Shown here piece by piece: positions 1 through 64,000 of a stretch of 64,000 nt of DNA. Source of the DNA: SAR324 cluster bacterium SAR324-CTD7B (GTDB taxonomy: Bacteria; SAR324; NAC60-12); NCBI GenBank assembly GCA_002082305.1, contig LSNO01000093.1:1337-65336 (forward strand), given 5' to 3'. How positions within the stretch are numbered: position 1 is the stretch's first letter; each line of letters opens with the position of its first letter. The notes beneath the pieces were generated by a model. The model saw only the letters and a list, made by a program, of their open reading frames with translations. It was not told where the DNA came from and did no database searches. A program made the position numbers and the translations under genes.

Positions 1-1341
1 GTCGTCACGGGAACTGTGCTCAGCGGAACCGTTAGACAAGATGAGGAAATACTGCAATATCCACAACGGCGGAACGTACGTATTCGAGGATTGCAGAACC
101 ACGGCCAGGAAGTCAAAGAGATTAATGCAGGACAGAGGGCCGCCCTGAATTTAGCAGGAATCGCCAAAGAAGAAATTCAGCGTGGTGACCAGTTGGCGCA
201 TCCGGAATCATTACTGAACAGTTATTTGCTTAATGTGTCATTGACTCTGTTGGAAGACGTTTTAGCCCCACTGAAAAACAGGACCCGTGTTCGCGTTCAT
301 CTTGGCAGCAAGGAAGTTTTTGGACGAATTGCTTTGTTGGAAGGTGAAACTTTGTCTCCTGGAAAAACAGCGCTGGTTCAATTACGTTTGGAAAGTTTGG
401 TAAGCGGTAGTTATGGAGACCGATTTATCGTCCGGAGTTATTCACCAATGATTACCTTAGGTGGAGGAATGGTGATTGACCCTTCTCCCGGTAAATCCAG
501 GAGAGTACAGCACGAACTTCCTGAACGGCTGGAACGTCTTCATGTTGGTGATGAAAATATTCGATCTGAAGAAGTGATCTATTTGCAGTCTGTTCGGGGA
601 GTAACTGAGTCTGAATTTTCGGTTCGTACCGGCCTTTCCAGCAGGCAGTCCGGAAAAGCTTTGCAGCTTTTGCAAAGTCAGCAGAAAGTACTTTGTGTTG
701 AACCTCTCACAGGACGTTATCTGCATGTGGAGCATATTGTGCGAATCGGCAAATTTTTGAGCAAAGCGTTGGAGCAGCATCACAAAAAATTCCCTGATCG
801 CGATGGGATGACCCGTTCTGAACTTGGTGGTAAACTTTCCTTGATTTTTACAGAAAAAGAGGTTGAAAAACTGCTAAAATATCTGGTGAAGGTTGGTCTG
901 TTTACACAAAATGATCAGTATATTTCCTTAGCAGAACATCAGCCGCAGGCATCACAAAGCAGGGAAGACAGTCTTGCACGCTGCCTTGAATTGATTAAGT
1001 CCGGTGGTTTTCAACCTTTACGCCGTACACATTTACTCCAGGAACTGGGTTTAAACGAAAAGGATGGAATGACATTACTCAAATCTGCAGCACATTCAAA
1101 ACGACTTGTACGGGTTGCAGAGGATTTACACTATATTCCAGAGCAAATTGCATCAATTATAGAAAGTCTGCGGTTTTATTTTAGTGAAAATCCAAACATT
1201 ACTGTAATCCAATTCAAAGAATTACTAAACATTTCTCGCAAACATGCAATTGATTTGTTAGAGTATTTTGACAGTCAACAGCTCACAATTCGGGAAGATA
1301 ACCACCGAATTCCGGCCAGAATTACAGCTTTAAACAATTAA
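1..1341 (+). CDS. selB: Selenocysteine-specific elongation factor SelB (5'-truncated by window edge)
   Basis: Frame is open from base 1 (VVTGTVLSG). Contains EF domain II/III motifs (GQRAALNL, GDRFIVRSYSP..TLGGG) and a C-terminal winged helix SRKHAIDLLEYFD typical of SelB. Confidence 0.93.
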   Translation, partial: VVTGTVLSGTVRQDEEILQYPQRRNVRIRGLQNHGQEVKEINAGQRAALNLAGIAKEEIQRGDQLAHPESLLNSYLLNVSLTLLEDVLAPLKNRTRVRVHLGSKEVFGRIALLEGETLSPGKTALVQLRLESLVSGSYGDRFIVRSYSPMITLGGGMVIDPSPGKSRRVQHELPERLERLHVGDENIRSEEVIYLQSVRGVTESEFSVRTGLSSRQSGKALQLLQSQQKVLCVEPLTGRYLHVEHIVRIGKFLSKALEQHHKKFPDRDGMTRSELGGKLSLIFTEKEVEKLLKYLVKVGLFTQNDQYISLAEHQPQASQSREDSLARCLELIKSGGFQPLRRTHLLQELGLNEKDGMTLLKSAAHSKRLVRVAEDLHYIPEQIASIIESLRFYFSENPNITVIQFKELLNISRKHAIDLLEYFDSQQLTIREDNHRIPARITALNN

Positions 1342-1358
1342 AGAAAACGGCATACAAA

Positions 1359-3755
1359 GTGTTTTTACTTCAAGTTATAATTTTCCCAATTTTACTTGTC
1401 ACTTTACTGAGCGTGTGGAACTTTCAAACAGTAACTGTAACAGCTCATGCCCAAAGTTTGCTGAGTGACAGCGAGTGGTTGGAGGAAAATAAGGATGTTT
1501 TCGGCAAACAGGAGCTTACTTTGCAAAATATTCCGTTGAGACCTTCTGACTTGTCCTCCACTCCTACAGTTCTGCCGGAATCGTTCCTAATTCCTCTTGA
1601 AACCGGCGGACAATATTTTTCAACAGTTCCTCAAAAACCTGCCCTGCCTTTGATAGAACAGAAAGATCAAAGCGAAAATCCTTCAGGCTCTTTTTTAAGC
1701 AGACTTTTTCCCTGGTTTAGCAGTACAGAGCAATCTACATCCACTAACCTGGATACTGCTTCAGAAATGCATAATGCAGAAACTAGGGTGGAGTGGGCTG
1801 ATTCAGAATTTGCGGGAATAAAAATGCTGATAACAGAAATTGAAAGGCTGCTCATATCAGATCCGGTAGCGGCCAGGGAAATGTACGAGGAAATAGAAGA
1901 TCAGTTGGAGATTGATGAGCGTACACGGCTGAAAGTACAATTGCTTTATTATTTGAAAAAGTGGTCTTCTGCAGAGCAGTTAGCAGAAGTATTTTTGAGC
2001 GAACGTCCAGAAAGTAAGATGGCCTCTTTGATGTTTTATTTTTTGAACAAATCACTGATGGCTCAGCATAAGCCTCTCAGTCAAAATTTGATTTTCAGGA
2101 AACGTGCAGTGGAAACTCTGGAAGCAAAATTCCGCAGTGATTTTTTGTTCATTCTCAGTAACGAAGCATTTCTTGAAGGCGATCTTTTAACTGCAATACA
2201 ATATCGCCTTGAAGGAATGAATAAAGCAAAAACTGCTAATGTTGCCAGTATGGAAAAATTGAATGGTTTGTTAAATCAAGTTCAGTCTCCTGAAATACTG
2301 CGAATTTTATCAGAGAATAATAAGAATGTTAAATGGCTGCAGAAAAAAATCTTCATAATGGAATTGGAACTTCTGGCTAAACTGAAACGTTACCGTGATG
2401 CATTGGGGATTTTAGAGCAAAGAATGTCTGCTGCAAGGGTAATAGGAGATCAGGAAGAGCTTGAAGTTTTGAAGCAAATACAGATCCGCTATACAAATGC
2501 TTTGAACGTCAATCCTCGCCGAATTGGGGTAATACTTCCCTTGAGCAGTTCCAGCGTAAAAGTTTCCCGATTGGCACAGCAAACTATGAATGGTTTGTGG
2601 CTGGCACTTCATGCAAACGAAATTCCTGCAGTGCCTGAAAACATGGGTGACGATGAGGCTTCGCAAGAAAATGAAATAACCGGCAAATCAGAAGATAAAG
2701 ACAATGCTCAGGCGGAATCTGATTCGAGGAAATTTGAAGATTCTTGGGAACTTGTGGTACGTGATTCACAGTTGAATCCGGAAATAACCAAAAGCTTGGT
2801 ACGCGAATTGGTGGAGACGGAAAGGGTGATTGCCATCATTGGACCTCTTGCCCGGAAAACATCAGAGGCTGCTGCAGAAGAAGCTGAGCGTTTGCGGGTT
2901 CCTTTAATTTCTCTTTCTTTGACAGAAAGCATTCCGGAACTTGGTGAATTTATATTTCGTAATAATCAAAGCTGGAAACAGGAAATCCAAGAATTGTTGG
3001 AATATGCAACGAGTGAGCTCCAGGCTTGCCGTTTCCTGATACTTTATGCAAAAACACGGGAAGGTCGACAAAAAATGAGACTATTTTGGGATGCCGCAGT
3101 TCTGAAGGGATGCAAAGTAGTTGCAGTTGAAGGTTTTAAGGATGAAGGTCAAAAAAGTCTAGTGAACGAATTCGATACTTTCACAGGCAAAATAAGACGT
3201 TTGGGTACAGAAGACAAAATAATTTTGAAGGAACTTAAAGAGAAGGAAGTGCCGATTCACAACTTTGATGCCGTTTTTGTAGCCGTTGGTTCGGGTGGTG
3301 TAAAAAATTTAAGTCTCATCTTTCCATACAGTGAAGTGTACAAAATGAGAAAAACGACTTTTCTGGGAGATAGTGGTTGGAATGATTCAGCCCTGCCGTA
3401 TGCTCCGGGACTTCGAGGAGTGAAAAACCCCGTATTTGTGGACAGTTTTTTCCTGCAAAGTAAAACACCGGCCGTGCAGCAACTGTTAAGGCTGCATGAG
3501 CGGATTTTATATCGGCATCAAAATTATATTGGTCCTACAGCTTATACTGCTTTTGCCTATGATACGCTAATAATCTTGATGCGGTTGCTTGAAGACGAGC
3601 GAAATCAGAGCCACCGCGATCTGCGGGATGCCTTGTTAAATATGCAGATGTTTCCCGGTGTTACCGGCAATTTACGCTTCGATGAAATGGGTAAAGTTGA
3701 ACGTGAATTGCAGCTGTTGACTTTGCGGAGGGGGAAAATTCAGCCTTTGAATTAA
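1359..3755 (+). CDS. LpoA/LppC-like penicillin-binding protein activator (periplasmic binding protein type 1 domain)
   Basis: N-terminal hydrophobic segment, helical middle region, then RIGVILPLS...AIIGPL...AFAYD...FPGVTGNLRFD of the LppC/PBP1 fold. Confidence 0.65.
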   Translation: MFLLQVIIFPILLVTLLSVWNFQTVTVTAHAQSLLSDSEWLEENKDVFGKQELTLQNIPLRPSDLSSTPTVLPESFLIPLETGGQYFSTVPQKPALPLIEQKDQSENPSGSFLSRLFPWFSSTEQSTSTNLDTASEMHNAETRVEWADSEFAGIKMLITEIERLLISDPVAAREMYEEIEDQLEIDERTRLKVQLLYYLKKWSSAEQLAEVFLSERPESKMASLMFYFLNKSLMAQHKPLSQNLIFRKRAVETLEAKFRSDFLFILSNEAFLEGDLLTAIQYRLEGMNKAKTANVASMEKLNGLLNQVQSPEILRILSENNKNVKWLQKKIFIMELELLAKLKRYRDALGILEQRMSAARVIGDQEELEVLKQIQIRYTNALNVNPRRIGVILPLSSSSVKVSRLAQQTMNGLWLALHANEIPAVPENMGDDEASQENEITGKSEDKDNAQAESDSRKFEDSWELVVRDSQLNPEITKSLVRELVETERVIAIIGPLARKTSEAAAEEAERLRVPLISLSLTESIPELGEFIFRNNQSWKQEIQELLEYATSELQACRFLILYAKTREGRQKMRLFWDAAVLKGCKVVAVEGFKDEGQKSLVNEFDTFTGKIRRLGTEDKIILKELKEKEVPIHNFDAVFVAVGSGGVKNLSLIFPYSEVYKMRKTTFLGDSGWNDSALPYAPGLRGVKNPVFVDSFFLQSKTPAVQQLLRLHERILYRHQNYIGPTAYTAFAYDTLIILMRLLEDERNQSHRDLRDALLNMQMFPGVTGNLRFDEMGKVERELQLLTLRRGKIQPLN

Positions 3756-3779
3756 AAGTATTATGAGGCTGAATATGTC

Positions 3780-3802
3780 CAGGCAGCAGATTTCACTGCC
3801 TG
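3780..3802. terminator. Hairpin between convergent genes (possible terminator)
   Basis: CAGGCAG-N9-CTGCCTG perfect 7-bp stem between stops at 3755 (+) and 3815 (-). No clear U-tract. Confidence 0.35.
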
Positions 3803-3814
3803 ATTAAGTCCTGA

Positions 3815-4282
3815 CTATTTTACAAAAAGTGATTCAAGGTCCTTAAATGGAACTTGTTCAGGCTTCACATTTTGCTGCGGTTCATTGGTATTTCCCGTGT
3901 TACCGGCGTCGCCTATTGCAGATTCTGGATAAGAATCATTGGGACCACCAATCATCAAGTCATCCTCTTTTTTCTCAAGGCGCTTTTCTGGTCGGATTTC
4001 TGCGTGAAAGTTGCGCTTTGACTGTGCTTTCATAAGAATTTTTTGTTCTTCCAGGGGCTCTTCAACCAAATCTGCAACTTGCCGCAAACGATAACTATAT
4101 TGACGACTAACCTCTAAAAGACGTCCGCCGGGAATGCACTCCGGACTGTCCTGGAATGTCCCAAAATCCTCTACTATGACTGCGTGTTTTAGAGCTTCAG
4201 GACCCAAATAAACTAAAATATAGGAGTTTTCAGGATCTGATACTTCCTCTTCCTCATGAGTTTCAAATTTTAACCATTTCAT
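3815..4282 (-). CDS. Hypothetical acidic protein (155 aa)
   Basis: ATG preceded by a strong SD (AGGAGG) on the minus strand. No family recognised. Confidence 0.7.
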   Translation of the reverse strand: MKWLKFETHEEEEVSDPENSYILVYLGPEALKHAVIVEDFGTFQDSPECIPGGRLLEVSRQYSYRLRQVADLVEEPLEEQKILMKAQSKRNFHAEIRPEKRLEKKEDDLMIGGPNDSYPESAIGDAGNTGNTNEPQQNVKPEQVPFKDLESLFVK

Positions 4283-4330
4283 ATTTGCCTCCTAATAACT
4301 TAAATATTGTTAAATCATTGATTAAACCCC

Positions 4331-4346
4331 TGCGAAAAACATGCCA
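4331..4346 (-). promoter_or_regulatory. Sigma54 (-24/-12) promoter
   Basis: Minus strand reads TGGCATG-TTTT-TCGCA against consensus TGGCACG-N4-TTGCW. GG-N10-GC spacing is exact, about 50 nt upstream of the 4282 start. Confidence 0.6.
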
Positions 4347-4550
4347 TTTCCTGTGGATTATTAGAACATTTTACTATGGAATATTGAAAAACTTAGCGGG
4401 ATGTGGATCCGCGGAATAATGAGAAAATATCAATAATAATTACAGTTACATAGTTAGTAATAACGGTTTATACAAATTTTCTTTATCAAGTTCACCTAAC
4501 AGGAATTGGATATTGCTTTCTGGTATTCAGAGAATAAATTTGATTTATTT

Positions 4551-4570
4551 ATATTTGTATATTACGATAT
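4551..4570. promoter_or_regulatory. Imperfect AT-rich palindrome, candidate ArsR/SqrR operator
   Basis: ATATTTGTATATTACGATAT immediately upstream of the regulator RBS (AAGGAG). ArsR-family repressors typically autoregulate through such sites. Confidence 0.3.
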
Positions 4571-4592
4571 TTACTAATGAAAAGGAGATACC

Positions 4593-4934
4593 ATGAAAAC
4601 TTCAGCAAGTAAAAACGAAATATTAAAACGTGAGCTCGAACAACTATTTGGCGAGCAGGATGCAAATATTGAAACTGCAGCACAGTGTTTAAAGGTTATG
4701 TCTCATCCTGCCCGCCTGCGTATTTTGTGTGCCTTGCGCGAGGGTGAACAAACAGTCCAGAACCTGGAATACTACACTGGAATTAAACAGTCGACTCTGT
4801 CACAGCACTTAGCTTTGTTGAAAAGCCGAGGCGTTTTAGTCTCACGACGTGAAACAACCTACTCTTTTTACAGTTTTTCCAACGATCAAATTACACAATT
4901 ATTCGATTTGATAAAGGAAGTATTTTGTACCTGA
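4593..4934 (+). CDS. ArsR/SmtB family repressor, SqrR/BigR persulfide-sensor type
   Basis: SHPARLRILCAL, QSTLSQHLALL HTH and C-terminal FCT. The alpha2 Cys plus C-terminal Cys pair is the SqrR/BigR signature. Confidence 0.85.
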   Translation: MKTSASKNEILKRELEQLFGEQDANIETAAQCLKVMSHPARLRILCALREGEQTVQNLEYYTGIKQSTLSQHLALLKSRGVLVSRRETTYSFYSFSNDQITQLFDLIKEVFCT

Positions 4935-4971
4935 ATTAAAATGACAAATTCAATGGCTAAACCAGCCCAAG

Positions 4972-5994
4972 TTGGTCTTCCGACAATTTTTTGACAAGGA
5001 TACGGGAACATTCACGTATTTTTTGTTTGATTCTGAAACTATGGAAGGCCTGATAATTGATCCGGTTAAAGAGCAATTTGATCTAAGTCTACAGTTCATA
5101 GAAGAACTGGGAGTTGAGCTAAAATACGTAATTGATAATCATGTCCATGCGGATCATGTTACTTCTTCATGTATGCTGCGTGAAGCTACTGGAGCAAAAA
5201 GTGTTTTTGGTGAGCCTGCCGGAATTGAATGTGCAGATATTCTTCTTGAAGATGGAGATGAGTTAGAGTTTGGACACTTTAGCCTCAAAGCAATTGCGAC
5301 TCCCGGACATACAGATGCCTGTACCAGTTTTTATACGGAAGGGATGCTCTTTACAGGAGACTCTTTGTTGATTCGCGGTTGCGGACGCACCGATTTCCAG
5401 TTGGGTGATCCGGAAAAACTTTATGAAAGTATTACTCAAAAACTGTACTCCTATCCGGACGACACCTTGGTTTATCCTGGTCATGATTATCTGGGACGTA
5501 CAGCCTCATGTATCAGAGAAGAAAAAGCTTTTAATCCCAGAATTGGCAGCGGACAAACGTTGGAAAAATTTGTCCAAATTATGAAAAATCTGGATTTGCC
5601 AAAGCCTAAACGCATTGATTCGACTGTTTCTCAGAATCTTCAATGCGGTTTTTCACTGGAACTTGGTCATGTAAATGAAGATAATTTTACTATGCATGAT
5701 TTGTATCAGTTGCTGGATAATCTGAAATCTACAGAGAGGGTAATTGATGTACGGACGCCCAACGAGTATTCTCAAGGTCATGTCCCCGGTAGTTTAAATA
5801 TTCCCATGGGTAACGAACAGTCGTTTCTTGAAGAGCTCAGCAGTTATCAAAGAATATTTGTACATTGCCACTCTGGACGCAGGGCACAAACTGTTTACAC
5901 AATGCTTGGAATGCAGGGTTTGGAAAATGTTGTCTGTATCAACAGTTCCGGAATGGCAGACTGGACGATAGCAGGCTTTCCTGTGGAACGGTAA
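4972..5994 (+). CDS. Persulfide dioxygenase (ETHE1-type MBL fold) fused to a rhodanese domain
   Basis: HVHADH, TPGHT, RGCGRTDFQ, YPGHDY (ETHE1/PDO type I). C-terminal IDVRTPNEY..GHVPGS..CHSGRR rhodanese loop. The TTG start is uncertain. Confidence 0.88.
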   Translation: MVFRQFFDKDTGTFTYFLFDSETMEGLIIDPVKEQFDLSLQFIEELGVELKYVIDNHVHADHVTSSCMLREATGAKSVFGEPAGIECADILLEDGDELEFGHFSLKAIATPGHTDACTSFYTEGMLFTGDSLLIRGCGRTDFQLGDPEKLYESITQKLYSYPDDTLVYPGHDYLGRTASCIREEKAFNPRIGSGQTLEKFVQIMKNLDLPKPKRIDSTVSQNLQCGFSLELGHVNEDNFTMHDLYQLLDNLKSTERVIDVRTPNEYSQGHVPGSLNIPMGNEQSFLEELSSYQRIFVHCHSGRRAQTVYTMLGMQGLENVVCINSSGMADWTIAGFPVER

Positions 5995-6008
5995 GGGAGC
6001 CACCCTCA

Positions 6009-6950
6009 ATGAAGAAGAGTATCCTGGTCAAATTCAGTTTAATTCCCGCTTTATTACTTATTCCAACTATACTTTGGGCCGCTTCTACGGAAATATCTGG
6101 AATGCCCTGGTGGGGCTGGCCGACGGCCTTATTTTTCACAACCTTTTTCATGGGTGTTTTCGGTGTAATGGCCGGAATTGGCGGCGGTGTTTTGTTTGTC
6201 CCTCTGGTTAGTGGTTTTTTCCCGTTTCACATCGACTTTGTCCGAGGTGCAGGCTTGTTTATTGCCCTCGGCAGTTCACTTGCTGCTGCTCCACATTTAC
6301 TGGAAAAAAACCTGGCTAGTTTGAAGCTCGCGCTACCGACTGCGTTGATTGCTTCTGCCTTTGCAATTGTAGGGGCATTTCTGGGACTTTGGCTTTCTGC
6401 ACTGAATCCGGCATATATTCACGGGAGCCTGGGTCTAACGATTATCACTATCGTTTTCATCATGCTGTTTGCAAAAAACACGGAGAACCCTGAAGTGAGC
6501 AGGGGAAACAAATTGACCGAGCTTTTGCAAATCAATGGTATTTACACCGAAGAAACTACGGGCAAAGAAGTTAGTTGGACTGTTCACCACACAAAGAGAG
6601 GTATGTTCGGTTTTGTGGTCGTCGGTTTGCTGGCAGGTTTTTTTGGATTGGGTGCAGGCTGGGCGAATGTTCCCATTTTGAACTTGTTGATGGGAGCACC
6701 GGTAAAAGTCGCAGTTGCTACAAGCAGTTTTGCGCTTTCAATTACGGACAGCACAGCGGCCTGGATTTACATGAATAAAGGAGCAGTTTTGCCAATAATA
6801 GTTGTTCCCTCAATGGTCGGTATCATGCTGGGGGCAAGAATTGGTTCAAAGTTGCTGCCAAAAGTTAAACCAACTGTAATTCGTTACATCGTCATCACAG
6901 TTCTTCTTTTGGCAGGAGTACGTTCCCTGTTGAAAGCTTTTGGTATTTGA
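6009..6950 (+). CDS. Sulfite exporter TauE/SafE family membrane protein
   Basis: GIGGGVLFVP and GFFGLGAGWANVP repeats, AVATS, multiple TM helices. Start set at ATG 6009 after GGGAG. Confidence 0.85.
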   Translation: MKKSILVKFSLIPALLLIPTILWAASTEISGMPWWGWPTALFFTTFFMGVFGVMAGIGGGVLFVPLVSGFFPFHIDFVRGAGLFIALGSSLAAAPHLLEKNLASLKLALPTALIASAFAIVGAFLGLWLSALNPAYIHGSLGLTIITIVFIMLFAKNTENPEVSRGNKLTELLQINGIYTEETTGKEVSWTVHHTKRGMFGFVVVGLLAGFFGLGAGWANVPILNLLMGAPVKVAVATSSFALSITDSTAAWIYMNKGAVLPIIVVPSMVGIMLGARIGSKLLPKVKPTVIRYIVITVLLLAGVRSLLKAFGI

Positions 6951-6969
6951 GCACAAACTTGGAGAACTA

Positions 6970-7389
6970 ATGGAAAAATCTATAGTTTTTGAAAATGCTC
7001 CAGAGCAGCATATATACGCAAAAATTATATATCACATAAGTAATCTGGGTTTGCTTGCTCTGATTATGGGATTCATTTTGTATATTTTCGGAGTGCTGAC
7101 TCCGCTCGTTCCGCTGGAAGAACTGCCTAAGTACTGGTCATTATCTTTAACGCAGTTTCTGGAAAAAACCGGAGCGCCTACCGGCTGGCGATGGACAGCA
7201 ATGTTAGGTTATGGTGATGTAATACCGTTTTTAGGGGTTACCATTTTGGCCTCCGTTACTTTTGTTTGTTTTCTAGCTTTGTTGTTTAGTTTTCTGCAAA
7301 GAGGAGCCAAAGTGCTGGCATTTATTGCGGCAATGGAGTTGTTCTTCATTCTTATCTCTGCCTCTAATCTTATCCAGATTTCCCACTGA
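6970..7389 (+). CDS. DUF1634-like membrane protein (usual TauE partner)
   Basis: Three TM segments and a PTGWRW..LGYGD motif. GGAG SD before ATG 6970. Directly follows the TauE gene. Confidence 0.65.
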   Translation: MEKSIVFENAPEQHIYAKIIYHISNLGLLALIMGFILYIFGVLTPLVPLEELPKYWSLSLTQFLEKTGAPTGWRWTAMLGYGDVIPFLGVTILASVTFVCFLALLFSFLQRGAKVLAFIAAMELFFILISASNLIQISH

Positions 7390-7501
7390 AATCTCTCAAA
7401 TTGAAGCCTTATCTTCTTCCACTGGCAGTCGCCCAGAAAATCCCTGCCGAAATCAATAAGTCCAAAAATAAAGCTGATACCTCACTAAGAAGCGCTGCAG
7501 C

Positions 7502-9394
7502 TTAGACAAGGGCTTCCAGCAGCCGGTTTTGGTATGCAGTGATCAAAGCTTCGCCATAATGGGGTAGCTTCTCCAGGCGGCGTTTTACCGGTGTTTTGTC
7601 CGTTTGCGGGCGCATTACCTGATGTAAAGTGTAACGCAGAATATCCTGGGGATTTTGAATACAGTAAAGAATGAATGTCAAAGCATCGTTTTCCGGGTTT
7701 TTTTCGTAAATGAGCCACAACAGCCTAACTATGTGAAAATGATTGATTCCGCGTGAACATTGCCGGTCCACAAATTCCCAGATTGATTTAAGGTAATTAT
7801 CGGCCCTGAAACCTTGCGGTAGCCCTGCTGATTCAGTGAACTCCTGATAATAAAGCAAAGTCAGCACCGAAGAGCAGAAATAGCTCCAGGCTTTTCTAAA
7901 ATCATCCAGAGGTATCAACTGTCTTTGAGGGACCGTGTCCGGTTCTGCCTGCAGTACTGCCTCCTCGTTGGTGTCCAGTAACACTCCAAGGGAACTCTGT
8001 ATTGACTTGATTGCCGGCAATCGAAATTTCATAACTGACATAAGCCTTTTCAGGCGCAGACCATCAGCACTTTCCAAAAAACCTGCTGCCCTTGATTCCT
8101 CCGGCGACTGTGTCCACGCACTTAAACTGTGAAGTGCAGAATACAGTTTAGAATAAATTGACTCGGCATAGTGCTTTTCCATCTTTTTTATTTCTTTTGA
8201 CCATTCTTTCAAAGGGGTTCCGGAAGGAAGCATTTTTATCAGGCGCAATGGAAATTTTTGCCGTATATTGTCCAATTCCGAATTTTGCGGCATCTCCGGA
8301 ACATAAAAGAGAATCACTTTTTTCTCTTTTCTCAACTGTCGCATTCTGGATCGAATTTGTGTACCGACTCCGTCTAATTCTACAGCTTCCGGAGGTTGTT
8401 TCAATTGTTCGTACAGTTCTTCAATAAATCCGGTAAGTGCAGAAATTTCTTCCAATTTGTGAAGCACAGAGCGGATGTAATGTGAGAATCGTTCTTGTTC
8501 AAAATTTTCATAAACCCGCATCTCATGGGGCAGAATGAAATGTAAATGTGAATTCAACTGCTTGACTCGTTCACTCACTTTCTGATTAAATTGCTCGGGA
8601 TTTGTCCGGAACAATTCCTTAAACTCGGTAAAAATGGAGGAAAGTGTATGTTGTTCTTCGGTTGAGAGTGACTGGGCTTTCCACTTTTCGCGCCACTCAT
8701 CTATTAATTGCTTCCGGATTTGATCTCCCTCTTTTTCCATGGAAAGACGGTATGACTTTGCAACACTTTCACAATGTCCTTCCAAACTATCTGAATGAAA
8801 ATTAAATTCTTTGACCAGGTCCAGTATTTCAGGAATTGCGGCAGTAATTTGTTTTTGTCCTTTCACACTTTGCTGGTAAAACTCAAGAGGCAGGATTTGC
8901 TCATTGAAGAATATATTTCCGAATAATTTTGAAAATACATTGCGAGTAATGTTGACGATAACTTCTGCAGTTTCCAGTTTTTTTGGCAGAATGATCGTCA
9001 CCTTGAATGATCTTGAATCAATGAAGGAATCTATTCGTGAGGCAGGAAGTGTAACATTTTTTGGTAGAGGTGAGCCGATTTCAGTCTCGTATGTTGTCTG
9101 ATCAATAAAACGCAGCAGATGGCTGGCGTAATTTATTTTCAAACCTAATCTGCCTGGAAAATCAAGCATGTCGGGAAGTTTTTCGCTCAAAAATGTTTTT
9201 GTCTCAAGCGGAATCGATTCAGAAAATTCTAACCGAAAAAATTTTGAGGTGGGAGTTTGTTCTTTTTCCTGATCATGATTTTGGAGTTGGGAGTCTCCAA
9301 TTGTACGGAGCTTAGGATCAAAACGCTCTTCAAAAGATTTGTCGTTGCTGTCAAAGGACTTCATGAAATTGTACCCTTGAATTGCCTGGCTCAC
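7502..9394 (-). CDS. Hypothetical helical protein (630 aa)
   Basis: Long ORF with protein-like composition and a coiled/helical middle. No family recognised. Confidence 0.75.
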   Translation of the reverse strand: MSQAIQGYNFMKSFDSNDKSFEERFDPKLRTIGDSQLQNHDQEKEQTPTSKFFRLEFSESIPLETKTFLSEKLPDMLDFPGRLGLKINYASHLLRFIDQTTYETEIGSPLPKNVTLPASRIDSFIDSRSFKVTIILPKKLETAEVIVNITRNVFSKLFGNIFFNEQILPLEFYQQSVKGQKQITAAIPEILDLVKEFNFHSDSLEGHCESVAKSYRLSMEKEGDQIRKQLIDEWREKWKAQSLSTEEQHTLSSIFTEFKELFRTNPEQFNQKVSERVKQLNSHLHFILPHEMRVYENFEQERFSHYIRSVLHKLEEISALTGFIEELYEQLKQPPEAVELDGVGTQIRSRMRQLRKEKKVILFYVPEMPQNSELDNIRQKFPLRLIKMLPSGTPLKEWSKEIKKMEKHYAESIYSKLYSALHSLSAWTQSPEESRAAGFLESADGLRLKRLMSVMKFRLPAIKSIQSSLGVLLDTNEEAVLQAEPDTVPQRQLIPLDDFRKAWSYFCSSVLTLLYYQEFTESAGLPQGFRADNYLKSIWEFVDRQCSRGINHFHIVRLLWLIYEKNPENDALTFILYCIQNPQDILRYTLHQVMRPQTDKTPVKRRLEKLPHYGEALITAYQNRLLEALV

Positions 9395-9403
9395 GACCGG
9401 GGA

Positions 9404-9643
9404 TCAATGCTTCCTGACAGAAGCTATATCTTCGTTCCATTCTCTCAGTTTATGCGGACCTTCGAGTGTAGTTTTCAGTTCGATTAAATCCAAAAACTTT
9501 TTATCTTCCAAATCAACATTGGGATACCTCCTTCTTAAATAACCCCAGAGGTTAAGGTAGTTCTCCTCTTTTTGCCAATCTTCATTCTGTGACTTCTGCT
9601 CTGTTTTGGGCTGTTCAGTAAATGGGTAAAAAACCTTGCTCAT
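9404..9643 (-). CDS. Small hypothetical protein
   Basis: Ends 9 nt before the start of the 630-aa ORF. ATG 9643 (MSKVFYPF) preferred over TTG 9694. Confidence 0.55.
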   Translation of the reverse strand: MSKVFYPFTEQPKTEQKSQNEDWQKEENYLNLWGYLRRRYPNVDLEDKKFLDLIELKTTLEGPHKLREWNEDIASVRKH

Positions 9644-9764
9644 ACTACTTTCTCGAAAACTCTGTTTATTATCTTTCCAAACTCGCTGTTCCAAAAAACT
9701 AATCCGGAAATTTAGAATTTATCACCAATGCTGCCGAAAGTTTTAACGGCCTTATACTCTATGT

Positions 9765-9780
9765 AGCAATATTGTTGCCT
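9765..9780 (-). promoter_or_regulatory. Sigma54-like (-24/-12) promoter
   Basis: Minus strand reads AGGCAAC-AATA-TTGCT. GG-N10-GC spacing exact, perfect -12 element, one mismatch before GG. A very AT-rich tract lies upstream. Confidence 0.45.
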
Positions 9781-10060
9781 GAAAATATAATCAGGATAGG
9801 AAAAAGTTGAATAATCTATTAAATACTGGGCTAATATATTGTTAATACAGACTAATTTATTATTATTTTAAAATAAAAAAATTATAAAATAATTTTCATA
9901 ATTTACAATTGCGTTGATCAAAGAGCAAAACAATTTGTGGATTTGGGAGGAGAATTAAGATGTAAATCTATTTCATTAAATTCCCAATTACTTGTAAAAA
10001 ATACAATATGAAGGTATATATTGGTTTCAACTAAAACCACCAAATTTGGGTTTCTATTAA

Positions 10061-10813
10061 GTGGATAACGATTCATTTGAAAAAATAAATCAGTACAGCA
10101 GGCGTGAGGTGCTGAAATTTCTTTCATACTCAGGAGTGATGGGTACAATCGTGTTTCTTCTGAACAGTTGTACTCTGCCTGCCGGCATGAGACAAATCAT
10201 TGGTGAAGTTTTCATTAACGGACGTAGAATCCGGCCCGACCAGTTGAAAGGAACTGATGGTGTGCTTGTAGAAAATGATGCTTTGATCAGTACAGGATCA
10301 GCCGGATCTGCTGTCTTTGTTATTGGTAGAGATGCATTTATTATCCGGGGAAACAGCAGACTGGAACTTAACCCTACACTTGACAGGAAACAAAACTAAA
10401 TTTCCGGATTCGGTCTCAGATCATGAGCAATACTTTCAGTTTTTGCCGGGAAAAAGCGTACATTGAGAACCGTTACAGCCGTTATTGGAATCAAGGGAAC
10501 TGGAGTCTATCTTGAGGCTGATTCTGAAAAAACCTACGTGTGTACCTGTTACGGGACTTCCCATTTGCAGGTTAAGGATGCCCCCGAAATCAGTGAAACC
10601 GTCACCACCAGTCATCATGACCAACCACGTTTCATCTACTCTGGAGAAAAACGGATTGAACAAGCACCGGTGATCAACCATTCAGATCAAGAACTGATAC
10701 TGCTTGAAAAATTGGTGGGCCGCATTCCTCCTTTCGTAAAACCGAATAGGAACGATGGAGGAAAATCTTCAAAGTCAGATAACCCTTCTTCATCTAATAA
10801 ATACGGATATTGA
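10061..10813 (+). pseudogene. Tat-exported FecR-domain lipoprotein interrupted by two in-frame stops
   Basis: ORFs 10061-10399 and 10463-10813 are in the same frame. The bridge reads KQN*(TAA 10397)ISGFGLRS*(TGA 10424)AILSVFAGKK. Tat motif SRREVLK, lipobox LLNSC, FecR-like ISTG..SAVFVIG and TAVIGIKGTGVY. Confidence 0.7.
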
Positions 10814-11066
10814 TCCATTAATTAAGGTTTCCTGAATACCAAACCGGAATCGCTTTTATTGTGTTGGAGAGAGGCTTATACATTTTCACCCTGTTCCATT
10901 TTCCCGTTTAATATGGAATTGAATTCCAATATACAGGGATTATTAAAACCACAGCAAGTTCAGAATTACTGTCTTAAGGTGAAGGACAAAAGGGGAATTA
11001 TGTTTTAGATTGAAGCGGATTCAGATGAGTGATACTTTTATGGAAGCTAAAATATTTTGCAAATGA

Positions 11067-12356
<1,290 letters not shown>

Positions 12357-12401
12357 CCGCAAGTCTGCCGGGGTCGTGATTCTGAACCCAATCTGTCAAC
12401 A

Positions 12402-14000
12402 TTGAACCACTTGACATTCATTCCTTTGAAAAACAATCCTGAGGAGTCCGGACGCATTCTGAAAAACGCGCGGACGGTTACAATCTTTACCCTTTTTTCA
12501 CGAATCCTGGGTGCAGCGCGGGATTTAGTGATTGCGCATGTCTTTGGTGCCGGTTGGGTGACGGATGCTTTTGTGCAGGCTTTTACAATTCCGAATGTCC
12601 TGCGCCGCCTGACTGCAGAGGGTTCGATGACTCTTGCTTTTCTTCCTCTCTACACAGAAATCCGTGAACGCAAGGATCCTGAAGCTGCAAAGAAATTTGC
12701 GGCAAAAACTTTAGGGCTCGTCCTGGCAGCAACAACTATTCTGACCGGCTTGGGAATTCTTTTCAGTCCTCAGTTGGTTTATCTGTTTGCGGCAGGTTTT
12801 GCTTCAAGTCCGGAAAAATACGACTTGACGGTGCTGCTGACCAGAGTCATGTTTCCATATTTGATTTTTGTTTCGCTCGTTGCCTGGGCAATGGGGGTAC
12901 TCAATGCCGAAGGCCGTTTTGCAGCTCCGGCTGCAGCACCGATTTTATTAAATATCGGAATTATCGGGGCAGCATTCGGTATTTCTCCATTGTTGGAAGA
13001 ACCGATGATCGGCATCGGTATCGGTGTTCTTCTGGGTGGAATCGCGCAAATATTAATTCAAATACCCTCACTGAGAAAAGTTGGGCAATCCTTCAAACCG
13101 CAAAATTTTCTCAATGATGAGAATATTCAGCGCCTGCTGAAACTGCTTGGTCCGTCTTTGCTGGGAGTGGCGGTCTATCAAATCAATATCATTGTGCTGC
13201 GCAACCTCGCCAGTTTCATGCCCACAGGGCAAGTCACGCATTACTACAATGCCAGCCGACTCTCGGAACTGACTTTGGGTGTATTTGCTTTTGCAATCAC
13301 TTCAGCCGGCTTTCCGGAATTAAGTCAGCACACTGCTGCCAAAAACTGGGAGAAAATCCGCAACACCCTGCGCTTTACCATGTCCACAACTTTACTGGTC
13401 ATCTTTCCGGCCAGCGTGGGTTTGGCGGTTGTTGCAGAACCGATTGTGTCAATGCTATATCTGCATGGAGCGTATGCATGGAGCGACGTTCAAAATACCT
13501 CGCTCACGCTGCAGGCTTTTGCATTGAGTATTCCTGCGGTAGCAATGATTCGGTTGCAGACTTCAGTGTTTTTTTCACTTAAAGATACCCGCACTCCGGT
13601 CAAAGTTTCAATGTTCAGTATTTTGCTGACAGGGCTTCTGGGTTGGTGGTGGAGTCAAAGCCTGGAAATATTTGGCCTGGCCCTGGGGCTTGCTGCAGGA
13701 ACCTGGTTTCAGTGGATTCTGTTGTCGCTCTTTTTGCTCAAGCAATCCGAATTACGTAAAAATTGGTGGCCCCTGCGGTCGTCTTTGCTTTATATGCTGG
13801 CTTCAGCAGGAATGGGAGGTTTTGCCTGGTATTACAGAGGATATGGATCATGGGAAAACGGACCTTTTCTTGTTTACAACTGGGTGATTTTTGGAGGAAT
13901 ACTGCTTGGTTCAGCCTTGCTTTACGGATTATTGCTTTTAGTTTTCAGGGAAGAGCAAGTGCTGAGATTGAAAAACCATATGCTACAAATTAACACCTAA
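12402..14000 (+). CDS. murJ: Lipid II flippase MurJ (MviN)
   Basis: SRILGAARD..A..FGAG..TDAF..AF.IPN.LRRL.AEG motif and about 14 TM helices. Confidence 0.95.
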   Translation: MNHLTFIPLKNNPEESGRILKNARTVTIFTLFSRILGAARDLVIAHVFGAGWVTDAFVQAFTIPNVLRRLTAEGSMTLAFLPLYTEIRERKDPEAAKKFAAKTLGLVLAATTILTGLGILFSPQLVYLFAAGFASSPEKYDLTVLLTRVMFPYLIFVSLVAWAMGVLNAEGRFAAPAAAPILLNIGIIGAAFGISPLLEEPMIGIGIGVLLGGIAQILIQIPSLRKVGQSFKPQNFLNDENIQRLLKLLGPSLLGVAVYQINIIVLRNLASFMPTGQVTHYYNASRLSELTLGVFAFAITSAGFPELSQHTAAKNWEKIRNTLRFTMSTTLLVIFPASVGLAVVAEPIVSMLYLHGAYAWSDVQNTSLTLQAFALSIPAVAMIRLQTSVFFSLKDTRTPVKVSMFSILLTGLLGWWWSQSLEIFGLALGLAAGTWFQWILLSLFLLKQSELRKNWWPLRSSLLYMLASAGMGGFAWYYRGYGSWENGPFLVYNWVIFGGILLGSALLYGLLLLVFREEQVLRLKNHMLQINT

Positions 14001-15254
14001 TAATTCCAGCGTTGATGCCGCCATCACTTTGGCTGCCGTAACCATATCATCAATCACTATGTATTCGTCCGGCTGGTGAGCAAGGTCAAGGATGCCTGGA
14101 CCGTAGGCAATACAGTCATGCAGATGTCCGATGCGGGCAATGTGTTTTTGATCATAGGTACCGGGAGAAATGACATGTTCAGGAGTTTTGCCCAGGATGC
14201 TCTGAATTGCAGAACTGACGGCTTGGACAACCGGGGCATCCGCGTCGGTCATGGTGGGTAAAAATTCCATAATGTCCCGGATTTGATAGCGAAAATTCGG
14301 ACGGGAATCAGCGAGTTCATCCAATAAGTTTGTGACTTCTGCTTTGACTTCCGTGATATCTTCTTCAATTAAAAAACGTCTGTCCATAATGAGTCTGCAG
14401 GAGTCCGGAACACAAGGGCTCGGTAAGCCTTCAAAAGATTCGGCTTCACCTCCGTGAACTGCCTGCAGATTCAAAGTGGATCGCCTTGCTCCTTCTGGAA
14501 CAACCGGCATTCGTGTTTGTTTTTTGTCCAGTGCAGGAAAAAGCCGTGACTCAATTAGCTCCAAAAATGCACTCATGTGTCGAATGGCGGAATCGCCGAG
14601 AAAAGGCATTGAGCCGTGTGCGATTCGACCGAATGTTTCAACTTCCGCCCACCATGCACCCCGGTGTCCGAGACAGACACGATCAACATTCAAAGGTTCC
14701 GGAATAATTACATGATCGACCCGCGGTTTTGAGAAAAACCCTTTTTCTGCCAAAAAGGCAACTCCACCGTATCCTCCGGTTTCTTCATCAACAGTTCCGG
14801 AAATTTCGATTGCGCCCGGAAAATCAATGCTTTCTTCCAGGATAGCCTCCATGGCAATTACTGCGGATGCTAGTCCGCCCTTCATGTCGCAGGTGCCGCG
14901 CCCATAAATTTTTCCGTCACGCACCAGTCCCTCAAAGGGGTCAACAGTCCAGCCGCTGCCAGTAACAACAACATCAAGGTGTCCGTTGAAATGAACACAT
15001 GGTCCGGAATGTTTGCCTTCAATACGTGCAATCACATTATGACGGGGGTAACGCTCTGTGTCTCCGGGGGTATTATTGGCGCGTTCATAAAGCAGTGAAA
15101 AACCACTTTTCGCCAAACGGTTTCCCAGCAGTTCCGCGCATAGTAAATAATCCTCTCCCGGAGGATTGATAGTTGGAATACGTACTAATTCCTGTGTAAA
15201 TGAAACCAGTTCTTCACGTTTGGAGTCGATTCTGGCAAACAGTGATTCAATCAT
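13983..15254 (-). CDS. M20 ArgE/DapE-family deacylase
   Basis: FNGHLDVV, GRGTCDMKGG, DEETGG, AHQPDE. Overlaps the murJ 3' end convergently by 18 nt. Confidence 0.9.
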   Translation of the reverse strand: MIESLFARIDSKREELVSFTQELVRIPTINPPGEDYLLCAELLGNRLAKSGFSLLYERANNTPGDTERYPRHNVIARIEGKHSGPCVHFNGHLDVVVTGSGWTVDPFEGLVRDGKIYGRGTCDMKGGLASAVIAMEAILEESIDFPGAIEISGTVDEETGGYGGVAFLAEKGFFSKPRVDHVIIPEPLNVDRVCLGHRGAWWAEVETFGRIAHGSMPFLGDSAIRHMSAFLELIESRLFPALDKKQTRMPVVPEGARRSTLNLQAVHGGEAESFEGLPSPCVPDSCRLIMDRRFLIEEDITEVKAEVTNLLDELADSRPNFRYQIRDIMEFLPTMTDADAPVVQAVSSAIQSILGKTPEHVISPGTYDQKHIARIGHLHDCIAYGPGILDLAHQPDEYIVIDDMVTAAKVMAASTLELLGVNL

Positions 15255-15353
15255 CTATGACCCTTTGATGGAGATTTGTAATCACGACATGATAACAATA
15301 TCAATATCAATAAGACAATCTTCAATTGAAAAGTAAGTAAATGATTTCAGAAA

Positions 15354-15540
15354 CAGGAGAGAAAACCACGGGGATGAACATTGGAAACGGCAAACTGTAG
15401 ATCTCTTGTTAGGAGGCTTAAAAACAAATGACCCAGCTGCCTGCCGGTTTCCTTTGAACTTCTGGTCAGATTCTTAACAGGGATGCGGTAAAATTTGGGA
15501 AAGCATGAGGGGGCACTTTGCTTTTCGGTCAATCTCCCGC
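15354..15540. ncRNA. Putative structured RNA (~187 nt rod-like hairpin, 6S-like architecture)
   Basis: Nested complementarity: GGAGA/TCTCC, GAAAA/TTTTC, purine-rich bubble, ACTGTA/TGCGGT, ATCTCTTGTTAGGA/TCTTAACAGGGAT, TGACC.AG/CTGGTCA. It is GC-richer than its AT-rich flanks. Confidence 0.35.
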
Positions 15541-15743
15541 AACCATAAACTAATATCTGTGTCCAGTGTGTTATACTATGCCACGGGATAATTTTGATTC
15601 ATATTAGTAAATTTACGTAGATTGCAAAATAAAGTAAATTAGATGCAATATCAGTATTTTAAATAAAAACTACTACTAAAATTCATGTGATTTTCGGTGA
15701 GTATGTAGAGTGCCGGAGAAAAAATTCTAAAGGAATTTAATAA

Positions 15744-17006
15744 TTAGGTGACTTCGTGTTTCTGCCTGAAACGTTCTTCCCGCCATTCTTCCGTTTTGAG
15801 TACGTCAGCTAAAGCTTCCGCGGCATCCCACACATCAGTGTAGCGTAAATAAAGGGGAGCAAAACCAAAACGCATACTTCCCGGCTCTCTGAAATCGGCG
15901 ATTATTTTTCTGGCAATAAGAGCCTGAATGACAGCAAAACCATTTTCAAAATGAAGGGTGACTTGAGAGCCTCGTTTATCATGATCAGTTGGGCTCTGCA
16001 GAGTTACACCATAATTACGACATCCACTTTCAATAAGTTCAATAAATAGTTGAGTCAGACGCTGACTTTTTTTTCGCACTTGCTGAAGATCGACTTCCTG
16101 CGCAATTTCAAGACCGGCCTGCAGTCCCCTCAGAGATAAAACAGGTTGTGTTCCTGTCTGGAAACGACGAATGCCTTCTGCAGCATGGAAATTTTCTTCA
16201 AACTCAAAAGGACGTGCGTGTCCCCACCATCCTGAAAGAGGATTCTCAGCTTCGTTCTGGTGCCGCTTTGCCACATAGATAAAGGCGGGCGATCCCGGAC
16301 CACCATTCAGATATTTGTAAGTGCAGCCAACCGCAAAATCCACACCCCATTGGTCAAGTTCTACCGGCAAAACTCCTGCACTGTGACAGGTGTCCAGCAC
16401 AAATAAAGCTCCTGCGTCATGAGTTTTTTGGACAAGTTCTTCAATGTGCAGGATTTCCCCTGTACGGTAATTAACATGCGAAAACACGACTACCGCGACC
16501 TGATTGTCAATTAATTCTTCCAGTGAGTTTCCATCTTTGCCCAACAAACGCCTTTGAATGTTTTGATGAGTTGACGTGACTCCTTCCAATATGTAAAGAT
16601 CAGTCGGAAAACTGTCAGCTTCGGAGATCATCACTGTGCGTTCCGGACGTAGGGTCAATGCGGCATGGACGGTTTTAAACAGGTTTAGTGAAGTGGAGTC
16701 AGAAACAATAACTTGTCCGGAAGCAGCGCCGACAACAGGTGCTATTAATTCCCCTAGAGTTTCCGGCAACTCCCACCAGCCGGCCTTGTTCCAACTTGTT
16801 ATGAGGTCTTCGGCCCACTCTTTCCGGATAGCCTGCTCCAGTTGTTCGAGTGCCTTTTTTGGCATCGGGCCCAAAGAGTTTCCATCCAGATAAATCAGTC
16901 CTTGCGGCAAATAAAATGCCCCCTGCCAGCTGCGCAAAGGATCTGCCGCATCCTCTCTTTCACAAGCAGTTCTGGATTCAAGTAAATAAGAGATGTTGAT
17001 CGGCAT
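15744..17006 (-). CDS. kynU: Kynureninase
   Basis: IYLDGNSLG, FPTDLY, DFAVGCTYKYLNGGPG (PLP lysine), SGWWGH. Confidence 0.95.
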   Translation of the reverse strand: MPINISYLLESRTACEREDAADPLRSWQGAFYLPQGLIYLDGNSLGPMPKKALEQLEQAIRKEWAEDLITSWNKAGWWELPETLGELIAPVVGAASGQVIVSDSTSLNLFKTVHAALTLRPERTVMISEADSFPTDLYILEGVTSTHQNIQRRLLGKDGNSLEELIDNQVAVVVFSHVNYRTGEILHIEELVQKTHDAGALFVLDTCHSAGVLPVELDQWGVDFAVGCTYKYLNGGPGSPAFIYVAKRHQNEAENPLSGWWGHARPFEFEENFHAAEGIRRFQTGTQPVLSLRGLQAGLEIAQEVDLQQVRKKSQRLTQLFIELIESGCRNYGVTLQSPTDHDKRGSQVTLHFENGFAVIQALIARKIIADFREPGSMRFGFAPLYLRYTDVWDAAEALADVLKTEEWREERFRQKHEVT

Positions 17007-17117
17007 GGAAGGAATTTGAGCTGGGGATTTATGAATTCAAATGCTTTTCTTTGTTGAATTCTATAGACCCTCAGTCTGTATGTCGAGTAAATATTTTGGT
17101 TTGTTCGGCAGGTTAAA

Positions 17118-17756
17118 TTATCCTTGATGTAAAATTCCGAGAAAAATCAGACCGTCTCGAAACAGCATAATCGCGAATCCAATTAATGCAAAACCAAGGA
17201 ATTGCATGATACGCCGATACAATATTCCGTGCAGGAAATTTCTTGATTTTCCTGCTGCAATTGCGAGCAAAAGTTTGACTCCACACAAGCCTAAATAAAA
17301 ACTGAAAAGGAAAGTTATTCCGGAACCCAAAGTCTGTTGAAATGAGCGAACCATCAGAGGTGCTCCCACAGTAAACCAAAAAAGGTATGGATTGGGATTA
17401 ACTAAATTTGCAATCATTAATTCTTTCAGGAGTAGCGGGCGGGGTGTAAAATCCGTAATTTCTGCATTGGTGGTTCGAATACTATTTGTGCCCAAATATA
17501 GTAGAAAAACTGATCCAAACAGAGAAATTGCACCCAGCAGGATATTCATATTTGAAATTTGGGCGAATAAGAATCCGGAAATTAATACGACAGGGGTATC
17601 TGTCAGTAAAGGAATACAAGCCACTTTTGCACCGGCGCGGATGCCGTGACGTAATGTTTCAGAAATGATAAGTATCAACATTGGCCCGGGAGCAATTCCG
17701 GACGGAGCACCCAGGAGCAATCCAATAGTAAAGATTCCCCAAATACTATCGATCAT
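17118..17756 (-). CDS. LysE/RhtB family amino-acid exporter
   Basis: PGP motif in TM1, NLVNPNPYLFW, six TM helices. ATGA overlap with the dapF stop. Confidence 0.88.
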   Translation of the reverse strand: MIDSIWGIFTIGLLLGAPSGIAPGPMLILIISETLRHGIRAGAKVACIPLLTDTPVVLISGFLFAQISNMNILLGAISLFGSVFLLYLGTNSIRTTNAEITDFTPRPLLLKELMIANLVNPNPYLFWFTVGAPLMVRSFQQTLGSGITFLFSFYLGLCGVKLLLAIAAGKSRNFLHGILYRRIMQFLGFALIGFAIMLFRDGLIFLGILHQG

Positions 17757-18613
17757 GCAGGAATCTCAAAATCCAGACACTCTAAATCAAGGGTCATTTT
17801 GCCGATTCTAGTGACCGAGCCTTTCATAATGATATTATAATTTTCGCTGATTGTGATGTCGATTTGCCCTCCCGGCATTAAGACCGCGATTTCAGCATCG
17901 CACAAGCCCAGCCGATGAGCCACTGATGCCGCCGCACAACTGCTGCTTCCTGATGCCAAAGTGTAACCTGCACCACGTTCCCAGATTTCGATCCGGATCG
18001 TGTTGCGGTTCAGTACTTCCAAAAACTGCACATTTGTACGGTTTGGAAAGCTCGGATGCGTTTCAATCAAAGGCCCGAGCCGTCTGGTTTCGTCTGCCGA
18101 TATTTTTCGCTGCAGCACCACACAGTGCGGATTACCGATGGTGGCGGAGCAGAATGTTAATTTTTCACCGTTTATTTCCAATGTTTCATTCAACACTTCC
18201 CGACTTTCCCCCGTGACCGGAATAATGTTGCTTTGAAAACTTACAGAGCCCATTTCGACAGTTACGGACTGACCGGAACTGTCTACCTGTGCGCTGACAA
18301 TACCTCCGGATGTAACGATTTTAAATTTTGACTGGTAAACCAGTTTCCGGTCCCAGAGCGAACGCGCAAAAATGCGTAAACCGTTTCCGCTTTTTTCAGC
18401 CGTGCTGCCGTCCGGATTATATATTTTAAGTGTGAAGCAGTTTCCGGAGTCGTCTTTTCCTCCCACTAATATACCGTCTGAACCAAGTCCAAAGTTGCGG
18501 TGACATATTTTACGAACTTGTTCTGATGTCAGTTCATTTTCCGAAAAGTCCGGATGTTCACTGGTTGATACCAGGTAATCATTGCCAAGAGCATGATATT
18601 TGAGAAATTCCAT
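17753..18613 (-). CDS. dapF: Diaminopimelate epimerase family protein, Ser/Ser active-site variant
   Basis: KYHALGNDY, GSDG, NPDGS.AEKSGNG, GNPH, WERGAGYTLASGSS. The canonical CGNG and CGTG cysteines are both Ser. Confidence 0.85.
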   Translation of the reverse strand: MEFLKYHALGNDYLVSTSEHPDFSENELTSEQVRKICHRNFGLGSDGILVGGKDDSGNCFTLKIYNPDGSTAEKSGNGLRIFARSLWDRKLVYQSKFKIVTSGGIVSAQVDSSGQSVTVEMGSVSFQSNIIPVTGESREVLNETLEINGEKLTFCSATIGNPHCVVLQRKISADETRRLGPLIETHPSFPNRTNVQFLEVLNRNTIRIEIWERGAGYTLASGSSSCAAASVAHRLGLCDAEIAVLMPGGQIDITISENYNIIMKGSVTRIGKMTLDLECLDFEIPA

Positions 18614-18729
18614 TTTTTCAGGTTAAGATGATAACATTATAATAATTTAGGCCTTAAATAGTTAAACTATTATGCCCGGAGATTACTTTTGGTAAAACCA
18701 CATTCTGAATCTAATTTTGCTAACTTTAT

Positions 18730-20349
18730 TCAATAATCAGCTATTTTCTGAGCGGCTTCTGTCGGAGTAAGCGGTTTGTCTAAAAGCTGGCCGTTACTCA
18801 GCCGCAATAAAACGCCTTCTTCAGTCATGTAAACTTGCATAGGGTCACCGTTTTCATCCAGCATTTCCAGGGCATATGTCGATTTTCCGTCCAGAAAATC
18901 CGGAATTAATCTTACATTTTCCGGGGCGTTGTCGCCTATTTCTCTCCAAAGTGATTCTACTTCCTTGTATTGCTGGTCCAGCTGCCGGAGCTTTTTTTGC
19001 AAATCCTGGGGCGAAGCAAATTTTTCCAGTTTGCCTTTCCAAAAGAGAAACAATGATTTTGCTTCAGAAAAAACAAATACTGTATTTTTACCTATTTCCC
19101 GGAGGATATTATTCGCAATATTTTCCAAAATTTCTGGCGATGCAGTGACCATTTTTTTCAGGCGCTCACTGGATTCTTGAACAGGGATGTTAGAACCAAA
19201 TGACTGCATCATATCTTCCAAATTAAACTCAGACAATTTATTTGCAGTAGAACTCTTTGCAGTCAAAGTTTTATTTTTTGGCACAAATTTTAAATGTTTC
19301 ATTAAACTTTTCCCCGGAGGCTGTCCCTGATTCTGGAAAAAAAATATTAGAAACGTGCCCAGGAAAATAAACAATATAATCAGAATAATTTTCCGTAAAA
19401 ATTTTCCCGCAGATTTATTTTCATTTTTACTCCCAGCGGCAGATCTTTCCCTGTGTTTAAAAGAGTGTTTGGTTTTTTCGAGCATTTTCGCAGAAATTAT
19501 CGGCTCAGGGAAGTATGGCTGCAACTCCTGCATTAGTTGATCATTTCGTTCCTGAACCAGTTTTACTCTTTTAATTAACTCAAAACCGTGTGTTTTGAGG
19601 TAGATTTTCCGGAGCTCTTCCACAAGAAATTTTACGCCAGGATGGGTAGCTTCTTTAATTTCTTCCGGATCTTGCTTCGTTCCATTCCTAAATCGCTGGC
19701 ATTGATGAAGGACTTCTACTTCAAGTGCTTTTGAACCTACACGCAAGGCATGCCAGCGGTCCCGCGGAAACATAGGCGGCGAAACCGGCGGTGTTATATT
19801 TTCTTCATTTGAACTATTATTTGCAGAGTCTACAGATAGTGTTTTTGCCGATTTATGCTTACTTTTACGTACCTGACTTTTTTTCATTTGGAATATTTGC
19901 CAGTCTTTTTTGTAATTTGACCATGCCTGCTTGAATTCATCCCAATTATTGCGTAACTCTTTATTATGCTTAAATAATTTATTAAAAAGTGGTGCAATAT
20001 CTGGAAAAGAAAGTGGATCTTTTTTGCGGACGAGAATTGACAATTTCCGCATCTTTTCCATTTGCTTCTCCAGTAGCACGGACTCTTTGTCGATATGATT
20101 CCATTCAGTATTTGTCAATGGGCGTTTCCAATGTTCAACAACTGGAAAAATAAGCAATTCCATTCTGATTGTATCTACACAAATTCGATTCAGATCGATC
20201 GATTTGGTACTTGGGACATGTGTTTGAGTTTGCTGTTGCAATGCATGCCAGGCTTGCTTTGTTTTAGTGGATTTGTGATCCGGATTTGTGAGGAGCATAA
20301 AATCCTCAAAATGGTCACCTGAGATGGGAGTAATGTCTGATTTGTTCAT
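18730..20349 (-). CDS. Hypothetical single-pass membrane protein (539 aa)
   Basis: Long ORF with a basic N-terminal half, one central TM (IILIILFIFLGTFLIFFF) and a soluble C-terminal domain. Confidence 0.7.
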   Translation of the reverse strand: MNKSDITPISGDHFEDFMLLTNPDHKSTKTKQAWHALQQQTQTHVPSTKSIDLNRICVDTIRMELLIFPVVEHWKRPLTNTEWNHIDKESVLLEKQMEKMRKLSILVRKKDPLSFPDIAPLFNKLFKHNKELRNNWDEFKQAWSNYKKDWQIFQMKKSQVRKSKHKSAKTLSVDSANNSSNEENITPPVSPPMFPRDRWHALRVGSKALEVEVLHQCQRFRNGTKQDPEEIKEATHPGVKFLVEELRKIYLKTHGFELIKRVKLVQERNDQLMQELQPYFPEPIISAKMLEKTKHSFKHRERSAAGSKNENKSAGKFLRKIILIILFIFLGTFLIFFFQNQGQPPGKSLMKHLKFVPKNKTLTAKSSTANKLSEFNLEDMMQSFGSNIPVQESSERLKKMVTASPEILENIANNILREIGKNTVFVFSEAKSLFLFWKGKLEKFASPQDLQKKLRQLDQQYKEVESLWREIGDNAPENVRLIPDFLDGKSTYALEMLDENGDPMQVYMTEEGVLLRLSNGQLLDKPLTPTEAAQKIADY

Positions 20350-20464
20350 GTTTTTTATATAGACGAATTATGTTCCAACGAATATAATGTGTTTAGCATT
20401 GCAAAACTCGTACTTTAGTGTAATCCACTATCAAAACCGTGGTCGATCAGGGAATAAGTTATGT

Positions 20465-20493
20465 TTGACTTACAAATTAAATTACAGTAGAAT
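20465..20493 (+). promoter_or_regulatory. Sigma70 promoter of the grxD operon
   Basis: TTGACT-17 nt-TAGAAT. Confidence 0.7.
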
Positions 20494-20498
20494 ATCCT

Positions 20499-20523
20499 AA
20501 TCAGTACCAATTTGGTGCTGTTT
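20499..20523. promoter_or_regulatory. Palindromic operator overlapping the predicted transcription start
   Basis: AATCAGTACCAA-T-TTGGTGCTGTTT, with 10 of 12 positions symmetric. Confidence 0.5.
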
Positions 20524-20622
20524 CTCTAATTACTTGGTTGAATCATGCCGTTACTTGAGTATTGCACTTTGAATCACCATGCATTCACATTTAATTTTCA
20601 AATTATTTAACAGGGTTAGGTT

Positions 20623-21339
20623 ATGAAATTTAAAGTTGTTTCTCCAAATGTAGAAAGTTCAGGGAATTCCGGAACTGATCCGCAGGCTCAGATTGAGCAA
20701 ATGCTTTCGGGCAGTCCTGTTTTTTTATTTATGAAGGGTACGCCCGAATCACCTCAATGCGGATTTTCTTCCAAAATAGCAAATATTTTAAAGGCCTGGG
20801 AAGTCCCTTATCAGTCATTTAACGTACTTTCTGACGAAAGTATTCGGCAGGGAGTCAAGGACTTTGCAAACTGGCAGACCATCCCCCAACTTTACATCAA
20901 CAAAGAATTTGTCGGTGGATCAGATGTAGTTGAAGAAATGTCGAATAACGGTGAGCTGGGTGATTTGTTGAAAGAAGCGTTTCCTGGTCGAGACATCACA
21001 CCACCCCCTCCTCCGGTAGAAGTACAGGAAGTAGCAGCCCTTGAAGCTGCTTCAATTCTGAAAGAAAATCCTGAAATTCGTCTTTTGGATGTGCGCACGC
21101 AGCATGAGCGGGAGACTGCATCTCTGGATAATTCTGTGTTGCTGGATCAGGAATTAGTGGAGGAGATCCTTGGTTCGTGGGATCAAAACACACCACTGAT
21201 GTTTTTTTGCCACATGGGAGAACGCAGCAGACAAGCAGCTCAATATTTTACCTCACAGGGTTTTCAACAGGTGTACAACATCTCTGACGGAATAAAGGGC
21301 TGGTCAAGCAATGTGGACTCCTCAATTCCTCAATACTAG
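20623..21339 (+). CDS. grxD: Monothiol glutaredoxin (Grx4, CGFS) fused to a rhodanese domain
   Basis: LFMKGTP..PQCGFS, WQTIPQLYI..EFVGGSD. C-terminal LLDVRT...FCHMGERS...GIKGWS rhodanese. Confidence 0.9.
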   Translation: MKFKVVSPNVESSGNSGTDPQAQIEQMLSGSPVFLFMKGTPESPQCGFSSKIANILKAWEVPYQSFNVLSDESIRQGVKDFANWQTIPQLYINKEFVGGSDVVEEMSNNGELGDLLKEAFPGRDITPPPPPVEVQEVAALEAASILKENPEIRLLDVRTQHERETASLDNSVLLDQELVEEILGSWDQNTPLMFFCHMGERSRQAAQYFTSQGFQQVYNISDGIKGWSSNVDSSIPQY

Positions 21340-21376
21340 AATTCATAATTTTTTTTACTTAGAAAGCTCCAGGGTT

Positions 21377-21766
21377 ATGAAAACAGAAAAACCACTTCCA
21401 TCAGTCGTTCTAACAGAGCGTGCTGCACAAGTTTTTAAAGAATCTTGTGAAGCAGAAGGCTCAACTTTGGAGGATACATTTTTACGCATTGGAGCACGTC
21501 CGGGTGGGTGTTCCGGATGGAAATATGAGCTTGAATCAAATACCTCGGAAGATATTGGGCCAAATGATGTGCAAATTCTGTCAAGAGAAGTTTCTGTAAT
21601 TGTAGACAGGGAAGCACTAACTGAAATCTTAGGGCCACTAAAGATTGATTTTTCAGACAAAAATATGGTTGAACAGGGGTTTGTCTTTGAACAACTGACA
21701 ACCGGACACCAGTGCGGATGCGGAGAATCTTTCACTCCCGTAAAAGATTTGAATACCGTAAAATAA
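21377..21766 (+). CDS. HesB/IscA family A-type Fe-S carrier
   Basis: GGCSG and CGCGESF motifs. ATG at 21377. Confidence 0.9.
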   Translation: MKTEKPLPSVVLTERAAQVFKESCEAEGSTLEDTFLRIGARPGGCSGWKYELESNTSEDIGPNDVQILSREVSVIVDREALTEILGPLKIDFSDKNMVEQGFVFEQLTTGHQCGCGESFTPVKDLNTVK

Positions 21767-21767
21767 A

Positions 21768-22394
21768 ATGTTCCAGTTTCTTGAATGGCTGGCTGGGGCA
21801 ACCTGCTTCGGGCTGTTTATTTACAAGTGGATTATCATTGCAGCAGTGGTAATGACCTGGGTCAGCGCTGATCCGCATAATCAGATTGTTCAGTGGATCG
21901 GACGTGTAACTCGTCCATTATGGGTCTGGTGTGAACAGCGGATGCCGGTGATGATGGCACATTTCAGTGCCTATGCCTCAATTCTTGTTGTTATCTTTGC
22001 CCAGATTGTATTACCGGCTGAAATACGCTCACTGAATTTGTTGTTTCAGGGGCAGACGGATTTTGCAGGTGTAGTGCTTCAGAGTGGAGGGCACTTGCTG
22101 CAGGGTATGAGTATTGTAGTTCAAAGCCTTTTGTTTTTTTGCATATTCGTATTGATTGCCTGGTTTGTACTGACTTTGGTAAACCCGTCTTTAAGTAATC
22201 CGTTGGTACGCATCATCCATGTACTTGCCGATCCTCTGATTACTCCTGTTCAAAGTTATCTTCCAAGAACCCGTACCGATTGGTCACCATTGGTTAGTGT
22301 ACTGTTATTTTATCTGATCAGTTCAAGCATAATTTCACCAATAGGATTTTACGGGAGCACGCTTTCAAATCCGGTCTCTATCTGCATTTATTAG
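21768..22394 (+). CDS. YggT family membrane protein (tandem domains)
   Basis: Two YggT repeats (TWVSADPHNQIV..VTRP; VNPSLSNPLV..LADP..DWSPLV). Confidence 0.85.
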   Translation: MFQFLEWLAGATCFGLFIYKWIIIAAVVMTWVSADPHNQIVQWIGRVTRPLWVWCEQRMPVMMAHFSAYASILVVIFAQIVLPAEIRSLNLLFQGQTDFAGVVLQSGGHLLQGMSIVVQSLLFFCIFVLIAWFVLTLVNPSLSNPLVRIIHVLADPLITPVQSYLPRTRTDWSPLVSVLLFYLISSSIISPIGFYGSTLSNPVSICIY

Positions 22395-22553
22395 ATGATA
22401 CTTTTAACATTACATATAGTCGCCATTGGAGCCGTGATTGGTGTAACTGCAAACTTTGCTTATTCTATGGGTAAAAAAGAAGGCCTCCGGGTCGCTCGCA
22501 AAGAGCACGAGGATAAGGAACTAAAAAAAGAAGTACCAAAAATCGAATCCTAA
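22395..22553 (+). CDS. Small single-TM protein (52 aa; below the ORF-track cutoff)
   Basis: ATG directly after the yggT stop. MILLTLHIVAIGAVIGVTANFAYSMGKKEG followed by a charged tail, TAA 22551. Confidence 0.55.
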   Translation: MILLTLHIVAIGAVIGVTANFAYSMGKKEGLRVARKEHEDKELKKEVPKIES

Positions 22554-22564
22554 TAGAATTTATA

Positions 22565-23869
22565 TCAGAGTTTTTTTGCAGCTTGTTGGTTTTTCAAACG
22601 TACTTTAATTGCTTCAGCATGGGCAAACAATTGTTCTTCCTCTGCAAAACGAATTATTTGCTCTCCCTGACGCACAAGACGCTCAGGAGAATAGCTGATG
22701 ACAGAACTGGTTTTTACAAAGTCCTGTACTCCAAGTGGTGATGAAAACTTTGCACTACCCGAAGTGGGCAAGGTGTGATTCGGGCCAGCAAAATAATCTC
22801 CGACTGGTTCGGGAGAATTTGGTCCAAGAAATATGGCTCCTGCATTGCGAATACGGTGCAGATCTTCAAAAGGTTGTTTTGTCAAAACTTCCAAATGTTC
22901 CGGGGCAAGCTCATTAATCACTTCAAAAATTTCTTCTAAATCTTCTGCCACAATTATTGCCGAGCGGTTTGCAAAAGATGCTTCTATGATTTCACGGCGC
23001 GGAAGTGTAGGTACCAATTTTTTAAGACGTTTAGATACATCTTTTGCCTGTTTTGCTGATGTTGTAACGAGAACGGCTCCAGCATCAGGATCGTGTTCGG
23101 CCTGGGACAGCATGTCCCGGACAAGGTATTCAACCGGAATATCGTCACGGTCACAAACAACCATGATTTCACTTGGTCCTGCAAATGAGTCTATACCGAC
23201 AGTTCCGAAAACCTGCCGTTTTGCTTCTGCAACATACGCATTTCCCGGTCCGGTAATTTTGACAACTTGCTGAATCGATTCTGTACCATAGGCCAATGCT
23301 CCAATAGATTGTGCACCGCCTACTGAATAAAGTTCTTCGAGACCCATCAATGCTGCACTTGCCATCACTAATTGGTGCGGAAGTCCGGAAGGTCCAGGTG
23401 GAGACACCATTGCAATTCGAGGCACTCCTGCAACCTGGGCCGGGATCACGTTCATAAGCAAAGTCGAAGGATAAGCTGCACGACCTCCGGGGATATAAAT
23501 TCCGACACTATCCACTGGTGTGACTTTCCAACCCAGCACAGTGCCGTCTGGACTGAAATCCAGTTGGCTTTCTGTTTTTTGCCGCTCGTGAAAAAACATG
23601 ATATTGTCTGCAGCTTCTTCCAAAATGTGAAACAGCTCGTGATCCAGGTTTTCGAGAGCTTCTGTCAGTAAAGGTTTTGGTACTAGCCACGATTCGGGAA
23701 TCACGTTATCGAACCGTTCAGTATATTCACGCAAAGCCGAATCCCCTTTTTCCCTGACGGTTTCCAATATTTCCTGAACTGTAACGGAAACGTCTTTATT
23801 TTCTTTAGCATCGAAGGATTTTGAAAAGAGATCAAATCCTTCAAATATTTTAACCTGCATCGTTTTCAC
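22565..23869 (-). CDS. hisD: Histidinol dehydrogenase
   Basis: YIPGG.AAYPST, GPGNAYVAEAKR, AGPSEI, QAEHD, APEHLE, GPNHTLPT. Confidence 0.97.
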   Translation of the reverse strand: MKTMQVKIFEGFDLFSKSFDAKENKDVSVTVQEILETVREKGDSALREYTERFDNVIPESWLVPKPLLTEALENLDHELFHILEEAADNIMFFHERQKTESQLDFSPDGTVLGWKVTPVDSVGIYIPGGRAAYPSTLLMNVIPAQVAGVPRIAMVSPPGPSGLPHQLVMASAALMGLEELYSVGGAQSIGALAYGTESIQQVVKITGPGNAYVAEAKRQVFGTVGIDSFAGPSEIMVVCDRDDIPVEYLVRDMLSQAEHDPDAGAVLVTTSAKQAKDVSKRLKKLVPTLPRREIIEASFANRSAIIVAEDLEEIFEVINELAPEHLEVLTKQPFEDLHRIRNAGAIFLGPNSPEPVGDYFAGPNHTLPTSGSAKFSSPLGVQDFVKTSSVISYSPERLVRQGEQIIRFAEEEQLFAHAEAIKVRLKNQQAAKKL

Positions 23870-23965
23870 TGTATAATTACAATTTTGTTACTGTTCGTTT
23901 ACTGTATCAATCATGGAAAGAAACAATTTTCGTTCAGAAACAACACTTGAGATATGTTGTTCTAT

Positions 23966-26900
23966 TTAGGCAATTAAGCTCTCTGCTTCTTTAAATTCAA
24001 CGGAAACAGTTTTGGAAATACCGGGCTCTTCCATTGTAACACCGTACAAAAGGTCGCCGATTTCCATAGTCTTTTTATTGTGGGTGACAATTATGAACTG
24101 AGAATCGTAAGATAAACCTGTAATAAGCCGGTTGAAGCGCACTACATTCACATCATCCAAAGGTGCGTCAACTTCGTCCAGTAAACAGAATGGGCTTGGT
24201 TTAACCAAAAAAATCGCAAAAATCAGTGAGATAGCAGTCAGGGCTTTTTCTCCTCCGGAAAGCAAATTGATGTTTTGTAATTTTTTCCCCGGAGGTTGTG
24301 CCAAAATATCAACTCCTGCATTCAACAGATCTTCAGACTCTGTCAGTAAAAGCTTTGCTTCTCCTCCTTCAAACAAAGAACTGAATACATTCATGAAATT
24401 CTCATTGACCTGATCAAACATTTCTCTAAATCGACGTCGGGACTCAATGTTGATGTCTTTGATGGTTTCTTTTAAATCATCTACGGCTTTTTGCAAATCT
24501 TCGGACTGTGATTTCAAAAAATCAATCCTTTCTTTCAGCGCCGCATATTCTTCCGGTGCAGCAAGGTTTACTGCCCCCATTGCATTCAAACTTGCCTTTA
24601 ATGAACGTAATTCCAGTCCCATTTGTTTATGATCGGAAGTATCAATATCAATTTCTGTAAGTATAGCTTCAGGAGTTTGCTCGGTAATTTCTCTCAATTG
24701 ATCTTCAAGCTGTTCCCTTTGCAGTCTGAATTCAGTCAACCGAATTGATTCCTGATGTGCAACGCTCACTGAATTTTCAAGATGACCCTGACGTTCCTGC
24801 AATTTTTGAGAGAGCAGAGTCTGCTCTTCATTTTTCTGTTCGTGCAGTTGAATATCTTCTTCCAACTCCCGCTTCATGTCGGAACGTTTCTCCAGCAAGT
24901 CCTCAAAAGATTCATCAATTTCAGTAATTCGTTTACGACTTTGTTCGAGCCTCAGATCTCCCTCATTAAGTGCAGTTTTAAGCTGTTCAAGTCGCAGAGA
25001 GGTTTCTTCATGTTCTCTGTTCAAGCGACTTTCTGTTTCCTCAGTGTTTTTTTGCTGCTCAGTTGTCTCAGTCAAAGAAACTCGATGGGCAAGCAGTTCC
25101 TCAGCAATTGCATCGTTGCGACTTTGCAGCAGTTGTATGCGTTCCTGCAGCTGATTTGTTTTTTCTTCCAGTTCAGTACGTTCTTTTTCCAGTGAAATAA
25201 TAGTTTCTGCGGCAGTTTTTTCTTTCAATCGTGATAAGTCCATTTCTTCAAGTATGCTGTCTGTATCTTGAGAAAGTTGCGAAACTGTCTGCTCCATTCG
25301 GCGCTCCTCCAACTGGTGGTGTTCCAGTTCCTTGTTGTCGCTCAGCAGTGCAAATTCCAATTTTCGAGATTCCTCTTCTCGTGACTCCTGCTCCTCTTTC
25401 AAAGATTCATGTTTTTCCCGGAGAGTAAGCAATTCACTCTCAAACTTTTTTATCTTTTTTTGTAAATCATCAACATATGTTCCAACATCAATGATTTGCT
25501 GCTGACGCTGTAAAAAACCCAGAGATCCGGATTGTACTTTTCCCATGCTGGCGGAAGAATTTGAAAGACAAATTCCGGATGAGGAGAGCCACTCTTCAGG
25601 AGAGTCCGGCCACTTTTTATCAGCTTCATTCCAAAATTTTTTTTCATCTTTCAGCAGTGCAAATCGTGAAAAAAACTTTTCTCCCCACTCTTGTAAAGGT
25701 TTCTTAAACTTGAGAATTTCCGGAAGAGGAATACCTTTGGTTCCTGCTGATTTCGGAACAGATGCAGGACGATCTAAAGCTACAAACCCGAGTTGCCCCA
25801 ATTCGTGTTCAGCACAAAATATTTCTATTTGCGGAAGCTTTTCTGCTCGTTCAATAACCACCCAGTCCAGCACTTCAGCCATTACAGGAGATACGATATC
25901 TAATGTATCCGCAGGCACAGTAATAAAATCGGCAAGCAGTCCTGACACTCCCAGTTGCTTCTTAGTTTCCGGATTGTCCTGCATCAACTGCATGAAAATT
26001 TTTACACTGTCACTAAATCCTTCATAGTGAGTTTGGATTTGCTGCAGGGACTCAATACGAGATTCTGCAGTGCTTTGCTGATAACGCAGATCCTCAAGTT
26101 TTTTCTCCTCTTCAATTAGTTTCAAGTGCTGATCTTCTATGCTACTTTCAAGTTCAGTTAATTTTCCCGACAATTCTTCTTTCTGCAAACGGATGGTCTC
26201 CATCTGTTCTTCTCTGTCTGAAACCTGGAGAGTTACTTCCTGAAGCTGATTTTTGTGAGATTGTTGCTGGTCTTGAAGACGTTGCTGTCGTTCTGTAAGA
26301 TTCTCCAGGCGTTCATCCAGGAAATTCTTCTGATTAGTTTGGTTAGTTAATTCAGTGTGTACAGTTAACTGTCGTTTTTGAAGTACAGAAGTTTCATCGG
26401 TGGATTTTTGGAGAGTTTCGTTTTCTTCAGCACGCTTCTCTTCGATAATAACAAGTTTTGCCTGCATTTCTCCCAAACGTTCTGCCAGTTCCATGCTCCG
26501 GTTATTTATATCAGCTCTTTCTTTTTCACGTTCAGTTAATCTTTGTTTCAACTCTTCGAGCTCTTTTTCCTGACCCTCCCTTTGTTCACTGACATTTTGC
26601 AGATTTTGTTTTTCCAGTTCACGTTGATTTTCAGCTTCCTGTATATTTTGCTCTGTTTTAAACAGTTGTTCGCGCCGCTCTCCAACCTGTGTACCCAATT
26701 GTGTTTGCTCTAACTTAAGCCGTTCTAAATCAGTTTCAACAACTGACTTTTCACTTTGCAGATCCTGCTGCTGCTGCTGCTGCCCCTGTACCAGTTCTTG
26801 TACTTTTTGTTCGTTGAGACCTGCTTGATGCCAACTTAAACAAAGATGCTGACGCTCCAGCAGGCCGCTCTGTTCCTGTAGCTCCAAATATTTTTCTGCC

Positions 26901-27544
26901 CGTTCGACATGTTCCCGCAACCCGTCTTCCTGTTCCGAAAGCGCTCCAAGCACGTCGTTCACCCGAAGCAGATTTTGTGTTGTTTCATCCAGCCGTTTTT
27001 CAGCATTTTCACGTTTGAAGCGAAACTTGACGATTCCTGCAGCATCATCAATCAAGATGCGTCGATCAATAGGTTTGGCGCTGACAATTTCCTCTACGCG
27101 CCCCTGTTCAACAATCGAGTATCCGGTTCCGCCAATTCCTGTGTCCATAAACAATTCCCGCACATCTTTCAAACGCACGGGTATTTTGTTGATCATGTAA
27201 ATACTTTCACCTGAACGGTAAAGGCGGCGGGTCACCGCAATTTCTGTGTAATCTGCAAATTGTTGAAGTGTGTCTCCTTTGGGGTTGGAAAAAGTCAGTG
27301 AGACTTCAGCCATTCCGGAAGGCTTGTGAAAGGAGCTTCCGGAAAAAATTACATCCTCCATTGAACTGCCGCGTAAATGTTTTACACGCTGTTCACCAAG
27401 TACCCAGCGGACTGCGTCAACAACATTGCTTTTTCCGCAGCCATTTGGACCCACTATAATTGTAATTCCGTTTTGTTTAACCTGCAGATTGACAGGATGA
27501 CAAAATGATTTGAATCCTGAAACTCTTATTTTTTTGATACGCAC
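23966..27544 (-). CDS. smc: Chromosome segregation protein SMC
   Basis: GFKSF, GPNGCGKSN Walker A, long coiled coils with hinge, LLSGGEK signature, LLDEVDAPLD. Confidence 0.97.
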   Translation of the reverse strand: MRIKKIRVSGFKSFCHPVNLQVKQNGITIIVGPNGCGKSNVVDAVRWVLGEQRVKHLRGSSMEDVIFSGSSFHKPSGMAEVSLTFSNPKGDTLQQFADYTEIAVTRRLYRSGESIYMINKIPVRLKDVRELFMDTGIGGTGYSIVEQGRVEEIVSAKPIDRRILIDDAAGIVKFRFKRENAEKRLDETTQNLLRVNDVLGALSEQEDGLREHVERAEKYLELQEQSGLLERQHLCLSWHQAGLNEQKVQELVQGQQQQQQDLQSEKSVVETDLERLKLEQTQLGTQVGERREQLFKTEQNIQEAENQRELEKQNLQNVSEQREGQEKELEELKQRLTEREKERADINNRSMELAERLGEMQAKLVIIEEKRAEENETLQKSTDETSVLQKRQLTVHTELTNQTNQKNFLDERLENLTERQQRLQDQQQSHKNQLQEVTLQVSDREEQMETIRLQKEELSGKLTELESSIEDQHLKLIEEEKKLEDLRYQQSTAESRIESLQQIQTHYEGFSDSVKIFMQLMQDNPETKKQLGVSGLLADFITVPADTLDIVSPVMAEVLDWVVIERAEKLPQIEIFCAEHELGQLGFVALDRPASVPKSAGTKGIPLPEILKFKKPLQEWGEKFFSRFALLKDEKKFWNEADKKWPDSPEEWLSSSGICLSNSSASMGKVQSGSLGFLQRQQQIIDVGTYVDDLQKKIKKFESELLTLREKHESLKEEQESREEESRKLEFALLSDNKELEHHQLEERRMEQTVSQLSQDTDSILEEMDLSRLKEKTAAETIISLEKERTELEEKTNQLQERIQLLQSRNDAIAEELLAHRVSLTETTEQQKNTEETESRLNREHEETSLRLEQLKTALNEGDLRLEQSRKRITEIDESFEDLLEKRSDMKRELEEDIQLHEQKNEEQTLLSQKLQERQGHLENSVSVAHQESIRLTEFRLQREQLEDQLREITEQTPEAILTEIDIDTSDHKQMGLELRSLKASLNAMGAVNLAAPEEYAALKERIDFLKSQSEDLQKAVDDLKETIKDINIESRRRFREMFDQVNENFMNVFSSLFEGGEAKLLLTESEDLLNAGVDILAQPPGKKLQNINLLSGGEKALTAISLIFAIFLVKPSPFCLLDEVDAPLDDVNVVRFNRLITGLSYDSQFIIVTHNKKTMEIGDLLYGVTMEEPGISKTVSVEFKEAESLIA

Positions 27545-27648
27545 AATTTTTTTCTATTTTCTTTTCAGCTTTTTTTACAAACAAGACACTTCAAATTAAA
27601 ATTACTTCTCTCAGAATCAGAGCTAAATGCACTTTATTTATCAGGCAT

Positions 27649-28422
27649 TTAAGATTTTAGCTGCAAACCGTTCAACTCTTTCCGACATAGTTTCCAGTTA
27701 GGATAAAACTGATCCATTAATGCCTTGAATCTGTTGTTGTGACTGGCTTCTAGCAAATGCACTAACTCATGTACAACAATATATTCCAGACATTCAGGTG
27801 ACTTTTTTACAAGCTCAAGATTGAAACGAATACCATGGGTTTTAGGTGTGCAGCTGCCCCACCTGGATTTCATGCTGCGAATGGAGAAGCGCTTGACTGA
27901 GACACCAAGTTTAAGTTCCCATTTTTTTATAAGAGGATTCAATAGCTCCATCAACTGTTTATGATACCACTCATTCAGGACAGAACGCCTTTTTTCCATG
28001 TCAGCTCCAGTAGGAACATGAATCAATATTTCGTTTTTCACTAGCTCTGCAAAAGGAGGTTTGTTATTTTCCAACACTTTTAATTGATAGCTGTGACCTC
28101 TAAAGTAGTGAGTTTCCTGATTTATATATTTCAAAGGTTTTTCACGCACCTGATTTCGTATTTTTAAACGCTGTTTTCTGATCCAATCAAGCTTGGATAG
28201 CGCGAAAACACGAATTTTTTCCTGATTCATACGGAGTGGTGCAGAAACACGCACGATACCGTTAGGAGGGCATACCTTCAAGTGGAGATGTTTGATTTTC
28301 TTTTTAGTTACCTCTGCATCGATATCATCCAGCATAATCATTGAAATCATACGTTTTTGTTTAACTTTCACAGCGCGTTGCTTTTCTGTAAACAAAGAGA
28401 GTACATTAATGCTTTCAAACAT
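27649..28422 (-). CDS. YgjP/DUF45 (M48-like zinc motif) protein
   Basis: MKSRWGSC, YIVVHELVHL..HN.RF. True start may lie 25-30 codons downstream. Confidence 0.85.
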   Translation of the reverse strand: MFESINVLSLFTEKQRAVKVKQKRMISMIMLDDIDAEVTKKKIKHLHLKVCPPNGIVRVSAPLRMNQEKIRVFALSKLDWIRKQRLKIRNQVREKPLKYINQETHYFRGHSYQLKVLENNKPPFAELVKNEILIHVPTGADMEKRRSVLNEWYHKQLMELLNPLIKKWELKLGVSVKRFSIRSMKSRWGSCTPKTHGIRFNLELVKKSPECLEYIVVHELVHLLEASHNNRFKALMDQFYPNWKLCRKELNGLQLKS

Positions 28423-28653
28423 TGTAACAATGGTTGGCGGGTTAAGTGAAAAATTCTTGAACTGTATGGCTGGTTTCTTTTGTCAAATAGTTTTCATTCG
28501 TGGAAAGAGGCATAGCACCAGTTAAAAATATTCTGATCTTATATATTGTGGAAACTACCGGGGAATGAAAAATATATGGAATAATTAGAGACTCCGCAAG
28601 CCACCCCACATGACACTTTACAAACTTTCAGGCATTTGAAATAAATTTTATAT

Positions 28654-29136
28654 CTAAAAAGGGATATCATCCTTGATGAAACCGTCATCAGGTGGAGTTT
28701 CCTGGGCGTTCCCTGGATCCTGTGTTGATGCAGAGTCCTGTGTTGATGCAGAAGTTGCAGAATAATTTGAAGAGCCTCCTTCCTGAGGAATTCCCCCATC
28801 AACATTTTTTGAATCCAGAAACTGCATGTTTGTGACTACAACCTCAGTTTTGTAGTGTTTTTGACCTTGTTGATCTTCCCAGTCTCTAGTTTGTAAACGG
28901 CCTTCAACATAGACTTGCGAGCCTTTTTTCAAGTAAGACTGTGCCAAATCAGCAAGTCTTCCCCACAACACGAGGCTGTGCCATTCTGTTCGCTCTTGTT
29001 TTTCACCCTGTTTGTCTGTCCAATAATCGTTAGTTGCAATGGTGGTATTAGCTACTGCACTGCCGGATTGTGTGTAGCGAATTTCAGGGTCCTGTCCTAA
29101 TCGTCCAATCAACATCACTTTGTTCAGATTTGCCAT
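28654..29136 (-). CDS. ssb: Single-stranded DNA-binding protein
   Basis: [25 protein letters not shown]-terminal DDIPF. Confidence 0.97.
28718..28753. repeat. 18-bp tandem duplication in the SSB linker
   Basis: TCCTGTGTTGATGCAGA(G/A) x2, encoding SASTQD twice. Confidence 0.8.
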
Positions 29137-29175
29137 GTTTTCTCCTGAATATTAGTATTTCTAAGATACTCTGTT

Positions 29176-29793
29176 TTAACGCAATGGAGTCAATAAGGAA
29201 AGTGCTTTTTTCAGTCTACCTTCAAACGGCAAATCCGAACTGCCGGTTTCTCGAAGTACTGGCAGGATTTCCTTTTCCGAATAGCCAAGGTTTTTTAATG
29301 CAGAAAAAACTCCGTCAATTTCAGTTCCTGAAAGAGTTAATCCTGCTTTAGAGCTCCCTGCAGGTCCTGGTTCAAATCCTGAAATTGGATGCCGCTTCAG
29401 TTGATCTTTCAAATCCAGACACAACTTTGCTGCAGTTTTTTTTCCTATACCGGGAACCTGGCTGAAACTCTCGGTGCTGCTCTGATGAACAGCATCCACC
29501 AGTTGACTGGGAGAAAGTACTGAAAGAACCGCTAATCCCAACTTCGGACCTACACCTGAAGTTTTGATAAGCATTTCAAATAATTCTTTTTCCTCTAATT
29601 TTTGAAAGCCATACAGGGAAATATCGTCTTCCCTGACATTTGTATAGATGTGCAGAGTGATAAATTCTTCCGGAGAGGCTTTAACAGCAAGATGTTGAGA
29701 AACATGAACTGCGTAACCCACGCCGTCAGATGTTTTGAGAACGATTAAATTTGCTTCTGAACGGAGGATCTGTCCTTCAAGATAGGCAATCAT
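29176..29793 (-). CDS. ruvA: Holliday junction branch migration protein RuvA
   Basis: MIAYLEG, VREDD..LYGF, SGVGPK, VPGIGKKTA, ALKNLGY. Confidence 0.96.
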   Translation of the reverse strand: MIAYLEGQILRSEANLIVLKTSDGVGYAVHVSQHLAVKASPEEFITLHIYTNVREDDISLYGFQKLEEKELFEMLIKTSGVGPKLGLAVLSVLSPSQLVDAVHQSSTESFSQVPGIGKKTAAKLCLDLKDQLKRHPISGFEPGPAGSSKAGLTLSGTEIDGVFSALKNLGYSEKEILPVLRETGSSDLPFEGRLKKALSLLTPLR

Positions 29794-29840
29794 GAGATAA
29801 GTTATTCATAAAAATGTTCCTGCTCAGGCAGTTCATCAAG

Positions 29841-30338
29841 CTAAAGTGATTGTTTAAGGGAGAGTCCCAAATGAGCATGTGTGATAGCAACGGCAAGTGC
29901 ATCCGCTTCATCTTCTTGAAGTGAGTTCTGTAAATTCAACAGAATCCTAACCATATGCTGTACTTGATCCTTGTCAGCCCTCCCCACACCGACTACAGTT
30001 TGCTTGACCTTCAGTGCCTGATATTCATGTATGGGTAAATGGCGCTCAGAAAATTTCAATAAAATAACACCACGGGCATGCCCTAAAGTAAGTGCTGACT
30101 GAGCATTCTTTGCAAAAAAGACTTTTTCGACAGCTCCACAATCCGGTCTGAATTCTTCAATCAATTGTTCCAGTTCTCTGGAGAGCATTGACAAACGATC
30201 AGAAAGCTGGTCCCTTTCATTCAGTCGGATACAGCCGCTGGCTAAATGTCTGGTACGGTTTCCGGTGTTTTCAATCAGACCGTAACCTGTTTTCCTGCTC
30301 CCGGGGTCTATACCTAAAATTCGCAGTGTTTCAACCAA
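29841..30338 (-). CDS. ruvC: Crossover junction endodeoxyribonuclease RuvC
   Basis: RILGIDPGS..TGYG, LGHARGV, DEADALAVA. Start set to TTG 30338, overlapping the yebC stop. Confidence 0.95.
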   Translation of the reverse strand: MVETLRILGIDPGSRKTGYGLIENTGNRTRHLASGCIRLNERDQLSDRLSMLSRELEQLIEEFRPDCGAVEKVFFAKNAQSALTLGHARGVILLKFSERHLPIHEYQALKVKQTVVGVGRADKDQVQHMVRILLNLQNSLQEDEADALAVAITHAHLGLSLKQSL

Positions 30339-31083
30339 GTTCTGCCATAACGCTTTCGCTGATGTCAAAATTGGAATGGACACTGTTTACGTCATCATCT
30401 TCTTCCAATAGATCAATCAGTTTTATTACTTGTTCAGCTTTTTTATAATTGTCGATTTCTATACGGTTTTGAGGATTCCAGATAACCTCTGCACTTAGCA
30501 TGGCAACACCATTTTCTTCCAAGTATGAACGTACAGTATCAAAATCAGCAGGAGCAGTAATAATCTGATACGCGTCTGGGTTTTCAGTGTTTAAATCTTC
30601 TGCACCAGCTTCCAGAATTAATTCAGTAAGCCGGTCTTCGTCAATAACAGTGTTGTCAACCAAAATTGATCCCTGTCGGTCAAACATGTACTGAACAGAG
30701 TTAGCTGAACCCAGATTCCCATTGCATATACTGAAAGCATGTCTTACTGATGCAATGGATCTGTTCCTGTTGTCAGTCATCACTTCTACAATAATTGCAA
30801 CATTGTGTGGTCCATAGCCTTCATAAATAATTTCTTCAAAAATTACTCCGTCTAATTCTCCTGCACCTTTTTTGATAGCCCTATCAATATTGTCTTTGGG
30901 CATGCTTTGACTTTTTGCATTGGCAACTGCTGTACGTAAACGTGGATTGGCATCGAGATCGCTTCCGCCAATTCTTGCTGCTATAGTTAGTTCTTTAATT
31001 ATTTTTGTAAAAGCTTTACCACGTTTTGCATCTTGAGCTGCCTTGCGATGCTTGATTGTACTCCATTTGCTGTGTCCTGACAT
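30331..31083 (-). CDS. yebC: YebC/PmpR family protein
   Basis: MSGHSKWSTIKHRK, NPRLR, YEGYGP, TDNRNR, LEEDDDV. Confidence 0.96.
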   Translation of the reverse strand: MSGHSKWSTIKHRKAAQDAKRGKAFTKIIKELTIAARIGGSDLDANPRLRTAVANAKSQSMPKDNIDRAIKKGAGELDGVIFEEIIYEGYGPHNVAIIVEVMTDNRNRSIASVRHAFSICNGNLGSANSVQYMFDRQGSILVDNTVIDEDRLTELILEAGAEDLNTENPDAYQIITAPADFDTVRSYLEENGVAMLSAEVIWNPQNRIEIDNYKKAEQVIKLIDLLEEDDDVNSVHSNFDISESVMAELG

Positions 31084-31160
31084 ATAAATTCAGATTTAAA
31101 AGTTTGAAAAGGCTTTGATTCACAAACTACTGTAAATATAATAACGCAGACTACACTAAA

Positions 31161-32537
31161 TCAGACAATGCGTCCAATTAAATCATAAGTGTGGGATTCC
31201 GTAATTTCAACATTATTGAAAGTTCCAGGACGAGCAGTCCCATCATTGATATAAACTAACCCGTCTACATCAGGTCCTTGAAATTCACTTCGGCCTTGAA
31301 GTAGCAAGTCACTTTCTTCACTAAGGCCATCCACAAGGACTTTCAATTGTTTTCCAATCCAGCTTTTATTTCTACCACTGCTGACTTTTTGTTGTGCTTC
31401 CATCAGTTGCTTACGCCGTTCTTGCTTAAGAGAATTTGGAACAGGATCTCCCAATTTTGCCGAACGGATATTATCTTCATGGGAGTATGAAAATACTCCA
31501 ACATGCAGAAAATGTCCTGCTGAAACAAACTCAAGTAATTCCTGGAAATGATCTTCTGTTTCAGTAGGAAAGCCAACAATAAAAGTAGTACGCCAAGCCA
31601 AATCCGGAAGATGTTTCTGTATCTCCTGTATTTTATTTTCTATCTGAGCACGGTCTATTTTTCGGTTCATTGCTTTCAAGACTTCATTATTAATATGTTG
31701 AAACGGCATATCGAGATACCGGCAAAATCTTTTATCACCTGCAATCACCTCCATCACTTCATCAGTAAAGGAGTTGGGATAGCAGTAAAAAAGACGTATC
31801 CAGAAATCCCCTTCTATTTTACTGATGTTTTTTAAAAGTGTTGCCAGTCCAGTACCGTTCTTAAAATCTTTTCCGTAAGATGAAGTGTCTTGCGAAATCA
31901 GATTGATTTCCTTCACTCCTTTTTTTGTCAGATTAATGATTTCAGTTACAATAGAGTTGACTGTACGGCTACTGAAATTTCCTCTTAACGCAGGTATGTT
32001 GCAAAACGAACACATGTTGGAACAGCCCTCCGCCACTTTAAGGTATGTATAATGACGAGGTGTAGTTTGTATACGGGCCTGTTTTTCAAATTGTCTGTAG
32101 TGAGGTTTTTGCTTCAAATTAAGTTTTGTTTGTCCGGTACCCTCATACATTGAGTACACAAGTTCCGGAATCTGTTCAAATCCGTTTGAACCAAACAGTC
32201 CATCCAGTTCTGGAATCTGCTCCGCGAGACTGTCCTGGTAACGTTGAGTCAAACAACCTGTTGCGACAAGCTTTTCACAGTTGCCAGTACTTTTGAAATC
32301 ACTTAGTTCAAGAATCCTGTTGATTGACTCTTCACTTGCTTCTGTAAGAAAAGCACAGGTGTTGACAATAATTACTTCTGCAGAATCCGGAGTCTTTGTC
32401 ATCTCAAAACCCTGGTTTTGCAGACTGGCCAGCATTATTTCTGAATCAACTTGGTTTTTGGAGCAACCCAATGTTTCCAAATAAATTCGCTTCTTTTCGT
32501 GCGAAGGCGATACAGATTCTGCAACAGGACTTGTCAT
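31161..32537 (-). CDS. rimO: Ribosomal protein S12 methylthiotransferase
   Basis: LGCSKNQVDSE, NTCAF, radical SAM GCSNMCSFCNIP, C-terminal TRAM with PDVDG. Confidence 0.93.
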   Translation of the reverse strand: MTSPVAESVSPSHEKKRIYLETLGCSKNQVDSEIMLASLQNQGFEMTKTPDSAEVIIVNTCAFLTEASEESINRILELSDFKSTGNCEKLVATGCLTQRYQDSLAEQIPELDGLFGSNGFEQIPELVYSMYEGTGQTKLNLKQKPHYRQFEKQARIQTTPRHYTYLKVAEGCSNMCSFCNIPALRGNFSSRTVNSIVTEIINLTKKGVKEINLISQDTSSYGKDFKNGTGLATLLKNISKIEGDFWIRLFYCYPNSFTDEVMEVIAGDKRFCRYLDMPFQHINNEVLKAMNRKIDRAQIENKIQEIQKHLPDLAWRTTFIVGFPTETEDHFQELLEFVSAGHFLHVGVFSYSHEDNIRSAKLGDPVPNSLKQERRKQLMEAQQKVSSGRNKSWIGKQLKVLVDGLSEESDLLLQGRSEFQGPDVDGLVYINDGTARPGTFNNVEITESHTYDLIGRIV

Positions 32538-32636
32538 AGTGAACAGTTTTTTTCTAGAAGTACAAATGGTAGGAGTAAAAAAAGACTCCTGTAGAAAAAA
32601 GAAGCCTTTAAAGGAGGGATTACTTGAAGGTCAGTC

Positions 32637-33500
32637 TTAAGTTTTTGTCTCAGGATCCTTTTCTTCAGTTATAACTTTCTCGGAAGTGATCTCAGTTTCT
32701 TCCTGTACTGCTTCAGAATCTGCCTGTACCTCCTCTTTTTCAGGTTCTGTTTTAGCTTCATCCTCTGCTGAATCAGTTTCAGTTGTAACAGGTTCTTCCT
32801 TTTTTGTATCAGCTTCAAGTTGTTCTTCCGGAACAGTCTCTGTCTGAATATTCTCTTCCGGTTTTTGCTTTGCTGCCGGTTCTATTTGAACAGATTCTAC
32901 AGGTGATTCTTCTTTTGAAGTTTCATTCTCAACTTGAGATATTTCTTTCTTCGTTTCTACTTCTTCACCTTCGGCCAAAGTAGGTTCCGCTTCTATAGGT
33001 TTAACTGATTCGTCATTTTTTTCTGAAGATGAGTTCTCAGTCCGGATTTCTTCACTTACCTCCTTTAAAACAGGGCTTTCCTTTTTCTTGGCTTTTTTCT
33101 TTTTACCTGACTGAGATTTAAGTTCGCTTAATCGGTCGGTTTCACTTCCAAGCAACTGTACAATCGCCATTTCAGAGTTGTCACCAAGTCTGTTTTTACC
33201 CAATTTGATAATTCGGCAATAACCACCTTGTCGATCTTTGTAGCGCTCAGCCAATTCTTCAAAAAGCTGTGTCATTGCTTCTTTGCTTTTCACAAAACTC
33301 AATGCTTGACGGCGAGCATGCAGACTGCCCTGCTTTCCCCAGCCTATCATTTTTTCAAGAGGCTTGCGTACCTCTTTTGCCCTGGCAAGAGTGCAGGTAA
33401 TCTGGCCATATTCCAGGATAGATGTAACCATATTCCGCATCATTGCACGGCGATGTGCCGTTGTAACTCCTAAACGGTTTCCAGCTTTTAAATGTCGCAT
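32637..33500 (-). CDS. rplQ: 50S ribosomal protein L17 with long acidic C-terminal extension
   Basis: MRHLKAG..LG..AHRRAMMRN, GGYCRI..RLGD, followed by about 165 Glu/Lys/Thr-rich residues. Confidence 0.95.
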   Translation of the reverse strand: MRHLKAGNRLGVTTAHRRAMMRNMVTSILEYGQITCTLARAKEVRKPLEKMIGWGKQGSLHARRQALSFVKSKEAMTQLFEELAERYKDRQGGYCRIIKLGKNRLGDNSEMAIVQLLGSETDRLSELKSQSGKKKKAKKKESPVLKEVSEEIRTENSSSEKNDESVKPIEAEPTLAEGEEVETKKEISQVENETSKEESPVESVQIEPAAKQKPEENIQTETVPEEQLEADTKKEEPVTTETDSAEDEAKTEPEKEEVQADSEAVQEETEITSEKVITEEKDPETKT

Positions 33501-33514
33501 CGTATTATTGAGCC

Positions 33515-34648
33515 CTAATTTGTGTGTGGATTATTCATTGGATCAAAATTTTCCACTTCTGTTCCCAATGATAAGCCCATTTCTGTCAAGATTACTTTAA
33601 TTTCGTTCAGTGATTTCCGACCAAAGTTTTTTGTTTTGAGCATTGCCTGTTCACTCTTCTGGACAAGATCTCCTATGGTTTCAATCTTTGCATTTTGCAG
33701 ACAGTTGATTGAACGGACAGACAATTCCAGTTCGCTAACACTGCGATATAAGTTTTCGTTCAGTGGTTCTTCCTCAATTTCTTCTTCAGGCTCATCCTTT
33801 ATGCTGCTTTCATCAAAGTTAATAAACACATCCATGTGTTCTTTGATTATTTTTGCTGCATAGGCCAGGCAGTCGGTAGGTTTTACAGAACCATTTGTCC
33901 ATAGTTCAAAATTCAGGCGATCATAGTCTGTTTTTTGATCAACTCTTGAATTTACAACGTCATAGTTAATTCTACTGACAGGCGAGTGATTTGAGTCAAG
34001 GTAGATGGTGCCGACGGGTAAATCCTCCTGTTGATTTTCCTCTGAGGTAACATAACCTTTGTTGAAGCGGGAATACATAGTCATACTGACAGTTGCCCCA
34101 TTTTGTAAGGTAGCCAAAACAAGATCTGGATTCAATATTTCTGCTTTTTCAAAGGTTGAAATATCTCCAGCTTTTATTACGCAAGGTCCTTCTCCGATCA
34201 GTTCCAGTTCAACAACTTCATCAACAAATTGCTCAACTTGAAGTTCCTTGATATTAAGGATAACTTGAACCATGTCCTCTACGATTCCAGGGATGTTGCT
34301 GAATTCGTGGGTGACACCGTCAATTTGTACTGCAAAAACTGCTGATCCCCTGATTGAAGACAGGAGAACCCGCCTTAAAGAATGCCCAATTGTCGTTCCA
34401 AATCCAGGCTCTAATGGATCCAGTGAAAACTTCGCATAATCAGATTTTAAGTTTTCCGACTCAAACTGTAGTTTCTTCGGCTTTGCAATTGACATCCAAT
34501 TTTTAGCAAAGAACGGATTTTCGTCCGTTGATTCCTCTTCACTGTTGGAATCCGATTCTGTTCCGGTTATTGCATTATCTTCCGGAGAGACATTCTCTGC
34601 CTCCGGATCTGCTTCTTCTATAGTTTCATTTAATTCAGTCATCTGCAT
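33515..34648 (-). CDS. rpoA: RNA polymerase alpha subunit (acidic N-terminal extension)
   Basis: PLEPGFGTTIGHSLRRVLLSS, HEFS, LELSVRSINCL, KNFGRKSLNEI. Confidence 0.97.
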   Translation of the reverse strand: MQMTELNETIEEADPEAENVSPEDNAITGTESDSNSEEESTDENPFFAKNWMSIAKPKKLQFESENLKSDYAKFSLDPLEPGFGTTIGHSLRRVLLSSIRGSAVFAVQIDGVTHEFSNIPGIVEDMVQVILNIKELQVEQFVDEVVELELIGEGPCVIKAGDISTFEKAEILNPDLVLATLQNGATVSMTMYSRFNKGYVTSEENQQEDLPVGTIYLDSNHSPVSRINYDVVNSRVDQKTDYDRLNFELWTNGSVKPTDCLAYAAKIIKEHMDVFINFDESSIKDEPEEEIEEEPLNENLYRSVSELELSVRSINCLQNAKIETIGDLVQKSEQAMLKTKNFGRKSLNEIKVILTEMGLSLGTEVENFDPMNNPHTN

Positions 34649-34686
34649 CCCAGTTAAGTTTTCTGGTTTTTATTCAGTCAAAAAAG

Positions 34687-34726
34687 ACAATACTAATCGA
34701 TGAAATAATCATCCTGAGAGTATTGT
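34687..34726. other. Two-stem hairpin in the rpsK-rpoA spacer
   Basis: ACAATACT/AGTATTGT outer stem and GATGA/TCATC inner stem. Confidence 0.4.
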
Positions 34727-34747
34727 AATTAATGACGTTTAATTAAA

Positions 34748-35131
34748 TTAAATCCGCCGTTGCTTTGGTGGACGGCATCCGTTATGAGGAATCGGTGTTA
34801 TATCGTTGATTGACGTGACACGCATTCCTTCAATTGCTGAAATTGCTCGAAGTGCAGACTCCCGTCCTGAACCGGGTCCTTTGACAAAAACATCAACACT
34901 TTTCATACCACTATCAACAGCCTTTTTCAGGGCGTCGTCTGCAGCCACTCTTGCTGCAAAAGGAGTACTTTTTCTTGAACCTTTAAATCCATGTACACCT
35001 GTACTAGACCATGCGATTGTGTTGCCTTGAGTATCGGTAATTGTCACGATTGTATTATTGAATGTGGCCTTGATATAAATTCGACCCTGTTCAACTGTTC
35101 TTTTTTCTTTTTTCTTTTTTGCTTGCGCCAT
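34748..35131 (-). CDS. rpsK: 30S ribosomal protein S11
   Basis: [25 protein letters not shown]. Confidence 0.98.
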
Positions 35132-35158
35132 AAGTTCGGCTCAATTCAACGTTTAGGT

Positions 35159-35527
35159 TTATTTATTTTTACTGACTGCCAATCTTCGGGGGCCTTTTCG
35201 CGTCCTTGCATTTGTTTTAGTCCTTTGTCCTCTGACAGGCATATGCTTGCGATGCCTTAATCCACGGTAATTACCCAAATCCATTAGACGCTTGATATTC
35301 AAGCTGACTTCTCGTCGAAGATCACCCTCAACCTGATATTCTTTTTCGATAATTGTACGAATCTTATTTACCTGGTCGTCATCAAGGTCACGAACTCGTA
35401 CATTTTTATCGATCTTTGCTTTGAGTAATATATCATTTGAAACTTTTCTGCCTACACCATAAATGTAAGTCAAACCAATTTCTACCCTTTTAGCATTTGG
35501 TAAATCAATACCGGAAATTCTTGCCAT
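35159..35527 (-). CDS. rpsM: 30S ribosomal protein S13
   Basis: [33 protein letters not shown]. Confidence 0.98.
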
Positions 35528-35538
35528 CCAGCTCCTTG

Positions 35539-35652
35539 TTATCCCTGTCGCTGTTTATGTTTTGGATTCTCACAAATTACCCGCAAGACGCCTTTTCTTT
35601 TAATGATTCTGCACTTTTCGCAGATTTTCTTTACAGATGAACGTACTTTCAT
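35539..35652 (-). CDS. rpmJ: 50S ribosomal protein L36 (Zn-ribbon form; not in ORF track)
   Basis: Manual translation: [37 protein letters not shown]. Confidence 0.97.
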
Positions 35653-35670
35653 TTCTTTTTCTTCAAAGTA

Positions 35671-36999
35671 TCATAAACGCAGTGCTGCAGACATCTGTCG
35701 TCGTTTAGTCTTTTTCATGAAGCCGTCATAATTTTGGTTCAGCAGAAAAGCTTCAATTTGATTAACCAGATCGAGTCCTACTCCTACCACAATTAATAGT
35801 GCCGTCCCTCCAAAATAGAAAGGAATGTCAAAAAGATCAAAAAGGATGTATGGGAAAAGGCAAACAACAGCCAAGTAAGCTGCCCCTCCAAATGTTAATC
35901 GTGTTAGAACTAAGTTAACATATTCAGCTGTTTTTTTACCTGGTCGAATACCCGGTATGTATCCACCATGTTTCTTCATCTCTTCTGCTATCTTTACTGG
36001 GTTAAATGTAATTGCCGTGTAAAAAAACGCAAAAAAGAAGATCATAATTGCAAACAAAAAATTATACAACATCCTGCCTGGTAGCAACTGACTGCCGACT
36101 GCCTGCACCCACGGTACAGCAATGAAGCCGGTGATTGTTGCCGGGAAAGCAAGGATCGAAGATGCGAAAATTGGAGGTATAACTCCAGCAGTGTTTATTT
36201 TCAAGGGAAGATGAGAAGACTGTCCCCCGTACATACGATTCCCCTGCATTCGTTTTGCGTATTGTACTGGAATCTTTCTGTAAGCAGTCTCAGCAAAAAT
36301 GACCAGGAATACGACTACTATCATCAGAATACCGACAACTGCAAGTACTAATGGTGACAATACATTGTCCTGCACCAAACGGACTGAATTTATAATTGCG
36401 CCCGGGATACCAACCACAATTCCTGCAAAAATCAATAACGAAATTCCATTTCCAATTCCACGTTCACTAATCTGCTCGCCTACCCACATCAGAAAAGCTG
36501 TACCAGCTGTTAATGTGATTACAGTTAGTGCCCTGAAAGCCCATGGGCTTAATGTCGAAATTACGATTGGTTGTCCATTTGGTGCCGCCATACTTTCCAG
36601 TCCAACCGCAATGGCAAAACCTTGAACCACACTGAGAACAATTGTTCCGTATCTGGTATAACCTGTAATCTTTTTTCGACCGGCATCGCCCTCTTTTGAT
36701 AATCTTTCAAGGTAGGGAAATACTGCAGTCAATAACTGAATTATGATTGAGGCACTAATGTAAGGCATCACACCCAGTGCAAAAACGGTCAATCGTGCCA
36801 GTGCTCCTCCGGTAAACATATCGAAGAAGCGTAATATAGAACCTTGTTGCGCCTCAAAAAAAGCTGTCAGAGCAGCTCCGTCTATTCCGGGAGTAGGTAT
36901 ATGTGCACCAAGGCGAAAAATAAAAAGCATTGCCAGAGTGAAAAAAATACGTTGCCTCAGCTCTTCAATTCTAAAAATGTTCTGAATTATATTTAACAT
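35671..36999 (-). CDS. secY: Preprotein translocase SecY
   Basis: FALGVMPYISASII, GIGNGISLLIF, GVIPPIFASS, IPGIRPG. Confidence 0.98.
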   Translation of the reverse strand: MLNIIQNIFRIEELRQRIFFTLAMLFIFRLGAHIPTPGIDGAALTAFFEAQQGSILRFFDMFTGGALARLTVFALGVMPYISASIIIQLLTAVFPYLERLSKEGDAGRKKITGYTRYGTIVLSVVQGFAIAVGLESMAAPNGQPIVISTLSPWAFRALTVITLTAGTAFLMWVGEQISERGIGNGISLLIFAGIVVGIPGAIINSVRLVQDNVLSPLVLAVVGILMIVVVFLVIFAETAYRKIPVQYAKRMQGNRMYGGQSSHLPLKINTAGVIPPIFASSILAFPATITGFIAVPWVQAVGSQLLPGRMLYNFLFAIMIFFFAFFYTAITFNPVKIAEEMKKHGGYIPGIRPGKKTAEYVNLVLTRLTFGGAAYLAVVCLFPYILFDLFDIPFYFGGTALLIVVGVGLDLVNQIEAFLLNQNYDGFMKKTKRRQMSAALRL

Positions 37000-37009
37000 C
37001 AAAGAAGCC

Positions 37010-37456
37010 TTAGCCTATCGTAACCACTTCACCACCAGCTTTTTTTACTGCTTCTGCAGCACTTGCGCTAGTCATGTCAACTTCTATATTTAATTTTTTG
37101 CTCAGTTTGCCCTTACCTAAAAGCTTTACAGGCTTGTCTTCTTTTTTGATTAAACCTAAAGCTTTTAATTTTGTTTTATCAAGGCTGCTTCCTGTTTCGA
37201 CATCTGCATTATCTTCCAGGTTTTGTAAATTTATCAACTGAGCATACACCTTGTTAGGACTTGTAAATCCAAACTTAGGCAATCTACGGTTGAGTGGATT
37301 TTGTCCACCTTCAAATCCTCGCTTCCTTTTATAGCCGGATCGTGATTTCGCACCGTTTTGTCCGCGTCCGCAGTTTTTTCCGCTACCGCTGCCTGGGCCA
37401 CGTCCAACACGTTTACGACGTTTGTTTTTACTGGATTCAAGATCGTGGAGATACAT
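37010..37456 (-). CDS. rplO: 50S ribosomal protein L15
   Basis: RVGRG.GSG.GK, FEGGQNPL.RRLPKFGF. Confidence 0.97.
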   Translation of the reverse strand: MYLHDLESSKNKRRKRVGRGPGSGSGKNCGRGQNGAKSRSGYKRKRGFEGGQNPLNRRLPKFGFTSPNKVYAQLINLQNLEDNADVETGSSLDKTKLKALGLIKKEDKPVKLLGKGKLSKKLNIEVDMTSASAAEAVKKAGGEVVTIG

Positions 37457-37473
37457 ATATTACCGTAATTCTA

Positions 37474-37659
37474 TTAACCTGCTGTCTCAATCCTGACAAG
37501 ATGACTAACCTTTTTGATCATCCCTCGAACTGCCGGAGTGTTTTCAAGCACTGAAAAATTGTTTATTTTCCGTAATCCCAATCCACTTAGACATGCTTTT
37601 TGTTTTTTTTGTGCCCCAATCCTACTGCGAATCTGGGTTACTTTTATCTTACTGGCCAT
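37474..37659 (-). CDS. rpmD: 50S ribosomal protein L30
   Basis: KIKVTQIRS.IG, LGLRKI, TPAVRGMI.KV.HLV. ATG at 37659. Confidence 0.95.
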   Translation of the reverse strand: MASKIKVTQIRSRIGAQKKQKACLSGLGLRKINNFSVLENTPAVRGMIKKVSHLVRIETAG

Positions 37660-37661
37660 TT

Positions 37662-38162
37662 TTATTGTTTCAAATAATCGATGTCTTTGCCTCTTGCTCT
37701 GGCAATCCAATCGTTACTCCTGAGATTGTATAATCCATCAAGTGTTGAGCGTACCAGGTTGTTTGGATTTCTGGAACCAATGCACTTAACACTGATGTCC
37801 ATGATACCAGCTGCTTCCATAACAGCTCTAACAGCACCGGCTGCAATAATTCCATGTCCTTTGTCTGCAGGTTTCATTAAAACCTTTCCGGATCCAAAAC
37901 GACCTATTGCTACATGTGGTATTGATGTGCCTTCCACACATATTTTTTTCATGTTAACCGAAGCCTGTTCAACTGCTTTACGAATTGCCTCAACAACCTC
38001 GTTAGCCTTCCCGAGACCAAGACCAACCTGACCTCGCCCATCACCAACAACGATTAATGCGCTAAAGCTGAATCTACGACCGCCTTTTACCACCTTGGCA
38101 ACACGGTTTACGCGAACTACTTTTTCTATCAGCTCATTCTTTTCTCTATTTTTTTCTGCCAC
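37662..38162 (-). CDS. rpsE: 30S ribosomal protein S5
   Basis: [18 protein letters not shown]. Confidence 0.98.
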
Positions 38163-38193
38163 TACTTCACCATTATTCCGGTTTTACCGGTTT

Positions 38194-38562
38194 TCAGAAT
38201 TTCAGGCCAGCTTCCCTAGCTCCTTCAGCTAAGGCCTGTACACGTCCATGAAAAATAAATCCACCGCGGTCGAAGACAACGGAGGAAATGGACTTTTCCA
38301 TAAGTTTATTTGCTACGTCTGCGCCAACCGCTTTAGCTGCCTCTTTGTTCCCTGTGTAGATTTTTTTCAAGGACTTCTGGATTGCTACAGTTGAAGAAGC
38401 TGCCAAAGTACTTCCTGCATTATCATCAATAGCCTGCACATAAATATGTCGTGCAGATCTGAATACCGCTAGTCTAGGACGCGTATTAGTTCCAGAAATT
38501 TTTTTTCGAATACGTCTGTGTCTAGTTTCTCTTCCTTTCAGACGTGTTGCAGCATTATTCAT
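38194..38562 (-). CDS. rplR: 50S ribosomal protein L18
   Basis: [24 protein letters not shown]. Confidence 0.98.
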
Positions 38563-38582
38563 TTCAAGCTCTTACTTGCGTA

Positions 38583-39122
38583 TTAAGTTTTGCCGCTTTT
38601 ACCGGCTTTACGTTTTATTTGAACACCTTCAAACAAAATTCCTTTTCCTTTGTATGGCTCAGGTGGTCTAAATTTTTGAATCTCTGCAGAAACCTGCCCC
38701 AAAAGCTGTTTATCGGAACTTTCAAGAAGTATCTTAGTATTTGCATTTACAGATGCTTTTATTCCTTCCGGCAACGTGTAATTTATTGAGTGTGAATAGC
38801 CCAGGTTTAATAACAAACTTTTCTGATTTACAACTGCTTTGTATCCGACACCTACCAAATTTAGCTGTTTTTCAAAACCTTCTGTGACACCGTGAATCAT
38901 ATTACTAATCAGTGCCCGGGTTGTTCCTAGCATAGGTGTCATTGGAGCACTCAGATCAGAAGGCAACACTGAAATATTTTCAGTATCAATTATTAACTCA
39001 ATCGCAGGATGTGCCCTTAGTTCCAGCTCGCCTTTAGGACCCTTCACTGAAAGCAGGCGCTCCTTAAAATTTACTTCAACTCCCTGTGTTAGTTTAATGG
39101 GTCTTTTACCAATTCTTGACAT
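38583..39122 (-). CDS. rplF: 50S ribosomal protein L6
   Basis: MSRIGKRP, RPPEPYKGKGI. Confidence 0.98.
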   Translation of the reverse strand: MSRIGKRPIKLTQGVEVNFKERLLSVKGPKGELELRAHPAIELIIDTENISVLPSDLSAPMTPMLGTTRALISNMIHGVTEGFEKQLNLVGVGYKAVVNQKSLLLNLGYSHSINYTLPEGIKASVNANTKILLESSDKQLLGQVSAEIQKFRPPEPYKGKGILFEGVQIKRKAGKSGKT

Positions 39123-39145
39123 TGTCTTTCTTGATTAAATCCAGT

Positions 39146-39541
39146 CTAACAGACCGTACAAAGTACTTCCCCACCAATATCATCGGCACGGCACTGTCGG
39201 TCACTCATTATTCCTTTTGAGGTAGAAAGGATAGAAATACCTTGCCCATTAAGTACAGGTTTACAATCCTTGCCCTTGCTGTAGAGACGAAGTCCAGGCT
39301 TGCTGATTCGGGTAATTTTACGAATAACAGGTAAATCGTCCACATACTTCAACCAAATTCGCAATTCCGGAAACTTACCTTTTTCGTCCAGTTCCCAGTT
39401 TACTATGAAACCTTCATCTTTCAGAACCTTTACTATGTTAAGTTTCATCTTGGAGGACAGCATTTCCAGACTTTCTTTTTTCCTCATGTTTGCATTGCGG
39501 ATGCGAGTTAATAAATCCGCAATAGGGTCACTCATTGACAT
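39146..39541 (-). CDS. rpsH: 30S ribosomal protein S8
   Basis: DPIADLLTRIRNA, ISKPGLR.Y, STSKGI. Confidence 0.98.
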   Translation of the reverse strand: MSMSDPIADLLTRIRNANMRKKESLEMLSSKMKLNIVKVLKDEGFIVNWELDEKGKFPELRIWLKYVDDLPVIRKITRISKPGLRLYSKGKDCKPVLNGQGISILSTSKGIMSDRQCRADDIGGEVLCTVC

Positions 39542-39573
39542 AACACAATCTTTTTCAGTATCTTATGTTGTTT

Positions 39574-39759
39574 TTACCAACTGGCTTTTGTCACGCCCGG
39601 CAGAAGGCCTGCATTAGCGTTTTTTCTAAAACAAATCCTGCACATACCGAACTTTCTCAAATATCCACGCGGACGCCCGCAATATCCACATCTGCTGTAT
39701 TGGCGGACTTTAAACTTTTGAGTACGTTCGCTTTTTGCGATCATTGATTTTTTTGCCAT
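39574..39759 (-). CDS. rpsN: 30S ribosomal protein S14 (61-aa Zn-binding type Z)
   Basis: [24 protein letters not shown]. Confidence 0.97.
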
Positions 39760-39764
39760 TTAAC

Positions 39765-40310
39765 CTATTTTCTAAAGGGAAATCCCAAGTCCTGCATCAT
39801 TGCAAGGCCCTCTTCATCTGTAAGCGCACTGGTTACAATGGATATATTCATACCTCGGATATTATCTACATCATCAATTTCAATTTCAGGAAAAATCAGT
39901 TGTTCTTTAATTCCCATGGTATAATTTCCTGCTCCATCAAAGGCTTTTGGGGAAATACCCCTAAAGTCACGAATACGAGGCATTGCAATGTGAAGCAATT
40001 TATCTAGAAAAGTCCACATTTGTACGTTACGCAGAGTTACCATGCAACCGATAGGCATGCCTTCACGTAACTTAAATCCAGCAATTGAACGTTTTGCCTT
40101 GGTAACCACAGGCTTTTGTCCGGAAATCAAGGCTAACTGCTTGCTGGCTGCCTCGACTGCTTTGGGGTTCTGTACAGCTTCACCAAGTCCTATATTCAGG
40201 GTTACTTTATTGATAGCAGGAATTTGGTGCTTGTTCTTGTATTTAAACTTCTCCTGAAGCAACGGCACAACTTTCGAATTATAGGTCTGTAACAAGTGAC
40301 TCTCTGACAT
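39765..40310 (-). CDS. rplE: 50S ribosomal protein L5
   Basis: [27 protein letters not shown]. Confidence 0.98.
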
Positions 40311-40651
40311 TATCCTAATACCTCTCCAGATTTTACACAGACTCTATTTTTAACACCAGCATCACTTGTCTGTATTTTTACACGCACGCCTCTTTCTAGA
40401 GTTGGATTGTAAAGCTGAACGTTTGAATAATGAACTGGTGCTTCAATTTTGATCAAGCCACCCTTTTGATTTGCTGCATTGGGTTTTGTATGACGCGTGA
40501 CCATATTTACACCTTCAATCAGTAAGCGTTCGCGCTTCCAATCTACAGTAATTACACGTCCGGTACGCCCCTTATCTTTTCCGGAAATAACCATCACAGT
40601 GTCTTCACGACGAATTGTGGCCCTTCTTTTTTTGCGTTGCTTAGCTTTCAT
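40310..40651 (-). CDS. rplX: 50S ribosomal protein L24
   Basis: [15 protein letters not shown] motif, EAPVHYSNV. Confidence 0.97.
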
Positions 40652-40662
40652 GAATCAGACTA

Positions 40663-41031
40663 CTATAATACTTCAGGTGCAAGTGACAGGATTCGCATGA
40701 ATTTTCCAGCGCGCAGCTCTCTGGCTACAGGGCCGAAAATGCGGGTACCTACCGGTTCTCTTTTTCCGTCTATTACAACAGCAGAATTTGTATCGAATTT
40801 AATATAACTGCCATCTGGTCGACGGAACTCTTTTTTGGTACGAACTACAACGGCTTTCACAACATCTCCGGATTTTACTTTGGAATGAGGTTGGCAGTCC
40901 TTGATTGATGCAACAATTATATCACCTACCCGAGCATAACGTCTCTTGGATCCTCCAAGAACCTTTATACACATCAGGCTTTTTGCTCCTGAGTTATCAG
41001 CAACTTCAAGGATACTTTGTGTTTGTATCAT
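40663..41031 (-). CDS. rplN: 50S ribosomal protein L14
   Basis: [28 protein letters not shown]. Confidence 0.98.
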
Positions 41032-41267
41032 TTTGACGGTTTAAATAATCGGTAGCGCTTACGTCTACTCAATGGTCTGCACTCTGCAATTTGAACCAAG
41101 TCACCTACCTTGCATTCGTTCTGCTCATCATGTGCAATATATTTTTTTGAGCGTTTGATGGTTTTCTTGTAAAGGGGGTGTTTTATTTTTCTTTCAATCT
41201 TTACAACAATGGATTTATCCATCTTGTTACTGACAACAATTCCACTCTGTAGCTTCAATGTACTCAT
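41028..41267 (-). CDS. rpsQ: 30S ribosomal protein S17
   Basis: [24 protein letters not shown]. Confidence 0.97.
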
Positions 41268-41283
41268 TTTAATTTTATTTTCG

Positions 41284-41478
41284 CTATTGTTTGGCCAGTT
41301 TTTCAGTTAACACTGTATTCAAACGAGCTATATTGCGTCGAGCTTTCTTGATCAAATTAACATCAGCCAATTGCCGGGAAACGTGCCCGCAGCGTAACCG
41401 CAGATATTCTTCTTTGAGATCGTATTTTTTGGCTTCCAATTCATTGACTGGTAATGCCCGTAATTCAGACGCATTCAT
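41284..41478 (-). CDS. rpmC: 50S ribosomal protein L29
   Basis: MNASELR...[11 protein letters not shown]. Position between rplP and rpsQ. Confidence 0.95.
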
Positions 41479-41891
41479 ATTACAGCTGCTCTTTTGATAA
41501 TTTTTGTATTTATTGATAATTTATAAGCAGCCAGGCGTAATGCTTCAGTTGCTACTTCTTCAGGAACTCCGTCAATTTCATAAAGCACACGTCCCGGATG
41601 CACAGAAGCTACCCAAGTGTCGACAGCTCCCTTGCCCTTCCCCATTCTTGTTTCAGCAGGTCGTTTTGTAACCGGCTTGTCAGGAAACACCCGAATCCAA
41701 GTTTTTCCACCTCGTTTTAACGTCCGTGTGATCACCCTGCGAGCAGCCTCAATCTGTCGTGTTGTCACGTAACCTCGTCCGGTTGCCTGAAGTCCGATGG
41801 AACCAAAACTAATTTTGTTTCCAGTATGTGCGTCCCCCCGCATTCTGCCGCGCATCTGCTTGCGAAATTTTGTCTTTTTTGGCATTAACAT
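41475..41891 (-). CDS. rplP: 50S ribosomal protein L16
   Basis: [27 protein letters not shown]. Confidence 0.98.
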
Positions 41892-41903
41892 AGCTAAAAC
41901 TCC

Positions 41904-42557
41904 TTAACTGAACGACCGTCTTCCACGTGATTTACCATAATCTTCTCCGCGGTACACCCAGACTTTTACGCCGATAATACCATATGTCGTATTTGCTTCA
42001 GCAACACCATAGTCAATATCTACACGTAAAGTGTGTAAACGTACCTGTCCTTCTCGTACCCATTCTGATCTGGCTATCTCTGCTCCATTCAAACGCCCGC
42101 CTACCATTACTTTGCAGCCTGCTATATTCATTCGCATCGCAGCCTGTATGGACCGTTTGACTGCTCTTCTGTATGCAATTCGCCGTTCAAGCTGACTTGC
42201 GATATTTTCTGCAATCAACGTTGCATCAATTTCCGGTCGTTTAATTTCCTTTATATTAATGGTGACATCGTTATAATTACGCTTGCTGAGTTCCTTTTTT
42301 AAACGCTCAACCTCATCGCCCTTTCGTCCAATGATGATTCCCGGACGTGCTGAGAAAATATTTATTTTGGTTCTTTTTGCTGTGCGTTCGACTTCTATTT
42401 TTGAAATTGCGGCATGCTTCAAACGAGCCTTCACAAACTTTTGAATATCCAGATCCTGTCTCAGCTGGCTTGCATAATCTTTTTCTGCAAACCACTTTGA
42501 GTTCCATGTTCTGGAAATACCCAGTCTTAGACCTATTGGATTAGCTTTTTGACCCAC
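41904..42557 (-). CDS. rpsC: 30S ribosomal protein S3
   Basis: MGQKANPIGLRLG, GRLNGAEIAR, TTYGIIGVKVW. Confidence 0.98.
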   Translation of the reverse strand: MGQKANPIGLRLGISRTWNSKWFAEKDYASQLRQDLDIQKFVKARLKHAAISKIEVERTAKRTKINIFSARPGIIIGRKGDEVERLKKELSKRNYNDVTINIKEIKRPEIDATLIAENIASQLERRIAYRRAVKRSIQAAMRMNIAGCKVMVGGRLNGAEIARSEWVREGQVRLHTLRVDIDYGVAEANTTYGIIGVKVWVYRGEDYGKSRGRRSFS

Positions 42558-42618
42558 AGTTTACCTTGAAAAACGTGAATTCCCCTTGAAATAGAATAGG
42601 GAATTAAATTATTTAACT

Positions 42619-42951
42619 TTATTCTCCAACTTCCAGTGTAATATGGCTGGAGCGTTTTTTAATTCCAGATGCGCGGCCCATAGCTCTAGGGCGGAATCGC
42701 TTGAGCATCCGTGCCTCATCAACGTAAGCGGTAATCACACGGAAATTATCCACATCAGCTTCTGGATGGTGCTGGTCCGCATTTGCGAGTGCAGACTGCA
42801 AGACTTTCATTATCGGTTCAGCAGCTCTGTTTCGTATCGTGCTTAATTGTGCCATTGCCCGGACAACATTTTGCCCTCTAATCATATCGACAACCAGACG
42901 GGCTTTTCTTGGTGCCACTCTTACATTTCTTGCAGTTGCTTGAGCAGTCAT
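42619..42951 (-). CDS. rplV: 50S ribosomal protein L22
   Basis: [23 protein letters not shown]. Confidence 0.98.
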
Positions 42952-43232
42952 TATCGCCTTACCCTCTTATCACTTTTTCCTACATGTCCCCGATATGTCC
43001 GGGTTGGTGCAAATTCACCCAATTTATAACCCACCATATCTTCTGTAATAAAAACAGGAATAAATTTGTTGCCATTATGAACAGCGATATTTGTACCAAT
43101 AAAATCCGGTAAAATTACAGAGCGTCGGGACCATGTTTTGATCAAACGTCGGTCGTTGTTTCCTTTAGCTGCAGCAACTTTTTTTTCAAGATGAGCGTCT
43201 ACGAACGGTCCTTTCTTTAGGGATCTTGGCAC
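42951..43232 (-). CDS. rpsS: 30S ribosomal protein S19
   Basis: [23 protein letters not shown]. Confidence 0.98.
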
Positions 43233-43235
43233 TGT

Positions 43236-44054
43236 TTATCTCCTCTTCAATATATATTTGTCTGTATCTTTACGTTTCCTGGTCTTTGCTCCTTTTGTGG
43301 GTTTACCCCACGGAGTTACTGGATGTCGACCACCGGAAGATTTTCCTTCGCCTCCGCCATGTGGATGGTCAACTGGATTCATAACTACACCACGAACAGT
43401 AGGGCGGCGACCTAACCAGCGATTCCGACCTGCTTTACCTTTATTAATGTTCATATGCTCTGCATTACCAACTGTTCCAACAGTTGCCATGCATTCTATT
43501 CTTACTTTTCTGATTTCACCGGAGCGAAGTTTGAGTTGAGCATAATCATCACCCTTTGCCATCAATTGAATTGCTGCTCCGGCACTGCGTCCTAATTGTG
43601 CTCCTTTTCCAGGACGTAATTCAATGCAGTGAAGCATCGTTCCAACAGGAATATTTTTTAATGGAAGAGCGTTACCGGTCTTAATATCAGAATTTTCTCC
43701 AGAAAAAATAACATCTCCAACTTTTAATCCGAAAGGTGTCAGGATGTAGCGTTTCTCACCATCTGCATAATGCAGTAAACTGATTCGTGCACTTCGGTTA
43801 GGGTCATATTCAACGCTGGCTACTTTTGCTGGAATCTCTTGTTTGTTTCTGGAAAAGTCGATTATCCGATATCTGCGTTTGTGTCCACCACCGTGATGCC
43901 TGACCGTAATCCTGCCATTATTGTTTCGGCCTCCCTTCTTTTTCAAAGGGGCCAAAAGACTTTTTTCCGGCGTGGATGCAGTTATTTCTTCAAATACAAA
44001 GCCACTCATTCCCCTTCTTCCAGGAGATGTAGGTTTGTGGAATTTAATTCCCAT
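43236..44054 (-). CDS. rplB: 50S ribosomal protein L2
   Basis: [21 protein letters not shown]. Confidence 0.98.
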
Positions 44055-44071
44055 AATTCTTAGCAGTCAGT

Positions 44072-44359
44072 TTACGCACCTTCAAAATATTCAATAGTAT
44101 CCCCTTCCTTTAGGGTTACTATTGCTTTTTTCCAGCTGGACTTAAGTCCCTGATAACGTCCAAGGCGTTTTTTCTTGCCCCGTACATTCATTGTTCTTAC
44201 TTTCAGCACTGAAACCTTAAAGGATTTTTCAATGCTTTCCTTAATTTGAATTTTATTTGCCCTTTGGTCAACTTCAAAAGCGAACTGATTAGCTTCTTCT
44301 TTTAGTGACAAAGTCTTTTCTGACATTTTTGGTGCTCTAAGCACATCAAAAATATTCAT
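44072..44359 (-). CDS. rplW: 50S ribosomal protein L23
   Basis: SEK, ANKIQIK, WKKAIVTL. Confidence 0.97.
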   Translation of the reverse strand: MNIFDVLRAPKMSEKTLSLKEEANQFAFEVDQRANKIQIKESIEKSFKVSVLKVRTMNVRGKKKRLGRYQGLKSSWKKAIVTLKEGDTIEYFEGA

Positions 44360-44982
44360 CTAGCCAACCTTTCCTTGTATGCCTCAAGAGCATCTTTGAG
44401 GAAAACCACTTTTGTGTATTTCATCATCTCATAAACATTTAGGCTTCGAAAACTCAGAACATGTACGTCTGGAAGATTTCTCGAAGCAAGTCTCAAGTTT
44501 TCAGACACCTCGTCTGCTACTATTAAAACTTTTTCTGGAAGCTCAAGCTTGGTCAGCATTGCCTTCAGGTTTTTAGTTTTATTATCAGTCAGATTGAGGC
44601 TGTCAAGCACCAAGATTCCGTCCTGTCGAACTTTCTCTGCAAACACTGAACGTGTTGCAAGACGCTTAGTTTTCTTGTTCAGTCTAAAAGAGTGGCTACG
44701 CATTTGCGGCCCGAAAATCGTGCCGCCGTGGCGACGTATGGGCGATTTTGCACTACCCGCTCGGGAACTGCCTGTACCTTTTTGTCGATATAGTTTACGG
44801 GTACTGTAAGCTACTTCTGCTCGATTTTTAGTAGAATGTGTCCCCTGTTGATTTGCAGCCAGAAACTGGCGCACAACTTCTGAAACAGCTTTTCTGTGAT
44901 ATGGTGTTTCCAGAATTGTATCGTCAATTTCTATCTTACCTGCGGCTTTGTTGCCTGCATCAACGGTTTTTAATGTTGCCAT
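44356..44982 (-). CDS. rplD: 50S ribosomal protein L4
   Basis: QGTHSTK.RAEV, RQKGTG..RAGS, GG.IFGP. ATG at 44982. Confidence 0.97.
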
Positions 44983-45003
44983 GATTATACTTCCCAATAA
45001 ACT

Positions 45004-45315
45004 TTATCCTTCTTGCTTTATGGCGATATCAACTCCAGCAGAAATATCCAGGCGCATCAAAGCATCCATTGTCTGTGGTGTTGTTTCCAAAATATACAGG
45101 AGCCGTTTGTGGGTACGAATCTCAAACTGTTCTCTCGACTTTTTGTCAACATGTGGAGAACGCAAAACAGTGTAGCTGTTCTTTCGAGTTGGAAGCGGAA
45201 TGGGGCCTACAATTTCAGCTCCAGTTCGCTTAACCGTATGAACAATTTCTCCAATTGTTTTATCGAGAAGTTTCTCGTCGTATGCCTTGAAACGTACTTT
45301 AATTTTTTGTTCCAT
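45004..45315 (-). CDS. rpsJ: 30S ribosomal protein S10
   Basis: [28 protein letters not shown] 45315 after an AGGTGG SD. Confidence 0.98.
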
Positions 45316-45331
45316 CAAACCACCTGGTAGC

Positions 45332-46531
45332 TTATTCAATAACTTCCGTGACGACTCCGGAGCCAATAGTCCGTCCGCCTTCCCGAATTGCAAAACGTAC
45401 TTCTTTTTCCATTGCAATGGGACATATCAACTCAATAGTCATTTCCACGTTGTCACCCGGCATTACCATCTCAATCCCGCTTGGTAAAGTAACGACACCG
45501 GTTACGTCAGTTGTACGGAAATAAAATTGTGGGCGGTAGTTTGTAAAAAACGGAGTGTGTCTTCCGCCTTCATCTTTATCTAGTACATAAACCTGGCCTT
45601 TGAACTTTGTGTGCGGTGTAATTGAGCCCGGCTTACAAATGACTTGTCCTCGTTCAATATCTTCACGCTTGATACCTCTCAACAAAATTCCAACGTTGTC
45701 TCCAGCCTGTCCCTGGTCAAGTGATTTACGGAACATTTCTACGCCGGTAACAGTGGTTGTTTGGGTCTCACGGATTCCAGTGATTTCAATGTCCTCACCG
45801 ACCTTCACTATTCCGCGTTCAATTTGTCCGGTTGCAACTGTACCGCGTCCGGAAATAGTAAACACATCTTCAACGGACATCAGGAGGTCCTTGTCAAGGT
45901 CACGTACAGGTTCAGGAATAAAACTGTCAACTGCATCCATCAGCTCTTTAATACACACAAATGCAGGGTCGCTTGAATCAGTTGCTGAACTTTCCATAAC
46001 CGCCAGAGCTGAACCTTTGATAATAGGAGTGTCATCTCCGGGGAAATCATAGTAATCAAGCAATTCACGGACTTCCATTTCCACCAGCTCAAGCAACTCT
46101 TCATCATCGACTTGATCAATTTTATTCAGAAACACCACAAGGTGCGGAACATTGACCTGGCGGGCCAACAAGATATGTTCACGGGTTTGAGGCATCGGGC
46201 CGTCAGCAGCGGATACAACAATTATCGCACCGTCCATCTGTGCTGCACCGGTGATCATGTTTTTAACATAATCGGCGTGACCCGGACAATCGACGTGTGC
46301 GTAATGCCGATTCTTAGTTTCATATTCAATATGTGATGTCGCAATGGTGATCCCACGCTCTTTTTCCTCTGGTGCACCGTCAATTTCATCAAAGCCTTTT
46401 GCTTCAGCTAAACCGTCCATTTGCAGTACTTTGGTGATTGCTGCAGTTAAAGTTGTTTTCCCGTGGTCCACGTGTCCAATTGTTCCAACATTAACATGTG
46501 GTTTTGAGCGGTCAAATTTTTCTCTTGCCAT
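45332..46531 (-). CDS. tuf: Elongation factor Tu
   Basis: [31 protein letters not shown]. Confidence 0.99.
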
Positions 46532-46577
46532 CTCGTCTCCTGTTCCTTTTTCTGTTTTGACTAATTAAAATTAACGC

Positions 46578-48671
46578 TCAGCCTAAGCTGACCGGTTCTC
46601 CAATGAGAATCTTTCTTGTCGATTCAGTCACAGACGTGTAGTGACTGAAATGCATGGTAAATGATGCCCGCCCCTGAGTGAGCGAACGTAATCGGGTGGA
46701 ATAGCCGAACATTTCCGCCAACGGAGCTTCAGCCTCAACAACCTGAATTCCTCCCTGCTCTTCCATACCCCGGATACGTCCGTGGCGAGCATTCAGGTCT
46801 CCAATAACTTCACCTGTAAAAGATACAGGCGTAACGACCTCTATTTTCATTGAGGGTTCAAGTAAGGCCGGTCCTGCCTTACGTACCCCTTCCCGAAGAG
46901 CGTTTACCCCCGCAATAGTGAAGGCAACTTCGGTCGAAGATTCTTCCAGATATTCTCCTGCAACCAAGCAAACTTTCAAGTCAATTAATGAAAATCCGGC
47001 AAGGACTCCATTACTCATTGCATCTTGAATCCCTTGTTCCAGGGCCTCTGCAAACTGCGTTGGCAATTCTTCAGCCGAAAGTTTGTTTTCAAATTCAAAA
47101 CCCCCTCCTGCCTCCAGTGGTTCAAGGCTTATCCTGCAGAAAGCAAATTGGTCTTTTCCGTCAAGTTGTTGCTCAAATCGTGTTTCTGAGTCTGCAGCCT
47201 GCGTAATTGTTTCCCGGTATGCTACTCTGGGCGTTCCGGCTTTACAGTCGATCCGGAACTCCCGCTGGAGTCTGTGAACCATAACTTCCAAATGAAGTTC
47301 GCCCATTCCGGAAATTATGTTTTGTCCTGTTTCAGCATCAATCCTGCTCCGGAATGATGGGTCTTCCTGCATCAGGCGTTTCAGGGCTTCTTCAAGTTTG
47401 TCCTGATCCTGTTTTGTTTTTGGCTCAATAGCCTGATCAATTACCGGTTCCGAAAACTGAGTTCTTTCCAGAATTATCGGATGATCCTTTGGGCAGAGCG
47501 TGTCCCCCGTGATCAGTTCCATACCGATCACTGCCCCGATATCTCCTGCTTTTATCACGGAGATATCTTCACGCTTGTTTGCGTGCAGTTTTACTAGATT
47601 CCCAATCCGTTCGTGCTTACGTTTACGCGGATTAAATACTGTTTTCCCGGTTTCAAATGAACCTGAATAAACACGAACAAAAGTCATCTGACCGGCGAAA
47701 GGATCACTTGCCACTTTGAATGCAAGTGCACACAAGGGGTCTGATTCAGAAGCCTCTCGGCTAACCGGTTTTTTCGTTACCGGATGATCTCCCTGTACCG
47801 GCGGAATATCAAACGGAGACGGGAGGTAATTTACTACAGCATCAAGAAGTTGCTGCACTCCCTTGTTCTTAAAGGCACTTCCACACAAAACCGGTGTGAT
47901 TTTGCCGCTTAAAGTTGCTTTACGCAGAACTTTGACGATCTCTTCCTGTTCTACCTGTTGCTCTTCAACAATTTTTTCGAGCAAGTCATCATCAAAAAGA
48001 GAAAGATGCTCCAGCATCTGCCTGCGCCAATCCTGCGCTGATGCTCTCAATTCATCGGAGAGTTCGGCACTTTCGTATTCTTCACCAAATCCTTCATCTT
48101 TGAAACGCAGTTCCTGCATCGAAACCAGGTCGATCACTCCTGTAAATTCCTCCTCGGCGCCAATCGGTATTTGTATGGCTACCGGACTTGCAGAAAGCTG
48201 GTCTTCAATTGAAATGACAGCTTTCTCAAAATCCGCACCAACACGATCCATTTTATTGACAAATGCAATACAGGGGACGTTATAGCGTTTTGCCTGTTTC
48301 CAAACTGTTTCTGTCTGAGGCTGTACTCCTGCTACTGCGCATAGCACCATTACTGACCCATCCAGTACTCTCAAAGAGCGCTCGACCTCCGCTGTAAAAT
48401 CTACATGTCCCGGAGTGTCAATAATGTTTAAAACATATTCTTTTTTATCAGTCTCCCAGGAACAAGTAGTTGCAGCTGAGGTAATCGTGATCCCACGCTC
48501 CTGCTCCTGTTCCATCCAATCCATTGTAGCAGAGCCGTCATTGACCTCCCCGATCTTGTGAATCCGTCCCGTGTAATAAAGGATACGCTCGGTGGTTGTA
48601 GTCTTCCCTGCATCAATGTGTGCCATGATGCCAAGGTTACGCCGTTGTTTTAGAGGAACTGTTCTTGCCAC
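46578..48671 (-). CDS. fusA: Elongation factor G (str-operon copy, divergent domain IV)
   Basis: [35 protein letters not shown]. Domain IV loops are atypical. Confidence 0.95.
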
Positions 48672-48721
48672 GTCGGTTTATTGATAGAGGCACTGATTTG
48701 TTTCAGTAAAAGCCAGTTCGT

Positions 48722-49195
48722 TTACCAACGGTAATGCGCAAAAGCCTTGTTGGCCTCAGCCATCTTATGCGTATCTTCCTTCTTTTTTACTGCGCTGCCT
48801 CTGCTGTTTGAAGCATCTGCGAACTCATCTGCCAGCTTCGCACGCATTGATAAGCCGCTGCGGGCATTTGCATTTTCAATTAGCCAGCGAATTGCCAGTG
48901 ACTGACTCCTGCTGTGTCGGACTTCCATCGGCACCTGATAAGTTGAACCGCCCACACGCCGAGATTTTACTTCTACAGACGGCATCACGTTTTCAATGGC
49001 GGCTTTAAAAATCTCCAATGATGACATTTCAGATTCACGCTCTGAAATTTTGTCCAGTGCACTATAGAAAATATTTTCTGCAATACTTTTCTTACCATGC
49101 TTCATTAACGAATTAATGAATTTACTGACTAACAGATCCTTATATTTTGGATCAGGTAAGATTACTCTTTTTGTTGCGGCTCTACGTCGTGGCAT
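48722..49195 (-). CDS. rpsG: 30S ribosomal protein S7
   Basis: [25 protein letters not shown]. Confidence 0.98.
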
Positions 49196-49204
49196 ATAGT
49201 TTTT

Positions 49205-49576
49205 CTACTGATCCTTTTTGACGCCGTACTTGGAACGGGACTGCTTACGTTCATTTACTCCAACTGTATCAAGTTTACCGCGTACAACGTGATAACGAAC
49301 TCCGGGAAGATCTTTTATTCGTCCGCCTCGTATCAGCACAACTGAATGTTCTTGAAGATTGTGTCCTATTCCTGGAATATAACTCGTCACCTCAATACCA
49401 TTGGTCAAACGAACACGGGCAACTTTTCGTAATGCGGAGTTCGGCTTCTTGGGTGTTGAAGTGTAAACCCGCACACAGACGCCTCGGCGTTGTGGGCATG
49501 CTTCCAGTGCAGGGGTATCCTTTTTGGTTAATTTGCTTTTACGTCCCTTCCGGACCAACTGACTTAATGTCGGCAT
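49205..49576 (-). CDS. rpsL: 30S ribosomal protein S12
   Basis: [26 protein letters not shown] at 49576. Confidence 0.98.
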
Positions 49577-49629
49577 ATTTTGTAAGTTCGACTTTGCTGC
49601 TTTATCCAATTATTAATAATCAATCTGCC

Positions 49630-49658
49630 AATTTAACATTGAATTAAATTTTCGTCAA
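49630..49658 (-). promoter_or_regulatory. Sigma70 promoter of the str superoperon
   Basis: Minus strand reads TTGACG-17 nt-TAAATT with an extended-10 TG. Confidence 0.7.
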
Positions 49659-49832
49659 CATCTTTTTCATTAATTCTTGAAAAAAAGACAAAAACCTTAC
49701 AAAAACCTTTTTCTTGAGTGAAAATTAGACATCCATCATACTTGTCTCCTGAGAAAAACTTTGTATTGCATCATTTGTAAACAGTCTTAGAATGGCAATA
49801 AAAAAACACTAATTTCTTTTCCATCTTGAAAA

Positions 49833-51905
49833 ATGCCTGAACATTCATTCACCAACAAGTTGATAAACGAAAAAAGCCCGTACCTATTACAGCATGCGCA
49901 CAACCCGGTAAACTGGTACCCCTGGGGCCAGGAAGCCTTTGAGAAAGCAAAAAGTGAAGACAAGCTGCTGCTGGTCAGCATCGGTTATGCAACCTGTCAC
50001 TGGTGTCACGTGATGGAGCGCGAGTCGTTTGAAGATCCAGAATTGGCTCTATATCTTAACAAGCATTTTGTACCAGTGAAAGTAGACAGAGAGGAGCGCC
50101 CTGATGTGGACAAAATCCACATGGATGCACTACACGCCCTTGGTCAGCAGGGAGGATGGCCTCTGAATATGTTTTTGACTCCGGAAGGAAAGCCTGTTAC
50201 GGGGGGCACTTATTTCCCTCCGAAACCAATGTATGGGCGAAAATCCTTCCGTGAGCTGCTGGAAAACTTAGTCTTTATTTGGGAAAATGAGCGCGAAAAA
50301 ATTTATTCCACTGCTGATGAAATTACTTCTCATTTACAGCAACAAGCTGTTCCATCTTATAACGGACTACCTGAACTGAATTGGGAGGTGGAAGAGAAGG
50401 CGGTTGCACAATTTCGGGAATCGTTTGATTCACGGCACGGTGGTTTCAATCAGCAGCTTCAAAACAAGTTTCCGCCTAGCATGGGATTGATGCTTTTGCT
50501 TCGTCACTATGACAGAACAGGTAACGCAATGTCACTGGAAATGGTGGAAAAGACTTTACAAAAAATGTTTGCCGGGGGAATTTATGATCAACTTGGCGGT
50601 GGACTGAGTCGCTACAGTACCGATTATGAGTGGCTGGTTCCGCATTTTGAGAAAATGCTTTATGATAATTCTCTGTTTATCTGGGCTTTGATAGAGACTT
50701 TTCAAGTTACCAGGAATCCACTTTATGAAACAGCGGTGCGGGATGTTCTGACTTATGTTGCACGGGATATGACTTCTCCGCAGGGAGCATTTTTTTCTGC
50801 GGAAGATGCGGATAGCGAGGGTGTTGAAGGGAAATTTTATCTCTGGTCAAAAGCAGAAGTAACGGAAATTTTAGGTGCTGAAACTGGAAAGCTGGCCTGC
50901 GCATATTGGGATATTACGGAGAAAGGAAATTTTGAGAGCAGCAACATTCCGAATCGTCCAATGTCCGATGAAGAAGTTGCAGAGCAATTCAGTATCACTA
51001 CTGAAGAGATGCAGGTTCAACTCCGGGCTGCACGGGAAAAGTTGCTTGCAGTTCGTTCACAACGTATTCGTCCTCTATTGGATGACAAAGTACTTACATC
51101 CTGGAATGCCTTGATGATTTCTGCTTTTGCTCGGGCAGCACGGGTATTTGATGATACTGATTTTGAAATGAGGGCAGTGCGTGCGGCTGACTTTATTTTC
51201 GAAAATCTACGGGACGAGTCTGGACGCTTGCTCCGGCGATGGCGTGACGGAGAGGCTCGTTATCCGGCTTATCTCTGTGATCATGCTCAACTTGCTGCTG
51301 CTTGTCTGGATCTTTACGAAACCACCTACGATCCTGAATGGTTCCGGAAAGCTGTTGAATTATCTCAGGGAATCAATCGTCTGTTCCGGAACGATGACGG
51401 TCCATATTATGATACTGGAATAGATGGTGAAACCCTGTTAACCCGTAATGCAGAAGGCTATGATGGTGTGGAACCTTCGGGAAACAGCAGTGTGACAAAT
51501 GCATTTTTGAGGCTTCGCTCTTATGGTTTGTCCCCTGAATTTTACAGCGATGCTCAACGAATTTTAAGAAGTTTTGCTCCCCATCTGAAACAGGCCGGAG
51601 TCAGCTTTTCAGCAATGCTTGGTGCCCTGCATTTCAGCCTTTCTGAACCGAAAGAGATTATCATTTCCGGAAGACGTGGTGATCCTGAGACAGAAGCTTT
51701 ACTGAAGGAAGTACGTAGTGAATTTCATCCGAATATAGTAGTGGCCTTCGTTGAAAACGGAGAGAGTCCGGAAACAGAAAAAATCATCCCGCTGGCTTCC
51801 GGAAGAGTAATGGTAAATGAACGTGCGACCGCTTATGTTTGCCAAAATCAAACCTGTCAATTGCCGGTCCATTCAATTAAAGAGTTGCGGAAACTTTTGA
51901 ACTGA
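49833..51905 (+). CDS. YyaL/DUF255 thioredoxin-domain plus alpha/alpha-barrel protein
   Basis: [45 protein letters not shown]. Confidence 0.92.
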
Positions 51906-52108
51906 GTTTTTCCTTGTAGAAAATTGAGGAGTGGTAGTCAACTTGAGCAGAAAGTTTGTTGTGTTATTAACTGGCTTTGGAAAGATTTTCGGTAAAACTG
52001 CTGGTTACTTCATCTGTTTTTTTGGTATATTTGGTATATTAGTTACAATTTAAGCTCGGCAAGTAATTCAACTTAGCTAAGATCTACTTAATAAAGAAAG
52101 GATGATTT

Positions 52109-52924
52109 GTGGCGTCGCACGTAGCTGAGGGCAGTCAAAGGGGCTATATTATACCGATAGGGGGGGCTGAAAATAAAAGGAGAAAGCCTCTTATTTTGCA
52201 AAAGTTTGCCGAACTATGCGGAGGTAAAAACGCTCGTCTGGCAATTATTCCGACTGCCTCAAAACTCAAAGAAACTGGCCAAAATTACATTGATATTTTC
52301 AGGGACATAGGGGTTGATTACTGTGTAAGTCTCCCGATTGAAGAACGCTCTGACAGCGAATGTGTAGAATATCTACAAGAACTCAATGAAGCGAGTGGGA
52401 TTTTTGTGACAGGAGGCAATCAGTTACGTTTGTCCACTATTATGGGTGGTACTCCCGTTGCGCAGGCAATTCGACGAAGAAATGCGGTTGGTGTTCACTT
52501 TGCCGGAACTTCTGCGGGCGCGGCAATAATTCCGGAACATATGATCGCAGGGGGTAAGGCAGGGCCAACTCCACGTGAAGGCGGGGTGATCTTTGCTCCC
52601 GGACTGGGATTGACAAACAAGATAGTGGTAGATCAGCACTTCCGGCAGCGAGACCGTTTAGGCCGGCTGCTTTCTGCAGTGGCTTTCAATCCGTTTGCAA
52701 CCGGAATCGGTATTGATGAAAACACTGCAGCCTTTATTGATCCGGAAGGTATGTTGGAAGTTGTAGGTTCTGGTGCAATTACCGTTGTTGATCCCAGCGA
52801 ACTGTCTCATTCTTCTATGGAATCAGAAAACAGAGGAAAGGCCATTAACCTGACCAATTTACGATTGCATCTTTTAACAAGTGGTGCAAAATACGATATC
52901 AATTCCAGGCAGGTTTTTAAATGA
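52109..52924 (+). CDS. cphB: Cyanophycinase (peptidase S51)
   Basis: IGGAE, IPTAS, TGGNQLRL, GTSAGA nucleophile, DQHF.QRDR.GRL, GIDENTA. Adjacent to cphA. Confidence 0.93.
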   Translation: MASHVAEGSQRGYIIPIGGAENKRRKPLILQKFAELCGGKNARLAIIPTASKLKETGQNYIDIFRDIGVDYCVSLPIEERSDSECVEYLQELNEASGIFVTGGNQLRLSTIMGGTPVAQAIRRRNAVGVHFAGTSAGAAIIPEHMIAGGKAGPTPREGGVIFAPGLGLTNKIVVDQHFRQRDRLGRLLSAVAFNPFATGIGIDENTAAFIDPEGMLEVVGSGAITVVDPSELSHSSMESENRGKAINLTNLRLHLLTSGAKYDINSRQVFK

Positions 52925-52967
52925 TGAATTTCTTCCAAATATTTTCTTTAGATTCAAGTGAAGTTTT

Positions 52968-55775
52968 ATGAAGATTCTTTCAACCAATGTTTTTCAAGGT
53001 CCAAGCTTGTATGCCCATTTCCCGGTGATTAGACACGTTTTGGATTTAGGAGTGCTTGAAGAATGGCCCTCCACGCGTATTGGGCAGGATTACGTTGATC
53101 AGTTAGTTGAAATACTGCCGGGACTGAAAGAACATGGATGCTCCTATCGTATTCCCGGTGGGTTCATTCGTCGATTACGTGAAGATGATGGTACATGGAT
53201 GGGACACATCATGGAGCATGTTGCTTTGGAACTGCAGGGCATTGCAGGGTCTGAGGTAACATTTGGCCGCACCCGCTCCACAGGCAATCCCGGCGAATAT
53301 AACATGGTGTTCCAGTACATGCAGCGGGATGTAGGCTTGAAAGCCAGTGAACTCGCACTGAGGTTGCTTCTGTGTCTGCTTCCGGACTCACTCAAAAAAC
53401 AACTGGATACTCCCCCTTCTGCTGATTTTAATTTTGAAGAGGAGCGCGATGCTTTCATTCGCTTTGCACAGCGTCATGAATTTGGACCCAGTACAGCCTC
53501 TTTAGTCAATGCTGCCAAAGAGCGTGGAATTCCATACCTGCGACTGAACCGGTTTAGCCTTGTGCAGTTTGGTCATGGAAAATATCAACGCCGAATACAG
53601 GCCACAATCACCAGTGAAACTCGGCAGATTGCTGTAGTCATTGCCGGTGATAAAGAAGAAACCCACACCATACTGTACGATCTTGGCCTGCCCACCACCA
53701 TGCAGCGTCTGGCCTATAGTGAAGAGGAAGCGGTCAGTCAAGCAGAAAATCTTGGATTCCCTGTGGTTGTGAAACCACTCGATGGCAACCATGGACGTGG
53801 CGTCTCGATCAATCTCATTAGCGATGAGCAAGTTGTATTGGGTTTTAATGAAGCTCGTGCCCAAAGCAATAACGAGGCGATCATTATCGAAAATTACGTT
53901 ACGGGTTTTGATCATCGAATGCTGGTGGTCAACGGAGAGTTGGTTGCCGTTTCCAAACGTGTTCCGGGACACGTAGTAGGCGATGGAGAAAAAACTATTG
54001 AGGAACTGGTGGAAATTGTCAATAGTGATCCTCGCCGTGGAATTGGTCACGAAAAAGTACTGACTCGTCTGAAGTTTGATGAGCAGGCGGAAAGACTGAT
54101 GAAAAAATCTGAATACAGCAGTCAAACAGTTTTAACCAAGGGTGAAATTTTTTACCTGCGTTCCACAGGGAATCTATCAACTGGTGGTACAGCGATTGAT
54201 TTGACAGATGTAGTGCATCCTGATAATCGAGAAATGGCTGTAAGAGCAGTAAAATCTATTGGGTTGGATGTAGGTGGAGTTGATTTTCTGACGGACGATA
54301 TCACCCAGTCTTACAAGGATATTGGCGGCGCCATTGTTGAAGTTAACTCTGCTCCCGGATTCCGTATGCATGTAGCTCCCAGCGAAGGTAAACCGCGTGA
54401 TGTCGCAACCTCTGTAATGGACATGCTGTTTCCACCAGGATCTCCCAGTTGTATACCGATTGCCGCTATTACAGGAACTAACGGAAAAACCACTACTGCC
54501 AGGATGCTTTCATATATCATGAAGACCAGCGGGAATACAGTGGGAATGACTTCCACAGATGGGGTTTATATAGATGGTCACCTGACTGTAAAAGGTGACA
54601 TGACCGGTCCAGTTTCCTCTCAAATGGTACTCCGTGATCCATCGGTAGATGTAGCAGTGATGGAAGTTGCCCGTGGTGGAATGCTGAAGAAAGGAGTTGG
54701 ATTCCCCAAATGTGATGTGGCAGCATGCCTCAATGTTTCTGCAGATCACCTCGGACTAAGAGGCATTGATACCGTAGAACAACTTGCTCGAGTAAAGCGC
54801 ATTATTATTGAAATTGCCACTGATACTGCAGTACTAAATGCAGACGATTCACTTTGTCTGGAAATGGCAAATCATACCAAGGCGGAAAATATTTGTTATG
54901 TAACTTTAGCTGACAATCATCCTCTGGTGCGTAAACACATCCGTGCTGAAGGCAGGGCGGTAGTGCTGGAAAAGGGGCTCAATGGAGACATGATCACACT
55001 TTACGATAAGGGCGCTCATATTCCTTTGCTCTGGACACACCTGATTCCGGCAACTTTGGAAGGCAAAGCAGTACATAATGTTCAAAATGCAATGTTTGCC
55101 GCAGCTCTCTCCTTCAGCATGGGAGTGCCATTGGATGACATCCGTCATGGATTGCGTACCTTTAACACTACTTTCTTCCAGGCTCCGGGACGCATGAATA
55201 TTTTTGATGATCATCCATTTAAAGTTATCCTGGATTATGCCCATAACCCTGCAGCTTTCAAGGGTATGTGTCACCTGGTATCACGCATGGAAACTCCTGG
55301 AAAAAATATTTGTGTGATTTCCATGCCCGGTGATCGGCGTGATGAGGACATTCAGGAAGTTGGAAAAACTGTCTCTGGAGTTTTTGACCATTTTATTTGT
55401 AAAGCAGATGATGATCGCCGAAAGCGGGGTTATGACGAAATACCAAAAATGCTCCGGAAAATCCTGCTGAAAAATGGTGTTTCTGAAGACTGTATTGATG
55501 TGGTTCCGGATGAAGTTGAATCAATTCATCGGGGGTTGACTCTGGCTCAGCCAGGTGATTTACTGATGGTGTTTGGAGATAATGTCTCCCGCAGTTGGAA
55601 ACAGATTGTCCACTTTAACGAAGATTTAGAGTTACCGAGTATCCAGCCAAAACAGCAACCCAAAGAGGAGGATTCAGTTGAGGCCTTTGTTGAACCATTT
55701 ACTATGGTGGCCGGACAACGTATTATTCAAGATGAACGGGGAGTACGTCTTGCCAGTGAAGAGGAAGCGGATTGA
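52968..55775 (+). CDS. cphA: Cyanophycin synthetase (CphA1, all three domains)
   Basis: N domain HGCSY..GGF..GHIMEH. ATP-grasp KPLDGNHGRGV, NLSTGG, EVNSAPGFRMH. Mur-ligase GTNGKTT, ARGG, DHLG, DYAHN. Confidence 0.96.
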   Translation: MKILSTNVFQGPSLYAHFPVIRHVLDLGVLEEWPSTRIGQDYVDQLVEILPGLKEHGCSYRIPGGFIRRLREDDGTWMGHIMEHVALELQGIAGSEVTFGRTRSTGNPGEYNMVFQYMQRDVGLKASELALRLLLCLLPDSLKKQLDTPPSADFNFEEERDAFIRFAQRHEFGPSTASLVNAAKERGIPYLRLNRFSLVQFGHGKYQRRIQATITSETRQIAVVIAGDKEETHTILYDLGLPTTMQRLAYSEEEAVSQAENLGFPVVVKPLDGNHGRGVSINLISDEQVVLGFNEARAQSNNEAIIIENYVTGFDHRMLVVNGELVAVSKRVPGHVVGDGEKTIEELVEIVNSDPRRGIGHEKVLTRLKFDEQAERLMKKSEYSSQTVLTKGEIFYLRSTGNLSTGGTAIDLTDVVHPDNREMAVRAVKSIGLDVGGVDFLTDDITQSYKDIGGAIVEVNSAPGFRMHVAPSEGKPRDVATSVMDMLFPPGSPSCIPIAAITGTNGKTTTARMLSYIMKTSGNTVGMTSTDGVYIDGHLTVKGDMTGPVSSQMVLRDPSVDVAVMEVARGGMLKKGVGFPKCDVAACLNVSADHLGLRGIDTVEQLARVKRIIIEIATDTAVLNADDSLCLEMANHTKAENICYVTLADNHPLVRKHIRAEGRAVVLEKGLNGDMITLYDKGAHIPLLWTHLIPATLEGKAVHNVQNAMFAAALSFSMGVPLDDIRHGLRTFNTTFFQAPGRMNIFDDHPFKVILDYAHNPAAFKGMCHLVSRMETPGKNICVISMPGDRRDEDIQEVGKTVSGVFDHFICKADDDRRKRGYDEIPKMLRKILLKNGVSEDCIDVVPDEVESIHRGLTLAQPGDLLMVFGDNVSRSWKQIVHFNEDLELPSIQPKQQPKEEDSVEAFVEPFTMVAGQRIIQDERGVRLASEEEAD

Positions 55776-55801
55776 AAACCCCACTATTACTGTAAGCAAT
55801 C

Positions 55802-57550
55802 TTGGTGAAACTAACACTCGAAAGCTGTCGCCGTTTAACGGGTCCAAGTCTGTATTTCCAGAATCCTGGAACTGTACTTGACGTTTTTGTTTCCGGGGTT
55901 AGGTTGGAAGATGTTGTGGCATGCTGGCAGGAAGAAGTTAATAAATTACGGGAGGCAGTCTCTTGGAAACTGTCACCCTTGCATGTCAGGGAAACACATC
56001 CACAGGGAGCGAGTTTGGCCTTCAATGCGTCTATGGACCTGGTTTACTCTGCATCTGAACTTAATGAAGCAGCTTGGAACAACTCAGTCGCACGGCTTTA
56101 TGGTGAAGTTCCTGAAGACTTCGATGGTATTGTATCAAAACTCAAAGCGCAAATAGAGCAGGAAAGCAACCCAGTCCTGCTAAAACTTAATGAGGCGGCA
56201 AACAAAAAAGGCATTCAACTACTGTCTGATGACGAAACCCTTACACTTGGCCTTGGAGTTGGCTCACAAAGCTGGTCTTTAAGGGAGCTTCCCAGTCCGG
56301 ATGAGGTGGATTGGAATGCTCTCCACAACATCCCCGTAACACTTATCACCGGAACTAATGGCAAATCTACCTCCGGTAGAATGCTAGCTGCTATTGTCAG
56401 TGCTGATGGGAAAACTCCTGGACTGACTTCTACCGACTGCATCCAGGTCGGAACTGATATTCTAGATACAGGAGATTATTCCGGACCGGGGGGAGCACTC
56501 GCGGTACTGAGTGATAAACGTGTGGAATTTGGTGTGCTTGAATCAGCGCGTGGCGGCATTCTACGTCGGGGGCTGGGAGTGACTCAGGCTCAGGCCGGAA
56601 TTATTACTAATGTAGCTGAAGAGCATTTGGGCGAATATGGTGTCCGGAGTCTCGCCGACCTTATAGATGTAAAATTTACAATCCTACGTCCTCTTGAAAT
56701 ATTCGGGGGCATGCTGGTTCTCAATGCAGACGACGAAGGACTGGTGGAATACGCCAAAAATTTAAACCATCCTTTGTGTTGGTTCAGTCTGGAGAAAGAC
56801 TCTCATATCCTGTATGAACACCGGAAACAGGGAGGTCCCATTTGTTATGTTGAACAGGGAAAAATATATTTTCTGCATCACGATTCTGTCCAATTCATCC
56901 TGAATGTGAATGAAATTCCGATTACTCTAAATGGTGCTGCACGTTATAATGTAGCCAATTCTCTCGGTGTTATTGCTTTGGCCAAAAATTTGGGTTTCTC
57001 AAATGAAGTGATTGCAGGAGCACTTAAGAGCTTTCAGGGTGACCTCAAGGATAATCCCGGGCGAGGCAATTATCTGACACTTCCTCTTCCCAAACCAAAT
57101 CGTTCTCAAAATTCAACAGAGGAGCAATCCTTTCAGGTGTTGATAGATTTTGCACATAATGCACACGGATTGAGTGCAATTTGTGAAACTCTCATCAGGC
57201 TTCCTGCAAAACGAAGGCTGGTTGTGGCTGGTCATGTTGGCAGCCATAGCGACGAAGAAATACGGGAAATGACTCGTGTGGTTGCCAAAATCAAACCGGA
57301 ATATTTTTATTCTCCTGAAATGCTGGATTATTTACGGGGGAGAAAAGCAGGAGAAATCTCCAAATTGGTTTTTGATGAATTACGGCAACTGGGATATGCT
57401 GAAGAAAAACTCAGCACGGCTAACACTTGCCTGGAGGCTGTAAAATCTGCAGTTGAGCATGTTCAAGCGGGCGACCTGCTGATGCTGGTTGGTCTTGACG
57501 AGCGAAAAGAAACTCTTGCTTATCTTGAAGAACTTAAATTGCAAATATAA
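55802..57550 (+). CDS. CphA-related Mur-ligase protein lacking the ATP-grasp domain
   Basis: N-terminus RRLTGPSLY..VLD resembles that of CphA. It jumps straight to IPVTLITGTNGKST, ESARGGILRRGLG, EHLG, NADD, PGRGN, DFAHN. Confidence 0.8.
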   Translation: MVKLTLESCRRLTGPSLYFQNPGTVLDVFVSGVRLEDVVACWQEEVNKLREAVSWKLSPLHVRETHPQGASLAFNASMDLVYSASELNEAAWNNSVARLYGEVPEDFDGIVSKLKAQIEQESNPVLLKLNEAANKKGIQLLSDDETLTLGLGVGSQSWSLRELPSPDEVDWNALHNIPVTLITGTNGKSTSGRMLAAIVSADGKTPGLTSTDCIQVGTDILDTGDYSGPGGALAVLSDKRVEFGVLESARGGILRRGLGVTQAQAGIITNVAEEHLGEYGVRSLADLIDVKFTILRPLEIFGGMLVLNADDEGLVEYAKNLNHPLCWFSLEKDSHILYEHRKQGGPICYVEQGKIYFLHHDSVQFILNVNEIPITLNGAARYNVANSLGVIALAKNLGFSNEVIAGALKSFQGDLKDNPGRGNYLTLPLPKPNRSQNSTEEQSFQVLIDFAHNAHGLSAICETLIRLPAKRRLVVAGHVGSHSDEEIREMTRVVAKIKPEYFYSPEMLDYLRGRKAGEISKLVFDELRQLGYAEEKLSTANTCLEAVKSAVEHVQAGDLLMLVGLDERKETLAYLEELKLQI

Positions 57551-57551
57551 A

Positions 57552-59048
57552 ATGTCTCAAACCAAAAAAGTCGATCTCATTCTGCGCAACGCCCGAATAA
57601 TCGATGGTACAGGCGGGCCCTCTCAATACGGCGACGTGGCAATCCAAGACGATCGTCTGCTGGCAGTGGGTGAAACAGGTAATATTCAGGCAAGTCGTGA
57701 ACTTGATGTGGGAGGAAAAGTGGTTTGTCCCGGTTTTGTTGATAGCCATACTCACGATGATCGATTGTTACTCTCTGATCCAAACATGAGTTGTAAGGTT
57801 AGCCAGGGTGTAACCACTGTGGTTGCCGGAAACTGCGGGATAAGTCTCGCACCATTGCAAATAGATCATCGGCCTCCTCCTCCGCTAGATGTGCTGGTTA
57901 AACACCAGGATCAATTCTTTAGCGGCTTTGGCACATACCTCCAGACATTAGCCGAAGAACCTCCTTCACTCAATGCTCTTTGTCAGGTGGGTCACACTAC
58001 ACTTCGGGCAGCTGTCATGGATTCTTATGATCGTCCTGCAAATGCAGAAGAAGTAAGTAAAATGCGAAAAATGCTGGAGGATTCTCTGGAAGCTGGAGCC
58101 TGTGGAATGAGTACCGGGCTTTTTTATGCACCCGCAAACGCAGCGCCAACTTCGGAGGTTATCGAACTCGCCCGCGCTTTGCATGAACACGGGGCTTTTC
58201 ACACGACTCACATGCGGGACGAAGGCGAAGGGGTTGCCGATTCGTTGCGTGAAACATTCACTATTGGAGCCGAAGCAGAAATTCCAGTGGTGATTTCACA
58301 TCACAAATGCAGCGGTGCCCCCAATCACGGCCGTTCGTTGGAAACTTTAGCCCTGATTGATAAAGCAAGAAAGGTTCAAGCTTTAGGACTTGATGCTTAT
58401 CCCTACACAGCCAGTTCGACTGTTCTTTCAGCCTATCGAAATTTCGAAGCAAAGAAGGTGTTGATAACTTGGTCGGAGCCGATGCCGGAATATGCAGGGA
58501 GAGAGCTCTCTGAAATCGCCAAGGAACTAGGAATGAGCGAGAAAGAGGCCGTGGAAGCCCTGAATCCTGGAGGTGGAATTTTTTTCATGATGGATGAAGA
58601 AGACGTACAACGCATCCTCGCCTTTCCACAAACCATGATCGGCTCGGATGGTCTGCCCTCCGATACGCACCCTCATCCACGGCTTTGGGGAACTTTCCCA
58701 CGGGTCTTGGGACACTATGTCCGGGAGGTCAAGCTGTTCAGTCTCGAAGAGGCAGTGCGCAAAATGACATCCCTGCCGGCAGCCTGTTTTGGTCTCAAGG
58801 AACGGGGAATACTTAAGCCTGGAAACTATGCCGATTTGGTTATTTTTGATCCGGATACCATTGTGGACAGTGCAACTTTTGATGACCCTGTTCGTCCTGC
58901 ACAGGGCATTGAACAAGTTATGGTCAACGGTCGAGTGGTATGGAAAGATGGTGAACACACTGGCGATCGTCCTGGCCGGGCCCTGCGTCTTCAAGATTTG
59001 GCACCATTTCGTTTTGATGCGCACCCTGAAAACGTTTCTTCAATCTAG
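57552..59048 (+). CDS. N-acyl-D-amino-acid deacylase (amidohydrolase)
   Basis: IIDGTG, PGFVDSHTHDD, GNCG, THMRDE, SHHK, GSDG, PHPRLWGTFPR. ATG is 1 nt after the upstream stop. Confidence 0.9.
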   Translation: MSQTKKVDLILRNARIIDGTGGPSQYGDVAIQDDRLLAVGETGNIQASRELDVGGKVVCPGFVDSHTHDDRLLLSDPNMSCKVSQGVTTVVAGNCGISLAPLQIDHRPPPPLDVLVKHQDQFFSGFGTYLQTLAEEPPSLNALCQVGHTTLRAAVMDSYDRPANAEEVSKMRKMLEDSLEAGACGMSTGLFYAPANAAPTSEVIELARALHEHGAFHTTHMRDEGEGVADSLRETFTIGAEAEIPVVISHHKCSGAPNHGRSLETLALIDKARKVQALGLDAYPYTASSTVLSAYRNFEAKKVLITWSEPMPEYAGRELSEIAKELGMSEKEAVEALNPGGGIFFMMDEEDVQRILAFPQTMIGSDGLPSDTHPHPRLWGTFPRVLGHYVREVKLFSLEEAVRKMTSLPAACFGLKERGILKPGNYADLVIFDPDTIVDSATFDDPVRPAQGIEQVMVNGRVVWKDGEHTGDRPGRALRLQDLAPFRFDAHPENVSSI

Positions 59049-59151
59049 GACAGTAAGTACCCTCCTCCTTTTCTATAGCAAATAAAGGGAACTATAAAAT
59101 CGTAGACCTGCACAAAGACTTTGCATTCACTGGATTTTAAGTTGTCAGGAA

Positions 59152-59196
59152 TTGACAGTGCTTAAAACTGGTAATAAATATTCGAAATGTTATAGT
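59152..59196 (+). promoter_or_regulatory. Candidate sigma70 promoter elements
   Basis: TTGACA (59152) with TAAATA at 17 nt, plus an extended-10 TGTTATAGT (59188). Confidence 0.35.
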
Positions 59197-59226
59197 GTTT
59201 CACTACTTTAACCATGAACAGAAATC

Positions 59227-60195
59227 ATGCCGACAAAAGACGATCTCACGTATCCTGTTTCGCTGACACCACCGGATATTTCCGCCTATCGAGCAGGAAA
59301 TATTGGCGTGGAATATGTCCATCAATTTGATTCAGGAAAACCGGGTCCACATGTGATGATCAGCGCGGTGGTGCATGGAAACGAGTTATGTGGTGCTATA
59401 GCTGTGGATCATCTCCTGAAAAACGAAGCGCGTCCTCTTCATGGAAAACTGACTATGGCTTTTATGAATGTGGAGGCATTCCTCAGATTTGATCCGGAAA
59501 ATCCCACCGCGTCCCGGTATGTTGATGAAGACTTTAACCGACTTTGGACTACAGAAGTTTTAGATGGGAATCGTGACAGCGTCGAATTAAGAAGAGCCCG
59601 TGAATTGCGTCCAATTGTGGATACCGTTGATTTTTTGCTGGACATCCACTCCATGCAAACCGTAACCCCACCATTAATGATGGCCGGGCCACTTTCTAAA
59701 GGACGGAGATTTGCTGAACAGATTGGTATTCCTGAAACAGTTATCACGGATTCCGGACACAAAGCTGGACGTCGGATGCGTGACTACGAAGGATTTTCTG
59801 ATCCGGACAGTCCAAAAAATGCTTTGCTTGTTGAATGCGGACAGCACTGGGAAAAAAGCAGTTCTGAGTTAGCAATCACCTCTGCTTGGCGTTTCCTTAG
59901 TATTCTTGGTGTAATTTTGGCAGAAACAGCTGCACCTCATTTACGTGTTTTGTCTCCGACTAAACAACACTTCGTTGATGTTTCCGGACCGTATACCATC
60001 CAGACTGATTCGTTCCAATTTGTCGAACCGTTTGTCGGACTTGAGGTGATTCCTGCTGCAGGAACTATTATCGGTCACGATGGGGACGACCCGGTAAAAA
60101 CACCGTACAATAACTGCGTCCTCATCATGCCTTCCCGTCGACAGTTGCGGGGGGATTCGGCGGTTCGTTTCGGAAGGTTTTTAGACATGGCCTGA
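59227..60195 (+). CDS. Succinylglutamate desuccinylase/aspartoacylase (M14) family hydrolase
   Basis: VHGNE, DFNR, LLDIHS, VECGQH zinc-carboxypeptidase motifs. Confidence 0.88.
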   Translation: MPTKDDLTYPVSLTPPDISAYRAGNIGVEYVHQFDSGKPGPHVMISAVVHGNELCGAIAVDHLLKNEARPLHGKLTMAFMNVEAFLRFDPENPTASRYVDEDFNRLWTTEVLDGNRDSVELRRARELRPIVDTVDFLLDIHSMQTVTPPLMMAGPLSKGRRFAEQIGIPETVITDSGHKAGRRMRDYEGFSDPDSPKNALLVECGQHWEKSSSELAITSAWRFLSILGVILAETAAPHLRVLSPTKQHFVDVSGPYTIQTDSFQFVEPFVGLEVIPAAGTIIGHDGDDPVKTPYNNCVLIMPSRRQLRGDSAVRFGRFLDMA

Positions 60196-60229
60196 GTTAG
60201 GACAATTTCACTTAAAATTAAGGATCAAC

Positions 60230-61687
60230 ATGCTACGCACAGGAAACGAATACCGCGAATCTATCAGGGACGGACGCGAAATCTGGATTGACGGAGAGCG
60301 CGTCCACGACATGACCACCCATCCGGCTTTCAAACCGATTATTGACGTGCGGGCAAGGATGTACGATATGGCTCATGAAACTCAATATCAAGCTCAGTTG
60401 AGTTATCAAGATGCAGAAACCAAAGAACTCAATACCACTTTTCATAAACCGCCCCGAACTCCTGAAGATTGGCAGGAAAAAGATGCGGCTTTGGATGCCG
60501 TGATGAAAGACATCGGCGGCGTGGTGATTCGCGTGAGTGATGAATCGGTTGGAGAAATGTGGTCGCTTTACGATGGTCAGGAAATGCTCAATGAGGTCGA
60601 TCCGCAGTTTGCGAAAAACATTGAACAGCATATTCTCCGGACAACCCGCGAAGACCCTTTTCACGTTTCGGCCAATACCGATCCCAAAGGCGACCGCTCC
60701 AAAACGCCGCAGGAGCAAGACCCGGATATGTTACTGCACGTCGTCAAAGAAACCGATGCAGGGATCATTGTGCGCGGTGCAAAATTTGAAACGGCGGCGT
60801 CCTATGCCAATCAAGCTTTTGTCAAACCGACCATTGCCGGATGGGCCGGAAACGAAAAACTTTCGGATTATGCGGTCAGTTTTATTTGCGATATGGGTGC
60901 TTCCGGACTCAAACACATTTGCCGGAGCGGATTCGCCGGACGCTTGCCGATCGAAGATTATCCGCTGGCCAACCGTTTTGATGAAGTCGATACTTTGCTG
61001 GTGTTTGATAATGTTTTGATTCCGTGGGAAAATGTGCTTTTTTATCGCCACACCAAAGCGGCGGCGTTTATCCGCGCCACGCTTCACCGTTACAGTGCTT
61101 ATCCTTTTGTGATGCGTCTGCGTTATGTTGCGGACATGATCATCGGAGCCGCACTTTTCAATGTCAAACAAACCGGACTCGACAAAAATCAGGCAGTCCG
61201 CGAAAAACTGGCCACACTCGCCTGTTACCGCGAAGGAATTCACGCCCATCTCACGGCTTCGATTGCGTTGGCGGAAAAAAGCCCCGGCGGTTTGCTGATG
61301 CCAAACCAATCACTACTTTACACCGGACGAATTCACGCGTGTTCCGGACTTCCGGAAATGATACATTTAGCGCGTGAACTTTGCGGCGGACAAATTTGCA
61401 TCACGCCCAACCATGCCGCATTTCAAGATACCGATTCCGGACAATGGCTGGAAAAATACTACACCGTTAACGAAAACTGGATTGCGGAAGACCGCCGGAA
61501 ATTGCTGGCTTTTGCCCGTGATTTACTCAATTCCGATTATGCCGGACATCGTTTGACTTTTCAGTTGTTTGCGCAGTCTCCGCCTTTTGCGCATCTGAAT
61601 GCAGTCTATAACAATTTCGATTTTTCCGGGCCGCTGGATTTTGTCCGTAATGCCGCCGGATTGTCGGAAAAAGTGATGAAAACTTGA
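60230..61687 (+). CDS. 4-hydroxyphenylacetate 3-hydroxylase family flavin-dependent monooxygenase (oxygenase component)
   Basis: RTG.EYRESIRDGR.IWIDGE, HPAFK, TDPKGDRS, GIIVRGAK, RFDEVD..VFDNVLIPWE. Confidence 0.9.
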   Translation: MLRTGNEYRESIRDGREIWIDGERVHDMTTHPAFKPIIDVRARMYDMAHETQYQAQLSYQDAETKELNTTFHKPPRTPEDWQEKDAALDAVMKDIGGVVIRVSDESVGEMWSLYDGQEMLNEVDPQFAKNIEQHILRTTREDPFHVSANTDPKGDRSKTPQEQDPDMLLHVVKETDAGIIVRGAKFETAASYANQAFVKPTIAGWAGNEKLSDYAVSFICDMGASGLKHICRSGFAGRLPIEDYPLANRFDEVDTLLVFDNVLIPWENVLFYRHTKAAAFIRATLHRYSAYPFVMRLRYVADMIIGAALFNVKQTGLDKNQAVREKLATLACYREGIHAHLTASIALAEKSPGGLLMPNQSLLYTGRIHACSGLPEMIHLARELCGGQICITPNHAAFQDTDSGQWLEKYYTVNENWIAEDRRKLLAFARDLLNSDYAGHRLTFQLFAQSPPFAHLNAVYNNFDFSGPLDFVRNAAGLSEKVMKT

Positions 61688-61700
61688 AAAGGAACATTTG

Positions 61701-62117
61701 ATGGCACACCAACGAATCAGAAAATTCAACACCAAAGACACTTATCCGGATCAGGATTTGGATAATGATTTGTGTCAAGTGGTACGCGCCGGAAACACGC
61801 TTTATTTGCGTGGACAAGTCGGCACAGATTTTGACGGAAATCTCATTGGTTTCAATGACCCCGAAGCTCAAACCGAACAAGCGATGAAAAATGTCAAACA
61901 ACTTTTGGAAGAAGCCGGAAGTTGTCTCGATCATGTTTGTAAAATCACGATTTATTTGACGAGCAGGGAAATTCGAGAAGCCGTTTATCGCACGGTCGGC
62001 AAATGGCTCAAAGGCGTGTTTCCGGTTTCAACCGGAGTCATTGTGGCAGGGTTGGCAAAACCGGAATGGTTGCTGGAAGTAGATGTGATTGCCGTAATAC
62101 CGGAGGAGGACAAATGA
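61701..62117 (+). CDS. RidA/YjgF family protein
   Basis: LRGQVG, QTEQAM.N..LLEEAG, PVSTG..V.GLA.PEWL.EVD. Confidence 0.9.
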   Translation: MAHQRIRKFNTKDTYPDQDLDNDLCQVVRAGNTLYLRGQVGTDFDGNLIGFNDPEAQTEQAMKNVKQLLEEAGSCLDHVCKITIYLTSREIREAVYRTVGKWLKGVFPVSTGVIVAGLAKPEWLLEVDVIAVIPEEDK

Positions 62118-62803
62118 CGCTTTCCATTGTCGGACGCTGTCCGGAAACAGGGATGCTCGGCGGATCAATCACTTCATCAAGCATTTGCGTGGCGAGTCGT
62201 TGTTTGTTCACGCGTTCCGGAGTTGGTGCGGCACTGTCGCAAAATGTCACGGATCCGCGTTTGGGAATCCGGATGCTCGATTTGCTGGAATCTCGCACCG
62301 GACGTTCCGGGGGAGCAGACGTAAACACGGCGATTTCCCAAGTTGTAGCGGAGGCAAATCACATTGAATGGCGGCAACTCGTGCTTTTGGATTCTTCCGG
62401 AAAATCAGCCATTCACACCGGAGAAAAGGCATTGGGCCGAAACGCTTCCGCACAAGGAAATCAGTGCGCCGCCGCCGCAAATCTTTTGGCAAATGAAGAA
62501 GTTCCGCAAACAATGGTGACCGCTTTTGAACAAAGCTCCGGACATCTCGCACAAAGGCTTATCACCGCTCTCGAAGCCGGAATTGCCGCCGGTGGCGAAG
62601 AAGGGCCGGTGCGTTCTGCCGGAGTGCAGGTCGTTCATAAAGTTTCGTGGCCCGTCGTTGATTTGCGGGTTGATTGGGACGAAAATCCGCTTCCCAAACT
62701 GCGCACCATTTGGAACGAATATCAACCGCAACTCGAGCCCTATGTCACCCGCGCCCTCAATCCGGAAGCCGCTCCGTCTTATGGTGTTCCGGGGGATTTG
62801 TGA
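62114..62803 (+). CDS. DUF1028 (Ntn-hydrolase-like) protein
   Basis: MTLSIVGRC..TGMLG, GVGA..SQN, WRQ, AGGE.GP..SA, DLRVD. ATGA overlap with the RidA gene. Confidence 0.88.
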   Translation: MTLSIVGRCPETGMLGGSITSSSICVASRCLFTRSGVGAALSQNVTDPRLGIRMLDLLESRTGRSGGADVNTAISQVVAEANHIEWRQLVLLDSSGKSAIHTGEKALGRNASAQGNQCAAAANLLANEEVPQTMVTAFEQSSGHLAQRLITALEAGIAAGGEEGPVRSAGVQVVHKVSWPVVDLRVDWDENPLPKLRTIWNEYQPQLEPYVTRALNPEAAPSYGVPGDL

Positions 62804-62806
62804 GCT

Positions 62807-62974
62807 ATGATCATTTCTAGAAACATTGGCATCATGGGTTTTTTTGTGGATGCAAAGGATGAAAAAGCAAGAAAGTATTACGAGAAATTTGGATTCATTC
62901 CAATGCCGGATAATAAGCAGCAGCTTTTCCTGGCTATGAACGGTTTACAACAGGCGTATCAAACAATTTCCTAA
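62807..62974 (+). pseudogene. C-terminal fragment of a GNAT acetyltransferase (AtaT/TacT toxin-like)
   Basis: Manual translation: MIISRNIGIMGFFVDAKDEKARKYYEKFGFIPMPDNKQQLFLAM...*. The acetyl-CoA-binding N-terminal two-thirds is missing. Confidence 0.65.
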
Positions 62975-63101
62975 GGGACGTTTGGCACACTGCATTGATT
63001 GTTTACCTCTGAACCAAAACTTGAAATTGTTGGGGCGTTCTATTATTCTGCTCATTACAAAGTTTTTGTAATGAATTTAATTTCTATTGCTCAATAAAAC
63101 C

Positions 63102-64000
63102 ATGAATCAGTCCACATCTCCCACCAACTCTACCTCACTCAAAGATCCATGTTTGCAGGAACTTCAAAAATTATTAGGCGAGCGTCTTTCGATGTCAAAT
63201 TCGGTACGTGAACAACACGGTCGAGACGAATCATTTCATGCATCAGCACCTCCGGAAGCAGTTGCATTCGTGGAATGCAATGAAGAGGTGGCCGAGATAG
63301 TGCGGATCTGTGTTCAGTACCAGAAACCGATTATTCCGTTTGGCACCGGAACTTCCCTTGAAGGACATGTTGCCGCTTTGCATGGCGGGGTGTGCCTCGA
63401 CGTTTCCGGTATGAATCAGGTACTGGAAGTTAACGAAAATGACCTGGACTGCCGGGTGCAGGCAGGAGTAACCCGAAAGCAGCTCAATCAGCATTTGCGG
63501 AATTCCGGACTTTTTTTCCCGATTGATCCCGGAGCGGACGCCTCACTGGGAGGAATGACGGCAACTCGTGCCTCCGGAACAAACGCTGTACGCTACGGAA
63601 CCATGCGGGAAAATGTGCTTGGCCTGACAGTTGTTACTGCAGACGGACGCATAATCCGCACCGGAACACGCGCCCGTAAATCTTCCGCGGGCTATGATTT
63701 GACACGCCTGTTTGTCGGCTCCGAAGGAACATTGGGAATCATAACGGAAATTCAGCTTCGACTTTATGGAGTTCCGGAAGCAATTTCTGCTGCAGTCTGT
63801 TCCTTTGAAACTATGGAAGGCGCGGTGAACACCACAATCTCTACAATTCAGATGGGAATTCCTGTGGCCCGGATTGAGTTGCTGGATGAGGTTCAAGTTG
63901 ATGCAATCAATCGTTATGCAGATTTTGATTATGCCCTCAAACCGACTTTGTTTTTTGAGTTTCACGGAACAGAGGCCTGGGTGAAGGAACAGGCCGAAAT
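63102..64000 (+). CDS. FAD-linked oxidase, D-lactate dehydrogenase/GlcD family (3'-truncated by window edge)
   Basis: Manual translation from ATG 63102, open to the end: HGRDES, PFGTGTSLEGH, FFPIDPGADASLGGM, RKSSAGYDLTRLFVGSEGTLG. Confidence 0.9.
   Translation, partial: MNQSTSPTNSTSLKDPCLQELQKLLGERLSMSNSVREQHGRDESFHASAPPEAVAFVECNEEVAEIVRICVQYQKPIIPFGTGTSLEGHVAALHGGVCLDVSGMNQVLEVNENDLDCRVQAGVTRKQLNQHLRNSGLFFPIDPGADASLGGMTATRASGTNAVRYGTMRENVLGLTVVTADGRIIRTGTRARKSSAGYDLTRLFVGSEGTLGIITEIQLRLYGVPEAISAAVCSFETMEGAVNTTISTIQMGIPVARIELLDEVQVDAINRYADFDYALKPTLFFEFHGTEAWVKEQAE

Follow-up and report, generated by a model that had tools for sequence, protein, structure and literature searches.

A cyanophycin synthetase 1 paralog without an ATP-grasp domain adjoins cphA1 in SAR324 and other bacteria and is a candidate side-chain ligase

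The cyanophycin locus

The window, meaning the whole 64,000-nucleotide stretch of SAR324 DNA analysed here, harbours genes for the metabolism of the nitrogen-storage polymer cyanophycin on its plus strand. The cphB gene (52109..52924, +) encodes a cyanophycinase of 271 aa, which was recognised by Pfam Peptidase_S51 (88 bits) and by NCBIfam TIGR02069 (257.5 bits, cutoff 126.6). It is followed by cphA1 (52968..55775, +), whose 935-aa product is a full-length cyanophycin synthetase 1 (TIGR02068, 1112.7 bits; cutoff 850). The Pfam matches of this protein (Cyanophycin_syn, RimK/ATP-grasp, Mur_ligase_M and Mur_ligase_C) covered the N, G and M domains, and a Cx21HxxEH motif was present. In CphA1 enzymes, the ATP-grasp G domain extends the poly-Asp backbone and the Mur-ligase M domain adds arginine.

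The first-pass annotation had reported a 582-aa paralog 26 nt past cphA, and this gene, hereafter X, was found as an open reading frame at 55802..57550 on the plus strand, with the 26-nt gap confirmed and every sequence string quoted for it in place. The frame opens with a TTG codon and offers a possible alternative GTG at 55805; as relatives have MKLTLES at their beginning, translation may really start at this GTG. Two further genes lie downstream. A D-aminoacylase homolog (57552..59048, +; phmmer match to the PDB D-aminoacylase 1m7j, E 2.8e-169, query 27-500) has its likely ATG at 57552, in frame and 1 nt past the stop codon of X, and is followed by an AstE/AspA-family (M14-like) hydrolase (59227..60195, +; Pfam AstE_AspA_cat, 54.7 bits). 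The latter is a possible beta-Asp-Arg dipeptidase. Its identification as CphZ was not supported, as phmmer against the PDB returned weak aspartoacylase matches alone, with CphZ entries absent from the results up to E 10.

Domain architecture of X

X is a member of the Mur ligase superfamily, with both the middle domain (Mur_ligase_M, PF08245, residues 182-394, 76.2 bits against a cutoff of 24) and the C-terminal domain (Mur_ligase_C, PF02875, residues 434-564, 40.2 bits against 28.4) above the Pfam gathering scores, and no ATP-grasp family was detected by Pfam at E<=0.01. NPVL and the strand that precedes the P-loop were 54 aa apart in X and 323 aa apart in CphA1, which bears out the earlier estimate that about 270 aa of ATP-grasp domain are missing. 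Because the G domain is missing, X cannot extend the Asp backbone. The quoted motifs were located at residues 123-126 (NPVL), 184-190 (GTNGKST), 247-252 (ESARGG), 273-277 (EEHLG), 308-311 (NADD) and 449-453 (DFAHN). X also contains AANKKGI, TLGLG and GHVGSHSDEE, the window CphA1 contains SMPGDRRDED, and GPSLY is common to both proteins.

The relationship between the M domains was evident at the sequence level. BLASTP aligned X 177-580 with residues 496-889 of the window CphA1 at 30% identity (E 2e-50), and hhalign aligned the M domain with CphA1 489-867 (probability 100, E 3.5e-76), with an M-domain identity of 30-31%. X matched the TIGR02068 profile at profile positions 477-860 only, with 323.8 bits, below the curated cutoff of 850, and its PRK14016 score of 276 bits was also below the cutoff (877).

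The AlphaFold (AF2) model of X (pLDDT 93.3, pTM 0.91) superposed on solved structures of CphA1, for example SuCphA1 (7LG5/7LGQ) and TeCphA1 (7WAE), over about 550 of its 582 residues. The top 9 PDB matches obtained with Foldseek were all CphA1 (TMq 0.82 to 7wae_A). VIA-align gave Z 35-40 to CphA1, pairing 551-556 residues in the model range 4..581 with SuCphA1 1..872; for model 4..414 against 7wae_C 1..724, 407 residues were aligned at 3.0 A with Z 40. In the model, a CphA1-type N domain is packed against the Mcore, in the same relative arrangement of N domain and M domain (Mcore + Mlid) as in CphA1.

The predicted N-domain fold occupies approximately residues 1-106 (55802..56119, +), with boundaries that are approximate. 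The first-pass annotation had described this N-terminus as CphA-like, which held for the structure model and failed for the sequence: Pfam PF18921 gave no match at E<=0.01, and hhalign of the N-terminal parts gave a probability of 4.7%, with a collinear alignment. The N-terminal likeness of X to CphA1 thus rests on the structure model, since the sequence support is not significant. Eight residues of this domain were invariant in the family (R10, T13, G14, W42, W55, G69, D79 and W92). The HxxEH metallopeptidase motif was absent from X residues 1-110, and the priming site is therefore lost, as had been noted from the sequence at the outset.

Residues ~107-175 (56120..56326, +) form a linker equivalent to the last part of the CphA1 N domain together with ~50 residues at the start of the G core (NPVLLKLNEAANKKGI.. 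in X aligning with GPSTASLVNAAKERGI.. in CphA1). This assignment was based on hhalign, in which X 107-160 was collinear with CphA1 154-212 (a statistically weak alignment), on the secondary structure of the model, and on the Gcore range given in PMC9427784. The Mcore follows at residues ~176-415 (56327..57046, +) and contains the ATP site (P-loop GTNGKST, T211, E247, E274-H275, K291 and NADD). The Mlid, assigned from Pfam Mur_ligase_C and the alignments, comprises residues ~416-582 and the stop codon (57047..57550, +), with NPGRGN, DFAHN, GSHSD in place of GDRSD, and LRGR. Mapping by Pfam and AlphaFold, which had been proposed as a check, thus gave Mur domains only and a model that matches CphA1. 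N and M together are a complete unit for the M-domain reaction and, as modelled, X is what remains of CphA1 (N + M) once the G domain is cut out.

Catalytic residues and clade-specific changes

The M domains of 75 X and 73 CphA1 sequences were compared. At 51 positions, the residue was at least 90% conserved and identical between the two families, including P-loop K188/T190, T211, E247, D/E274-H275, K291, NADD, R421, D449/H452/N453 and R512/R514; only 2 positions were conserved in both families yet different. The earlier observation that X keeps all Mur-ligase motifs was thereby extended to the family. Mutation of K499, or of the D585/H586 pair, is described as killing the M domain of CphA1 (PMC9427784, PMC9262961), and conserved catalytic positions of X correspond to these mutation-sensitive residues. 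Judged from the sequences, the M domain of X keeps its ATP/Mg and catalytic motifs intact, with E for D274 and H for R482 in the clade of the window.

The first-pass annotation had proposed that the amino-acid pocket of X differs from that of CphA (GHVGSHSDEE versus SMPGDRRDED). This was the case in the genus-level clade of the window, to which the GHVGSHSDEE-type pocket is peculiar, and did not apply to the family, as a GDR motif, mostly GDRSD and close to the GDRRDED of CphA1, was present in 29 of 34 aligned members. The changes common to all five aligned members of the clade were D274E, R482H (GDR to GSH) and a 14-aa insert in the Mlid at ~428-441; at positions 274 and 482, conservation is 100% in CphA1 and 85% or more across the X family. 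In addition, R233L and R237S, at arginines whose conservation is specific to X, were carried by the window copy alone. Because of these four substitutions at conserved positions, the window copy may differ in substrate or have lower activity.

Tetramer formation of CphA1 is reported to need tryptophan W672 of SuCphA1 (PMC9262961). This residue corresponds to W689 of the window CphA1 and aligns to non-conserved residues in X.

Distribution, gene linkage and evolution

Homologues of X with 40-73% identity and 98-99% coverage were found, many of them proteins of 560-590 aa. With the N-terminal 175 aa of X as the sole query, 462 clusters were retrieved at E<=0.001 and 232 (50% identity clusters) at E<=1e-10, and the full-length members among the top 150 matches were 553-620 aa long. 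X belongs to an unnamed family of ~560-600-aa N-M CphA paralogs adjoining cphA1, seen in Pseudomonadota, Bacteroidota, Acidobacteriota, Gemmatimonadota, Planctomycetota, Myxococcota and SAR324.

Linkage was counted in 79 fetched genome loci, 73 of which carried an X of the N+M type. In 68 of the 73, cphA1 was beside X: 58 copies were full and immediately upstream on the same strand, 8 were within 2 kb, and 2 were fragments cut by the contig end. The cphB gene was present in 61 of the 73 loci, and iadA (TIGR01975, above cutoff) was upstream of cphB in 26. The usual gene order was cphB-cphA1-X, often iadA-cphB-cphA1-X. Within the genus of the window, X was found in 7 of 17 other genomes, each time with CphA1; neither gene was found in 23 genomes of other genera. 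Among 400 evenly sampled Gammaproteobacteria, each of the five X genes adjoined CphA1. X was absent from 13 of the 18 CphA1-bearing genomes in this sample and is therefore dispensable, occurring in about a quarter of them.

The genes downstream of X were less constant. The D-aminoacylase gene was next to X in one of five same-genus loci (G003 only), and the AstE/AspA-like gene likewise in one of five (G017 only). Across the 79 loci from other phyla, a weak amidohydrolase match was seen in three and no close D-aminoacylase homolog was present. The suggested co-occurrence of X with a D-aminoacylase was not borne out by these counts, and this enzyme was ruled out as a conserved partner.

X and the M domain of its CphA1 partner had correlated patristic distances over 65 loci (Spearman 0.71; 0 of 500 permutations as high), a co-phylogeny that may come partly from shared species history. 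X evolved ~2.5x faster than the partner M domain. Over 15 pairs, dN/dS was 0.064-0.133 for X, 0.035-0.064 for cphA1 and 0.041-0.086 for cphB, and X is under purifying selection. Two of the findings named beforehand as counting against the first-pass interpretation, absence of linkage to cphA and relaxed selection, were thus not encountered. The best explanation of these data is that X is an ancient CphA1 paralog, inherited with cphB and cphA1 in one cluster. RNA-seq library contigs from four studies covered X, two contigs spanning the cphA1/X junction without differences, with parts of X uncovered in two of the four runs; such contigs cannot prove transcription and give a weak hint of expression.

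Possible functions of X

From the observed architecture, catalytic-residue conservation, linkage and purifying selection, we infer an enzymatic activity with cyanophycin as the acceptor. X may be a catalytically competent free-standing N-M module that joins arginine, or a similar amine, to the Asp beta-carboxyls of cyanophycin in trans, a reading that we favour tentatively and rate at somewhat under an even chance. In this scheme, the N and M domains would sit relative to each other as they do in CphA1, with the N domain holding the polymer, so that the cyanophycin chain would lie between the N domain and the Mcore. X would use ATP to phosphorylate a free Asp beta-carboxylate and would then couple a basic amino acid through its alpha-amino group, with arginine as the default candidate and lysine as a possible one. 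The M-domain half-reaction would thereby be supplied in trans, which might give quicker arginylation or fill Asp residues left bare by CphA1.

The need for a second M module is puzzling, because CphA1 alone suffices for cyanophycin in the heterologous hosts of Table 1 in PMC9262961 and because the partner M domain is apparently intact in X-linked CphA1s (M motifs invariant in the 17 aligned). For the same reason of motif invariance, rescue of a defective partner M domain by X was ruled out. A complex prediction for X and the G domain of CphA1 (155-495) scored 0.02 against a mark of 0.32, which speaks neither for nor against binding.

X might instead furnish the Asp side chains with a residue that is not L-Arg (Lys, Orn, citrulline or a D-amino acid) and so alter the composition of the polymer, at least in the clade of the window. 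D274E, R482H and the Mlid insert fall at otherwise invariant positions in this clade, the D-aminoacylase homolog begins directly after X, and incorporation of Lys is described for CphA1 enzymes (PMC8050183). Against this, the retention of GDRSD outside the clade, together with the finding that just 2 of the jointly conserved M positions differ from CphA1, argues for the same substrates family-wide, and the D-aminoacylase adjoins X too rarely (see above). We regard such tailoring as unlikely. The first-pass proposal of a different residue or a D-amino acid did not hold for the family at large, most members of which keep GDRSD.

A non-catalytic or regulatory partner, which would bind cyanophycin or CphA1 and control how long the chains grow, how granules form or when synthesis gives way to degradation and back, with ATP binding as a sensor, also seems unlikely. 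Synthetic and degradative genes occur together in the operon, X evolves 2.5x faster than CphA1, and CphA2, as described in PMC10273328, is a precedent for a domain of this family turning non-catalytic. However, the retention of all M-domain catalytic motifs across phyla, with the 51 shared positions, would be unexpected in a pure binder, and the CphA1 tetramer tryptophan is not conserved in X.

Rather improbable is a role as a primer or dipeptide synthetase, in which X would join Arg to free Asp or to very short oligomers, giving beta-Asp-Arg or primers of the (beta-Asp-Arg)-Asp type and bypassing the slow start of CphA1. The primer-independent first steps of CphA1 are described as very slow, with the smallest usable primer being (beta-Asp-Arg)-Asp (PMC9262961), and a free M module without tetramer geometry could take small substrates. 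However, the primer-generating CxnHxxEH site (C58, H80, E83 and H84) is already kept in 17 of 17 aligned X-linked CphA1s, and X retains, in the model, the whole polymer-tethering N-domain fold, which would be needless for small substrates.

The reading of X as a Mur-type ligase with no tie to cyanophycin, acting on the cell wall, folate or another peptide and merely located beside cphA1, suggested by the database names 'Mur ligase family protein' and 'UDP-N-acetylmuramyl tripeptide synthase', is very improbable and close to refuted, as the MurE, MurC, MurD, MurF and FolC models scored far under their cutoffs (best MurE, NF001126, 86.4 against 373 bits), no Mur-ligase N-terminal catalytic domain was found by Pfam, the nearest structures are CphA1 and not MurE, and cphA1 is the regular neighbour. 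The ESM Atlas matches to X were to 'Mur ligase family protein' clusters only.

A more far-reaching version of the trans-acting ligase may also be considered, although we think it doubtful. By its function, X would then form a third class within the cyanophycin synthetase family, acting in trans as a side-chain (isopeptide) ligase to edit or repair the polymer during or after CphA1 synthesis; in the SAR324-type clade, the altered Mlid pocket (GSH for GDR, E274, 14-aa insert) would attach a non-Arg residue, and the variable downstream deacylase genes (D-aminoacylase homolog, AstE/AspA-like) would recycle the unusual dipeptide.

Comparison with related enzymes

Common to X and CphA1 are an N domain of the same fold and a Mur-like M domain, and the two lie in one gene cluster. 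X differs by the absence of the ATP-grasp G domain (~270 aa), of which the first ~50 Gcore residues stay as the linker, by the absence of the CxnHxxEH peptidase site, by the non-conserved tetramer tryptophan and by the low TIGR02068 score (324 versus 850 bits).

CphA2 is described as having an active G domain, a truncated inactive M domain and an N domain without peptidase activity (PMC10273328). Like X, it is a CphA1 paralog reduced to a single catalytic domain and lacking a peptidase function in its N domain, but CphA2 keeps G and loses M, whereas X keeps a full M domain with all motifs and loses G. X does not fit the definition of CphA2, and the first-pass description of X as its architectural mirror image agrees with the published account of CphA2. 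In addition, CphA2 is presented as a specialised cyanobacterial enzyme (PMC9262961), whereas X was found in the seven phyla listed above. MurE, MurC, MurD, MurF and FolC share with X the Mur_ligase_M and Mur_ligase_C domains and the motifs of ATP-dependent acyl-phosphate ligases, with a structural Z of 20-26 (26 for the best peptidoglycan Mur ligase in VIA-align). They differ in that X has a CphA1-type N domain (by the model) in place of the UDP-binding N-terminal domain, and lies in a cyanophycin-metabolism context and not in a dcw cluster.

No published characterisation of a G-less CphA paralog was found in the literature searched, in line with the earlier remark that the architecture is uncharacterised. 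A 2013 genome paper lists 'cyanophycin ligase-like proteins' in its supplements (PMC3646047). Overall, the first-pass interpretation was partly supported.

Cyanophycin metabolism is usually told in terms of CphA1 or CphA2, cyanophycinase and a dipeptidase (IadA, IaaA or CphZ). In many cyanophycin operons outside the cyanobacteria, X adds a fourth gene, which is strongly conserved. If X is a trans-acting side-chain ligase, this would explain how these bacteria control the completeness or composition of the polymer. X would also be a natural stand-alone M module, making the two CphA1 half-reactions separable for enzymology, and could serve as a tool for cyanophycin variants. Surveys of cphA that are based on BLAST may count X genes as synthetases.

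Gene cluster and domain architecture

Three genes on the + strand of the window follow one another in the order cphB, cphA1 and X, X being the 582-aa CphA1 paralog without the ATP-grasp (G) domain. The cphB gene (52109-52924) scored 257.5 bits against TIGR02069 (cutoff 126.6), and the full-length cphA1 (52968-55775; 935 aa) scored 1112.7 bits against TIGR02068 (cutoff 850). X (55802-57550) is a real open reading frame and lies 26 nt after the cphA1 stop codon. The start of X may be the GTG at 55805 instead of the TTG at 55802, as the relatives begin with MKLTLES. The MAG of the window (87.7% complete) carries one X and one CphA1.

All the motifs quoted in the first-pass annotation were found in the X and CphA1 translations, and its arithmetic was correct: the distance from the NPVL/GPST segment to the P-loop strand is 54 aa in X versus 323 aa in CphA1. 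Pfam families matched by X were solely Mur_ligase_M (182-394) and Mur_ligase_C (434-564), whereas the CphA1 of the window additionally matched Cyanophycin_syn and ATP-grasp families. In BLASTP, X 177-580 aligned with CphA1 496-889 (30% identity, E 2e-50). A template-free AlphaFold2 model of X was built from the 34-sequence alignment of the X family (mean pLDDT 93.3, pTM 0.91). When this model was compared with the PDB by Foldseek, the top nine matches were all CphA1 chains, with a query-normalised TM of 0.82 to TeCphA1 (7wae_A). VIA-align superposed 551-556 residues of the model (4..581) on SuCphA1 1..872 with an rmsd of 3.6-5.4 A, and 407 residues (4..414) on 7wae_C 1..724 at 3.0 A. Because the model superposes on CphA1 by both methods, the predicted fold of X combines the N and M domains of CphA1, placed relative to each other as in the native enzyme, and leaves out the G domain. 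Homology of the N domain is argued from this predicted structure, since the profile-profile alignment of the N-terminal parts (X 4-160 collinear with CphA1 1-212, probability 4.7%) was not significant alone and PF18921 had no match in X in the Pfam search.

Distribution and genomic linkage

A word-index search with X returned many proteins of 560-590 aa (40-73% identity, 98-99% coverage) from SAR324, Deltaproteobacteria, KSB1, Pseudomonadales, Emcibacteraceae, Alcanivoracaceae, Halieaceae and Thermoanaerobaculia. With the N-terminal 175 aa alone as query against 1.84 billion representatives, the number of matching clusters was 462 (E<=0.001), 232 (E<=1e-10) and 6 (E<=1e-30). Among the best 150 of these matches, the match always started near residue 1, the full-length members were of 553-620 aa except for one of 757 aa, the others were metagenomic fragments, and no protein of CphA1 length was present. 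A scan of GTDB species genomes, from which 79 loci were kept, gave members from Gamma-, Alpha- and Betaproteobacteria, Bacteroidota, Rhodothermales, Planctomycetota, Acidobacteriota, Gemmatimonadota and Myxococcota; cultured organisms among them include Ruegeria, Sulfitobacter, Roseovarius, Gemmobacter, Colwellia, Lysobacter and Luteimonas.

Second 'cphA-prime' genes have reportedly been noted in older surveys. A description of a G-less CphA paralog was not found in full-text searches of the literature, and those surveys (Krehenbrink 2002; Fuser and Steinbuchel 2007) may mention such genes. The accessible portions of PMC10206079, a 2023 gene-cluster survey, do not mention an X-type gene, and those of PMC9974463, PMC9262961, PMC9427784, PMC10273328 and PMC10687191 likewise do not describe one; PMC3646047, as far as its accessible text goes, refers to 'cyanophycin ligase-like proteins' solely in its supplements. 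X thus adds to the cyanophycin synthetase family a third architecture that is widespread and visible in databases but uncharacterised in function.

ORFs were called in all 79 loci and scored with the proteins of the window. A match to the X N-terminus together with the lack of a G domain defined X in 73 loci; two loci with an X-like ORF directly after a full cphA1 but no significant N-terminal match (L069, L074), one fragment (L076) and three loci with CphA1 only (L077-L079) were left out. A full cphA1 with G domain lay immediately upstream of X on the same strand in 58 of the 73 loci. In eight others cphA1 was no more than 2 kb away but placed differently (divergent or convergent, separated by one intervening gene, frameshifted, or masked by an over-long ORF call), in two a cphA fragment was truncated by the contig end, and in four the upstream DNA was too short to judge. 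Only at locus L052, where X itself is cut by the contig end, was no cphA1 found in 10 kb upstream. In the Thermoanaerobaculia locus L017, the cphA convergent to X (11723-13534, - strand) has an ORF of only 603 aa and a weaker G-domain match; truncation or mis-assembly of this synthetase gene may be the reason.

The cphB gene was present in 61/73 loci. When the remaining neighbouring ORFs were clustered, a single genuine recurrent family emerged. It is an amidohydrolase of ~390 aa, encoded upstream of cphB in 26/73 loci and identified as the beta-aspartyl peptidase IadA (three representatives scored 362-417 bits against TIGR01975, cutoff 331). It lies directly upstream of cphB at L004 4839-6011, L009 5176-6336, L035 5074-6267 and in 23 further loci; it is absent from the cyanophycin cluster of the window's MAG. 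From these frequencies, the common operon of X loci is (iadA-)cphB-cphA1-X. A second CphA1-type gene (C20:61509-62663, 893-aa open frame) with no adjoining X-type match was seen elsewhere in the Ruegeria genome of locus L013, so X-linked and X-free cphA1 can share one genome.

Among 40 scanned relatives of the window's organism, X was found in 7 of the 17 other genomes of the genus, each time with CphA1, and neither was found in the 23 genomes from other genera of the same family or order, which suggests that the whole cyanophycin cluster was acquired together. In 400 evenly drawn gammaproteobacterial species genomes, a CphA1-type M domain occurred in at least 18 and X lay directly beside it in at least five, these counts being floors because three candidates at most were scored per genome, and the five including the centre genome, chosen for having X.

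Selection, phylogeny and expression

Nei-Gojobori dN/dS was computed for 15 pairs from six genomes of the window's genus. X had values of 0.064-0.133, compared with 0.035-0.064 in cphA1 and 0.041-0.086 in cphB; the ratios are rough as dS was mostly >1. X is clearly under purifying selection, though roughly half as constrained as cphA1. A FastTree phylogeny was computed for 150 M domains, with the other Mur ligase of the window's MAG as its root. In this tree, 76 X rows and 73 CphA1 rows formed two separate clades; the classes of three over-long or truncated ORFs and four ambiguous rows were checked against phmmer evidence. SH-like support was 96-99 for the core X clades and 69/76 for the basal split, and the outgroup branch was very long. 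The CphA1 rows were nearly all X-linked, and the tree does not date the duplication relative to cyanobacterial CphA1. Distances of X and partner CphA1 were correlated over 65 loci (Spearman 0.71; 0/500 permutations as high), to which shared species history can contribute, and X distances were 2.5-fold larger.

Most of the cluster was covered by Logan contigs of RNA-seq metatranscriptome runs (four runs, four studies), and two contigs (55700-55977 and 55653-56053) spanned the cphA1/X junction with 0 differences each. This is only a weak hint of expression of the cphA1-X region, as RNA-library contigs can hold DNA and cannot establish that the genes share one transcript.

Conserved residues and proposed function

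When the M domains of 75 X and 73 CphA1 proteins were aligned together, X and CphA1 shared an identical residue, at least 90% conserved in each, at 51 positions. These positions are the P-loop residues T183, G184, N186, G187, K188 and T190 (X numbering), T211/D212, GD..GP, E247/A249/R250/G251/G252, N270, D274/H275, K291, N308-D311, N383, N386, P419/G420/R421, D449/H452/N453, G480/R482, R512/R514 and D558. Only two positions were conserved in both families yet different, T269 (X) versus L588 (CphA1) and W327 versus Y644. According to PMC9427784 and PMC9262961, M activity or Mg/ATP binding in CphA1 needs TeCphA1 K499, T500, T522 and E558 and SuCphA1 D585/H586, and the equivalents of these residues are among the conserved positions of X.

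X quite possibly carries out the M half-reaction as a stand-alone enzyme, acting in trans on the CphA1 product. This is the most economical reading, because X keeps the N-M unit and all catalytic residues, is inherited with cphA1/cphB and is under purifying selection. X would phosphorylate the Asp beta-carboxylate of cyanophycin made by CphA1, in an ATP-dependent step, and would then ligate Arg (or Lys) to it.

The first-pass annotation had proposed a tailoring ligase with a different amino-acid pocket (GHVGSHSDEE). The motif is present, but it is specific to the window's clade within the X family: all five members of that clade in the 34-sequence alignment share GSHSD, EEHLG and an insert of 14 aa, and the other 29 have a GDR motif at the pocket, mostly GDRSD, with DHLG in 28 of them (P0032 reads EHLR). 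X of the window also departs from the family at L233 and S237, two positions at which arginine is 85-95% or more conserved in the X family. Addition of another amino acid, mainly in the window's clade, is on balance unlikely.

CphA1 alone suffices for cyanophycin in heterologous hosts, according to PMC9262961, the partner M domains look intact, and most CphA1-bearing genomes are without X; these points count against a simple necessity of X. A non-catalytic partner or regulator is improbable.

A primer or dipeptide synthetase is a little more doubtful again. The CxnHxxEH primer-generating peptidase site, a CphA1 motif described in PMC9262961, was invariant in 17 X-linked CphA1s and is absent from X. 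The relatives of X, where named, appear in databases as 'Mur ligase family protein', 'cyanophycin synthetase' or 'UDP-N-acetylmuramyl tripeptide synthase'. That X is an unrelated Mur ligase is scarcely credible: MurE and other Mur ligases ranked after the CphA1 chains in Foldseek, with VIA-align Z of 35-40 to CphA1 versus 26 to the best peptidoglycan ligase.

Neighbouring genes

Next downstream of X lies a close homolog of the Alcaligenes D-aminoacylase (57552-59048, + strand; PDB 1m7j, E 2.8e-169), with a likely ATG at 57552, 1 nt past the X stop; the listed start at 57489, which gives a 62-nt overlap with X, is probably too early. It is followed by an AstE/AspA-family hydrolase by Pfam match (59227-60195, + strand), at a place where some cyanophycin clusters carry CphZ. 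The AstE/AspA family includes this cyanophycin dipeptidase, according to PMC9974463. Against the PDB the protein gave weak aspartoacylase matches only and no CphZ match, although it may be a beta-Asp-Arg dipeptidase of distant kinship.

The order cphB-cphA1-X was found in 5/5 same-genus loci. A D-aminoacylase gene followed X in one of them (genome G003) and an AstE-like gene in another (genome G017), so both genes were ruled out as conserved partners of X and are variable add-ons. A strain-variation breakpoint was observed at ~57619, ~70 nt past the X stop. One contig from the RNA libraries (X3 record 6) runs through X and continues there with 134 letters unlike the window, and another (X5 record 24) begins exactly there. 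This would fit a D-aminoacylase gene that was inserted here and is lacking in related strains.

Upstream of cphB, a DUF255/thioredoxin-domain (DsbH-like) gene (49833-51905, + strand) occupies the same position in G003. An HpaB-family 4-hydroxyphenylacetate 3-hydroxylase-like gene (60230-61687, + strand) and a DUF1028 gene (62003-62803, + strand) lie downstream of X in the window and also in G017.
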